Assembly: GCA_025786725.1 (NCBI GenBank)
Contig: JAHLTZ010000019.1
Coordinates: forward strand, 186,001 to 250,000
Direction of reading: 5' to 3'
DNA: 64,000 bases
Source: Syncephalis fuscata S228
Taxonomy: Eukaryota > Fungi > Zoopagomycota
Part shown: positions 1-64,000 of the stretch, piece after piece
Layout of the letters: every line of letters begins with the position of its first letter
How positions within the stretch are numbered: the stretch's first letter is position 1
Notes under the pieces: generated by a model
What the model saw: only the letters and a program-made list of their open reading frames with translations
What the model was told of the DNA's origin: nothing
Database searches by the model: none
Made by a program: the position numbers and the translations under genes

Positions 1-544
1 TTGAACCATCAGCACCTGTTTACGATGATGATTCGTCAGTTGTTTCACTTGGCGGGTCAGATTCTTTTATACTTTAGTTCATTATTATGCAATAAATTAA
101 CTATTCACACTAATATGTTAAATTACGACCAAAAAAGAATAAAATTATAATAGTGATCACGTATTTATGCTATATTAACAAATATATAGATATAAAATAG
201 AATAAAAATAGTGTCATGCTGAGTGTGTAATCTATGTTGGATCAAATATTGATTATAATCATATTGCCATTTAATAAAGTGTAATGGCATCTAATTGCTA
301 TTTGGAATGCTTATATACCTATTGTTGATTATACATAGATTATTATTAATTTTGTTTGATGCTTTAATGAATATATACACGAATTATTTTGTATTATTTG
401 CAATAGTCGTTTATTTATAATATATATGCTTCATATAAACCATTGACACATGTATTAATTTGACTTATAACTGTATTTGATAAGATATCTTGAAGATATT
501 TTACTTCTATACTTAATCTGGCTGAACTATTGTTTTAATCATGT

Positions 545-2447
545 TTAAAAACGTGGCTTTTTTGTTATTTTCAGTTGTATTTTACTAGAATGTATCATTG
601 GATTGTAAATATGGCCTGTATGCATGTCAATAAATGATTTTTTCTCATCTCTTTCTTTAAGTATTGCGCATAGGGATCCAAAAAGTGGAGCAATATATCC
701 GTCTAATGGACAAGTAATTGAACGTAGTAGATTTCCATTTTGAGCATACAAGACATCGAATATTCACTTATGTTGAATGAAAATAAGCTTCTCCCTGTAT
801 AATTTGGTAATTATCATGCTGTTTATATTTTGACTTCATAATACACGCCTTTGGTCGGAACTATCAGCTAGTAGTAATTGGCCGTAATCTTTGTTTTTAC
901 ATAGTGATTGTAATAAACTGTTTGATAAAAACTTGCCCATTCCAAACAATAGCAATAAAATGCTAAAATTTGTATCATTAGTGGACTTTTTAAAATTGTT
1001 TACATATCTTATATTAATTAAGCAAATCTTCTCCATATACATCTTAGCACGAATTAAAACGTTTGAGCAATATGGGATGCTGAATTAATTAAATAAAATC
1101 TTTTTACACTGATGCTGCCCTTGTTGAACGTTAAATAAACTTCATTGGATATGCATCAATCGATTGTCAACATTAACTGCTTGCAGGTTTTGAATATTTA
1201 TAGACGTAGGATCAGTATCAAATTATACAAAGTCGTGTATTATTTTTCACGTTAATAATTGAAATTGATTACGAAAAATGAACTGAACAGAGATGGACGG
1301 TTTATTCATAGGAAATTCTGGACCATGTATCCATTATTTTTTATTTAGATTAACTAACTCAAATCTTTTCCATGACTCTTGTACATTGAAAGTCTTTAGC
1401 AGCATCCACTTGTCAAAAATACTATTTAAATAAAGTATTAATTGCTGTTTAGCTTTATCTACGCTTTGAAGGTAGATGAAATCAGGAGACGGATTGCCAG
1501 CATGACGCCATACTACCATTGCATCTCGGCGGCGTCTTTTTCGTCTATTTAACGATTCGATGACTGATGAACTAATAGAGTATTTATTTCCTCTTATGTA
1601 ATTTGCCTCCATTTCATTATATATTTATTATTGTAATAGCATTGATAAACAATTAATACCGTCATTATCATAACTAATTATTATTTATCTATTGGATCGC
1701 CAATATTTATAAATTTTACGTCATTGTATGTATTATGAGAATATTGGCTAAACGAACCGATGTGTTTTGTAGACATATTTAACTATGACTTTGCCATTAA
1801 ACAAGAGTAATGACAAAAAATAGCTAATTCTTTCCATGCTAGTTCTTTGTTGCTGTACTTATTCTTCTTGCTAAAAATATCGTGTTGAATTGACCAGACT
1901 GTTGAGCCTTCTTCATCCTGAACCAAGCCATACCAAAAATTTACGTCGATTATTTCCAGTTGAGTAAATTTCCTGATCGGTAGTCGGCACGATCGTTTTT
2001 GGAATCAACCTGTCATAAAGTTGCGGACATTTTGTCGACGCCAATGGTAGGCGTAAAACCATCGAGCGTTACTGAAACTAAGATCGATAGCAAATCATTA
2101 ACTGGCAATGTAAATTCATTATTGTTGTCATTGACAGGTGAAATGCTAGATGCTAATAAATGTTTTTGTTTTGCTTGATTTACATTGGGCTTAGACTCTT
2201 TTGATTTTGATTTAGCATTAATGTGCCAAATGTATCATACAAGCCATTCTTTTTCACTCTAGTCACTAAAACAAAATGCTCGTTTATATTGTTGTTCCCA
2301 ATAATCAGGTCGATCAACTATGATTTGGTAAATAAATTGACAGCTGATGACAAAAAGTACCAATTCTTCCTCTTCTATGAAACGGCACAAATACGATAAG
2401 ATATCGTGGTTTTTCCAGAAATAGCTGCTGTTAGTACTTAAAGCCAT
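545..2447 (-). pseudogene. Degenerate F-box-domain protein gene (lineage-expanded type with C-terminal beta-rich region)
   Basis: N-terminus FWKNHDILSYLCRFIEEEELVLFVISCQFIYQII..YWEQQYKRAF is F-box-like. The reading continues through in-frame stops TAG (2259-2261) and TGA (2235-2237), shifts frame to RWFYAYHWRRQNVRNFMTG and meets another TGA (2005-2007). Further same-strand ORF fragments run down to 545; the 3' limit is approximate. Confidence 0.65.
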
Positions 2448-2724
2448 AGTTAACTAAAAATAACCATGTTAAAAATACTAAATAATAGATAGAGAAACAA
2501 TAATAGATGCAATTAGAAGAAAAAGGCGTTACATGATCATGGCTGATTTATTCCATCCATAACACAATGGTTACACGATTGCATATGTTTAAGTCGCAAA
2601 TGAACATTATTACTATTTAATTTATAAATAAAATATATATTGAAATTACATAAAACGTAATGAATTGTCAATAAAAGCTATGTAAATGTCATTATCATAT
2701 TTAATAATTATAAGCATTTAGTTT

Positions 2725-5507
2725 TACTAAGAATACTTCTTCAAATTGATTGTTTTACGGTTTGTTTTAGTTTGACTATGGTTATTCATCATTTAAAATA
2801 TGCTGAATACTATTAAAATAAGCAAATAGTTATACATTTAATAGTTAGCAAATAAATAAGCATTATCAAAATACTACACAGCTATAGCACTTGTACTATA
2901 ATAGGTCTCAATTTTATTATGCAAACGCTAATTATTCCTAAAATTGCTATTCGCCGTTTTCGGGTCAATCATCATATTATCGAATACAATCGCATAGTCT
3001 TTCAACGATTCCCAGATATCTTGCCACACTAGGTTTTTTGGATTGATATCCTCCATTTTAAGATATCGATAATATTCGTTCCAATCATATTTCTTTGATT
3101 TTAAGCCACCTCCAATCAAAACTGCTATTAAGCGTTTGTTGTATTCATTGATAGACCTTATAGTCCCGCTCAAAGTATAACCATTTGTAGTAGCGACATC
3201 AATGGGATCTTTTGCTGGGCTGGCATTAAGGAAGTTGTAAAAATGCAATTTGTATCCACTTTTGTCTTTATCGACACAAATATCTAGCAACACCGTCAAT
3301 GTGGATATTAGTAAACAACAGCATACTTACCTAGAATATCGAGGTGAGCATACCATCCCCATTCCTTTATAGTGTTTAGTCCTAATCACAGTTCAGTTTA
3401 TAATATACATGGACAATACAAGCTTGTACCTTTTACAATTTTTTGCCATAACGGCAGCATCTCTTTTAAATCATGCTCGCTTTGTTTAGAGTTTTCTTTG
3501 AATTTTTCATTAAAATTGTCGTATGTTTTTTTACACTTGTAGTATGGTACGATATAACAAATGGCGTTACCAAATGTGAATTTCTTTTGAGGTACGGCAA
3601 ACGAGATACTATGATCCTCACTATGTATCGGAGATTGGCCCAGTAGATCCTGTTGATCATAGCATTTGTTAGCTTCGTATATCTATCGTTTACAAAACTT
3701 ACATTGTATAATATAAGTGCATTACTTTTTGTATCTGATCTTGGCCCGCACACAAGCCTAATGGGATTGCCATGCTGCGTTCCTGTAATATAATATACAC
3801 CTCCATTTGTGTGTCTAGTGTTTGTCAACTGGATATCATATACGCCAAGTACACTATTTAATGCACTGTTTGCATTCCCCGTGGATTCTATATAAGTAAT
3901 ATCGTTAGTAAAAGCAAAAGAATAGCTTGGTGTAGATACTTGCTAGTGTTTTCGAATAAACTTGATATATCGTTACTGGGTGCGGCTTGAGCGACCGATA
4001 CTAGCATGAGCGTGGTAGCAGCGATAGTAAGAATGGATTTCATCGTAAACATGGCTATGTCAAGGCTCAGTCGTCGAATAAAGGCTGTACTTTCTATGAA
4101 GCTAATGTGCAAGCAAATATGATGTAATGGCTAGACAAACTGACATGCTAAAAATGCGATATATATAGCAAAATATATCATGGGATAGTTTATATGTTTT
4201 TGTAAACTGGAAAAATACAATGTAGGCGTTTCAGTAAAATTGCAAAAAAGCACATGGAATAAACCGAAAGCAGCAATCTTCGTTATTCGAATACGGAATT
4301 TGAAAATACAAATGTTTTGGCGTTGCATTCTTACTTCTATATATACATATATTGAATGGCACAAAATGGATAAAATGTGGCTTATTGTAGTGATACCATT
4401 TTGTATGGCTATTATTCTCTTAAGCATTGATATCAAAAATAACCATATAACAGATGCTGTAAATTCAAGCACAAATTCCAGTAATACACATTACGACTAA
4501 TCAGCGACTGTATAGCTTTGCAACAATATAAATAATTGCGATTAAAACAACCCGTAATTTTAATTTACATTGCACAATGATAGGTCATTATTTAATTTAG
4601 ATTCACGTATACATACAACATGCATAAATAAATTTAAATACCATATAGTTAAGACAAATCAACAGTAGTATACTCCAAAGAATAGGAATAACAAGGCGGC
4701 ATCGAATTGATAACCCACTTGATGAATATCATGTTATGCCATATAAAGACATTACCTGAAACGAGAAAGTTTAAAATTACAGTGGTCATGCTCAGAGAAA
4801 TGGTTTATTACGGCATTGCTTTGAATTGCCGATTTTCAATTCTATTTTTAGTTTAGGTTTAGTTTTCTTTCGCTTTTACATTTTTGCAGTTGTTGTAAAA
4901 CAAATGCTAGTGGAAAAGCTACTTTTATGTTCTGTAGAATAGTTTGTATATTATAGCCTTCTTTAATATTAGACTAGTGCATAATTGAACATACCAACAG
5001 GCACTCAATGTTGTTTACTGCATATCAAACCTTAATACTGCAGCTTGCTAGCTCGGCACTAATTTAGTTTATTTTGGTTTCTATTGTAAAATAAATAAGA
5101 TTTTGAAATGAATGGCTTATTTGAGTATGTCTTTATCTTTTGGTTAATTACATTGATTAAGCCAAATCTACATTAGTTTAACGGTCAGATTAGCATATTG
5201 ATCTATCAAGTATACTATTATACACTGATTGTTTATTGAGTATGCAAATAACTTGGTATACATAATTACAAATAGCCAAATCATTGGTTTAGCTTATTGA
5301 ACTGGTAGTATTTCTAACAACATAATATACATCGCCAATATATATATATATTACTAGTTGATTTATACTAATGTTTATTTCCTAGGCATTCTGACATTTT
5401 TGTAATATGCAAAATTATAATTTCATTATCAGCCTAATAATATCCTGTTATTTATATATGTGTAGGATTATATGGTCGATATAACAATATTTTACCTAAT
5501 ATCAATT
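2725..5507. repeat. Left arm of large inverted repeat (~2.78 kb)
   Basis: Reverse complement matches 13223-15987 along its whole length at roughly 98% identity by eye. Paired ORFs in the track include 2928-3299 vs 15422-15793 and 3466-3828 vs 14893-15255. Outer end is tactaagaatacttcttcaaattga, inner end is tttacctaatatcaatt. Confidence 0.97.
2928..4052 (-). CDS. Secreted kinase-fold (pseudokinase-like) protein, copy A, 5 exons, 306 aa
   Basis: Mirror image of the 14669-15793 gene with all splice sites and the frame intact. Signal peptide MFTMKSILTIAATTLMLVSVAQA. First intron is GC-AG (donor at 3943). Confidence 0.85.
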
Positions 5508-6092
5508 GTATAAATAGTTTAATAAGAATAGCGGTTTTTAGTATAATTATATTTACCATGGCTTAAAAATTAGCTAGTAAAATATTATATAGATTTAGTT
5601 ATTATAACTGTTTAAGGTCTGCATAAATAATTTTGTTATAGCCATTAAATAAATAGCACAATACTAACTTAATAGTAAAAATACTGTTAATAGCTGGCAA
5701 TCCTAGAGTGCTAACATTACAGACAGCAGACTCAATACTTTAACTAATCAGTAAAATATTTCAATTATTATACAAAATACTTGATTAACTATAATATAAT
5801 TAATTGATAAAGTATAGAATTGAATGCTAATTATTCAGTTTATTGTTACTAAAACAATTGATTATCATACATCTAAAATATAACAACTAATATCATTTTC
5901 AACAATAATAAATTTTTACTATTATTATAGCGGTGGTATCATTGGTTGTTAACACGCCAATCTTTCTTGGCTTTGCTTACACGTGCTTGTTTGTTATTGC
6001 TACCATATTACTATACTACTTGTCTCAACTGCTATTGCACTATTACCACACTACCACTGCCATTATCATTACTATTATTCTATAGCTTATTG

Positions 6093-6143
6093 GTAAGTGT
6101 AGGTTTAGACACGACTAACTTTGTAAAAATTGCTTGTCCGTAG
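6093..6143 (+). other. Probable 5'-UTR intron of CHD1
   Basis: gtaagt donor, gactaac branch site, ccgtag acceptor, 51 nt like the other introns here. Confidence 0.55.
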
Positions 6144-6370
6144 CAACAATGGTCCAATATATTTATTGGCTACAATGACGAAAAAAGAATGAAGTATTCT
6201 AGTAGAATAATAATTCACTTATTCTCCTTATTTTCTCACTCCTATATATTCACACTTGTTTGTATTGGCATCGCGTGTTGACATTCGTGAATTTTAGATT
6301 GCTAATAATAACATCGCTTCTCGCTGATCACTACTTCTCTGACGTTACGGACTTGCTTATTTCTCGTGTC

Positions 6371-9300
6371 ATGGCTGGTGAGCCTTTTATGCAGCGGCTT
6401 GAAGATCAATTGAGCGGATAGACTGCATGGCATCATCTATCGAGAATTCCATCATCTGTTAGCAACAATAACTTATTTTCAATTGGAATAAGCTTTGCTA
6501 TCGATAGTGTGTCGGCTATCTGTCCGCTCAATTGAGTCTCCTGCTAAACTATTAAACGCCTTGTACTAATTCTACTTGTATGATTGCAGAACGTGCACAG
6601 GCTGATATTTTTACCGCGTATGACGAAGAAGAGGACGATGATGTAATTCTGGGTGGCATTGCAGCCACACCTGTCAGTCTATCGGAAGCGAGCGACTTGA
6701 GCGACGGAGACTCGAACAAGCAGTTTAGTGGAGCTGAAAAGCACGGACTAACCGACCTAACGTCGATAGCAACGGCAGCAGCAATGGCGCGTCAACAAAG
6801 TAAAGCTATTGATAGCAGCAATAGTCATAGTAGTAAAAATAATAATAACAATAACAGCCATAGTAATGTCATGACTGTATTTGCCAGTGATGAAGATGCT
6901 TTTATAGACGAGTTTGACGTATCATTTGAAGAATTAAGTGGTGCAGAGGATTTTCGTCCTACTAAATCGCACATATCACACGCGACCAATAGCAAATCAT
7001 CTCATGAACGTTCTGTTAAAAAAAGCAAACGCAACCGTTTTCTGGACGATGAAGACGATGAAGAAGACGATGAAGATGGCGATGATGATAATCGTCATCG
7101 AAATAAGCCTAGTAATCGCAGTAGACATGAAGCGTTAGATGCCGATCTGTACGGACTACGTCGATCATCGCGTGTTCGCTCAGTGTCTCATCAATATCAA
7201 GAGGTATGTATATATGCTATATGGATTCATTCTACGTGCAAACAAGTAACTTATATTTTTCTAGTCGGATGATGATAGCGTTTATGGAGGCGACAATTAT
7301 GGACATAATCAAAAGGATTATAATCAATATGGCGACTCGTTTCTTTCTACTGAAGAAAATGAAAGTGATGAAGATGAAGATGACGACGACGACGACGATG
7401 ACGATGACGACGGTGATTATGAGTATGGATCTAAGAAGCGTAAAGGTAGTAGAAAAACAAAAACGAAGCCAAAGAAAACAGCAAAGCCCCGTACATTGAC
7501 CAATCGACCAGTCAGTAAGTAATAAAAGCGATGTATACATATTAATTAGCTTATTATTATTATTATTATTATTATTATATTTAATAGGACAAATGGAAGA
7601 ATATGTGCCTAAATTTGCTGAAGAAAACGGATCATCAAGCGATGGCGAATGGTTTGCCAATAAAAAGGCCAAAGTTCGTAAATGTAAGTCATAGGCTAAG
7701 TGTTGTATTTATAATTGCTAATAAGTATTGTTGATAGCCCGAAATAGTGATGATGCTAATAGTTATTTACGCTCTTCAAATCGATCACGTACGGGTGCAG
7801 TTGATTATGGCGAGTTAAATAATCAAGATTGGGGATTATCAGATGAGGATTATGCCATTTATGAAATCCATAAAACTACAAATGTTAAAGGTAAATAATA
7901 ATAATAATAACAATGTATTAATGGTAAATTTAATTAATTAACATAATTTATATTGTTAATACAATCACCGATTTAATGATCTAATTCTAGTTGAAGAGGA
8001 GGAAGGTGATGTAATTGAAAGTATTCATGATTATCGCACACAATCAGGAATAGGTATGTTAGCAAGTTAAATAGTAGATTTAGTATTTAATAATTATAAT
8101 AGAAATATCCGACGATGTGCCATCCGAAGAGCTGCAGTTCCTTGTCAAATGGAAAGGCTGGAGCCATTTACATGATACTTGGGATGCATATAATGATTTG
8201 CGTGGATTTAAAGGATTTAAACGCGTTGATAATTTTATTCGACAAGTTGTTGCGTATGACCAAGCCATTCGTGCCGATCCTACAACAACACGCGAGGAAA
8301 TAGAACAGCATGATATCAATGTTGAGATTGAACGGGCTGCTCTTGAAGATTACAAAACAGTTGAACGCGTCATTGCTAGTCGCCAAACGACTTCACAAAG
8401 TACACCGCCTGGAGAAACACCTCGATCACCATCTGGTGTGACTATTATTGAGTATTTATGCAAGTGGAAACGATTGCCGTACGTTCAGTGTACCTGGGAA
8501 CCGGCTGATTTGATATCTGAACGATTTCAGGCGGAGATTGACGCGTTTTTAGAGCGTGAACAGCATATGCGAGTGCCACACCGTAGTGTTACCTTTGGAC
8601 GACATAGACCACGACCAACATTTAAACGCATGACGGCTCAGCCGGACTATTTGGTTGGCGGCCAACTGCGTGATTATCAGCTTACAAGTCTAAACTGGAT
8701 GAGCTATTTATGGTCACGTAATGAAAATGGCATTCTAGCAGTAAGCTACATTTAATAGTATATACTACTAGATTATAATAACGTTTATTATATAATGATA
8801 GGATGAAATGGGACTTGGCAAGACGGTACAAACTATTTCATGGCTATCATATTTATACCATACTGCGGATATTTATGGACCATTTTTAGTTGTTGTACCT
8901 TTATCGACCCTTGGCAATTGGCAAAAAGAATTTGCTCGTTGGGCACCCGATATGAATATCATTGCGTATATAGGCGATAGTAAAAGTCGTGAATTTATAC
9001 GCGATTACGAGTTTTATTTACCAAGTACTGGACAAAGTGGACGTCGAGTCAAGTTCAACGTATTACTTACAACATATGAATTGATTCTTAAGGACCGACG
9101 TGACCTTGGCGCTATTCGTTGGGCCTTCTTGGCCGTTGACGAAGCCCATCGACTTAAGAATAGTGAATCGCAGTTACACGAAGTGTTGTCTGAATTCCAC
9201 CATACTAATCGACTACTAATTACCGGTACACCATTACAAAACTCAGTTAAAGAGTTATACGCTCTCGTTAACTTTTTAATGCCTGATCAGCATGCAATGG

Positions 9301-12300
9301 CCGCCGAATTCGAGTTTGATGTTGAAGGTGCCAGCAGTGAACAGCAAGAAACGAAGATTAGAGAGCTACACGAGTTATTACGTCCACTTATGCTGCGTCG
9401 ATTAAAGAAAGATGTAGAAAAGTCGCTGCCAAAGAAGACAGAGCGTATTCTACGTGTTGAACTCTCTCCTATGCAAGTTCATTATTACAAGAATATTCTT
9501 ACTCGTAATTTTGAAATACTAAATCGTGGCATCAGTGGACCAGGCCAACTTAGCATGCTTAATATTGCTATTGAATTACAAAAAGCAAGTAATCATCCTT
9601 ATTTATTTGAAGGTGCCGAACCTATGGGCATGTCGCGCGAAGAACAGCTACGTGGGCTTATTATGAATAGCGGCAAAATGGTATTACTCGACAAGCTACT
9701 AACTCGACTTCGACAAGGTGGCCATCGAGTATTAATCTTTTCACAAATGGTACGTCTACTTGATATTATGCAAGATTATATATCATTGCGCGGCTTTCCC
9801 CATCAACGACTTGATGGCAGTGTGCCTAATGAAGTGCGTAAAAAGGCCATTGATCATTTTAATGCACCTGGATCACCTGATTTCTGCTTTTTACTATCAA
9901 CACGAGCCGGTGGTCTGGGTATTAATTTGGAAACAGCCGATACAGTTATTATTTTCGATTCTGATTGGAATCCACAAAACGATCTACAGGCAATGGCACG
10001 TGCCCATCGTATTGGCCAGACTAGAACGGTGAATGTCTATCGATTTGTATCAAAGGGTACAATTGAAGAAGAAGTACTTGAACGAGCAAAGCGCAAAATG
10101 GTACTCGAATACTTGCTTGTTAGTGGTATGGATACATCAGGCGCTAACTTACTTAAAGAACGTGGTGCCACTGCTCCAAAGTCAAAATCATATGCCGGTC
10201 AATTTACTAAAGAAGAATTAAATGCCATTTTAAAATTCGGTGCTAAAAATCTATTTCAAGAAACAACGAATCAGAAAAAACTTGATGATCTGGATTTAGA
10301 TGAAATTCTTGATCGTGCTGAACAACACGACACGGCAGCAGTTGAAGAGGCTGCAGCGGGTGGTGCACAAACCAGTGATGGTGGTGCCGAATTTCTTGCC
10401 CAGTTTCAAGTGGCCGACTATGGTGGCGACATGTCCTGGGAGGATATTGTACCGAAAGATGAACGGGAACGTATGGCGGCCGAGAAAGAAGCAAAAGCTC
10501 AAGCAGAAATGTGGTCAGCTACTCGTAAACGTAAAGCTGCTTCATCGGCCGCTAATGGTATACGTGAAGACTTGGAAGCCGTTGGTGAAGGACGAAAACG
10601 ATCACGCAGTACTCGACGTACTTCTACCAAACGCAATGCTAGATTCGAGGCCAATAGCGATGATGATGATGATGATGACGATGATCATCATGCCGGTGGT
10701 GGTGGTGGCGACGATGAAGATGATAATGATGGCTTTACAGAACGTGAAGTACGCGCATTAGCTCGTGGTATGATGCGTTTTGGTCATCCTACCGATCGCT
10801 ACGATCCAGTAGTAACCGAGGCTGATTTGTCTAGTAAAGATAAGGAGCTGGTTATGACTATGGCCAAGAATATCGAACAGCTATGTAAAGATACTGTTTC
10901 AGCCCAGCTTGGCGATGTTGATGATATATTTGTGGCATTAACAACACGTCGCAAGGCCGACAAAGCCATTCAATGCGAAATGAACGGCGTTAACATTAAT
11001 GCCGGCCAAATGCTGCAAAGATTAGCCGATCTACGCTGTCTTCATAAACAGCTAAATAACACTGTTGAATCTATTCGTTTTCGTATGCCTGTACAACTAC
11101 GCGGCACACTTAACTGGAGTGTTCCATGGACGCCACGCGATGATGCCTGTCTTATGGTAGGCATTCATCGATACGGATTTGGTGCATGGGAGCGTATACG
11201 TGATGATAAAGAACTACAGCTTGACAAGAAGATATTTGGCGATGAACGTGGCACTCATGGTGAACGTCTAACACCAGGTCCAACTCATTTACAACGACGT
11301 GCTGACAATTTACTACGTTTACTGCGCGATGTAGAACGCGGCGTATCAGTATCGGTTCTAGCTAATGGTGTACGCCAACGAGCAACGAATGAATCGGGCA
11401 GTGATACACGTAGCAATGCACGTCGTCGTGGCGGTACTAATAGTAGTAGCGGTAGTAAACGTGCAGGTACCGGTACACGTTCTGTATCGACACCTACTCG
11501 ATCTTCACGTAGACGACATATTAAAACGGGCGATGAATCATCATCACTTAGTGAATTATCAGATAACGCACTTGCTACATCTGATTCAGATACAGCAATG
11601 CACACACCTAGAAAATCGAATACAACTGGATCAACAAAGCGATCAACACCAACAACAAGTAATGGACGGTCACGCAGTGGACATCATGCCAATGGTGGTG
11701 GTGGCAATACAGCAGATGCAACCGCTACTACTTATAATGACCATACAGATGAAGAGAAGTATGCTAGTATGGATGAAGCCGAATGTAAAGAATTATTACG
11801 ACCTGTACGACGTGCACTACGCTGGCTACAAACTGAATCGGAACAATGTCCACCTACTGAGAAGGTGGCCCGTACAACACAATGTGTTACTGATGTAGGT
11901 CGACACATTACACGGTTATTAAGTCAACGATTTGCCCGTGCAGCATCATCGGAACGAGCACGTTGGCGTCGTCATTTATGGAAGTTTGCCAGTTATTTCT
12001 GGCCTATTGAGATACGCGGTGAACGATTACGTGAACTTTATGAAAAGATGGAGCATCGTAAGTCCACTGGAGAGGAACAACAACAATCACCACCTCCACC
12101 ACCATTATCATCACCCTCACTAACAAAGCAACCATCTACAACATTAAAGAAAGTAATACTTCTAATGAGACCAATACCAATACCAATACTAATACCAATA
12201 CTTCCCATACTAATACACCTCATTTACATTCACATCACCATCATCACCATCATCATCATCATCCACACCATCCACATCACCATCACCACCACCATCATCA

Positions 12301-12312
12301 TCATTCAACGAC

Positions 12313-12344
<32 letters not shown>

Positions 12345-12403
12345 CAACAGCTGTTCGTGATACCACTGATCGATCAACAACAACAACACATCGTACAAGG
12401 TAA
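6371..12403 (+). CDS. CHD1: Chromodomain-helicase-DNA-binding protein 1 (CHD1/Hrp1-3 family chromatin remodeller)
   Basis: Tandem chromodomains ([15 protein letters not shown]; [10 protein letters not shown]), SNF2 ATPase ([41 protein letters not shown]), SANT/SLIDE ([27 protein letters not shown]) and C-terminal CHCT-like region. Start taken as ATG 6371 via a 7-nt microexon and intron 6378-6589. End taken as TAA 12401-12403 after correcting an apparent 1-nt deletion near 12143; the uncorrected ORF ends at 12527. Confidence 0.95.
6385..6548 (+). other. Long imperfect RNA hairpin inside CHD1 first coding intron
   Basis: tcaattgagcggataga (6406-6422) pairs with tctgtccgctcaattga (6519-6535). 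Inner stems are ctatcga/tcgatag and attcca/tggaat. Several apparent mismatches are G-U compatible on the + strand. Confidence 0.75.
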
Positions 12404-13222
12404 TAGTAATGGTATTAATGATTTTAATAATACATTTTATTACTATTACCATGATTACTTTTCTTTATTTCTTTTATTCTCTACTTGCTTTGATAATTTT
12501 CATTTCGATGCTTTTCTTATCTTTTAAACGTTACTCTACTCTTTTCTCTACTCACACGCCTCCGCTTCCTTCCTATCTTCAACTTCTAGTAATCTATGAA
12601 ATATATTCAAGTTTTTATTTCAATATATTATCACCAATTTGTATTACTATTATTGTTATTGTTATTGTTAGAATGCTGATTCGGTGCTAGCCATTGATTC
12701 CAGATAGACAAGCTAGCCATGGCTCGTTGTTGGTTTTTATAAAGTCTACTTGTAGGGCCGGTTTGTTCAATGGCTTGTTCTAGTAAATGGTTACTAATAC
12801 AGCTATATTAATAAGCTGCTAGTAAATAAATGTATATTATACTTGCATTTTTGTTAATGTATAGCGCATACTATTTAATTCATGAATGAATTCAAGTCGA
12901 GAAGGTGGCGACTCTGTTGAAGATGTTGGTGATGATGACGGTGTAGTCATTGTTGGTAAATGTAATATGAATAAATAGTTGGTTTAGTTAAACAGTATGT
13001 TAAACGAGAAGTAGTGTAGTGGAGGAAGCAATAAAGAAATATGTATTGAAAAAGGATAAATAATAATAATGATAGTAGACTAATATTTTACTAGAAAATA
13101 TACAGCCATATAGGTATTTATATTAAGTACATATTATTCGTGTACTACAAATATAAAGCTGACGTATAGTTTTAGGGATTATGGCTAGTTATAACACGCG
13201 ACAATATGTTTAACTTGCAAAT

Positions 13223-15987
13223 AATTGATATTAGGTAAATATTGCTATATCAACCATATAATCCTACACATATATAAATAACAGGATATTATTAGGCTGA
13301 TAATGAAATTATAATTTTGCATATTACAAAAATGTCAGAATGCCTAGGAAATAAACATTAGTATAAATCAACTAGTAATATATATATATATTGGCGATGT
13401 ATATTATGTTGTTAGAAATACTACCAGTTCAATGAGCTAAACCAATAATTTAACTATTTGTAATTATGTATACCAAGTTATTTGCATACTCAATAAACAA
13501 TCAGTGTATAATAGTATACTTGATAGATCAATATGCTAATCTGACCGTTAAACTAATGTAGATTTGGCTTAATCAATGTAATTAACCAAAAGATAAAGAC
13601 ATACTCAAATAAGCCATTCATTTCAAAATCTTATTTATTTTACAATAGAAACCAAAATAAACTAAATTAGTGCCGAGCTAGCAAGCTGCAGTATTAAGGT
13701 TTGATATGCAGTAAACAACATTGAGTGCCTGTTGGTATGTTCAATTATGCACTAGTCTAATATTAAAGAAGGCTATAATATACAAACTATTCTACAGAAC
13801 ATAAAAGTAGCTTTTCCACTAGCAGTTGTTTTACAACAACTGCAAAAATGTAAAAGCGAAAGAAAACTAAACTAAACTAAAAATAGAATTGAAAATCGGC
13901 AATTCAAAGCAATGCCGTAATAACCATTTCTCTGAGCATGACCATTGTAATTTTAACTTTCTCGTTTCAGGTAATGTCTTTATATGGCATAACATGATAT
14001 TCATCAAGCGGGTTATCAATTCATGCCGCCTTGTTATTCTATTCTTTGGAGTAAACTCTGTTGATTTGTCTTAACTATATGGCATTTAAATTTATTTATG
14101 CATGTTGTATGTATACGTGAATCTAAATTAAATAATGACCTATCATTGTGCAATGTAAATTAAAATTACGGGTTGTTTTAATCGCAATTATTTATATTGT
14201 TGCAAAGCTATACAGTCGCTGATTAGCCGTAATGTGTATTACTGGAATTTGTGCTTGGATTTACAGCATCGGTTATATGGTTATTTTTGATATCAATGCT
14301 TAAGAGAATAATAGCCATACAAAATGGTATCACTACAATAAGCCACATTTTATCCATTTTGTGCCATTCAATATATGTATATATAGAAGTAAGAATGCAA
14401 CGCCAAAGCATTTGTATTTTCAAATTCCGTATTCGAATAACAAAGATTGCTGCTTTCGGTTTATTCCATGTGCTTTTTTGCAATTTTGCTGAAACGCCTA
14501 CATTGTATTTTTCCAGTTTACAAAAACATATAACTATCCCATGATATATTTTGCTATATATATCGCATTTTTAGCATGTCAGTTTGTCTAGCCATTACAT
14601 CATATTTGCTTACGCATTAGCTTCATAAAAGTACAGCCTTTATTCGACGACTGAGCCTTGACATAGCCATGTTTACGATGAAATCCATTCTTACTATCGC
14701 TGCTACCACGCTCATGCTAGTATCGGTCGCTCAAGCCGCACCCAGTAACGATATATCAAGTTTATTCGAAAACACTAGCAAGTATCTACACCAAGCTATT
14801 CTTTTGCTTTTACTAACGATATTACTCATATAGAATCCACGGGGAATGCAAACAGTGCATTAAATAGTGTACTTGGCGTATATGATATCCAGTTGACAAA
14901 CACTAGACACACAAATGGAGGTGTATATTATATTACAGGAACGCAGCATGGCAATCCCATTAGGCTTGTGTGCGGGCCAAGATCAGATACAAAAAGTAAT
15001 GCACTTATATTATACAATGTAAGTTTTGTAAACGATAGATATACGAAGCTAACAAATGCTATGATCAACAGGATCTACTGGGCCAATCTCCGATACATAG
15101 TGAGGATCATAGTATCTCGTTTGCCGTACCTCAAAAGAAATTTACATTTGATAGCGCCATTTGTTATATCGTACCATACTACAAGTGTAAAAAGACATAC
15201 GACGATTTTAATGAAAAATTCAAAGAAAACTCTAAACAAAGCGAGCATGATTTAAAAGAGATGCTGCCGTTATGGCAAAAAATTGTAAAAGGTACAAGCT
15301 TGTATTGTCCATGTATATTATAAACTGAACTGTGGTTAGGACTAAACACTATAAAGGAATGGGGATGGTATGCTCACCTCGATATTCTAGGTAAGTATGC
15401 TGTTGTTTACTAATATCCACATTGACGGTGTTGCTAGATATTTGTGTCGATAAAGACAAAAGTGGATACAAATTGCATTTTTACAACTTCCTTAATGCCA
15501 GCCCAGCAAAAGATCCCATTGATGTCGCTACTACAAATGGTTATACTTTGAGCAGGACTATAAGGTCTATCAATAAATACAACAAACGCTTAATAGCAGT
15601 TTTGATTGGAGGTGGCTTAAAATCAAAGAAATATGATTGGAACGAATATTATCGATATCTTAAAATGGAGGATATCAATCCAAAAAACCTAGTGTGGCAA
15701 GATATCTGGGAATCGTTGAAAGACTATGCGATTGTGTTCGACAATATGATGATTGACCCGAAAACGGCGAATAGCAATTTTAGGAATAATTAGCATTTGC
15801 ATAATAAAATTGAGACCTATTATAGTACAAGTGCTATAGCTGTGTAGTATTTTTGATAATGCTTATTTATTTGCTAACTATTAAATGTATAACTATTTGC
15901 TTATTTTAATAGTATTCAGCATATTTTAAATGATGAATAACCATAGTCAAACAGTAAAACAGTCAATTTGAAGAAGTATTCTTAGTA
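13223..15987. repeat. Right arm of large inverted repeat (~2.77 kb)
   Basis: Reverse complement of 2725-5507, differing by scattered transitions, several 1-nt indels and a ~10-nt indel near the outer end. Confidence 0.97.
14669..15793 (+). CDS. Secreted kinase-fold (pseudokinase-like) protein, copy B, 5 exons, 306 aa
   Basis: Exons 14669-14777, 14834-15018, 15072-15291, 15340-15390 and 15438-15793 join into 921 nt with no internal stop. Introns are 47-56 nt, most with a clear ctaac/ctaat-type branch site. Signal peptide followed by segments matching kinase subdomains. Confidence 0.85.
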
Positions 15988-16573
15988 CTTGTTAAACTAT
16001 TGGAGATAAATTTCCAAGTAACACGTTGTGTAATTATTAAAATTATTAAAATTATAAACAGGCATGTAAGTGATTGTAAAACAGGCTGTCTACTACTTCT
16101 AGTTAGGTTTTCAAATAGGTATACCATGTAATGACTTATGATCGAGGAAGACGACAGAGTAATAATACACATTGTTTATAAAATCACAATACATAGTAAA
16201 AATATTTTATACTATATTAATAGAAACAAGAGGCATAATAAAATAAATGATTTTTGATGTTTTAGCTATAATTATATATCCAATGTAAATAGAAAACAAA
16301 CAACGTAATATCAATTAAACCGCGTAATCTACATTAAATCATATGTTCAACAGCAATGCTATCAGAACATTAGCGAAAAACAATACAAGTATATCTGAGT
16401 GAAATAATTTTATTTATTTTAACAAACACATATAGGTGAATAAAGTAACTTGATTTAGAATTCACAAGAACTAGAAATATGGCATTCAAATCATCACTAT
16501 TGTTGTTTTTGCTGGTATAGTGACAACTATGCGTATTTTTACTTTATGTTAGAATAATTCCAACATATATCAA

Positions 16574-18114
16574 TTAAGGCTTAAAGCAATCACTCATTTT
16601 ACTTTGGTAGCTTTGTATCTTTCTTTTCAAATGCATTGCTAAAAGTTCATCATCAATAAATAGATTAAACTCTTGGGAGTAATACCAGGACTGTGTGTCC
16701 ATGTTGCCACTACCAATAATAATTCTATTATCCACAAACATAAACTTGACGTGGGAGCCGTTTTTCGGGTGTTTCGCTAGCTTTGGACTTTCTTTAAAAT
16801 AGGTAAACCAGCAATGGTCTAAACGGCTTTGAAGAAGTGGATTGTTGGCTATTGATTTTTTAAGCAATCTAGCAGCATTTTCATTTGTACCATCCGAGCC
16901 TAGCATGTTACATTAGTTATAAAGAATCTAGGAAATTGCTACTACTAGTACTATTATTATTTACCTATTGCCCAAGTAAGACCTTGTCCAAAGTCAAGCA
17001 TTTTGTACGAAGTAATTAAATCAACTTTTGCACCATTTTCTAGCGCTTTTACCAAAGCATAGCGGCCCACTTTAGTATTAAAGTTTGGCGTTAAAATGTA
17101 GACGCTTTCTCTGGCATTCGTTAAACTTGTGGTCCAAGCAATGGACTGCGGCGTAGATCTATTTAATTTTCCTATACCCGAGTAGGGTGATGAAGCTGTG
17201 ACAATCATTGGAACCATATCCATCGCCTTAACCGGTACAGGATGATTTAGTTTTGGCGGATCTATACCGAGTAATCTGAAGAAATCCATGCGAATCGCCG
17301 TGCTTACCGGACCCTCAAGCTGTATACCTAGCTCGAGTGCCGCTTCCGAGTCGACGTTCTTCGAGCCGATACATGACCAAGTTCCGTCGACGGCAATATT
17401 TTTCGAATGGATACTGCCCATTGGCCAATTGTGAAAATTGAAAACCTTTAAATTAACATTAGGAATTCTTTGTTTGGGCGGCAAACGAAGTACGTCTGGA
17501 TCAAGTGAATGAACACCATTAAGCATATTGCCTTTCTTAACTTTACTCATATCTAGCGAAGGAAAGAAAGTATTGAATGTTGTAGTATCGATAAGCAGAT
17601 AAAACTCAATGGGCGGCAAATCCTTGTCGGCATTATCGTTGATGTAGCGAATAGCTCTACTAATTTCCTTGGCACAAGAGCTTTTTGGGTCGTAAAAATA
17701 AGTTTGTATAACTACTTCCTTTTTGGCTTTTTTAATTGTATCGGCGTAAATATCTCGGCACACATCATCCATGGGGCTGTAACCGACAGAAGTCTTTTTT
17801 ACCCTACCAGCTGTGGCGATGTATTCGGGTGGAGTAGTAAGAGTATCTGGGTGCTGTTTGGCATGTTTCATTATATCATCGTATACCTTTTTTGCTAGTG
17901 GACTAAGAGGACGTGGAAAATTAATACTGCCACTAAATTCTCTATTAAGATATCGAGTATTTTCTGATTGACTAGGCTTTAGTCGTTGTTTATTTGGAAG
18001 TGATCTTGGTACGTCAGGAATTTGTTCCATAGCATTAGTGTGTTGAGGGAGTAGCATAGCGCTTATTAAAAGCGTCATGGTTAACGAAATAGTACCGAAT
18101 TGAAAGTGCTTCAT
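16574..18114 (-). CDS. Signal-peptide-bearing phospholipase D/nuclease superfamily protein (two HKD motifs), 491 aa
   Basis: HSKNIAVDG..IGSKN and HVKFMFVDN..IGSGNMDTQSW..SQE motifs. Hydrophobic N-terminus MKHFQFGTISLTMTLLISAMLLPQHTNA. A single intron 16900-16964 joins the two ORFs in frame. Confidence 0.9.
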
Positions 18115-18742
18115 TTTTAAAACATTAAGTGGTATAATAATATAAAATGAATCACAATTAATAGCGATGTTTGTTCGCTATTTAATCATCAAATAGCTGT
18201 TTCTAAATGGTTGCTATAGTTAGTGGAATAAGTTGTATAAATATTGTAATATTTAAGCAGTTAAATTGACGAGGCACAGGGAAATAAGGAAGAAAAATAA
18301 AATAGATCAAATCCGTCATTTATTTGCTTCAAGCGTATTTATGAATAAATAATGCATTACCATTTCAAAATCAAGTCCAATGCCTGTTTAAGCCTTTATT
18401 GCCATTTGCATCTGTTGTCACGTTTTGAACATCAAAATAGGCAATCTAAAACCTCCGCTTCTTTGTGTTTGAAAAACAAATTTATATTTATTCAAATCTC
18501 ATTTAGAAAACGTGCACTCTTTCCTCCAATGACTAATCCGTTTCGTAAATAGAAAGAATAAACGTTTTAACTAGAGCTTATAAGCATTTCTAGAACTATT
18601 AAATTTATCAAAAGAAAAATATGAACAAATCGTATGCTAATGCCTATACAAACTTGTACAGCCACCTATAAGGTGCTTTTAATGTGTAAAATACGCCGTG
18701 TCTATTTTACATGCTATCTGTAGCACTATCCTATGGTCTTCA

Positions 18743-21044
18743 TTACCACCACATCTAAATAGTGATGTGTAGAGTTAGATTAAGTCATTTACTGTATTCT
18801 GTTACCTACTTTGACTGTTTTGTCAGCACATCCGGTAATTAAACATCCGTCGCCTAGTGTCATGGCATGAACATAACCTTTGTGGCCACGAAGTACTTGA
18901 TCGCATGTCCAGGTCCTTGTGTCCCATCGTCGAATCGTATGATCGAAGCTAGCACTAAATAGTTTGCCGGCTGGTCCTGCACCGCTACCAAGGGCCGCAG
19001 CTGTTCCCCCTCGTCCATCTTGTCCCGCATAGGTTAATTGCCATACCTCCCAATTGTGACCATCTAGACGAGCTAATGGGCGTGCATCGTCCAAAGAGAA
19101 TGCATGAATCAATGCATCATACGTGCTAGCAAATAGTAGACCATCGCCCGAGGCACAATCCAACGCTTCTGTCTGAGTAGGAATGGTTCGCGTACACCGG
19201 CCAGTAGTGGTGTCCCAGATCTATTTGATAGTATTATAATTAGATCGCTTTATTATTACCACAATTCAGTCATCTTCATATTTACCTTTAATGTTCGATC
19301 ACTAGATGCTGTAACAATTTGATCATCTTGAAGTACCGTAATTGCATTAATATTATTACTATGTCCGGTAAATGTGGCAACATTCTCTAATGTATTCACA
19401 TCCCATACCTATCATTATTAATTTAAAAACATTTGTATAATCAATATTAGATACAGTCTATATTATACTAGTAACAATAATGACCGACTTTAACCGTTTT
19501 ATCCGAAGAAGCCGAGAAAAGTCGGCTACCCATCACGGCCAAGCTGTAAATCTTGCCGTGTTCACTGCTTAGTGGTGGTAATGAAGTAATCGATGTTGAC
19601 TCGCCCTTCATATATTCCGATAGATCCCAGGCCTATTCGTTCACATTAATAAATATACAGTTTGCTAAAACAGCCCATATTACTTTAAGAATACCATCTC
19701 GACCTGCACTAAATAGTCGTTGTGATCCCGAGTGTAGTGCCAATGCCCAGACTGACATTCGATGTTCATGTAGAAATGTTTTCACACTTGGATCTTTAAG
19801 ATTCAATACCTATTACCAAATATTATATATTACATAATTAATACAATGTCCTTTATAATACTCTTTGTAATACTTACCTCAATTGAGCCATCATGCATAG
19901 CAGAGAATAACATATCTTGACCATAACACACTGATGTAACACCACTTGCATGATGAGCAAATGTTTTTCTACAAATGATATCGCCATGAACCCATGATGT
20001 TTCTGGATTAGACACCGTCTTATAAAACCATTAATTAATATACAAATTTATAAATATATGTATAGTAGATACTTTATAATTACTTACTCGAGTATTATAT
20101 ATTAATGTATCATGAGATTGTGAGTGACGTAATTCTGGTGATGTCATTCCACTGACCATTCCTTCTTCACTCGCTTCCTTCTTCATTGATATAGATGACA
20201 CTAGTGGAGATGGCTGTGGCGATCTAGGTGCAGATGAATGCGGTTCACTAAGTAACGCACGAAGCATTTCAAGTTCTGTATTCTGAGTCTAGTATAGATA
20301 TTGGATTCATTAATATTAATATTTAATATATTTAATATATTAATCACACTTACTTGTAATTTATCTTCTAATATATCGATTCGATTACTCATAGATGCAA
20401 TTAAAGGCTTTAACTGTTCATAAACACAGTGTTTTAAATGATCCGGCATAGATCGAGCAATGCCTAGTAACCAATTGGTATATAGATCGGTCGATTGGTT
20501 AATTGCCAAGTAGTTAAGCGTAGTTTATTATAATTAATAATTACTAACCAGTATAGGTACATCCAAGTGCCGCATGGTCACAAACCATTGGTGTGTATTC
20601 ACATTGTAGTACATGAGCGGCTATATCATCTTTACGTTCTAACTGTGAACAGCCATGATCACGATAAGTGCAATAGACCATTAATTCACCAACTAGACTT
20701 GAAAGTACCAAATTTGGATGAAGATCTAGAAACAGTCATTATATAGATGTTATATAAAAAAAACGATTTACCTTCACTATGAACAAAACTTCTACACAGT
20801 GGACATAGCGATTCTCTTTCAAGTGACTGAAAGATACAAGCTGAGCAAAATGAATGGTTACAGGATCGTGTAATCACCGGGTCAGTATATACATCCTGGC
20901 AACTAGTAATTATGACATAGACGGTTAATAGAAGGCCGCTACTGCTACTACTACTACTAGTAGTAGTATTGTTGTTACTATCCATAGTACTTACACGGGA
21001 CAGAGAAACGAAGCCGACGGGGGATAGGCGTAGTCGACGTCCAT
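18743..21044 (-). CDS. TRAF7-like E3 ligase: RING, TRAF-type Zn finger, coiled coil, WD40 repeats
   Basis: Spliced N-terminus MDVDYAYPPSASFLCPVCQDVYTDPVITRSCNHSFCSACI..CPLCR (C3HC4 RING), then VYCTYRDHGC..HVLQCEYTPMVCDHAALGC, then WD40 repeats (GHNWEVWQL, SASFDHTIRRWD, GCADKTVK|MW). Confidence 0.8.
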
Positions 21045-21292
21045 AGCATTCCTATTGCACTATTATTTCAAATAATAATCAAATAGATAGCCGTATATAG
21101 AAAGAGAGAGAGAGAGACAGCTTAATAAAGATAGCCAAGGTCAATATAGACGGGACATCTATTTGATCGGATACTTATCGGCAAAATCGCGTCAGGCGGT
21201 AGAGAGAAGCGTAGAAAAAATAAATTTTTATCGTGTTACTATGTAGAATCACATGTCTATCTGGTTCCACTTTTTATTACTTTTACGTACAC

Positions 21293-21603
21293 ATGCACAG
21301 TATGGACGGCATAATTACGACATTGGGAGACTTGCCACCTAATTGCGAACTGTTACAGCTGGTTCAATATCGCTGTGAGTACAAACGACGAAGCGTTATT
21401 TGCCGACCTATTGCTCGTTACTTTGAACGGTAAGTAGTAGTCTATCAATGAAGCCATAAATGAAACACACTATAGTCATTAATATATTTATGTATATAAA
21501 AACTATTGTATATAGATGTGCTGGACAGCCAACAAGGGAAATTGTACCTATTAAATCAAATACAATCACGCCATCTTCTACATCATCAACGTCATTAAAA
21601 TAA
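21293..21603 (+). CDS. SOM1: Som1-like subunit of mitochondrial inner membrane peptidase
   Basis: Two exons giving CELLQLVQYRCEYKRRSVICRPIARYFER|CAGQPTREIV, the four-Cys Som1 pattern. Divergent from the TRAF7-like gene across about 250 bp. Confidence 0.7.
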
Positions 21604-22448
21604 ACTAACAAATAAAAATGTTATAATCCAGTATAGATAAATAATAGAGTTTATTACTGATGCTTTCTATAATTCTATAAATCTATTTTAACTTGCTTCT
21701 CTACCTGGCACCTAGTCTCTTATATTGGTGTTGGTCACTTGTAATAGCAGCCCATTTAAACAAATTCTCAATGTATTGATCATCATAGAAGTGTCAGTAT
21801 CATGATGCCATGTGACCTAAGGGAATAGACAGGTTTGAGTTCCGCTTACCTATAAACGGACAGTCACATAGTAAAAAGTATCATTTACTTCTTTACCAGT
21901 CATTAATCTTTGTATTTGTCAATAGTCTATCAAATATCTTCTATCGCACTCTATCTTTCTATTGTTTACTGTTTATCGTATTCACTGGTTAAGGTCTTGC
22001 TTCTGTTGCTTACTTGACGGCTGGTCCTTGGCCCTTTCACTCACTTACTACACAGCTATTACTTCTACACCACTACCGCTCCCACTGGCCGCAATAGCAA
22101 CGACTCCTCCTTTCTCGTTATCCCTTCCTTTTACACCACACTCATTCTTACATTCACTAGTCAATTAGCGCCGCACTCCTTTTATTCATCAAGTGTAATT
22201 CAAATAGTAGTCGGCATCTTACACACTGCTTGAAGAGTGCGTATAACCTGTCTATCAGCCAGTCTATCAATAGTTGTTGCTACTACTATCACTATTACGG
22301 CTACTGTTGTTACTGTTGTTGCTATTATTCCACAGCGGTTGGGGTGCTTTATTAATACGACCACTCCGCATTATTATTCTACTTTGCTTACTGTATCCCT
22401 TTGATTCTGCACTGCGACTAGCGCTTACTGTTTATCTAAAGCATTTGC

Positions 22449-24162
22449 ATGTATAAAGACAATATGAAAAAAACATTTCGATCTAATGCTAGAGATAGTC
22501 GAGAGTCTAGCGAGATAGAGGCTGTTCTATCACCACCTGGACATGGATCCTGGTTGAGTGACAGTGACTGGGTAATCACCTCTCAAACGCCAGATTCGTT
22601 GTTCGCTGTAACACCCCCTGGTGGCGAAGGTAAATGATCTTGAATCACCTAGATGGCTCATTTATTATAGCTGGTATATTAATATCAATAATATAGGTCA
22701 AGTATGGGTTCAAGTAACTGAGCAGGATCGCTCAACTATTTACAAAAGAGCAATAGCAGCCATACAACTGGATCATCTCAAGTAACCAGTCCTGTACTAG
22801 TAGAGACTCAATTAGCCATTCCCTTATTAGCACAAGCAACACCGCATACTCAAGCGACATCGTCGTCATCATCATTACCATCACCATCGATTATAACACC
22901 ATTGGCTCGTACACTTGAGGCTCAAATTGAAGCAGATTTGGTGGCCAGGTAAATATTAATCTGATAATTTGAACTATTGTTTATTAAACTGTAAAATTAG
23001 TGTTGCCGAGTTATTGGCCTCGGCTGCGTCTACACCACAGGCCTTACCACCAGTAGCACCACCAGCACCAGTGCCGCCAGTGGATCGCAGTTCATCGACT
23101 GCGTTTCTAAATACCGAATTGCCTAGCCATGCCAATGCTATCATTTCTGCTACAGATCATTTAGAAACAACATTGCCGACCTCCTCTGTTTTGCTTCAAG
23201 TAAGCAGCAGCGTTCAAAACACCGTCCTGTCCGAGACGTCGCCTAGTATTCACCTATCGCCTACGTTGCGACCTCTTTCATCGGCTTGCACACCACCCGT
23301 ACTTGGAACGCTGACGGCTACATTGCGTTCTGCGCTGGCCCTTCACCGTTCGCAAACCAGTACACTCCATCAAGCGATATGGCCCACCAGCCCATCGGTA
23401 GATAGTATGACGTTGCGTACAGGTACTCGATCTATGTGGACTACACCACCATCAGTAGATGTGGGTGTGCAGCTAGTATCGGGTACGGCAGAAATGGAAG
23501 CATTAATGGCGTGTTCTCCAGTAGACACACTAAGTAGTAATAGTAACAATAATAATAGTTCATGTCATCGTAATGAAAGTAAAGACAAACAGCAGTCTTC
23601 ACCACTTAGTGGGCCAATCATTACTGATGAAGAATCTATAACTGTCAATCGATTTGACTGTATAAATAGTGGCACCAATGAATCTCATGGTATTCTGATG
23701 AATGCATCAATCCATAACACGGCACCTACTTCAGTAGAGCCATCGACAAATGCTTCAAGTCCCGTATCAAATACACGCCATCTATCCAAGCATGTATCAA
23801 GACGACATCGGCATCAGGGCAGTTCTAGCAAGATAAATGAATCTATGACTATGGGGCAAAAGATTGTACGTCAAACGAACAGTAGCCACGGTACATCTAA
23901 TACTAAGCGAAAACCATTTTATATTCGTTATTGGTAATTATAAATGATAATTGTGATATAATTGTACTTACATCAGATTAGGTTGAACAATAGTTTTACA
24001 GTTAATATTCTATCAGTTACTGTGGTGTCATTGGTGCTATTCGGTAGTGGATTCAGTGCAGGGTAAGTTTGTAGACATAAAATAATATTTATTAATTTGT
24101 TAATTTGTATTTTTAGATCCTGGTGGCGATCTACGCGATGCCATTGTAGTTTAGCCGCTTAA
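22449..24162 (+). CDS. Ser/Thr-rich disordered protein with C-terminal transmembrane tail anchor, function unknown
   Basis: Five exons with canonical splice sites, ending RKPFYIRYW|LNNSFTVNILSVTVVSLVLFGSGFSAG|SWWRSTRCHCSLAA*. Exon 2 needs either a 1-nt correction near 22739 or a downstream acceptor at 22725. The start codon is uncertain. Confidence 0.65.
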
Positions 24163-25044
24163 GCTTCAAATGATGCAATTGATTGCCTCTTTGTGCACTA
24201 CAACTAACGTGGGCGTCAAGTAACAACCTATTATTGCCATGGAAGGATTTGTATTCTTATGGTTAAAAAGATATTGGTAATTACCGATATACTTTCTTTT
24301 ATATATATACGTATATATATATATGCTGGCGCTATTAGCGATATTTGCATTACATTGGCAATTAGTTTCCATTTAAATGAATGTTGTTTTTGTTTGTTCC
24401 GGGCACTCTTTAGGTTATACTAAACAATATCCCCAAGTATATGTTTGGATATTGGATAGTCGTTAAGAGCGTATGTTTCTTTCGTTTTAATATAGTTTAT
24501 TTGATAAAAAAGTGTTAAAGTATTATAATTAACAGCATGCCAATCGTTTGTTGGCTCGAGTTTATAAGATAATAATCAAAAGAAGCGAGTATGATATATT
24601 TCTGACGCTAGTGATATTACATTTATGAAGATCAATAATGAACTATTGGCAAGTATTGTCTATTCGTTCATTTCACGCTGTTTACCATTAGTTCAGTATT
24701 AATACAATACTGCATAGTATTGGTGGCCATTTCTTAGCCATTTATTTAACAATAGTATACTATTCGGCATAAAGCGTTCGATGAATCTATTTTACTTGAA
24801 TTCTTTTTACAACTTTCTACTTTTAACGCTTGTTTCTTTGTATAGCTTTTAATTCTACTACCGTTGATTTTCTAAATACGTCAATTCATACTTTAGTGCA
24901 GCCTCTTTTATTTTTAAACAATCATTATTACCCCAGTTATTATACTAGCTTTATATTAGGTTACAAAAGTAAGTAATAATTGTAGTAAGTTAAAATAGAA
25001 ATGTAAATTTGGTTCAACTATTTTATTCTATCTATACACGTAGA

Positions 25045-25792
25045 ATGGATGATTTCTTTGACGATAATATGGAATTGTGATAACAAGTCCAAATAACACA
25101 GATTATTCTATAGATACGTCAACGACATCCTATTCAAATGATAGCAAAAACATATCCCATACTTTACTAGAAAAACATACTAGTGAAGATGCAAAATATA
25201 CAAAAGAGCCTAAAAATGACAATGATTACAAGTCTACACAAAATTATTACATTATCCACAAGATAATGTCAACAACTCAACACGTCCAATTCTGCCAGAA
25301 CATTTAAATACAAATCATTTAGTCCAATTGCCATGGTCACAGCCACATAGTTTTGCAATCACACCCGCACTAGCATCAGGTCTATTGGATTCATCAGTCT
25401 CGCTTACGCCATCGATTAACACAAATGGCATACCCGCCCCTTCATTGAACATCCAGCCTACTTTTATACATCACTCGAATGACTACTTTCCATTTACCGC
25501 TCTAAATAATTCAATTAGACTATGCGGCTCTAATGACTTATTAAATCCTGTACCGATACGACAAGATATGTATAAACGACGACGTCGACTAGCACCCGAA
25601 GAAAAGGAATGCTTAGTTGAATTATTTGAATCGGGAGAGACACGCCCCGACCAAGATAAGCGCGAACTACTATCCCGTCAACTGAAGATACCCGCTCGAT
25701 CAATTCAAGTATGGTTTCAAAACCGCCGAGCCAAGGTTAAACGAGAACAGCATCTGCTAGAGAAGGAAAGTCGCGATACATCACAAAATTAG
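25045..25792 (+). CDS. Homeodomain transcription factor
   Basis: KRRRRLAPEEKECLVELFE..RPDQDKRELLSRQLKIPARSIQVWFQNRRAKVKR homeodomain. ATG 25045 follows a probable UTR intron (24969-25043). Two apparent 1-nt deletions (~25076, ~25242) break the N-terminal frame. Confidence 0.85.
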
Positions 25793-26057
25793 CGGCTGTG
25801 TTTTAGTCAAAGCACGTTTGATCCACATGGTATCCATACTATTGTTAGAATAAGTAGCATGTGTTGATTAATATAAATAATATTGCTACTTATGGAACAC
25901 TATCTTTTGCAATATTGATTACATTCTAGCTATTATCGTATAAACTGTATCATTCTATATAATGTCAATAAAAACTTGAATACAATTAAATAATGATTAT
26001 GCTCACTGTAACCAATGTCATAATAATTGTAATAATAAGAACAGTGTCTAATGTTAT

Positions 26058-26648
26058 TTAATCAGTGCTAGCACAGCCACGACATCCACAGTGCACACAT
26101 TCAACTACTTTTCCTTCTTCCAGATTAGCGCGTGGTACACGACATACACAAGCGGTACCAAAGTTTGTATCGCGTGCTTGAATACATCGCAAACAGCATA
26201 GCTTCTCAAAACCAGGCTATAGAGATGGTGCAATACCATTAGCTGCTAATAAATAGACCATCGTAGAAGCCTACCTTTTTCCATTTAGCAATTAAATTTG
26301 TGTCGGCATAGCCTTGCTTAAGCAGATACTCGTAAAGTTCGCGTGAAATGGCCTTTCGCTTATAATATAATTCATAAACATATCGCGATCGCTGGTGATG
26401 AAGACGAAATACCGGCCAGACCGATTCCACCTTGCGTTTTCCTTCATGTGGCTCGTTTTCCACTGTAGCATAGAAACAATTAAAAGACTGATTAGAATTG
26501 AAGATTCGATTGAATCTGCGTTCTGTTTCTACATAGATGAATACTATTTACCATCACGCATCTTGCGTTGAAACTCTAACAGAGTCTCTTCAATATCATC
26601 GAAACCAGTTGGAGGCTTTTTTGCACGATTACGACGGACTTTGGGCAT
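26058..26648 (-). CDS. BUD31: Pre-mRNA splicing factor Bud31/G10
   Basis: [64 protein letters not shown] and [12 protein letters not shown]; 3 exons. Confidence 0.97.
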
Positions 26649-26844
26649 GATGAACAATGAAATGGCACTAGTAGAATAAAAAGAAAAGCTATTAATATGT
26701 TATTATGATTATTAACATGACTATTAACATTATTAACAACACTATTAACAGTTGTGTTTTCTTTTTCTTTTTTGACCAAGTGCAAATCAATCCACGATCC
26801 CTTTTACTTTTCGTTTCTTTTGCCTTCGTCGATAGTAAAGATTC

Positions 26845-26850
26845 ACGCGT
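26845..26850. promoter_or_regulatory. MCB-like ACGCGT element in BUD31/RVB1 divergent promoter
   Basis: Single exact ACGCGT about 80 nt upstream of the RVB1 ATG in a 280-bp head-to-head intergenic region. Could be chance. Confidence 0.25.
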
Positions 26851-26927
26851 GTTTATTTTTGGTAAGCAGATTCCTGTATTAGCTGTACAAGAATCAAGTT
26901 TAACTATCGCAATTTAGACATATTACG

Positions 26928-28625
<1,698 letters not shown>

Positions 28626-31582
28626 ACAATAAACGACTTGAACGTGAAACTATACTATAGCGCTATTTTAATCTTTTTAAACGATGTTAAAAACAATAAT
28701 AAAATAAAGCTGTACAAGTAAAACAGTCTAATTATAACGCAATCCTTGTGAATAACCTGATTGTCCTACTACATTGTCGGATACAATGCACAACCTAATT
28801 AGAGTAAACATATCTCGGTAAAATGATCCCAGTCATCATGTGATTTAAAACACGAACAATCGCAATAAACAGACTAATCAACCAATTCAAATACATTGCA
28901 CAATAAGAATTCAAATCACATTAGAGGCCTGACAGGTAATGTGTATTAGAAACCGGTAATAACATATCATTGGGTATTGGCAAGCTACCCCTTATTTTCC
29001 TCTTTTCGTGTTTGATAGGTGATGCCTGTGTGTTTTATATGTATCACCTGCCTGCTATTAAGGCCAATGAGTGTTTGTGCATTGAGCCAAGTGTGATGTA
29101 GCGTATGGCTACAGCCCTTCAACAACTGAAACCGCTATTTGTTTCTATTGGCACGTGCCGATAAAGAGAAAAGATACGGAGAGAGAAAGCAAATATGCAG
29201 AATGTCACCATAAACACTTTATTCCGTCGAAAGGAAGAAAGGAAGCAGCAGTTGCAAAAAGGTGCACCCTCATCTCAAACACCTTGTGTTATGCTACGTT
29301 TCTGTACTTCGCAAACCGCTAGATTGGTTTTTAAAATAGTGCAGCCCATAACTATTGAGCACCATGAATTGTGCGCATTTTGTTTTAACAACAATAGCAA
29401 ATAGATACCGCCTACCAAGTGGCTGACCACTAAGGGCTATTATCTTGCAATGGCTCGTGTTATTGTTATGTCATTGTCATTGTCATGTTCATTGTCATTG
29501 TTGCTATCTTCATGGTTGTCATTATTATCGTTAATCATCGTTTTCATCTTTATGGCCGCATCTAAGCGCGGTTCAATAAACAAAGAGTTACGCTATCATC
29601 GGCAATGATCGCGCCGACATCAACACGAGTAGCTTACGTCTAGAACAATTTACCAAAAGGCCTATATTCATGGTCGTCTACTGTTGTATTACACTACATG
29701 TTAGTAAATTAGACAAACAAATAGCGCGGGATAGGTCCCAGTTCATTAAAAAAACCCGGATGTTCATATTACTGTGCTGCCCAGAGAATGCCGATTAATG
29801 TTCTTTTTAAAATTATTTATTGATTAATACTAAATTAAATAAAGTATATTAACATTGATACGTATTAATACAATTGATACAATTCATATTACTAACTAAA
29901 AGCGCCATTGGCATATTATTGACAACCTATCAAATAAACAAATTGTATTTGCTGTCCATAGACGGCTAACATCGGATATGTCACAAGCTGTGACTGAAAC
30001 AAACTCATTTATCGATTGTCCGGATTCATGGAATGCTACACTCTAGTCATCCGATGCAACTCGTGCCAATATGTCGCCTTATGGTAAAGACAATGATGGC
30101 GTATTGCTTTGTTTTCCATCTCGTTCTTTTCTTTTTTACATTCTATATGAACTAAAATGGTCGCTGTTTTAGGCAATTATCGCATGGCTAATTTGCCTTT
30201 TGAGGCAGGAGGCATAAATTCAGGCATTCTTTGAGATATCTCCTGTTTCACCATAATTGACCCTTTGTACATAACGTGAGATACCGCTAAAGTTTCAAAA
30301 TCATCCTTGGTCCTTTTCTGGATCCGTATGGTGCGCACAAGCAAGCAAATGAGCTTCTCTGTTATGTCACACCTATACACATGTTCTTCTCCTTATCCTT
30401 GATGCCGGTCCAAGCAACATTGACGAATTGGTGGTGGCGGTGGTTCCGTGTCTGTACCCCATCTTGTCCATCGTATCAGTAATAGCAACCGCAACTCATC
30501 ATCACCATCCACCTGGCTGAACCTGTCGTGGTCTCATGTATCCCTTCAACATGGGCACTTACTTATTGTAGTCTCCTACTTCCAAATCTTGTGGGTGTTT
30601 TACTCCTTTGGATTCTCATACTTCCTATTCTTTCTAACATGTGGTGTTGGTTCAAGTGTTACAAGTCCGCTCGTTTCTGTTAAAAGCCCGGCGTTTGCCC
30701 TGTCAATCGCCATCCTATATTTTTTACATTTATCGAAAACGACTTGTCTTCCTTGCTTATTCTCGTTCCACAGCTGTCAATGCCCTTTACGTGCTATTAT
30801 TTCTAACTACACCTTTGCTGAGTGCAATTCAATATCGCGGTCATATACATTTACTGCATACGTACCTATACAAGAAGCACATTATACTGCAACCACTTTG
30901 AACATCGCCAATCATCGTGAGCTGCTTGATATTTCTTTTTCTTCTTTTTATTTCAAGTAAGACTGCGTGGACAGTCCATTTTTGCTATTTGCATCCAACT
31001 TTCGTGTAGTGGTTTATTCTACGCACCATACATTTAGAACTGCTACGTTTAACGCATTGCTTCTACGCGCGAATCACATCAACGAACACTACCACATACA
31101 GTACTGGTGGATTAACTTGCCGTCTACATACTTTTCAACACGCACATCTACAATTTCTTTTACAAAATTACATTCATTTCTATAGTTATAGACAGTGATT
31201 GTTTTACTTTCTCTCTCTCCGCTTTTCACTCTTTTATTGCAATTCATTCGTTTATGGTTTTTGACAATTGACCCTACCATTTACAACAACATTTATACAC
31301 TCGCTTCATATCAGTTCTGTGTTGGCTGGTCTATCACAGCTGAATCCGTTTTTACTACCTCTACCCTCTGCACTTTCACACCTCCATTATCTTTTAAATT
31401 CTGACGACATTTGATTTACTTTTTACTTTTATTTGGAGTTACAAGTTTGGCAACCGTTCTTTTATTTACACGTGCCAATTTCAATTCACTTATAGATTTA
31501 GACGTTTGGCTTATCCGATTAACGAAAGCCGCTCACTCACTCGCTCACTTGACACGTTTATACCACTACAAATATATTCAAC

Positions 31583-32958
31583 ATGGGTCAAATGGCAAAA
31601 TCAGTAGCCATTTATCGTTGTGACTATCCGGGTTGTGATCGTCGCTTTGCGGCCAGCGGTCATTTGGCGCGCCATCGCCGTGTTCATACCGGCGAACGTC
31701 GTTTCATCTGTCCTTATGAAGGCTGTGGCGGTCGCTTTAGCCGCAAGGACAATATGATGCAACACTACCGCACTCACTACGGTATTCGTGTTCGTCGGCC
31801 AAAAAAGACGGCCGAGGAAATGGCCGATGAAGACTACGACCGTGAGCTGGAACAACGCCGTAAGCAAATTGTCGATGCTATGGCCGTTGAAGCCACTGCT
31901 CGTATGAAGATTGTTGAGCAGCAACGCGAGTTGATGCATCACCAACAACATTCACGCTATCCTTCATACGATAGATCAGCAACTAGCAGTGTAGGACCAA
32001 GTCCAGCGCATGGATACGGCAAAGCTACCTTTGAACACCATCGTCGCTCTGCCTCCGACTCCATCTCAGTTACCCAACGACCATTCTCTATGCTTCGTTT
32101 CCGTGATCTTATTACAAAAGATTCCTATGAGACTCGTGATGGCCGAGTACAAAAGCGCGAACGTGATCTACAACAGCTTATTCCAATTCACTCGTCCATT
32201 GAACGCTGCGACACTTCCTCTTCGATTGAATCCGACTACTCGTCGGCTTTCTCTCGTGGCACAGCCGTTCATGGTCATGCCGGGGCCACTCCTGAGCAAA
32301 CACCTCAGCTATTGCCTTCATCAAGCCTATTCACTCGCCGTGACATGACTACACGCAGTGTATCACGCTCTCCTATCATGGCCCCTCGTCGATTCTCTCC
32401 TTACGAGTCATTCAGCGTTTCACCTCAAAACACACCTTTGATGCAACAACGCCACGACATCCACTCGGAGTATACATCGCCTGTTGCAAAGACCTCCGCC
32501 ACTAGCTATGCCTATGCTAACAAGTATGAGCATACAGTGCGATCCACTGTGCCGATTGCCGCTCCTTTGCCTCAGCGCCATCATCTTCAACAGCAACACC
32601 ATACTCGTAGCTTGCCCAGCCCAAGCAATAGTCCCACTTTATTGCACCGCTTGCCATTGCCACATCCCATGGGTATGATGCAACATCCAGCCATTTCAAC
32701 CGATGTTCTACCCGTGCATTCAAAGCGTCATATAATGTTCCTACCTCGACCAGACTCGGCCGATCCATTCTTCAATCACTCATCGACTACATCACACCCG
32801 TATCGCCCATTACCAGACCATCTTCCGTCGGCTCTCTATCCAACAATGAACGCATTACTTTGCCACCTCTTCGTCAGCTTACCCTTTCATCACCCTCTTC
32901 CTCCACTTCTACCACACCCATCACCGTACGCTTACCCTCGATGGCTCAAACACTTTGA
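31583..32958 (+). CDS. C2H2 zinc-finger transcription factor (two N-terminal fingers, Nrg1-like arrangement)
   Basis: YRCDYPGCDRRFAASGHLARHRRVHTGERRFICPYEGCGGRFSRKDNMMQHYRTH. End placed at TGA 32956-32958 after an apparent 1-nt deletion (~32839) that restores ERITLPPLRQL; the uncorrected ORF ends at 32968. Confidence 0.9.
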
Positions 32959-33365
32959 GTCCATTTGATGGTGTTGCTTCTATTGCTATTATAGCATTAT
33001 ACTTTACTTTATTCTCTTAGCGCGCGTCAATTTATTTTCTGTTTTCTTTTATGCCTTGAACGGTGTAGTTGAATGGTAACAAGTATAGCACACTTTATAG
33101 TGAATATCAATAGATATATGTTGGCACTATAGTTTGAATACTATACAGCCAACAGCCATTGTTATAAAGAATAGCTGCTATACCAATCCATTTGGCTATA
33201 TCTGCTGCAATTACGCTCGAGATAAAGCAGCTGCCACGTCCCTCTGTCTGCTTTTTAAACGATATGTTTATGTGCGCGTGCGTGCGCGCTTGTGTGTCAA
33301 TATAACATTTAAAAGTAATTATTTCCATTAGTGCATTTCTTTCTATCTTGTTAAGTAAATTTATC

Positions 33366-35417
33366 ATGGAACAACTTAGTGAAAAGGTTGCGGCTCAGTA
33401 CTATGACCAACTGCAATATCCTGTCGATCATAATATAGTATTAGATACTATTGAAGAAATGGATAAGCAGAAATACCGCGACGAACAAATAAACTGGGTG
33501 AGCGGCCACACTGGCTCTAACTACCTGGACATTATCAATGTTATTGCCGTCTCTGTGGTAATGCTGCTTGCTTTAGCGTGTTGCGTATAGTAATTATAAA
33601 CATGTCGCCTCTATTCTTGTTCTTGTTCTAGTCTTTCGTTTGGCTATGGCGCTGTCTACAGTTAACGAGCCAGCAACGTACTCTGCAATTCTCCTGGATA
33701 CAGTTTGCTATGGAATTCAGTCTTATTGTTATCCCGTCACTTATCAGTATAACCTACGCTGACTATGCACTTTTAATGAATCTAACTGCTCTAATGATTG
33801 GCACAACTGCTTATTTCTATGCGTAAGTAACTGGATATTATACTGCTAGTAGTAGTAGTAGTTTATTAATTGGTTATATAGACGTAGTCAGTTATCTGAA
33901 CCAGTAGCAAAACCAGTTAAAACGGTTACTTCGGGTGTTCAAATATCGCGTAAATCATGGCTTTCAATCTATCGGGCCTTACTTATGCTGCAGACTTGTG
34001 CGGCTATTCTAGCTGTTGACTTTCCAGTATTTCCACGACGATTTGCTAAAGTGGAAACATTTGGCGTTTCTCTTGTAGGTGAATAGGGTGTATTGATTAA
34101 TTAATTAACTAATTAGTATTAATATGTATATGATGAATATACTAATTAGATGGATCTTGGTGTCGGTGCTGTGGTATTCTCATCGGGTGTTGTAGCCGCA
34201 AGACCATTTCTATTGGATACAGCCAAAGCGCAGGCCAGTCTGTGGCATCGCTTGAAACAATCGATACACGATTCAATGGTTCTACTGCTTATTGGGTCAG
34301 CTCGATTACTCGCGGTTAAAGGCACCGAATATCAGGTATAGGCAATATAGAAATACACTAGAATAGTTGTATAAATACTCATTATCATCATTATTAGGAA
34401 CATGTTACGGAATACGGCGTCCATTGGAACTTTTTCTTTACATTGGGCTGTCTTCCTGTTCTAGTGGCAATCTTTCACGGCCTTACTCGATCACCAGGAC
34501 TTGTGGCCATTGCTATTGCTACAGGTAATGTAGAACAATAATATACACTATTCGTTTACTTATTAACAATATAGGTTATCAATTCGCATTAACTTATTGG
34601 GGAGGCGAAGAGTATATATTAAATGCTCCACGCGATAATCTTGTTAGTATGAATCGCGAAGGTTTATTTAGTATTGCTGGTAAGTAACCATAATGTAGCT
34701 TGATTGAATAATTATAAATAACATGTATACATATAAATGATTATATTAGGCTATCTTTCAATCTTTTTATTTGCTATGGATGTAGGACAACATGTACTAC
34801 CTGATGCTATCTCACCAGCAAGTGCCCGCAAAAGAGTAGTTCGTTTGTCACTGCAATCCCTTGGATTCTGGGCTGTATTGGCCGGTATAACAACAGGATG
34901 GGGTATTCAAGTATCACGTAGAATGGTAAGTAGTTACGAACATTAATAATATTAGTGTTACTAACTCGGCTTTAGACAAATCTACCTTATGTTCTTTGGA
35001 TAGTGGCATTCAGTCTTTCATTTATGGCTGTGCTGCATATAATGGAGCTGATTCTTGCACCCATTGAAAAGGTTAAACTTACAAAGTTAGCAACATCTGC
35101 CAAGATTGTAGAAATGAAACCAAATGAATATCAACGCTTGCTATGCCGACTTCAAACGCCATTTATCCTAGATGCCATCAACAATCATAGTATGAAGATA
35201 TTCTTACTGGTCAGTTTTATAACTTTTAATCTATCCATTATACTAACTAGTATATTTACATTTATCTATATTTATTTATACAATATAGGCCAATTTATCA
35301 ACTGGATTGGTCAACTTTTCAATGCGTACGTTATACGCTTCTTCTATAACCTCCATGGCCGTCCTATCTGCCTATCTACTATTCATTTGCCTAGCTGCTA
35401 CTAGTCTGGCCTATTAG
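33366..35417 (+). CDS. GWT1: GPI inositol acyltransferase PIG-W/Gwt1
   Basis: [24 protein letters not shown]|[32 protein letters not shown]|TNLPYVLW and ANLSTGLVN motifs; multi-exon. Confidence 0.96.
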
Positions 35418-36230
35418 TGGCATGCCAAGCAACTTGTAAATCAAACGATGGCATCATACGTTCTACGTAGAATCAATCGATCAATCCATTGAATCCACGT
35501 GAATAAAATAAAAGTAAAAATGAAAATACTTTCGGCACTCATGTTTCCGCCACTTCTCACGATACAATACACACTGTGCACACAATGACATTTTGAGATA
35601 AGATGAAACAACATCAGTTTGTGGGTGGGCACCTATTAAATTGCCGATATATTTACTTTTTTCTTTTGAACAAATCAAACACACGGGTCCATTAGTGAAT
35701 GTGTGAATAAATGATGCTAATTTGCCCAGGCTATAATATATAGCCAAGTGGGTTCGGTCATCTAAAATGTCTGTGATATAACCACACATAACTTGTCAAC
35801 AGCCATTGTTCATTGTTATTATTATGAATGTTATATTTATTAACATTTTATTATTGTTACTATAAGAATTTGCATCTTACACTTATTACTTACACACACA
35901 CACACACACACACGCACATAAACGCACTTGCACTCTTATACTTTCTACTTTAACCAAACCGACGCACACCCCTACTATTCGACCCTTGCATTCACCCGGT
36001 TTCTTCCGTGGACGGACCGCTTATCATTGCTCGTGCGTAGTAGTAATAGTAGTAGTTTTGTGGTGGCTCGTTCCGACTCTAGAGAGACGTGCCAGTGCAC
36101 TGTTGATTTTGGGAGGTGTAATAGTAACGCAGTAATTGCAGTGCTTAACTAAGCTTGATTGCGCCACTATTGGCAGCATTAGTGACTTGGTAGCTGCTAT
36201 TAAGCAACTACTGGCAAACAACGGCTAGAC

Positions 36231-38478
36231 ATGTCCGAATCAATAAGCGCTATGACGCCCCCGGCGGGTAATTTAGTACGTGCTACAGTCAAGATGGAGC
36301 ACCAACCTGCACATGCTGTATCTTCAATGGCCGCGTCAGCTTCGTCTTTTTCTTCCACTTCCACGCCCACAGCGTCTGGTGTCATTCCTTTATCTTTTCA
36401 CTCGCTATCGTCTACGCCTGGAAATCTACCGATTGCCTTTGTGCCTGCACCACTTCTATCGACTACGATTAACTCGGCTGGCAATTCATTAACCGGATCA
36501 CCTACGGCTTGTGCACGAACTGCCTCGATTGACCCAGGATTCGGTGGCTACTTAAAGGACCAATCATTGCTATACAATAGCCATAACGGTAATAATAGCT
36601 ATAATAGTAGTGCTGCTAGCAATAACGGTGGCACTGATACTTGCGCCTCGTTCCATCGACGGAAAAAAGCTTCGCGTGCCTGTCTTCATTGTCAAAAGGC
36701 ACACTTAACGTGCGACGATAGTAAGTCATAGCTGCCTTTGTGGTGCACGCCATTCATAGATATGACCGGCTAATGTTCATTTTCTGCCTTTGATTAGATC
36801 GACCTTGCCAGCGGTGTATTAAACGAGGTCTAACTGAAACGTGTGCAGACGGTTTAAGGAAACGTGCCAAATATCTACAGGAATCACAAGAAGGTAAGTA
36901 ATTTAAGCAGTTGTATGGCAGATACTTATATTTTGCTTATACCTAGAAGGAGCATCGTCACCCGAGAAAAGCACACCAGCAAGCTCAGCCAGCCAGATTG
37001 CTGATATCAATAATACGCCCACTGTCTCAACGTTTGATTATAGCGATTCGTTTTCTGCCGTTGCCGCCGCAGCAGCCGCAGCATTAGGCTCAGTAGCCAA
37101 TACGAATTCGAGCGAGGAGACATCACCAGCCCCAGGATTTGACTTTGGCAGTGAAACATTAAATCTGGAGTACGCCATTCTCAGTAGCATGCTGGCCAAT
37201 CCTGCATTGGCAGCGCTCAGCAATGCTACTACAAAAAACAATGCGTCTCCATCGTCATCATCACCACCAACAATGGCCGTGGATAATGCAAACATGTCAT
37301 CCATCTATGCTGGCCTACCCGATATGAGTATGATTGAGACATCGGCATGGTCCAACTCATCTGCTTTGGCCCAGTCAGCATCGGGAGTGGAGGGTGTACT
37401 GTCCAATAGTGTCACCTCACAGCTGGGCCAATCTGCTTTACTATCATCTACAGCAGCAGCGGCAGCCGCGGCACTTTTAGCACAAACGCAGCAATCTATC
37501 ACATTAAACGATGTCTCACTAGCACAGCCATTATCGCCATCCAATTATGCCAATCTCAATACGTATAGCAATAGTCAATCACATGCACAACAATTATCAC
37601 AGCAACAGCAACAACAACAACAACAGCAGCAGCAACAATATAATCTACTAAATGGCAGTAGAACAGCATTAAGTGCCTATGAACTGTACGCACAAGTACA
37701 AGAACCATATGACTACACGTCAGGATTCCATCATTTATTACAGCATTTGAAAGAGCGGTAAGTTTACTGATTTATTAAATACTATTAATGTCTAATCATC
37801 ATTCATTATTTTAGTATGAGTAAAGAAGATATGATGCGTGTATGTCGAGCGATGGCCTCAATTCGCCCATCTTTAATTGCACTTATTATGAATCTTACGC
37901 GTGAAGATCTAATTTTTATGGAAAAGTGTTTCCAACGTACATTATTGGTAATAGTCAAGTTATAACAATAATAATATGTGCTAATAATATAATATTATAG
38001 GAATTTGAAAAACTAATAAGCTATTCTGGCACACCAACTGTTGTATGGCGACGTACTGGTCTTATTTCATTTGTAGGCAAGGAATTTACCCTATTAACAC
38101 AATGGACACGCGACCAACTACTTGGCAAGCCCATGTATATTTATGAGGTAAGTGATATATGTGCTATAGCTGATTAGTGAATATTAATGTCATTGGCTGA
38201 TATCATTAGCTAATGGATGTTCGCTCGGCCGTAAACTACTGGGAAGAGTTTTGTATGCACGCTTTTGATAATGCACATCAATCTGTACAGACAACGTGTA
38301 CTCTACAGTCACCTGATGGTCGAAGTGTACCTTGCACTTTTTGCTTTACGATTAAACGAGATATATTTGACATACCATTGGCTATTGTAGGCAACGTAAG
38401 TATAATGGAAAACGAATACAACAGCTATCCTCTAATTTGTTATTATAACTATTATAGTTTTTGCCAATTCTTCGATAG
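36231..38478 (+). CDS. ERT1: Zn(II)2Cys6 transcription activator of gluconeogenesis, ERT1/AcuK/Rds2 family, with C-terminal PAS-like domain
   Basis: [19 protein letters not shown]|[58 protein letters not shown] and [15 protein letters not shown]|FLP. Confidence 0.92.
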
Positions 38479-39244
38479 TTCGGATTTTGCAACGAGCAAG
38501 CATTTAATATCTTTTATTTTCATTTACAATTATAAATTTAATAATTAATTTATTTATTTAATGAAAAATACTCACAATGATGATTATGCATACTGTATTA
38601 TTTATCATCATTACTACTAATAATAGTAATGGTAAAAACAACTGACCTCAATTTTGGTATAACAAATAGTAAAATGAAATCAAAATAGTCAAACAATTTT
38701 AAATAATAGTTTTAATCAGTGTAAATTGACCATCTGCGTTGTTGTAAAAGTGCATCATTGCTCATGTTTATGTATTAAATATTTAAAATAGCATATGACC
38801 CACATGATAGAGCAATGTGCAGTAGACAAGGCAAGTAAATGTCAAATATATCAGTGAATAGTCTATTTATCGTTGTTTTATACGAGAGGATACAGCGTAT
38901 CAATATTATATTGTTTAGATATGCGAGTAGCAATATTAATTGCACCATTTAGATTATCTTAACCACAAAGATACATTATTGCTGGTTTATACAGACTGAT
39001 CAGCCGATTTGTAGATAACAGTCAATAGACTAGCCACATAAATAAAATTGTTTTTATTGGCCAGAAACAAGAATAAAACACAAATTTCTCAGCTTGCTAT
39101 CTGCAAGTCACTAAGGTAGCACTAGGACTACAGCGTTGATACAAAGACATTTGTAGTTTCTTTGTCTGAATTAGATTTTAAACATGTGCATGTTTCGCAC
39201 TTCTCGTCTAGTTTCTATTTATCGCCTGCTTCGATTCTTCAGCT

Positions 39245-41360
39245 ATGCCTTCAGACTTATCAAGCTTAGTATTTTCAATGCTACCAAGCTGGGAAATGGG
39301 CGCAGCAGCTATTGTTGGCTATATAGCTTACAAGGTTGGCTATTATATGGATAATTAAATGGTATTATTCATTAATGATATAATATATTCTGTTAAATAG
39401 TTTATTAAAAATGAATACCAGACACCATTAGCCAAATTGCCTGGACCATGTTTTGCTGTAATCCATGAGTATATCCTCATTGCTCAACAAATTTATAAGA
39501 TGGAGCGGATAAAAGTCTATGAAATGCACGAGCGCTATGGACCGATTGTGCGCATAGGCAAGTAGAAGGTGTGGATTTTAATAACATCGTTAATGTATAT
39601 TATAGGCAAAGATACCATTTGGATATCCGATGCGGCAATGGTTCGCAAGGTTAACGGATCGTATCAATATACCAAAGGACATGAGTACGATCACTTTCGC
39701 TTTAAGCACGATACGCTATTTAGCACAAGGTAAATTAGTATGTAGACATTTTTAATTAATATTTATTTTTATGGCAATATAAAAAGAAATAACGAATATC
39801 ATCGTGTACAGGTAGCTATTACGATTTAAGAGCTTATTGAATAAATAATTGAATGAGTTATTAGAAACGACTGATGATGCCAGCATTTACACCAAATACA
39901 TTGAATGATCTTGAGCCATTGATTTATAAAGTTGGTATTGCACGTCTTGTCGCACGCCTTCAAGAATATGCCGATTCTGGCCACAGTGTCGATCTAATAG
40001 TATTGCTAAAGGATATGAATTTTGTATGTTATATTATTTATTACCACCTTTAATATTTATATAGTATTGCTACTCTGCGTAGGATATCATGGGTGAAATC
40101 GGGTTTGGCGAGGCATTTGGACTAGTTGAAGGAAAAGAAAGTCTTCCCATTGTACAATGGATGCAAAGTAAAATGCGATATGGCACCCTAGTAAGTCTAA
40201 ATAGCGACTTGTCGAAACGTATTAACACAATCAGCTTAGAGATATATTCTTGGTAAACTTTTCTTTCCAAGTATGCATCCCAAATTGGTTCAAGATAGTG
40301 AAGCGATGGATAATGTATGTAGTTATAAATAGTTATATAGCCATCATTGATATATCAGTAATTAATGGATATATATAGTATACGCTGAAAGTAATCAAAA
40401 AAAGAAGAGAGGCTCCAATAACTGGAAGACAGGATATTCTACAGCGGTTATTAGATTCATTTGATAAAGAGACTGGAGCAACACTATCGGATCAAAGCAT
40501 TAGGGCAGAGATCATTTCATTAATGTAAATACTATATACAATAATTATATGATAAATAACAACAACAATACTGATTATTATCTAGGATTGCTGGTACAGA
40601 TACTACAGCGCTAACACTAACATGGTAAGCTATTATATAAATGTTACAATTAAATTTAATTATTCGGTTTATTTATAGGACAATGCATTATTTACTCCAA
40701 CATCCTGAATGTTTTAACCGTTTGGCCAATGAAATTAGATCCGTGTATCCTAATCCTGACACACCGATGGTCTATAAAGATGTATTAGCGATGACTTATC
40801 TCGATGCTGTACTTCACGAATCAATGCGTATTCAACCAATTGCCATTCATGGTATGCCACGTATTATTCCTGATGGTGGCACGCATCTTGGTGATTATTT
40901 TATTCCAGGCGGAGTAAGCATTATTAATACATACATACATTTAGTAATAATATGTTTATTTATGTTTAGACAACAGTCATGGTATCCGTTGGTGCTATGC
41001 AGATGAATAAGGATGTGTTTCCAGAACCAGAACTATTCCGGCCAGATCGATGGATTGATTCATCGCCTGAACAACTTGCAAAGATGAAATTTAATTTTAC
41101 GCCTTTTTCAGTGGGGCCTCGTGCTTGCATTGGCCGCAGGTAAGCCATTCTTTTGTATTAATATTATTTATTTACTTATTCATTTATTATATTTACATGT
41201 ATTGAGTAGTCTGGCGTGGATGGAGTTACGGCTAACACTTGCCGGATTAGCGCGCCATTTTACCTTTGTGTCGTCTCCAGAAAATGATATGCGTCCTTTT
41301 TATCAAGGCCCAGCAAGTCCCAAAGGAGGCGTGTTTGTAGTGCAAGTTTCACGGGCCTAA
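39245..41360 (+). CDS. Cytochrome P450
   Basis: LAKLPGP, YGPIVRIG, I-helix IAGTDTT, ExxR (HESMR), RPDRW and heme loop PFSVGPRACIG. More than ten short introns, including one GC-AG intron and micro-exons. Confidence 0.95.
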
Positions 41361-41503
41361 ACTACACTCTATTATCTTATAATGTTAGCTTTTAATACTT
41401 ACATTTAAATCATTAGTGTGAATAAAATAGCTTTATTTAACATGGCAACATCTATAGTACGGATAAAAATAGTATATATTATATAAATGCGCTAGCTGCT
41501 TAT

Positions 41504-44500
41504 TTATACATCTTTCGATTCAACTGCCTCTTCTTGAATAGACGGGACACGTTGCATTTCAGGCGATTGTGCTATCGTAGCATTAGCCGGTAATTGACCA
41601 TCTGTAGGGTGGCATTCTTCAATTCTCAATGCTTCAGTGCCGCTCCCTCCTTCTTCTTCTTGTTGTTGTTGTTCACGTACTATTTGATAAAGTTGATTAA
41701 TTGTTTCAACGCAATGCGTAGCCTCGTTGCGTGTATGGAATAGGAATACCCAATAGCCTGCTCTGTCCATCATGCCTTCATCGTCCACTTCTTCTTTATT
41801 GTCAATTCGGTAGTCTAATCGTACGCTACATGACCAACTCGCTGCCGTATAACCTTCATGCGCTTGTTCATCGACCAGCGCTGCACTCCATCCAACACGA
41901 GCATAAGTTAGTTTACTAATATTTAATAAAGGCACTTTTTTGAATGCTTCAAAACGAGGCACCACTGTCGACATTTTATCACCTTGAACAGGTGTTTTAT
42001 GGTAGTTGCCAAGCACAGAGTGTGCATCATCAATCGATGGTGGCCATACATCAAATCGCTCTGTTGTGATATATAGATGCTGTAAAGTGGCCACTAGTGT
42101 ACACGATCGAATACATTTATCTTGTGGCGATACCCAAGCCGTTAACCAAATGGGTTCGGGCAACGTTTCAATTAAATTCTCTTCAAAGGCCATTGTTATA
42201 GCATCAGATTCTTCAGGTGTCCAAATGGTCTGTGCCAAACATTCACGCCATAGTTTTGTATCATGTCGAACGAGTTTGTCGAATGATTTACTTTCTCCAT
42301 CATTTTGCTGCTGTTGTTGTTGTGTAGTCCATTCAAATTTATGTTGAAGTAAATCTAATATTTCATCACAACGTTCAATATCCCGTATAAATATAGCAAT
42401 GGATCGTTGATCTTCACTACTACTACTACCACCACCACTGCTACTATTATTATTATTACTGCTATGATCTTGATCACTTTTTGTGGTTGGTGGCTGTAAG
42501 TGGAACGTTAGTGATTGCTGTCGAGGACCAACATCGATATGTGCCAATTGATCAGGGGTTATTTTACGTAGAATATGCAAATATTGCTCTGGCCTGCCTT
42601 CAGCCACCTTGTTAGTAACACCAAGTAGATTAGGTGCTACTACCGGTGCACTATTTGGACTAGAGGCAGTAGAGTCTCGTTGCCATGAAAATGGATTATA
42701 AATGGAGGCTGCCGCCGCCACTGCCGCCACACCACCCGTTAATGGACGGCACAGTTCAACTAGATAGAAGGCCTTGGTTGACAGTGCCAAATAAACGGGC
42801 CGTTCAACTGGGCAATGCGTTGGTACATTATTAGACGGTTCACCTCGTACACGTGTCCATCGAGCTGCTGCTGATGCAATAGATACATTGGGTGGGGCCT
42901 GTATAATAAATGAACATGGTATCCACGTCAATAGATTCTCGCTATCATCTTCAAATACGCTAAGATGAAAATGAAGACGTAGCGAATTGGAATTCGTTTG
43001 ATAGGGTGGCAGTATCGGCTGATAACCAAGCAATGAAGTAAATACATTTTCATGAGGTACAGCCGCCACTTCTGCTACCCGTCCAGCTAACCGCGACCAT
43101 CCAGATAGATGCGAAGGCGGCGTTAACGACGACGACGACGATAATACAGGACTATTGGCCGAATCTGATGGATCTTTATAATGGCCACCAAGATTTAAAA
43201 ATGTATCCATTTTAGGCCACGAAGGACTGACCGATGACATTAACGATGCCAATAAACTAGAATCAGTATTACTGGAAAGCTTATCAGCCGAACTAGACAA
43301 TCCTCCCTTATTAACACTAGACGTATTAGTGTCATGCTTGTTATCGCTTTGTGGCCTATTTGTATTGGCCGTATTACTATTGGCTGGTGAATTGTCAAAG
43401 AATTCAACTAGGAATGTACCGCGGCACTGTGGACATTGTTTATCTTCAATAATTCCTGATAACCGATTTGCTTCATCAGTGGTTATGTTATTCAACTCAT
43501 TAGCCATGCCGGTTAAATCATGTTCATGAATACCAATCCATTGACAACTTAGACATTTGGATTGTTTGCACACTTTGTGTACATAGCCGCCTTCCCAATT
43601 AGACTTGTAGGTATGTTCAAATACAGACATTAACTGATCGGCCGCTTTGCTATCCATAATACGATAACGCACGGTAATAATTGGAGCAGTTTTTGTTGCT
43701 TTAAATCGCAGTTGAAGTAGTGTGGCACCGGCCCGGTCAGTACCTGCACGGGCCACGTAAATAAGCGTATTCAAACGTCGACGAGCCATTAACTTTTCAC
43801 CATCTAAATTGATTTCAAGTAATGCTGGATCATTTTTAGTCTCTACCATTAATTGACGCGACTCAAACGGTACTCTAGAGGCACGCCGATGTAATTTAGC
43901 GACTGTTTCTTGTACTTGAGCAATAATGGTTTGTGTATCGGCAGTTAATAGTGGCTTGCCTTCATTTAATGCTGATGTCGGTGTACTGGTCGTCAATGAT
44001 ATAATCGGTATAGGCTTAAATTTATGACTGTCCGACAGAGACCGTTTCATATCCGTGCTATTTTCAGACGTTAATGAAGAGTCATTAAGTAGCAGATCGT
44101 CCTTTGATAAACGGCGTTCAGATGGACTAGTATCATCTTCTTTATCGTCACTAGTGTTATTGCTACTGTTTGATGCCTGTGCTCGCTGCAATCGACTTGC
44201 TCTAATACCCGCCAATGTAATCATTGGTTTAGATGCTGTAGAACTACTTAGTAAATGTTCATTCTGATCATCTTGTATTAATGGATCCACTGATTCACGC
44301 CGTCTTGCATTAGGTGTGGGCGATGCTCGTTCACGATACTGTATTTCATTATAAACCCGAAGCCAGGTTGAACCAGCCTCATTACGCATCGCTTCAATAC
44401 GGCGCCTAAACTCATCACCGGGACGTCCTTGAGGTGGTGAAGACGTATTTACTTGATGCTGTGACGCTTGTCGATAATTAACCATACTTGAAGGTGAGGC

Positions 44501-46704
44501 AGCTCTAAGATTATCTACAGTCGCTCGTCGTTGTCGATGACGAGGTGTATTAATTCCCTTGGTGGGTGTAGCAAGTCCTTCAGATACTGATGCTTCAAGG
44601 CCAATTACTCGATGAACACGTCGAGTCTTGCTGTTATTACTACTACCACTATCAGGTCTAGTAGTAGTAGTAGGACTAGGTACGGTATCCATATCTACCG
44701 GTGATTCATGGGGATCAATCATAATCATGCTATCCGATATGGTTGTGCCTTGAACATCATCTGTATTTACATCATGTTCATTGCTAGGCCATTCAGCCGT
44801 CGATGTCTGACTATTATCCAATGATTCCCATCGATCACTGTCTAATGGTAGACTGGAACCGGTTAAATCGCGCGATAATCGACCATCTGGATTATAGGCA
44901 TCATATGAATTGGGACGTGAACGATTAGGCGAGACTAGAATGCCTAATCCTGTGCTATCACTGCTTTCTCTCTTTAATCCTTCTTCTTGCTGTGATAATG
45001 CCACCAATCGAGTAGGCTTTCGCCGTGGTTTACTTCGTGGTGAGACAGGCGATGGACTAGATGCTGCACCAACTTGAGTGGCTATAATAGCAGCTGGAAT
45101 AGCTTCAACGGCATCTGCAGGTCGGTTCTTCATTTGACGTCGTTCTATAAACGATGGCGTAGCACCGTCAAGATAGAGCTGTGCACCACCATATAATAAT
45201 GAAAATATAGTAACTCGATAATATGGCTATATCATATATAGTATATAGTATATAGTATATAGTATATAATACATTATTAATTAATATATACTACATTATC
45301 AATTACTTACTATTTCGACTAATGGATTGCCCTCTACTTGTAAATGCGATAAATGTAATAGACTAGACAGTCTATTCACTTCGTGTGGATCTTGAATACG
45401 GTTATGACTAATATCCAGTCGTTCCAATCGAGGCAATTGTTCCAAACCCGCAATGGATTGTAATTGATTTGAGGCCAGTGACAACTGTACTAGTGTAGGC
45501 AATAATTCACCCACACCAGTTAATGATTCAATCTTGTTATGGGATAAATCAAGACTGCGTAATTGACCCAAATCCTTTAACGATAATGGCACTGTTGTAA
45601 AAAGATTACGCGATAGATTCAATTCCATACAATGTCGAACATATAGAAATGGATGATCAGGAATATCTGTTAATGAATTGTTCATTAAATCAAGAGCAAT
45701 CAACCGTGGCCACACTTCCATCGGCGATAATTGGCACAGTGCTTCTAGATCCACTATAGTATATAAATGAGTCACTTATACATATATGCATATAAATAAA
45801 TATAGGTTGATTTACCTTGTGTAGATACTGCATTTTCGCCTTCACTTTCCTTGTTCTTTTCATGTCGCTCATTCATCATACGTTGATGCATTTCAAGTTG
45901 TAATGTTTTTAATAACAAATCCTCAACCTTATTTAATCGACCACGACAACCTACACGTTCTAGCTGTGATTGTAGTCGCATCCATCCAGTTAAGGCTAAT
46001 GGCGATATTTTAACCACTTCCAGTTGTCGTATATTACTAAATGCTCCCAGTGATACTTGAATACCTTCTGGTCGATCTGTACCATCATCTGCATCTAATA
46101 TACGACGTTTACCAAATGGGCCAATACGTACAGCGGCAATTTGTTGCATACATTGATGAATAAATCGTACATCTTCTTCGACGGTTGTATGAGGTGCTTC
46201 ATTCGCCTTATTACTATTGCTGCCCGTGGATGACCATCGAGCAAACCCAGTAAGGAGAGTCATCGCTGTTGATGCCACTGATCGATGTGACGCTACTGAT
46301 ACAATAGAGGGCGGTTTTACTGCCCGTTGTAAGCTTGCTACGGCAGCTGAAGCAGTATTTGTCGTATCTTTATTCTGTCCTAGTGTTGCTGACTTCGTCA
46401 TCTGACCTTGTGCCTCAATGTTAGACTCAATGACGTCATCCTCCCATTCCAATATAGCAAGTCCAAGCTCTTCAAAACGAGCATTTAAATAAAATAGATG
46501 CCATGGATCGACAATAAACGGTGTCAAGTTGTTATTGTTAACACTACTACTACTGCCACTGCCACTGCCATTGCTATAGCCTAGCCATGATACAAGAATA
46601 TTGGTGGCAGTAGAGGCATTGGACGGATGATGACTCCAGGTCGACTCATGACTACGCATGTAAGCAGACAGCGTCCGTATAAACTGGTCACCCGTAACGT
46701 GCAT
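41504..46704 (-). CDS. Leucine-rich repeat protein, STK11IP/nischarin-like
   Basis: MHVTGDQFIRTLSAYMRSHE..PWHLFYLNARFEELGL N-terminus, LRR exon (45299-45750), EFRRRIEAMRNEAGSTWLRV, CxxC..CxxC knuckle (CLSCQW..CPQCRG) and PH-like C-terminal segments. Confidence 0.8.
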
Positions 46705-47046
46705 TCCTCTAGTTATCACGTATTCAGTCTGATGAAACTAGACCACTGCCACAACACCACAAATATTATCAAGTTATACAAAAAAGCGGGAAATAAGAGA
46801 AAGAGAAACGGATATACGAATAAATAATGATCAAAGGATAATTCATTACATCATTTATTACTATATAATCGTTGTTGTTATTATTATTGTTATTATTATT
46901 ATAGTTACTAATCACCAATCACCAATTATTTATATTTTATTACTTATCATTATTAGCACTTTTAATTAATTGGTTGGTATTATTGTTACAATGCCAATCT
47001 TTTATAATAAAACTAAAACAAACTAAACATTATTTATAATAAAAAT

Positions 47047-52836
<5,790 letters not shown>

Positions 52837-54297
52837 CGCGTAAAAATAGATGAGTGGTAAAGATGATGAAACAGGTGGTAGCCAATTGTCAATGTTGCAG
52901 TAGCATACAATGCTCAACAACTAAACTATGTCCTCACTCACCACACGCACAATTGTTACACACACACACACTAAATATTGAATAAAAGCGATAATAATAG
53001 TGTGTGTATGTAGTTTGATGTGTATTATAGTGTGGAGGTGGTGCTACTGCTACTGTTACTGTTGTTATTGTTATGGTCGTTGTTGTTGTTGCTACTGCTG
53101 CTGCTTCCGTCGTCGTTGTTGTTGCTGTTGTTGCTATTGCTGTTGTTGCAACTATTGTTAACGATAATAGTGGTAATAGCAGTAGTAACGGCAGCAAGGC
53201 AGTAATAGTAGTAATAGTAGTAATAGTAGCTTGCGTATGTAGAGAAAGAAAGGATGACGAGCGAATAAGAGAAAGAGACAAAGACACGATTCAATAGTCG
53301 TCTCGCTTAAGCTACTATAACTTCAACTGCAACAACAATAATAATAATAAAACAACAACAACAAAACGTTACTGAGGCGCGTGTCAAAATCAGGCCAGTA
53401 GGCCCATACACTAACCGCGCGCACGTACACGTATCAAAAATAACGATGAACTATGCACGGATGCGATGAGTGCAGTAAGAGAGATGATGAAATAGAACCG
53501 CACTAAATGACACCTGCAAGCGAAAAGGAAAAGGATTGGAAAGTAGTGAAAGTAAGTAAGTAGCGAGGTGCTTCTGCATGCGGGAGTGTGAATAGAAGTG
53601 TGTGTGTGTGTGTGGTGTGCATAGATTGAATGGATATATGCGTACTGTGTATGGTAAAAATGAGTGGTGGCTATATGCGTACTCTCTGGGTGTGTGGGTG
53701 TGTGGTTAATAATTTTAGATAGTTTGTAGGAGATGAGAACCAATAACTTTTTCGTAGGTCGCCTTTCTCCTTGCTCTAATTCGTTCCTGTTATTATAATG
53801 TTGAACATCATTCATTCATCCACTCAGTCATGTTTACATTCATTTCTCCCCTATTTTACTACTTGTTCTTCTCCATACGGGTATTGGCTTTCTTTATCTT
53901 TCTATTCCATTCTCCTTCTATTCCCCTTCAATTGATATACGTGACTTCTATTGATCAATTAAGTTAAATACTATGAATAATATAAACAGTCAATATTTAC
54001 ACGCTATTATTAATGATATTATCAGTTAACTAAGCATTATTAGGATGAATATGTACAAGTTGTAGACTATAATAGATTTAAATACAGCACATTAGAAATG
54101 GTATAAAAGGTCTTATAATATATTTAGTATTAAAATTAAATGTTTATCTAGACAGTATTTATATTTGGAAAATAGTACTAGACACTGGATTAATAATATT
54201 CATTTTAATAAAAAAGTGTAAATGATCAAGTTGTATATTGCCATATTTAGTAACAATATAATAGTAATAGTAATATAATAGTAGTGTTACTATTTAA

Positions 54298-56390
54298 TTA
54301 GTATCCAGCTGCCTTTCCATGCTTTCGTCCATCGCTAACGGCTTGGATTTCCTCTGCCACCGCCTTATTTTTGCTATAAGGCCGATAAATGGCTTGGACT
54401 GAGGATTGGCTTACTTCGACAGGCGACCAAGCAAGTGTATGTCCTCGTTGACTGAGTTGCTTGGCAGTATCTTGATCAAACGCTGATTCAACCGTCAATA
54501 GATTAGGCAGTAATTGATGATGATATCGCGGCGCGTTGATTGCTGCATCCAGTGACATTTTATAGTCGATAGTATTTAGTAGAACCGACAATACACTTGT
54601 AATAATTCGAGTGCCACCACTTGCTCCGGCGGCAAAAATAACTTGGCCATCTTGTTCAACAATGATCGGCACACTTGAAGAAAGTGGTCGTTTACCGGGA
54701 CGGATAAAGTTGTTGATTGCAGGTGGTAGGCCAAATGCATTGGGTACGCCTGGTGTAGAAAAATCGTCCATCTCGTTATTTAGAATAACACCAGCACTAG
54801 GTGAGATAACACGCGAACCAAAGTATAGATTAACTGTTGACATGACTGACACTGTTTGGCCATGTTGATCAAGTACAGTTGTATGGGTTGTTCCATGTGG
54901 ATTATTGCCGGCAAGATGTGGATGATAGTATTCAGGTGGAAATGTCTTGTTCTAATGGACTATTTTGTTAACAGAAATAAAAAGGTAAACTAGCAGCACT
55001 TACATCGTCGATGCGTGAGCGAAGTTGTTTGGCTGTTGCTTTGTTTGTAATATTTTGTATATTATCTGCTATATCAACAAAGCTTGGATCGCCCAATTCA
55101 GTACGTTGGGCAAATCCGTGTTTAAATGATTCGATAATTCGATGATAATCAACGGCTGGAATGTTATTGTTATTGTTCAATGAAGTCAAGTTGAATCCCT
55201 CAAGTATATTTAGTACGCTTAGCAAGACAGGACCTGAGGTAGGTGCATCGGATGTAAAGATGCGTCGTCCATGATATGTGCCATTCAAAGCTGGGCGTAC
55301 AACTGCCTGGTAATCTACAAAATCTTTTTTGGTATGAATACCTTTAGCACCGCGAATAGCTTGTACTAGTTCGTCGGCAATACTGCCGGTGTAAAAGGCA
55401 TCGGCACCGTTCTTTGCTATGGTTTCAAGTGTATCGGCCAATGCCTTGCGATAGCAAGTTTCACCTGCTTTGAGTACCTGACCGTTGCGTGAATAAACTT
55501 CACGGAATCCAGGTGTAGATAATATAGTAGAAGCAATGCCCTGTAAGAATATTAGTACTATATAATGCGTAGAAATATTAGTTACTTACACTCAAGCGTG
55601 TTGCTAACAATGGACTAACAATAAAGCCATCTCGATTGAGTTTAATAATAGGTGCAATCAATTCAGACCATGGCAGTTTGCCGTAGCGCTTGTGAGCAGC
55701 ATCATAGCCACGAATCTCTCCTCTAATCTATTCATTAGTACAATACTTGTTATCCATTATTTGTAATAGCTTACGGAACACCAACTGCCAGTCCACCACT
55801 TGTGGAGGCACCGGGCCGATCTTTAAACATAAGCTCGCTAGCACCGGCTGGCGCAGTTTCACGGAAATCAATCGTTGTTGCAGTGCCATCCGTATCGCGA
55901 ACAAGCATAAAGCCACCACCGCCAATGCCCGAGGAAAAGCTATTAATTGTGCCGATACAAAGCGTAGATGTAATAGCTGCATCAACGGCTGAACCGCCCT
56001 TTTTCAAAACTATTGTAGCATGTAAGTACTAACATTCTAGTATTAAGCATATCTACTTACTATCAACACCCAGCTGCGAGCAAGTTTCATGCTCTGCAGC
56101 AACGGCACCTGTTTAGCCTTGATTAGTTGTGCTGTTGGCCAGCCTAAAATTAACGCTTAGTATGACGTAATAGACATTGCGTATCGCTTGCGTATTCATT
56201 ACTACTTACTTGTACCCTCAACACCATCATCCAAGCTAATAACATTAGCTAGAACGAGAAGAGTGGCAATTGATATGAATCCTATTGCTAAAACTCGTTG
56301 TTTAAAGCGAGTTGACCAGGATTCTTGCTTAAATATAATTTCTTGCTTCTTGCCCAATATTGGCTGATACGGCAGGATCGATCTCTTCAT
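54298..56390 (-). CDS. ECM38: Gamma-glutamyltranspeptidase (type II membrane anchor)
   Basis: [26 protein letters not shown], nucleophile motif [31 protein letters not shown] and SDGRKHG. Apparent 1-nt deletion at ~56113. Confidence 0.96.
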
Positions 56391-57844
56391 TGTCAAAGAA
56401 TCAATGGTATGACGATGTTGCTGTGGGACTGGCAATTAGTACAGCAACTATGATAAACTACAAGGCTGGGGAATACTGATTGGGAATGTTGCGGTGTTTG
56501 GCTTATCGTGCCGGCTTAAATACTGTTTATCGTGGGAGCGGAGTCTTGTGCTACCATATGATGGTACAATTGGCACGAGCATTGTCGCAATAACAAATGT
56601 AGCACCTTCCAAATGATCCAGTAAACATGTCTTAGTTGCCATTTATGACCCACCAATCATTTTGGTGTCCCTTTTGTCACGGACCCATGTTACTTTTTAG
56701 AGTGCTATACTAAATTATTCTCTTATCATAATTACAGTCTATTTGTAATAAAATTGTTTAAAGGCTGCTGATTAATATTAATAATAAACATTCACATGTA
56801 TAATTCTAAAGATTTGTCTATACAGAGGACATTATTATAGTTATAAAGAAATAGTGCCTTGGCCTATATAACAGTGTTTTATATTATTCCTTTTTTTAAA
56901 AAAAAACGGTGTTAATATGTTTTATATTATTCCAAGTCACCTATTTTTAGACATAATACCATTATTAGTAAATTTGATCATTGCCAGTCATTACCGTAAA
57001 CAGTAGACCAACCACGTGCGATAAATGCTATTCTATCTACTACATTTTATTACTTGCACTTTCAGCTCATTATTCGCAACTAATAAAGGAAAATCTGATT
57101 GCTTTGTGGTTGAATTTTCCTGCAATACCAAATAGTGAACGTTAATTTGAAAAACACTCTTGTTGTTTATGTCATTATTACTGTTTGATATTTATTAAAT
57201 ATATTATTCCTTAATTACAAATTTCTACGTACTTAATTATAACAGCATAATAATCGCTCAAACATTATTTTATTTGTTATTTGCTATTTTCAATTATCAA
57301 TAAAAAACAATTTATTAATTACTAATAAATACTATTTAGTTAGTCTTATTTACAACAGCATAAAGTTAATAGATAATAACAATAAATTGATTAAAAAGAG
57401 TAAAGTGTAGCAGAAAGTAAGTGCAAATGGCAAATAGCGATTTAAATATAAAGCAATTCAATCAACTCGTTAACTATTCAAATTGTTATTAAGCAAGTTT
57501 GTGTAGATGTATAAAAAGAACATTAGAAAACACGAAGACTGCTGGATTAAAGCGTAAAACACATGTTGTTCTTGAGTGCCAATATTGTGATATAATATGG
57601 ATTTGCAATGTGATGACTGTAAAAATATACATGATATTTTCACACACAAAACAAAAAAGATAAAAGTCCGATTGAATTCAGGTATAAATCAGCCAATCAT
57701 CAATTTCTGCACCGTAATGTGGGTAATAATACATTCTCTCTCTCTCTGGACATGCTTCAGTAAGCAGCATTTAAGTTGTTAAGTATTCAACTACTGTGGA
57801 ATGATTGCAGTTAAAATGGTCAATGACGTCTTTATAGAAACAAA

Positions 57845-60428
57845 TTACACAATAAACACGCTATCCTCTCCTAGGTTAGCATCAGCCACGATGGATGCTA
57901 GAATTGGATCGGCACCATTAACAGCAAGACGACCATTAAGTAAATAGGCCTGATTATTGCTTTCCACATACTCTTGAAGATAGTTGTAATTCACCATCAT
58001 GCCGCAAGATTCGTCATTGCCACGTTCTGCTCAATTATAGCCTTATAAATACACAGTAATTTATAAGCGCGCATCACATTCACCACTTGCCTGTTGTATT
58101 GGCCAGCCAATTAATACGGTAGACGCAGGCACCATTGCGTAAATGGAAATGGGCTATAGGTTTATAAGTACAATAATATTATTAACAATGATGATAATAA
58201 CATACCGACTGGGTCAAAAGCAAAACTACGTCGTTTTTCAACCACAAGATATCTATAAAATAATTAGTCAATGGCAATAGCTGCTATACTGGCTATATAC
58301 CGTGCACATAACATCATAAGCGGCAATCTTAATGTCTCAGTCAACGCGGTGTTAGACATCCATTGCGGTGAATCAGTAACATCCTTGTATCGATGTATTA
58401 ATAGTTGATCAACTTGGATTCAATTAGTTTCTATCTACTTACTAGCAACAATTGACCAAATGATTTTGACTCGTTTTTGGCTGACGATGACTGGCTAATA
58501 AGAGCCTTACGCGCCTCACCAATAACGTTTGATGGTAGTAGCTTGTCAATTGTCGCTACATTCTGTTGCATCCAGTTACGGAAATGTGTAATTGGCGATA
58601 ACGTACAGAACGTTTCAATTTTAGGAAATTCGACTTGCAATTCACCAACGACCCGTTTAATCAAAAAGCTACCTAATTCAACTCCACTTAATCCTAAATT
58701 AATGCAATTAGGCGTGTTACACTAAATAATTAAACATTTCATAGCCAATACCTTTTCGCGTAGAAATAGAATAAAATATGCCACATTTGACCATATCAGC
58801 ACTTACAGATCCTGGATTTGGATCGTTAATAATGGCCTAAATTCAAGTTTTTGTTTATTTTAATAATTCCCAACTGCTATTAATCAACCTACTTGAACAT
58901 TATCAGAAATCTTGGGCACAAGAGCTACCTAATTAAATGGGTTATCAGCTGCTCCAATAATGCTAGCCATATCAAATTCAATTTACCTGCACCGATACCA
59001 ACGGCGATAAAGGTATGCTGCGATGGAAAAAGCCAAAACAGCGCCGACCTGGCCCAAGACGTCTTCGTGGTAAAATTAAATAAATTGTAAATGCTGCATG
59101 CTATTTCCATCCTTGTATCAATATTAAACTTACTGTTTTAAATCACGCCATCCTTGAAACGGATGTACAGCTTCATATTCGGTAATCTAAATAATTAAAT
59201 AATTAATAGCCAATTACTTTTACCTAATAATAAGCATAGTACTTTTTCTAATAGTGCAGCGGGAGACGTCCAAGTAACACGCTCCAAGTCCAAAAATCCA
59301 AGTAACCAACCTTGTAGTTTCTCGCGCAGGCTATCATTAACTGCGGCCAAATCGCTATCGTCACGATGGGTTCGAATCATATCCTATAAACATATAATAT
59401 TAGTACAAACAGTATAGCTACAAATATGCATTTCATACCAATAGATCTGTTCGCAATTCAACAAGAAATCGCATACCATTAGGCAATCGGTTTACACGGT
59501 CAAAAAAGAGATGAGACACTGGTTGTAAAGTATGGCGTAAAATCTGTTGTGTACGTAATAATGTACGAGAAGACGTCGTCTGCTAACATTTCCTAATAAT
59601 TAACATTTTCTATTTCCATGCCTTATCCAATAATCACTTACCGCATCGCACTCCAACTTTAAATAATCCTTGGCAGCATTAGTTGCTTTCTCATTTTGTA
59701 CACCAATTCCTGACCAAGTAATTTTAAAAACTGCAGCTTTCCTTCCTACAATATTATCAGTGTAATTCCTTAATCATCATTGGTACTTATCTGCTTACCT
59801 GATCAGCTGCTTGATAAATCTCACAACAACGTCGTGCCGATACACTTGGTAGCATATCTCCTTGGCCCGGACGAACATTAACAATATTCATAATCAATTG
59901 ACGTACCTCATCTAGATTGGGCGATGTAGTAATTGTTTGCTGTGTCGCTGTATAAGCAAATAATCCTACACACATATATCATTAATAAACCATTAATAAA
60001 CTAGATTACTATTAATCACCTGGCTCGTGACCATATTGCGCAACATCTTTCCAATAACCTTTTACATCACCTGACTGAAGTGACGATTTAATCGATGCTT
60101 CATGTTGCTTTAACTTGTCAATAGGCTGCCATTTATTCGTTTGTTTAGAGGATTGTGGTGAATTGGATGCCGTATCGATACGCTGTCCTTGCGTCGTTTT
60201 TGCATTGCCATCGCTATTGGACTGCCTCTCGGCTGACCGTTTATTATCACCGGTCATGACAGTGGTATGTAGTAAACGCGTATACTGCTGCCTCGACACC
60301 TGTGACGAATAAACCCAACTGTCGTGCTGTATACTAGGAATGCCACGAGATGAAGTCGACGGCACTGTTCTACACGATAATGAGGAATGCTTTGTCAACA
60401 GTAGTCGGTGGAATAGAGAGCGTTGCAT
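57845..60428 (-). CDS. MLYCD: Malonyl-CoA decarboxylase with mitochondrial-type presequence
   Basis: [71 protein letters not shown] and GMMVNY. Arg/Leu/Ser-rich N-terminus. Confidence 0.93.
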
Positions 60429-60848
60429 ATGAAACTAGACGTTGTCACTAGACAAATGATGTAGAGAAAGAGGTAAGCGTCGATGCTGTGGCAGGGTAAC
60501 TAACGTCCTTTTCAAGTAACTATTTCCGCTTAAACATATGAACTTTACTTTTTTGATATTCACTACGTCATAATTAAATCCAACTTGTCGGTTATCAATT
60601 AACCGAATTTCATATTTAAGAGTTCTCACGCATATTCAACTATTAATTAGCGATTTTACTAATTCTATATAAAAAACATATTTTAGCCAGTGCCACTATT
60701 ATTGCTATTATTATTGTTATTACTATTTTATAGAATATTTAAATATTTATTAAAAACTCAATTTACACCAGAAATAGATTTGTTCGTTATTTAACTCATC
60801 GATTCTTACTTTCCTTGCCATATTCTTGTTATCTATTTGCCGCGTGCT

Positions 60849-62218
60849 ATGCCGCCTACCTCGCCAACCGATATGGGAAGTGCTTACCGTGCATTGGTGG
60901 CAGCACCAGGTCGATTGTTAAATGAAGTGATCGCGCTTGATACTTCTCGCCGTATTACTATTATGTCGTATAATGTAAGAACTAGATCGCCGTTTGCTAT
61001 ATACGTATATATATATATATATATACTTATGATGGATGACTTAGATACTTGCACAATGTCTTGTTCGGCGTGACATGTTTCCTTATTGCGACAAGAAATC
61101 GCTTAAAGGCTCATTTCGACGGGAAAATATCACTCACGAGTTGCGCCACTATTTACCGGATATTGCCTGTTTACAGGAAGTAGACGAATACGAATCTTAT
61201 TATCGCGAAGCATTTCGGCGGGCTGGCTATGATAGTATTTATGAAGCAGGTCGTAAACGTCACGGTAAGCAACTGATCAATCTTTAGGTAGTATAAGCTA
61301 ATCAATGTCATTGCAATAGGCTGCTGTATTTTATGGCGACGCGACCGTTTTACGCGACACGATTATCAAACAGTTCAATTCGATAGTGCGCAATATCCAA
61401 CTGCTACAACAAATACACGCTGTATTGGCCAATTACTTGCTCTTCGTTTGCGTAATGATTTTGATGAGGCACTTGGCCTTGACCAGCTTTCACTCGAGCA
61501 TCAATCATCGCTTGAGGCAGGAAAGAAGCCAGAACGAAAAGTAGGCGTTATTGTAACTAACCATCATCTGTACTGGCCGCCCAATGCCATGTATGAGCGT
61601 ATGCGTCAAGGATGGATTATGCGCCAACAACTGTTACGACTTAAAGAAAAGCACAAGTTTCCTTCATTTATGTGCGGTGGTAAGTAAAACGTATATTCAA
61701 TATAACTAAATAATTAATATAATAATATTTATTTAGACTTTAACAGCATTCCAACCAGCCCGTTGTACCGCTTAATTACAGGACAGCCACTTCAAAAGGC
61801 TAACCATGAAGAATTGGCAGAAATTCCTACCTCCTATGTCATTAGTGACACGCCAAAGACAGTGGCACCAAGTGCGGTTGCCAATCCGGATCCCGAAACT
61901 TTTAAACCATATACAGAATTTGCAGATGCTTTTGAAGCAATGCCACCGTGTAAAAGCGCCTATGCTCAGTATACTACACTTCATCCGGAATCGGCCTCCG
62001 CTGAATGGGAAGGCGAGGCACGGTTTACCAACTATGCTGTATGGCAGGGTACATTAGACTATATTATGCAAGTCATGGATAAAGAATCACAAGATGTAGA
62101 ACTACTACGGCTGTTACGACTGCCTGATGAGCACATGTGTAAGCCTGGTCTACCTAATCGAGTTTATTCTAGCGATCATTTATGTATTATGGCGGAATAT
62201 GCACTGGCTTCTGAATAA
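60849..62218 (+). CDS. CCR4/nocturnin-family EEP nuclease (Ngl/Angel-like)
   Basis: ITIMSYN|ILAQCLVRRDMFP, PDIACLQEVD, NHHLYWPP, MCG|DFNS, FTNY..GTLDYI and SSDHL. Confidence 0.92.
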
Positions 62219-62936
62219 ATAATATGAAATATAATAGTAATATTATATCATTATATCATTAATATAATAATATAAATAACATTGTTAATGATATCGTTTA
62301 TTTATTAATTAATTGATTATACTATAGTACCAATAAACGATAGTAGTTAGCAATTTAACACTATTGTTTATATTTGTTCAAATATACATATATCTTGGCA
62401 TATATTAGCATATAGTTTGTATTTTTTTAAAGCTGTTGTATTCGTTAGTCTACTATGTATTGTCGTTGCAGATCGTGCTACAACATATTATAGAATACCA
62501 GCAGTATCAAATTACACTGTTACTGCTGAGATTACATATGCTATTGCCAAATGATCTGTAATAACGATTCATAGCAAAAATAAAGCATAAATGAGATTTT
62601 ACAGAATATATTTAGAATAACGTAAAAACAAAACCAGAAATGCACTTATCGTGTCAATAAAGTTGCCAAAAGCAATGATCGGAGTAATGAAGGTCAGATT
62701 ACAAAAGAGCAATGCAAGTACATAGTGTAAATAGTGTTTGTACATAACTAGTAGTCAGTCAACTACTGACACTATTTAGATGGTATATATGGAGTGTACA
62801 AGTATATGCAATGGATATATGCTATCAAGTGTGAAGAAAGAGAAAGGGAAATGTGATGACGTAGATTGTGAGATGTGAGCCTGTCAGTCAATATTTATAG
62901 ACAGATGAGTTAATTGATTAATAAATGGAGTGTAAA

Positions 62937-63190
62937 TAATAAAAGTCAATCTACCCAACATGTCGGTACATCATAGAACAACAAGTAAAGCAATAATGCA
63001 TTAAGAATAAAAGTCATTTGACACCAAAACTACTCATTATCATAGAACATATATTCAGTATACTAACAAATATAATAAAATATAATAAGTCATTTACACC
63101 CAAAAAAACACTCATTATTATAGAACGTAGTTTCAGTATAATGGCGAATGTATTAAAAGAATAAAAGTCATTTGACACCAAAAACCATTA
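62937..63190. repeat. Degenerate tandem repeat, about 4 copies, period 68-78 bp
   Basis: AAGTCA anchor at 62943, 63011, 63087 and 63165. Consensus AATAAAAGTCATTTGACACCAAAA..CTCATTATCATAGAAC. Confidence 0.8.
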
Positions 63191-63375
63191 AAATGAAACA
63201 TGTTATTTTTATTGCATTGTATAAAGTAGAACAATGGTTTATATACTAAATAAAAAAGAATTACAATACTGATTCATAATAGACAAGTAATTGACCAACA
63301 GAAAATATACAGCCATCTAAATATTTAAAATGATTAGTATAATGGTTTGTTTGATTGCTAATGAGTACTTACCTT

Positions 63376-63952
63376 TTAATAAAATGGATATTTTTTGAGG
63401 CGGGCCTGTCGGAAAGGCTGCACGCGCTTCGCCGTAGCTTGCACCTTCGGCTTGATAGGGCGCGGACAATTTGGTTGTTGTCGTGAAGGTTTTGGTACCA
63501 GCTGCCGTTGCTTTTTCGCAACTGGTGCCGCCTCCACGGCTGTTGCCACTGTTGCTGCTGGCACCACTGGCGCTACTTCGCCAGTAAACCAGGAACAGGC
63601 CTGCGCCTGCTCGGCTGTAGGCCGAATGTCACTGTTGACATTCAGCAACTGCTTCATTAAGTGAACAGCTGCGAACTATTAGTTATGGTTAATAAAGACA
63701 TGTTTAACTTACCTTGTTCACTTGGCTCGTTTGCTTGTCCGCAGCCAAACGTAACCGAAGATTGAAGTACCTTCTTCATGTACCTCTCCACAATGCCAGT
63801 GTAGCCGTAGGGGCAATTGTCTAAAGATTGGTATATGATAGTTAGTATTGCACTTTGGTTTTGTTTGCACTTACCGAAAAACATTTCGTATAGAGTCGCC
63901 CCTAGACTCCACATGTCGGCCGGCTTCCCACAGCCATCGGCACCCAGCAATG
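63376..63952 (-). CDS. 3' exons of a Ser/Thr protein kinase (CAMK-like); gene continues beyond the window
   Basis: GKPADMWSLGATLYEMFF (subdomain IX) and LMKQLLNVNSDIRPTAEQA..WF (subdomain XI). Three exons linked by GT-AG introns; basic C-terminal tail. Confidence 0.85.
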
Positions 63953-64000
63953 CTGGAGTTAACCGACTTTTGAGAAGTGGGTCTCTGCTTATGATCGAAA

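Follow-up and report, generated by a model that had tools for sequence, protein, structure and literature searches.

A gene-bearing inverted repeat around CHD1 in Syncephalis fuscata as a probable recent segmental duplication

Introduction

In the mating-type flip-flop of the methylotrophic yeasts Ogataea polymorpha and Komagataella phaffii, inverted repeats flank an invertible chromosomal segment. There are two alternative MAT gene sets, and inversion, which starvation induces, subjects one set to repression at a centromere or telomere. The ampliconic palindromes of the human Y chromosome have arms that are more than 99.9% identical, are conserved across species and undergo arm-to-arm gene conversion. 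On Saccharomyces chromosome XIV, a 24-kb flip/flop region is flanked by a 4-kb inverted repeat of the YNL018C/YNL034W 'Centroid' gene pairs; both orientations are found within and between species, and the repeats have been shown to be homogenised (PMC9731477).

Here we examine an inverted repeat that brackets the chromatin-remodeller gene CHD1 in Syncephalis fuscata S228. The window is the whole stretch of DNA analysed, 64 kb in length, and all coordinates refer to it unless a contig is named. An initial annotation had proposed that the repeat forms a potential flip-flop cassette, with recent inverted duplication as the simpler reading. We find that the repeat is probably an ordinary recent DNA-level inverted segmental duplication.

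Results

The inverted pair flanking CHD1 is the only repeat of at least 150 bp in the 64-kb window. By BLAST, the left arm (2725-5507) and the right arm (15987-13223) form one inverted alignment of 2784 columns at 98.13% identity, with 32 mismatches and 12 gap openings; recounted in a MAFFT alignment, the differences between the arms comprise 29 transitions, 4 transversions and 11 indel events. A repeat finder returned four inverted segments of 98-100% identity spanning 2770-5492 and 13237-15952. Arm similarity ends sharply at all four junctions, beyond which no significant residual homology was found, and inspection of the arm ends revealed no target-site duplication. The arm ORFs and exon pieces that were scanned with Pfam, and the arm protein, gave no domain, and thus no transposase. 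The BLAST alignment and the junction comparison confirm the initial description of inverted, sharp-ended arms of 2783 and 2765 bp at about 98% identity, and it likewise saw neither transposase nor target-site duplication. We therefore rejected a mobile element, whether a composite transposon or a foldback element, for lack of both features in the sequences scanned and because the only second instance of the arm-spacer-arm unit is the haplotig. RIP-like repeat mutation was likewise rejected, since the transition excess between the arms (29:4) has a counterpart in the unique left flank, where the two alleles differ by 35:6.

Table 1 Features of the CHD1 locus (window coordinates) and of other family pairs (by contig)
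Feature	Position	Strand	Evidence or remarks
Left arm of inverted repeat, 2783 bp	2725..5507		98.13% to reverse complement of 13223-15987; sharp ends
Left secreted orphan gene	2928..4052	-	RNA contig joints, exon-wise translation, exact match to P0121
Family-conserved upstream module, ~390 nt	4053..4445	-	Conserved along with signal-peptide exon; mirror ~14280-14668 in right arm
Unique spacer, 7715 bp	5508..13222		Other assembly copy is colinear haplotig C149:6124-13870 only
CHD1 chromatin-remodeller gene	6247..12527	+	Pfam domains, P0001 identity, spliced RNA contig
Right arm of inverted repeat, 2765 bp	13223..15987		Inverted match to left arm; private alleles
Right secreted orphan gene, intact	14669..15793	+	Exon-wise comparison; 910-nt RNA contig
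Inverted family pair	C13		98.8%, 20.7-kb spacer
Inverted family pair	C112		About 99% over 1.6 kb
Inverted family pair	C279		98.9%, 147 kb apart
Direct family pair	C279		98.2%
Direct family pair	C46		98.7%
Direct family pair	C112		94.9%
Direct family pair	C350		93.3%

The spacer is single-copy in the 29.4-Mb assembly, haplotig C149 excepted, and CHD1 is its sole gene, so the unique 7.7-kb, one-gene spacer of the initial annotation stands. Pfam recognised Chromo, SNF2, Helicase_C and CHD1-like_C domains in the CHD1 product, whose sequence matches the S. fuscata protein P0001 (1848 aa) at 100% identity and whose closest relative (82% identity) is in Syncephalis pseudoplumigaleata, on a 2.6-kb contig. 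Exact-protein context look-ups with the CHD1 ORF and with P0001 returned nothing. The CHD1 transcript contig begins at 6247, intron 1 occupies 6377-6588 and 12527 is the last base of the stop codon; about 740 bp of 5' flank and about 700 bp of 3' flank are thereby left inside the spacer.

Each arm consists of one intact, outward-facing gene of five exons with its flanking DNA. The coding exons of the left copy lie at 4052-3944, 3887-3703, 3649-3430, 3381-3331 and 3283-2928, separated by introns of 47-56 nt, the first of which is of the GC..AG type. The product is a 306-aa protein with a signal peptide and matches the database protein P0121 exactly. Within the arm, 1455 bp of upstream DNA precede the ATG at 4052 and 203 bp of 3' flank follow the stop codon (2928-2930), in accord with the roughly 1.45 kb and 200 bp that had been noted around a complete, outward-facing gene. 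The right copy differs from the left at nine coding positions, 4 synonymous and 5 non-synonymous, and the dN/dS of ~0.32 is computed from these nine differences; the substitutions between the copies are few and mostly charge-changing. Evidence of expression came from RNA-like Logan contigs of a single public run, which supplied both splice joints and alleles. One contig of 910 nt carries the right-copy allele at all nine diagnostic sites (9/9), and the right copy is expressed.

The arm genes belong to a larger family. Searches of the assembly for the upstream module gave 37 matches, among them the two copies in the window and that of the haplotig, and with these counted the family has at least 37 copies. 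Paralogous matches are 68-78% identical over window positions 3875-4445, and upstream conservation extends 360-390 nt from the ATG. At the protein level, identity between paralogues is just 34-36%, yet their signal peptide is near-invariant. The arm-gene exons were searched singly, and the database record P0121 was the sole full-length protein query. Among 5.8 billion proteins, the relatives of the arm protein were itself and one paralogue. The C-terminal exon had no relative among 1.84 billion representatives, and an atlas search with this exon alone gave weak, unnamed bacterial clusters only. The arm protein had no match in Pfam, even at E up to 10, and none among PDB sequences; its AlphaFold2 model was unusable (mean pLDDT 38). 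Language-model features placed it nearest to APH, Kdo and Pkinase clusters (0.93-0.94), which we treat as a lead only. As judged from these searches, the secreted 306-aa protein family is an apparently species-restricted orphan.

At least eight other recent duplicate pairs of this family, 93-99% identical, have both members on the same contig, about half of them in direct and about half in inverted orientation (examples in Table 1). In the inverted pair on C112, identity falls abruptly from ~99% to ~65% within homologous sequence, and the diverged homology continues; we take this drop to be visible conversion between inverted family members. Many family pairs have a similar identity of 98-99%, which could mean that gene conversion and mutation balance each other instead of that the pairs are recent.

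Arm extents, sharp ends and family context together favour recent inverted duplication as the origin of the CHD1-flanking repeat. The two arms have identical extents, introns and non-coding flanks included, and no homology past their ends, which suggests a single copy-and-paste origin. A 2.8-kb segment holding one member of the secreted family, complete with promoter region, introns and 3' flank, would have been copied a single time from one side of CHD1 to the other, and in reversed orientation. On this view the family has undergone at least eight recent intrachromosomal duplications, in both orientations, among them that of the CHD1 pair, which may be comparable in age to the split of the two haplotypes or younger. 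Two other origins were considered and set aside. Old paralogues homogenised by conversion do not fit the pair on the main contig, where significant homology is absent past either arm end. Tandem duplication followed by inversion is less likely, because arms of identical extent demand an inversion breakpoint exactly at the copy boundary.

After duplication, the copies would have followed ordinary birth-and-death evolution, in which the right copy is expressed, substitutions are few and one left allele carries a stop. Recent family pairs in both orientations and this one nonsense allele are what such a process leaves behind. The premature stop codon lies in the left copy of haplotig C149, which indicates that copies are being lost as well as made and contradicts the earlier suggestion that the arrangement yields variant proteins without gene loss. 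Nor need CHD1 be invoked as a stabiliser of the duplication, since other family pairs bracket other DNA.

We compared the two haplotypes of the locus. Haplotig C149 (14.5 kb) starts in the left flank, crosses the left arm and the spacer and reaches into the right arm, with the orientation of the main contig, C101. The spacer is thus colinear in both haplotype contigs (2/2) of this single isolate, and no flipped arrangement was found among the contigs of the assembly. Divergence between C101 and C149 is 18.6 substitutions/kb in the left flank and 16.9 in the left arm, then declines through the spacer and is 0 from about 9.5 kb to 13.5 kb; the left flank, left arm and left part of the spacer form one continuous heterozygous block. 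The haplotypes also differ by a 310-bp indel at 215-524, which is not a dispersed repeat.

The left arm of the haplotig is closer to the right arm (99.06%) than to its own allele (about 98%). Unique events number 29 in the C101 left arm, 12 in the haplotig left arm and 7 in the right arm. The three arm sequences are neither clock-like nor tree-like, and some arm-to-arm exchange may therefore have occurred. Polarisation with an outgroup identified 6 states that are shared and derived between the haplotig left arm and the right arm. Their closeness fits equally well with arm-to-arm gene conversion or with duplication followed by one crossover inside CHD1. Within C101, comparison of the two arms revealed no conversion tracts, and their differences are spaced evenly, the largest gap being 372 bp (P=0.28). 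As to the proposal that polymorphisms are shuffled between the copies, the position of the haplotig left arm is compatible with such exchange, and equally with duplication and crossover.

These observations bear on the possibility that the locus is a flip/flop region on an evolutionary timescale, with gene-bearing repeats homogenised by conversion and a spacer that homologous recombination sporadically re-inverts, so that both orientations would occur among strains, without regulatory role. Like the repeats of the region described in yeast (PMC9731477), its arms measure kilobases and are composed of paralogous genes, here at 98% identity, and both the haplotig left arm, with its 6 shared derived states, and the conversion on C112 (about 99% to about 65%) speak for it. 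We nevertheless consider it unlikely, if worth keeping in view: both haplotypes have one orientation, heterozygosity runs through flank, arm and spacer without a break, the C101 arms have no visible conversion tracts, and duplication on one haplotype lineage with a later crossover in CHD1 also produces the arm relationships, in a sample of one isolate. An extension of the same idea, that at several loci S. fuscata keeps members of an orphan family of secreted, possibly kinase-like proteins in inverted pairs that arm-to-arm conversion holds near-identical, at about 98-99%, each pair a recurrent flip/flop inversion polymorphism like that of Saccharomyces chromosome XIV and CHD1 lying in the smallest block, is a conjecture that we think doubtful.

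A programmed switch in the manner of Ogataea and Komagataella mating type, in which regulated inversion flips CHD1 or alters arm-gene expression, seems to us very improbable. The geometry alone, with switch-sized inverted repeats of 2.8 kb around a short spacer, recommends it. The spacer, however, is one housekeeping gene with its own 5' (~740 bp) and 3' (~700 bp) flanks, and the arm genes hold 1.45 kb of their own upstream DNA, so that the local gene-promoter layout is the same either way. With symmetrical arms and a one-gene spacer bearing its own flanks, inversion would alter no gene-promoter link. The locus has neither alternative gene sets nor a recombinase, direct family pairs are as frequent as inverted ones, and a single orientation extends across two haplotypes. 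The claim of a flip-flop cassette is accordingly unsupported, given the same orientation in both assembled haplotypes, the symmetry of the arms and the equal frequency of direct pairs.

The right arm has 4-7 alleles found in neither left-arm allele, two of which (equivalent to 3146T and 3567C) are present in the RNA contig, and it is therefore a real, separate and expressed locus. An assembly artefact, in which contigs of two haplotypes or a chimera were wrongly joined into a spurious inverted copy, might be suggested by the haplotigs in the assembly and by an arm divergence (1.2-1.9%) near the left-flank allelic divergence (1.9%). It is hardly credible: the right arm is a sequence distinct from both left-arm alleles, and RNA confirms alleles private to it; C149 provides an independent assembly of its inner junction; its outer junction enters unique DNA with a PLD-like gene and no mirror of the left flank, and the 29 transitions to 4 transversions are the spectrum of real mutation.

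Discussion

The recent segmental duplication that we favour carries little weight as a device, and nothing at the locus points to a switch. The spacer may at times be inverted by homologous recombination between the arms, which would be a neutral side effect and not a device, and a minority flipped isomer or an orientation polymorphism in the species may exist. The value of the locus is modest: it provides a well-delimited case of the expansion of a species-restricted secreted-protein family in an early-diverging mycoparasitic fungus. Expansion would proceed by kb-scale copy-and-paste duplications in both orientations and over distances from ~6 kb to 150 kb or more, with occasional conversion between copies and early pseudogenisation. 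If both orientations occurred among isolates, the locus would be a second fungal evolutionary flip/flop region outside the budding yeasts.

Compared with known systems, the CHD1 locus resembles the methylotrophic-yeast flip-flop in that inverted repeats flank a chromosomal segment. It differs in having symmetrical arms, no alternative gene sets and one orientation in two haplotype contigs. With the Y-chromosome palindromes it shares gene-bearing inverted arms around a unique spacer, between which conversion is possible, whereas the differences between its arms (98.1% identity) are evenly spread and the arms are possibly no older than the haplotype split. The Saccharomyces chromosome XIV region offers a further parallel: there too, complete paralogous genes of a fast-evolving, often-duplicating family make up the kb-sized inverted repeats, which surround unique housekeeping DNA, and any inversion at the CHD1 locus would similarly be a by-product of homologous recombination. 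Unlike that region, the S. fuscata locus has a single-gene spacer, present in one orientation in the two haplotype contigs.

The CHD1 gene is bracketed by a sharply bounded inverted repeat

The initial annotation placed two inverted arms around CHD1, and both the repeat and its coordinates were confirmed by a repeat finder, which returned four inverted segments (2770-5492 against 13237-15952, 98-100% identity), and by BLAST, which gave a single alignment of 2784 columns at 98.13% identity. By a MAFFT count the arms differ by 29 transitions, 4 transversions and 11 indel events. Arm similarity ends abruptly at all four junctions, and a sensitive search past the arm ends found no convincing homology (top match 64% over 129 AT-rich bases, out of register). 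The arm pair is the sole repeat of at least 150 bp within the 64-kb window.

CHD1 proved to be the only gene in the spacer, as first described, with Pfam domains Chromo, SNF2-related, Helicase_C, CHD1/Hrp3 HTH domain and CHD1-like_C and 100% identity to a 1848-aa annotated Syncephalis fuscata protein. The spacer is single-copy in the assembly, haplotig C149 (the second assembled haplotype) aside, and gives CHD1 ~740 bp of 5' and ~700 bp of 3' flank. The first CHD1 intron is 212 nt long, the others seen being 49-61 nt; the third residue of the annotated protein begins immediately after its splice, at 6589, and exon 1 therefore holds just ~7 coding nt. RNA contigs across the acidic N-terminal part of CHD1 show loose ends and an alternative stretch of 22 letters; a difference in repeat length between alleles is the probable cause.

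Positions of features at the CHD1 locus and of recent same-contig pairs in the arm-gene family (window coordinates unless a contig or fetched locus, L, is named)
Feature	Position	Strand or orientation	Identity	Spacing	Support or remark
Left arm	2725-5507
Spacer	5508-13222
Right arm	13223-15987	inverted
Arm gene, left copy, coding exons	4052-3944, 3887-3703, 3649-3430, 3381-3331, 3283-2928	-			RNA contig, 910 nt
Arm gene, right copy	14669-15793	+
Arm gene, intron 1	3888-3943 (mirror in right arm)	-			GC..AG, RNA contig
5' module, 571 bases	3875-4445 (mirror about 14280-14850)
Exon 3 with premature stop, haplotig left copy	L009:4048-4266 on C149 (= 3431-3649)	-
CHD1 protein alignment	from 6589 to stop at 12527
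CHD1 first intron	RNA contig splices 6376 to 6589 (6247-6589)				GT..AG
CHD1 alternative stretch	7045-7076				RNA contigs
310-bp stretch	215-524
C101 pair	around CHD1	inverted	98.1%	7.7-kb spacer
C13 pair		inverted	98.8% over 2.98 kb	20.7-kb spacer
C112 pair	about 243 kb / 278 kb (L020:2469-4458, at about 242.5 kb; L021:3101-5079, at about 277.1 kb)	inverted	about 99% over 1.6 kb, then about 65%	about 33 kb
C279 pair	110.7 kb / 257.6 kb	inverted	98.9% over at least 3.5 kb	about 147 kb
C279 pair	79.9 kb / 257.6 kb	inverted	98.1%	about 177 kb
C279 pair	79.9 kb / 110.7 kb	direct	98.2%	about 31 kb
C46 pair		direct	98.7%	64 kb
C112 pair	962 kb / 968.5 kb	direct	94.9%	6.5 kb
C350 pair		direct	93.3%	42 kb
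Dispersed repeat, ~660 bp	L020:1745-2413 (C112, about 241.7-242.4 kb)		84-90%

The arms carry an orphan secreted-protein gene

Exon structure was taken from the one public sequencing run that contains this DNA, made up of spliced, RNA-like contigs, one of which covers the arm gene. The proposed anatomy of the arms was correct: in each, a complete gene faces outward, with 1455 bp of DNA upstream of it and a 3' flank of 203 bp. Arm-gene introns are 47-56 nt long, and the GC..AG splice pair of intron 1 is supported by the RNA contig. Exons were used as separate queries and never joined for searches; among 1.84 billion representatives the last exon matched one protein, P0121 (306 aa, an S. fuscata 'hypothetical protein'), whose sequence equals the exon-wise translation of the arm gene. 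P0121 has a signal peptide, no Pfam domain and no PDB relative, and its relatives among 5.8 billion proteins were only itself and one paralogue (34% identity). Its AlphaFold2 model was unusable (mean pLDDT 38), and language-model features placed it nearest the APH, Kdo and Pkinase clusters (0.93-0.94); a kinase-like fold is a lead, not a finding.

Between the left and right copies there are 4 synonymous and 5 non-synonymous differences (dN/dS ~0.32), and four of the five replacements alter charge. Both copies on C101, the main contig, are intact. The haplotig left copy carries a TGG to TGA change in exon 3 that creates a premature stop at residue 166, indicating that copies are being lost as well as made.

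Recent duplicates of the family are common in both orientations

A query made of the signal-peptide exon and the ~390 nt that precede the ATG matched 37 places in the assembly, including the window's two copies and the haplotig copy, with paralogous matches at 68-78% nucleotide identity. At the protein level two paralogues show only 34-36% identity, the mature proteins having diverged while the signal peptide hardly varies, and the last-exon query found only three paralogous places. The conserved 5' module may be a promoter-plus-leader unit common to the family, or 5' ends may have been converted ectopically.

When 30 family loci, together with further ones, were compared all against all, many recent same-contig pairs emerged (see table). 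Direct pairs are about as frequent as inverted ones and the stretches that they enclose are unrelated, so nothing sets the inverted layout around CHD1 apart. The simpler reading offered by the initial annotation is now the favoured one: the arms most likely arose by a recent inverted segmental duplication in an orphan family of secreted proteins that is expanding. The three C279 copies (L037, L038 and L039, at about 110.7, 257.6 and 79.9 kb) are 98-99% identical and lie 31-177 kb apart, two direct and one inverted; their duplicated segments, and those of the C46 pair (L042, L046), run past the 3.5-kb loci compared.

In the inverted C112 pair, the ~99% stretch comprises upstream DNA and the first ~540 bp of the gene, and the abrupt drop in identity falls inside homologous sequence. 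This looks like the classical edge of a gene-conversion tract, which would mean that conversion occurs between family members in this genome, even if the C101 arms do not demonstrate it. Beside this C112 arm lies a dispersed repeat with 696 first-look candidates genome-wide, likely a transposable-element fragment.

The spacer has one orientation in both assembled haplotypes

The assembly searched comprises 29.4 Mb in 371 contigs, the window being C101:186001-250000. Haplotig C149 is 14,462 bp long and aligns colinearly to window 525-13824 (98.5%). The alignment takes in left-flank DNA, the left arm, the entire spacer and 602 bp of the right arm, and the first 943 bp of C149 are colinear with C101 sequence upstream of the window. 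A 310-bp stretch of C101 is missing from C149; it is not a dispersed repeat, having just three weak partial matches in the genome. Spacer orientation is the same on C101 and C149, and the flipped arrangement is in no contig of the assembly. The inversion of CHD1 by recombination between the arms, as initially proposed, was thus not borne out, and the only orientation evidence, that of the assembled contigs, speaks against flipping; inversion may occur rarely or in other strains.

Substitutions between C101 and C149 number 18.6 per kb in the left flank, 16.9 in the left arm, about 10 in the spacer at 5.5-7.5 kb and 0 across spacer and right arm from about 9.5 to 13.5 kb. Allelic divergence forms one continuous block on the left side, and the gradient suggests an unrearranged haplotype block ending at an old crossover or loss-of-heterozygosity boundary inside CHD1. 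No haplotig was found for the right flank.

We compared the three full arms, namely C101 left, C101 right and haplotig left. The outlier was C101 left, whose unique alignment columns number 40 (about 29 events) against 13 in the haplotig left arm and 7 in the right arm; identity of the haplotig left arm is 99.06% with the right arm and only about 98% with its own allele. When polarised with 70%-identical paralogues on C350, the outlier's unique sites were 7 derived and 6 ancestral, and the right and haplotig left arms therefore share derived states. Gene conversion from the right arm to the haplotig left arm fits these data. So does an account without conversion, in which an ancestor of the haplotig-type left allele was the template for the right arm and a later crossover in CHD1 joined the right arm to the other left haplotype, which also explains haplotype identity from about 9.5 kb rightwards. 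Between the two C101 arms, differences are evenly spread (largest gap 372 bp, P=0.28) and no conversion tract is visible.

An evolutionary flip/flop polymorphism is unlikely, given that both haplotype contigs have a single orientation and no conversion tract is visible between the C101 arms. A programmed switch would use the same inverted geometry and is highly improbable: each arm gene has 1.45 kb of its own upstream DNA inside the arm and, because the arms are alike, both orientations give the same local arrangement. CHD1 and the arm genes keep their own flanks either way, so that inversion has nothing to switch. There are also no alternative gene sets. An assembly artefact is highly improbable too, because C149 is colinear, the right arm has private alleles missing from both left-arm alleles (all 9 copy-distinguishing coding sites in the RNA contig are right-arm alleles, two of them private), the right flank does not mirror the left but consists of unique DNA bearing a PLD-like gene, and transitions dominate the arm differences as they do allelic differences in the unique flank.

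Comparison with known inversion systems

The mating-type flip-flop of methylotrophic yeasts has in common with the CHD1 locus its geometry alone; what defines it is the transfer of alternative gene sets to a repressive setting (PMC4238957, PMC5720833), and such sets are absent at CHD1. The closest described system is the Saccharomyces chromosome XIV flip/flop region, 24 kb long with 4-kb inverted repeats of gene pairs from a fast-duplicating family, where the repeats are continually homogenised and the region re-inverts on evolutionary, not laboratory, timescales (PMC9731477). Although the CHD1 locus is without the two observations that define that region, both orientations and demonstrated homogenisation, the architecture is common to both.

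Follow-up and report, generated by a model that had tools for sequence, protein, structure and literature searches.

The described systems closest to the gene family reported here are kinase-fold proteins that are secreted, expanded or degenerate. ROP2, ROP8 and ROP5, members of the coccidian rhoptry kinase (ROPK) group, are parasite proteins with a signal peptide, a lineage-specific expansion and a kinase fold without catalytic residues; ROP5 is reported to bind ATP, unlike ROP2 and ROP8, and the polymorphic C-lobe surface of ROP5 binds host IRG (PMC3682881). ROPKs also share a variable C-lobe and a conserved disulfide that joins alphaF (WC motif) to the alphaG-alphaH loop of the C-lobe (PMC3682881). 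Dermatophytes, themselves fungal parasites, have expanded novel SRPKL and PezK kinases, some of them expressed; 33% lack active-site residues, and they are stated to carry no secretion signals and presumed to act inside the fungus (PMC3445971). In the early-diverging Mucorales, expanded CotH proteins are atypical kinases with signal peptides, of which some bind host GRP78 and some are virulence factors (PMC9973265); CotH is reported as absent from Zoopagomycota except Basidiobolus (PMC10079182). Phytophthora CRN8 and microsporidian families are further cases in which a eukaryotic parasite exports kinase domains that belong to expanded families (PMC3426532, PMC5423893). The oomycete CRN8 has a CRN N-terminus and is an active RD kinase (PMC3426532), and in two microsporidian species expanded kinase families are found among the predicted host-exposed proteins (PMC5423893). 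POMK (SgK196) is a disulfide-containing protein of the secretory pathway that lacks the canonical motifs and is active through essential migrated residues, a case where motif loss can mislead about kinase activity (PMC5142810).

The family described here, represented by the 306-aa protein P0002 of Syncephalis fuscata, resembles, or is predicted to resemble, each of these systems in some of the features just listed and differs from each in others. Its predicted disulfides join beta3 to beta5 and the hinge to beta7, whereas the ROPK disulfide lies in the C-lobe; the ROPK-type Cys pair is absent, as P0002 has no Cys after residue 191. The P0002 domain is small, has no activation segment and belongs to a parasite of fungi, whereas ROPKs are coccidian and rhoptry-secreted. 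No sequence link was found. No ROP chain was among the fold-search matches listed, which excludes nothing. Unlike the dermatophyte kinases, family members have signal-peptide-like N-termini and conserved Cys residues; unlike the microsporidian families, they are not detectable with Pfam; and unlike POMK, they have no invariant polar residues. None of 19 members matches the CotH Pfam model PF08757, and CotH of bacteria, like CRN8, is an active kinase. On the features compared, the family does not belong to the ROPK, CotH or CRN groups, although it might work in a ROPK-like way.

An earlier note on this DNA knew of no characterized fungal equivalent. That statement stands for pseudokinases in the full-text literature searched, but needs tempering, because the signal-peptide CotH kinases and the microsporidian kinase families are partial precedents. 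Our full-text search of main texts, which took in few subscription journals, returned no account of the P0002 family, nor of any secreted pseudokinase effector from a fungus. Passages from PMC8778642, PMC4859500 and PMC12394161 offered nothing relevant, and kinases come up 0 times in the main text of a 2026 survey of mycoparasite effectors (PMC13188720). Within the reach of these searches the family is undescribed, and its predicted disulfide design is distinctive.

The gene, its transcript and the duplicated locus

The window, a 64,000-nt stretch of S. fuscata S228 contig JAHLTZ010000019.1, carries the P0002 gene on the + strand, and this gene is real, spliced and expressed. The gene model of the earlier note holds: joining five exons gives an open 306-aa frame that contains every peptide quoted there and is identical to S. 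fuscata KAI9594624.1 (P0002), named 'hypothetical protein'. Exon 1 (14669..14777, aa 1-36) includes the predicted signal peptide (14669-14737, aa 1-23); exon 2 (14834..15018, aa 37-98) encodes the N-terminal helix, beta1-beta3 and alphaC; exon 3 (15072..15291, aa 99-171) encodes beta4-beta5, the hinge, alphaD and alphaE; exon 4 (15340..15390, aa 172-188) encodes the end of alphaE and a shortened catalytic loop; and exon 5 (15438..15793, aa 189-306 and stop) encodes beta7, the NFL motif and a variable helical C-lobe. Introns 2-4 are GT-AG introns of 53, 48 and 47 nt.

The splice junctions are borne out by one 910-nt contig from run X1, which lacks all four introns, covers every junction and has 0 mismatches; X1 is the only listed run that holds the P0002 region, its type ('RNA?') is a guess, and this single contig of a single run may underlie the annotation, so that its independence is not certain. 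The first intron (14778-14833, 56 nt), which the contig skips, is GC-AG. An alternative first intron with a GT donor at 14745 (295 aa) differs from the form in the contig and was rejected. Two short X1 contigs also touch the gene: one matches 64 nt of the signal-peptide exon (14663-14726) with 5 differences and the other 36 nt where the last exon begins (15437-15472) with 3 differences, each then continuing into other sequence, and they are probably transcripts of paralogs.

The gene lies in a recent 2.8-kb inverted duplication. The right arm (13223..15987, +) comprises the gene and its flanks, 1.45 kb upstream and 0.2 kb downstream, and the inverted second copy (2725..5507, -) holds an intact gene at 4052-2928 (-), KAI9594622.1 (P0001); the two arms are 98.1% identical over 2784 columns. 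Because the 910-nt contig spans all 9 exonic sites at which the copies differ, it matches the P0002 copy. Between P0001 and P0002 there are 5 non-synonymous changes in 734 sites and 4 synonymous changes in 184 sites, a ratio of ∼0.3 that rests on very small numbers. There is no sign of positive selection or of excess amino-acid change between the two window copies. The arms flank a CHD1-like chromatin remodeler gene (∼6.5-12.5 kb).

Predicted fold and altered active site

The P0002 family almost certainly adopts a kinase fold, judging from predicted structures. In the AlphaFold2 model of P0002 (pLDDT 74, pTM 0.74), an N-terminal helix precedes an N-lobe of five strands with alphaC; then come the hinge, alphaD, a long alphaE, beta7-beta8 and a C-lobe made of helices, where model confidence is 57-80. 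Compared with solved structures by Foldseek, the model gave only kinase-fold proteins among the matches listed (best E 4.3e-7, TM ∼0.44, identity 8-16%), and all 50 matches listed by the VIA search have the kinase fold, the best being PIM1 (Z 11.2, rmsd 3.9, 194 aligned). The model of the paralog P0020, which is 27% identical to P0002 (pLDDT 68.5, from an input alignment that largely overlaps that of P0002), likewise matches only kinase folds among the solved structures listed (Foldseek E 8.3e-9), with BRAF as the best structural match (Z 13.5, rmsd 4.5, 172 aligned). The fold that the earlier note had assigned by eye is thus reproduced for two paralogs in four fold searches. The nearest named ESM Atlas clusters are APH, Kdo, RIO1 or Pkinase (0.93-0.95).

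Sequence searches do not reveal this relationship. No Pfam model matches P0002 or any of 19 members significantly, kinase models match none of the 19 even at E up to 1, and a sequence search of the PDB gave 0 matches for P0002 and none significant for the family; ribosomal S2 and MamB matches of the family profile are chance (E 0.5 or more). The family is invisible to Pfam and would therefore be missed by domain-based surveys. The window also holds an active-type kinase gene at 47047-52920 (-) with a long low-complexity C-terminal region, which we take to be Yak1/DYRK-like and used only as a register control. In an hhalign comparison with this kinase, NFL aligns with DFG, C191 with the beta7 Leu and V132 with the gatekeeper; this is the expected register from beta5 to DFG, but with a probability of 0.1% the alignment is not significant. 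No kinase group of origin could be assigned because CK1, PIM1, RNase L, BRAF, PKR and RIO tie as best structural matches. A giant-virus origin, at which ESM Atlas rows hinted, is not supported, since viral kinases match no better (7-16% identity, TM up to 0.48).

For the active site we used the PKA residue roles and motif definitions given in PMC5142810. In the family alignment (A2) the site of the beta3 Lys never holds Lys (0/17; Ala 13, Val 3, Gly 1), that of the alphaC Glu holds Glu in one of 17 rows (P0020), and that of the DFG Asp holds no Asp (0/17) and Asn in 11/17. P0002 itself has Val82 (14968-14970, +) at the Lys site (K72), Ala93 (exon 2, +) at the Glu site (E91) and NFL (15485-15493, +, exon 5) in place of DFG (D184), with Leu at the DFG Gly site; one Gly is left in the glycine loop. 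The finer PKA numbering and strand pairings used for these and the following sites are assumed to apply here. In the P0002 model only ∼10 residues separate NFL from the next helix, and P0002 therefore has no recognizable activation segment or APE motif.

The third motif fared differently. The earlier note had all three catalytic motifs lost, which is right for the beta3 Lys and DFG, but HRD probably survives as a relic, H184-L185-D186 (15375-15383, +, exon 4), because this tripeptide aligns with a literal HRD in the paralog P0008. Its Asp is unlikely to act as a catalytic base because the column (D166) has Asn in 5/15 rows, against Asp in 8/15, and because the P0002 loop is one residue short. 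The Asn171 site is Asp in 9/14 members, and a beta2 Lys (Lys71) is present in 9/18 rows, with Thr in P0002. Among columns at least 75% identical, the sole polar ones within the domain are D99 and N222, and no polar residue of the domain is invariant in the alignment. The family is predicted, with good though incomplete confidence, neither to transfer phosphate nor to bind ATP.

Four near-invariant Cys residues are a further feature of the family. Cys83 in beta3 (14971-14973, exon 2), Cys129 in beta5 (15162-15164, exon 3), Cys137 in the hinge (15186-15188, exon 3) and Cys191 in beta7 (15443-15445, exon 5), all on the + strand, are the complete Cys set of P0002 and are retained in 16/17, 16/16, 15/16 and 14/15 non-gap rows. 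By strand register we take C83 to be PKA I73 and C129 to be Y117, which presumably face each other across neighboring strands, and C191 to occupy the Leu173 site under the adenine. Two disulfides, C83-C129 and C137-C191, are accordingly quite likely by prediction; they and the filling of the pocket are derived from strand registers, secondary-structure limits and assumed PKA numbering rather than from model coordinates. Tyr69 (14929-14931, +, exon 2), retained in 16/18 rows, presumably occupies the site of Val57, the adenine-capping Val; strand limits place it opposite the small residue of the Lys site across the beta2-beta3 hairpin in the P0002 and P0020 models. Because the four Cys lie at the predicted disulfide sites and a conserved Tyr replaces the capping Val, the ATP pocket is predicted to be plugged, with a Tyr roof and a disulfide floor. 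Such beta3-beta5 and hinge-beta7 disulfides would seal a kinase pocket, a design for which we found no earlier description. The earlier note had taken ROP5 as its parallel, and ROP5 does serve as precedent for a secreted, duplicated pseudokinase. However, ROP5 binds ATP and the predicted plugged pocket likens the family to ROP2 and ROP8, which are probably the closer analogs.

These residues also bear on two other readings. In one, its members would be cryptic enzymes with a migrated active site, as in POMK, that phosphorylate or nucleotidylate an extracellular glycan, lipid or protein. POMK was itself once classed as a pseudokinase and is an active, disulfide-stabilized kinase of the secretory pathway (PMC5142810). 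The family keeps H and D at HxD, and often pairs an Asp at the Asn171 site with an Asn at the DFG site, which might be a swap; this and the beta2 Lys in half of the rows keep the reading in play, and the structural matches that tie include the minimal kinases RIO, Bud32, WaaP and ArkI. We nonetheless regard a cryptic enzyme as improbable: no polar residue is invariant, the HxD Asp is often Asn, Lys71 is missing from P0002, whose DFG Gly site is Leu, and the lining of the adenine pocket includes a conserved Tyr and a predicted disulfide. In the other reading, the proteins would be allosteric partners or scaffolds for an active secreted Syncephalis kinase, on the model of ROP5 and ROP18, whose interplay is described in PMC3682881. 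P0020 (KAI9593557.1), an outlying paralog encoded outside the window, retains the alphaC Glu and an Asp-containing catalytic loop of canonical length, which points to descent from an active kinase and could make it the best bridge to that origin. No active kinase with a signal peptide occurs among the homologs found, however, and we consider a partner role quite improbable.

Predicted secretion, family diversity and possible role

The N-terminus of P0002 resembles a signal peptide, in line with the earlier note: by hydropathy, the only basis of this call here and for the family, residues 7-18 form an uncharged hydrophobic core with a mean KD of 2.33, followed by a cleavage-like A-Q-A/A site. 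P0002 has no later hydrophobic segment and no transmembrane or GPI-like tail (best 19-mer 0.64). Across the family, 14 of 23 models open with a hydrophobic 12-mer of mean KD at least 2.0, three more carry a signal-like segment but have a mis-set start, and in six the model starts within the domain; the models without a hydrophobic start mostly look N-truncated. Secretion of the family is therefore predicted with high confidence.

Duplication into a family extends well beyond the window. A full HMMER scan of 1.84 billion representatives gave 19 matches at E up to 0.001, every one from Syncephalis (18 S. fuscata, 1 S. plumigaleata). Adding P0002, P0021, P0022 and P0024 brings the family to 22 S. 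fuscata models, spread over 12 contigs told apart by length and in part clustered, with six on one contig, plus the S. plumigaleata member; the gene count is approximate because several models are fragments or adjacent. These searches, of limited reach, returned no relative outside Syncephalis among the 19 matches, and more distant members in other Zoopagales are possible; in metagenome contigs, 169 pattern matches included no relative. A word-indexed homolog search was weak (1, 2 and 4 matches). P0023, an unrelated 52-aa ENA fragment in the cluster of P0014, was left out of counts and tree.

The tree is mostly star-like, with recent pairs and long branches, and resolves little, as 8 of 20 inner branches are strong. 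Such a shape, together with the many members that are short (127-227 aa) or missing segments, would suit a decaying repeat family of little function spread by segmental duplication. We find this highly improbable: both window copies are intact, P0002 is spliced and expressed, the non-synonymous to synonymous ratio is low, and the four Cys and the core residues persist at 21-35% identity and in the second species. Conservation is uneven along the protein. Among eight near-full-length paralogs, identity is highest in the signal peptide (0.68), intermediate in the N-lobe (0.44) and aa 134-210 (0.41) and lowest in the distal C-lobe (0.23), where both the alignment and the model confidence are weaker and where misalignment, faulty gene models or relaxed constraint may account for part of the low values.

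As obligate mycoparasites (PMC6784888, PMC13188720), Syncephalis species would have another fungus as host. The reading we prefer, to which we give somewhat less than an even chance, is that P0002 acts as a secreted, disulfide-stapled pseudokinase with a plugged, nucleotide-free pocket, a binding scaffold on proteins of the host fungus. Because the kinase fold lacks working catalytic residues, binding of host proteins would be a likely mode of action, similar to that of the dead kinases of Toxoplasma. The targets could be host kinase substrates or defense proteins met at the infection interface. Given the rest, there is a slightly better than even chance that the shape is maintained by the conserved core and that differing host targets are bound by the variable distal C-lobe, for which the ROP5 surface that binds IRG is a precedent (PMC3682881). 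An effector role is plausible by analogy. Against the scaffold stand the HxD Asp, the Asn171-site Asp and the beta2 Lys that remain in many members, and the predicted disulfides would fit an extracellular site better than the host cytosol.

The same disulfides would suit a reading in which the protein, secreted and with a dead kinase fold, works for the parasite itself, in the wall, appressorium, adhesive, spore coat or a masking layer, and binds no host protein. Fungal CotH proteins, which have signal peptides and take part in spore formation (PMC9973265), are a parallel, and the lack of positive selection between the two window copies agrees with it. P0002 has no GPI-like or transmembrane tail, however, and the family is a genus-restricted, fast-diverging expansion. 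Expansions of this kind are more typical of host-interaction genes, and a parasite-side role appears rather unlikely.

In its broadest form the host-scaffold reading would have Syncephalis independently evolving a ROPK-like set of ∼20 doubly disulfide-stapled, pocket-sealed secreted pseudokinases that diversify as binding scaffolds directed at signaling or innate defense proteins of the fungal hosts, which we regard as possible but tentative. If true, this would be the first fungal pseudokinase effector family, and for a zoopagalean mycoparasite it would be the first class of effector. Next to nothing is known about how biotrophic mycoparasites overcome the fungi they live on; if the proteins are host-directed, they would represent convergence with apicomplexan rhoptry pseudokinases, and the proteins that they bind would indicate components of fungal innate defense.

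A neighboring gene, at 16574-18177 (-), adjoins the pseudokinase gene tail to tail. It has a signal-peptide-like N-terminus, two PLD-like domains (PF13091, HKD-type) in two open frames and a weak match to the solved phospholipase 7e0m (E 8e-5), and its product is a second candidate secreted factor.
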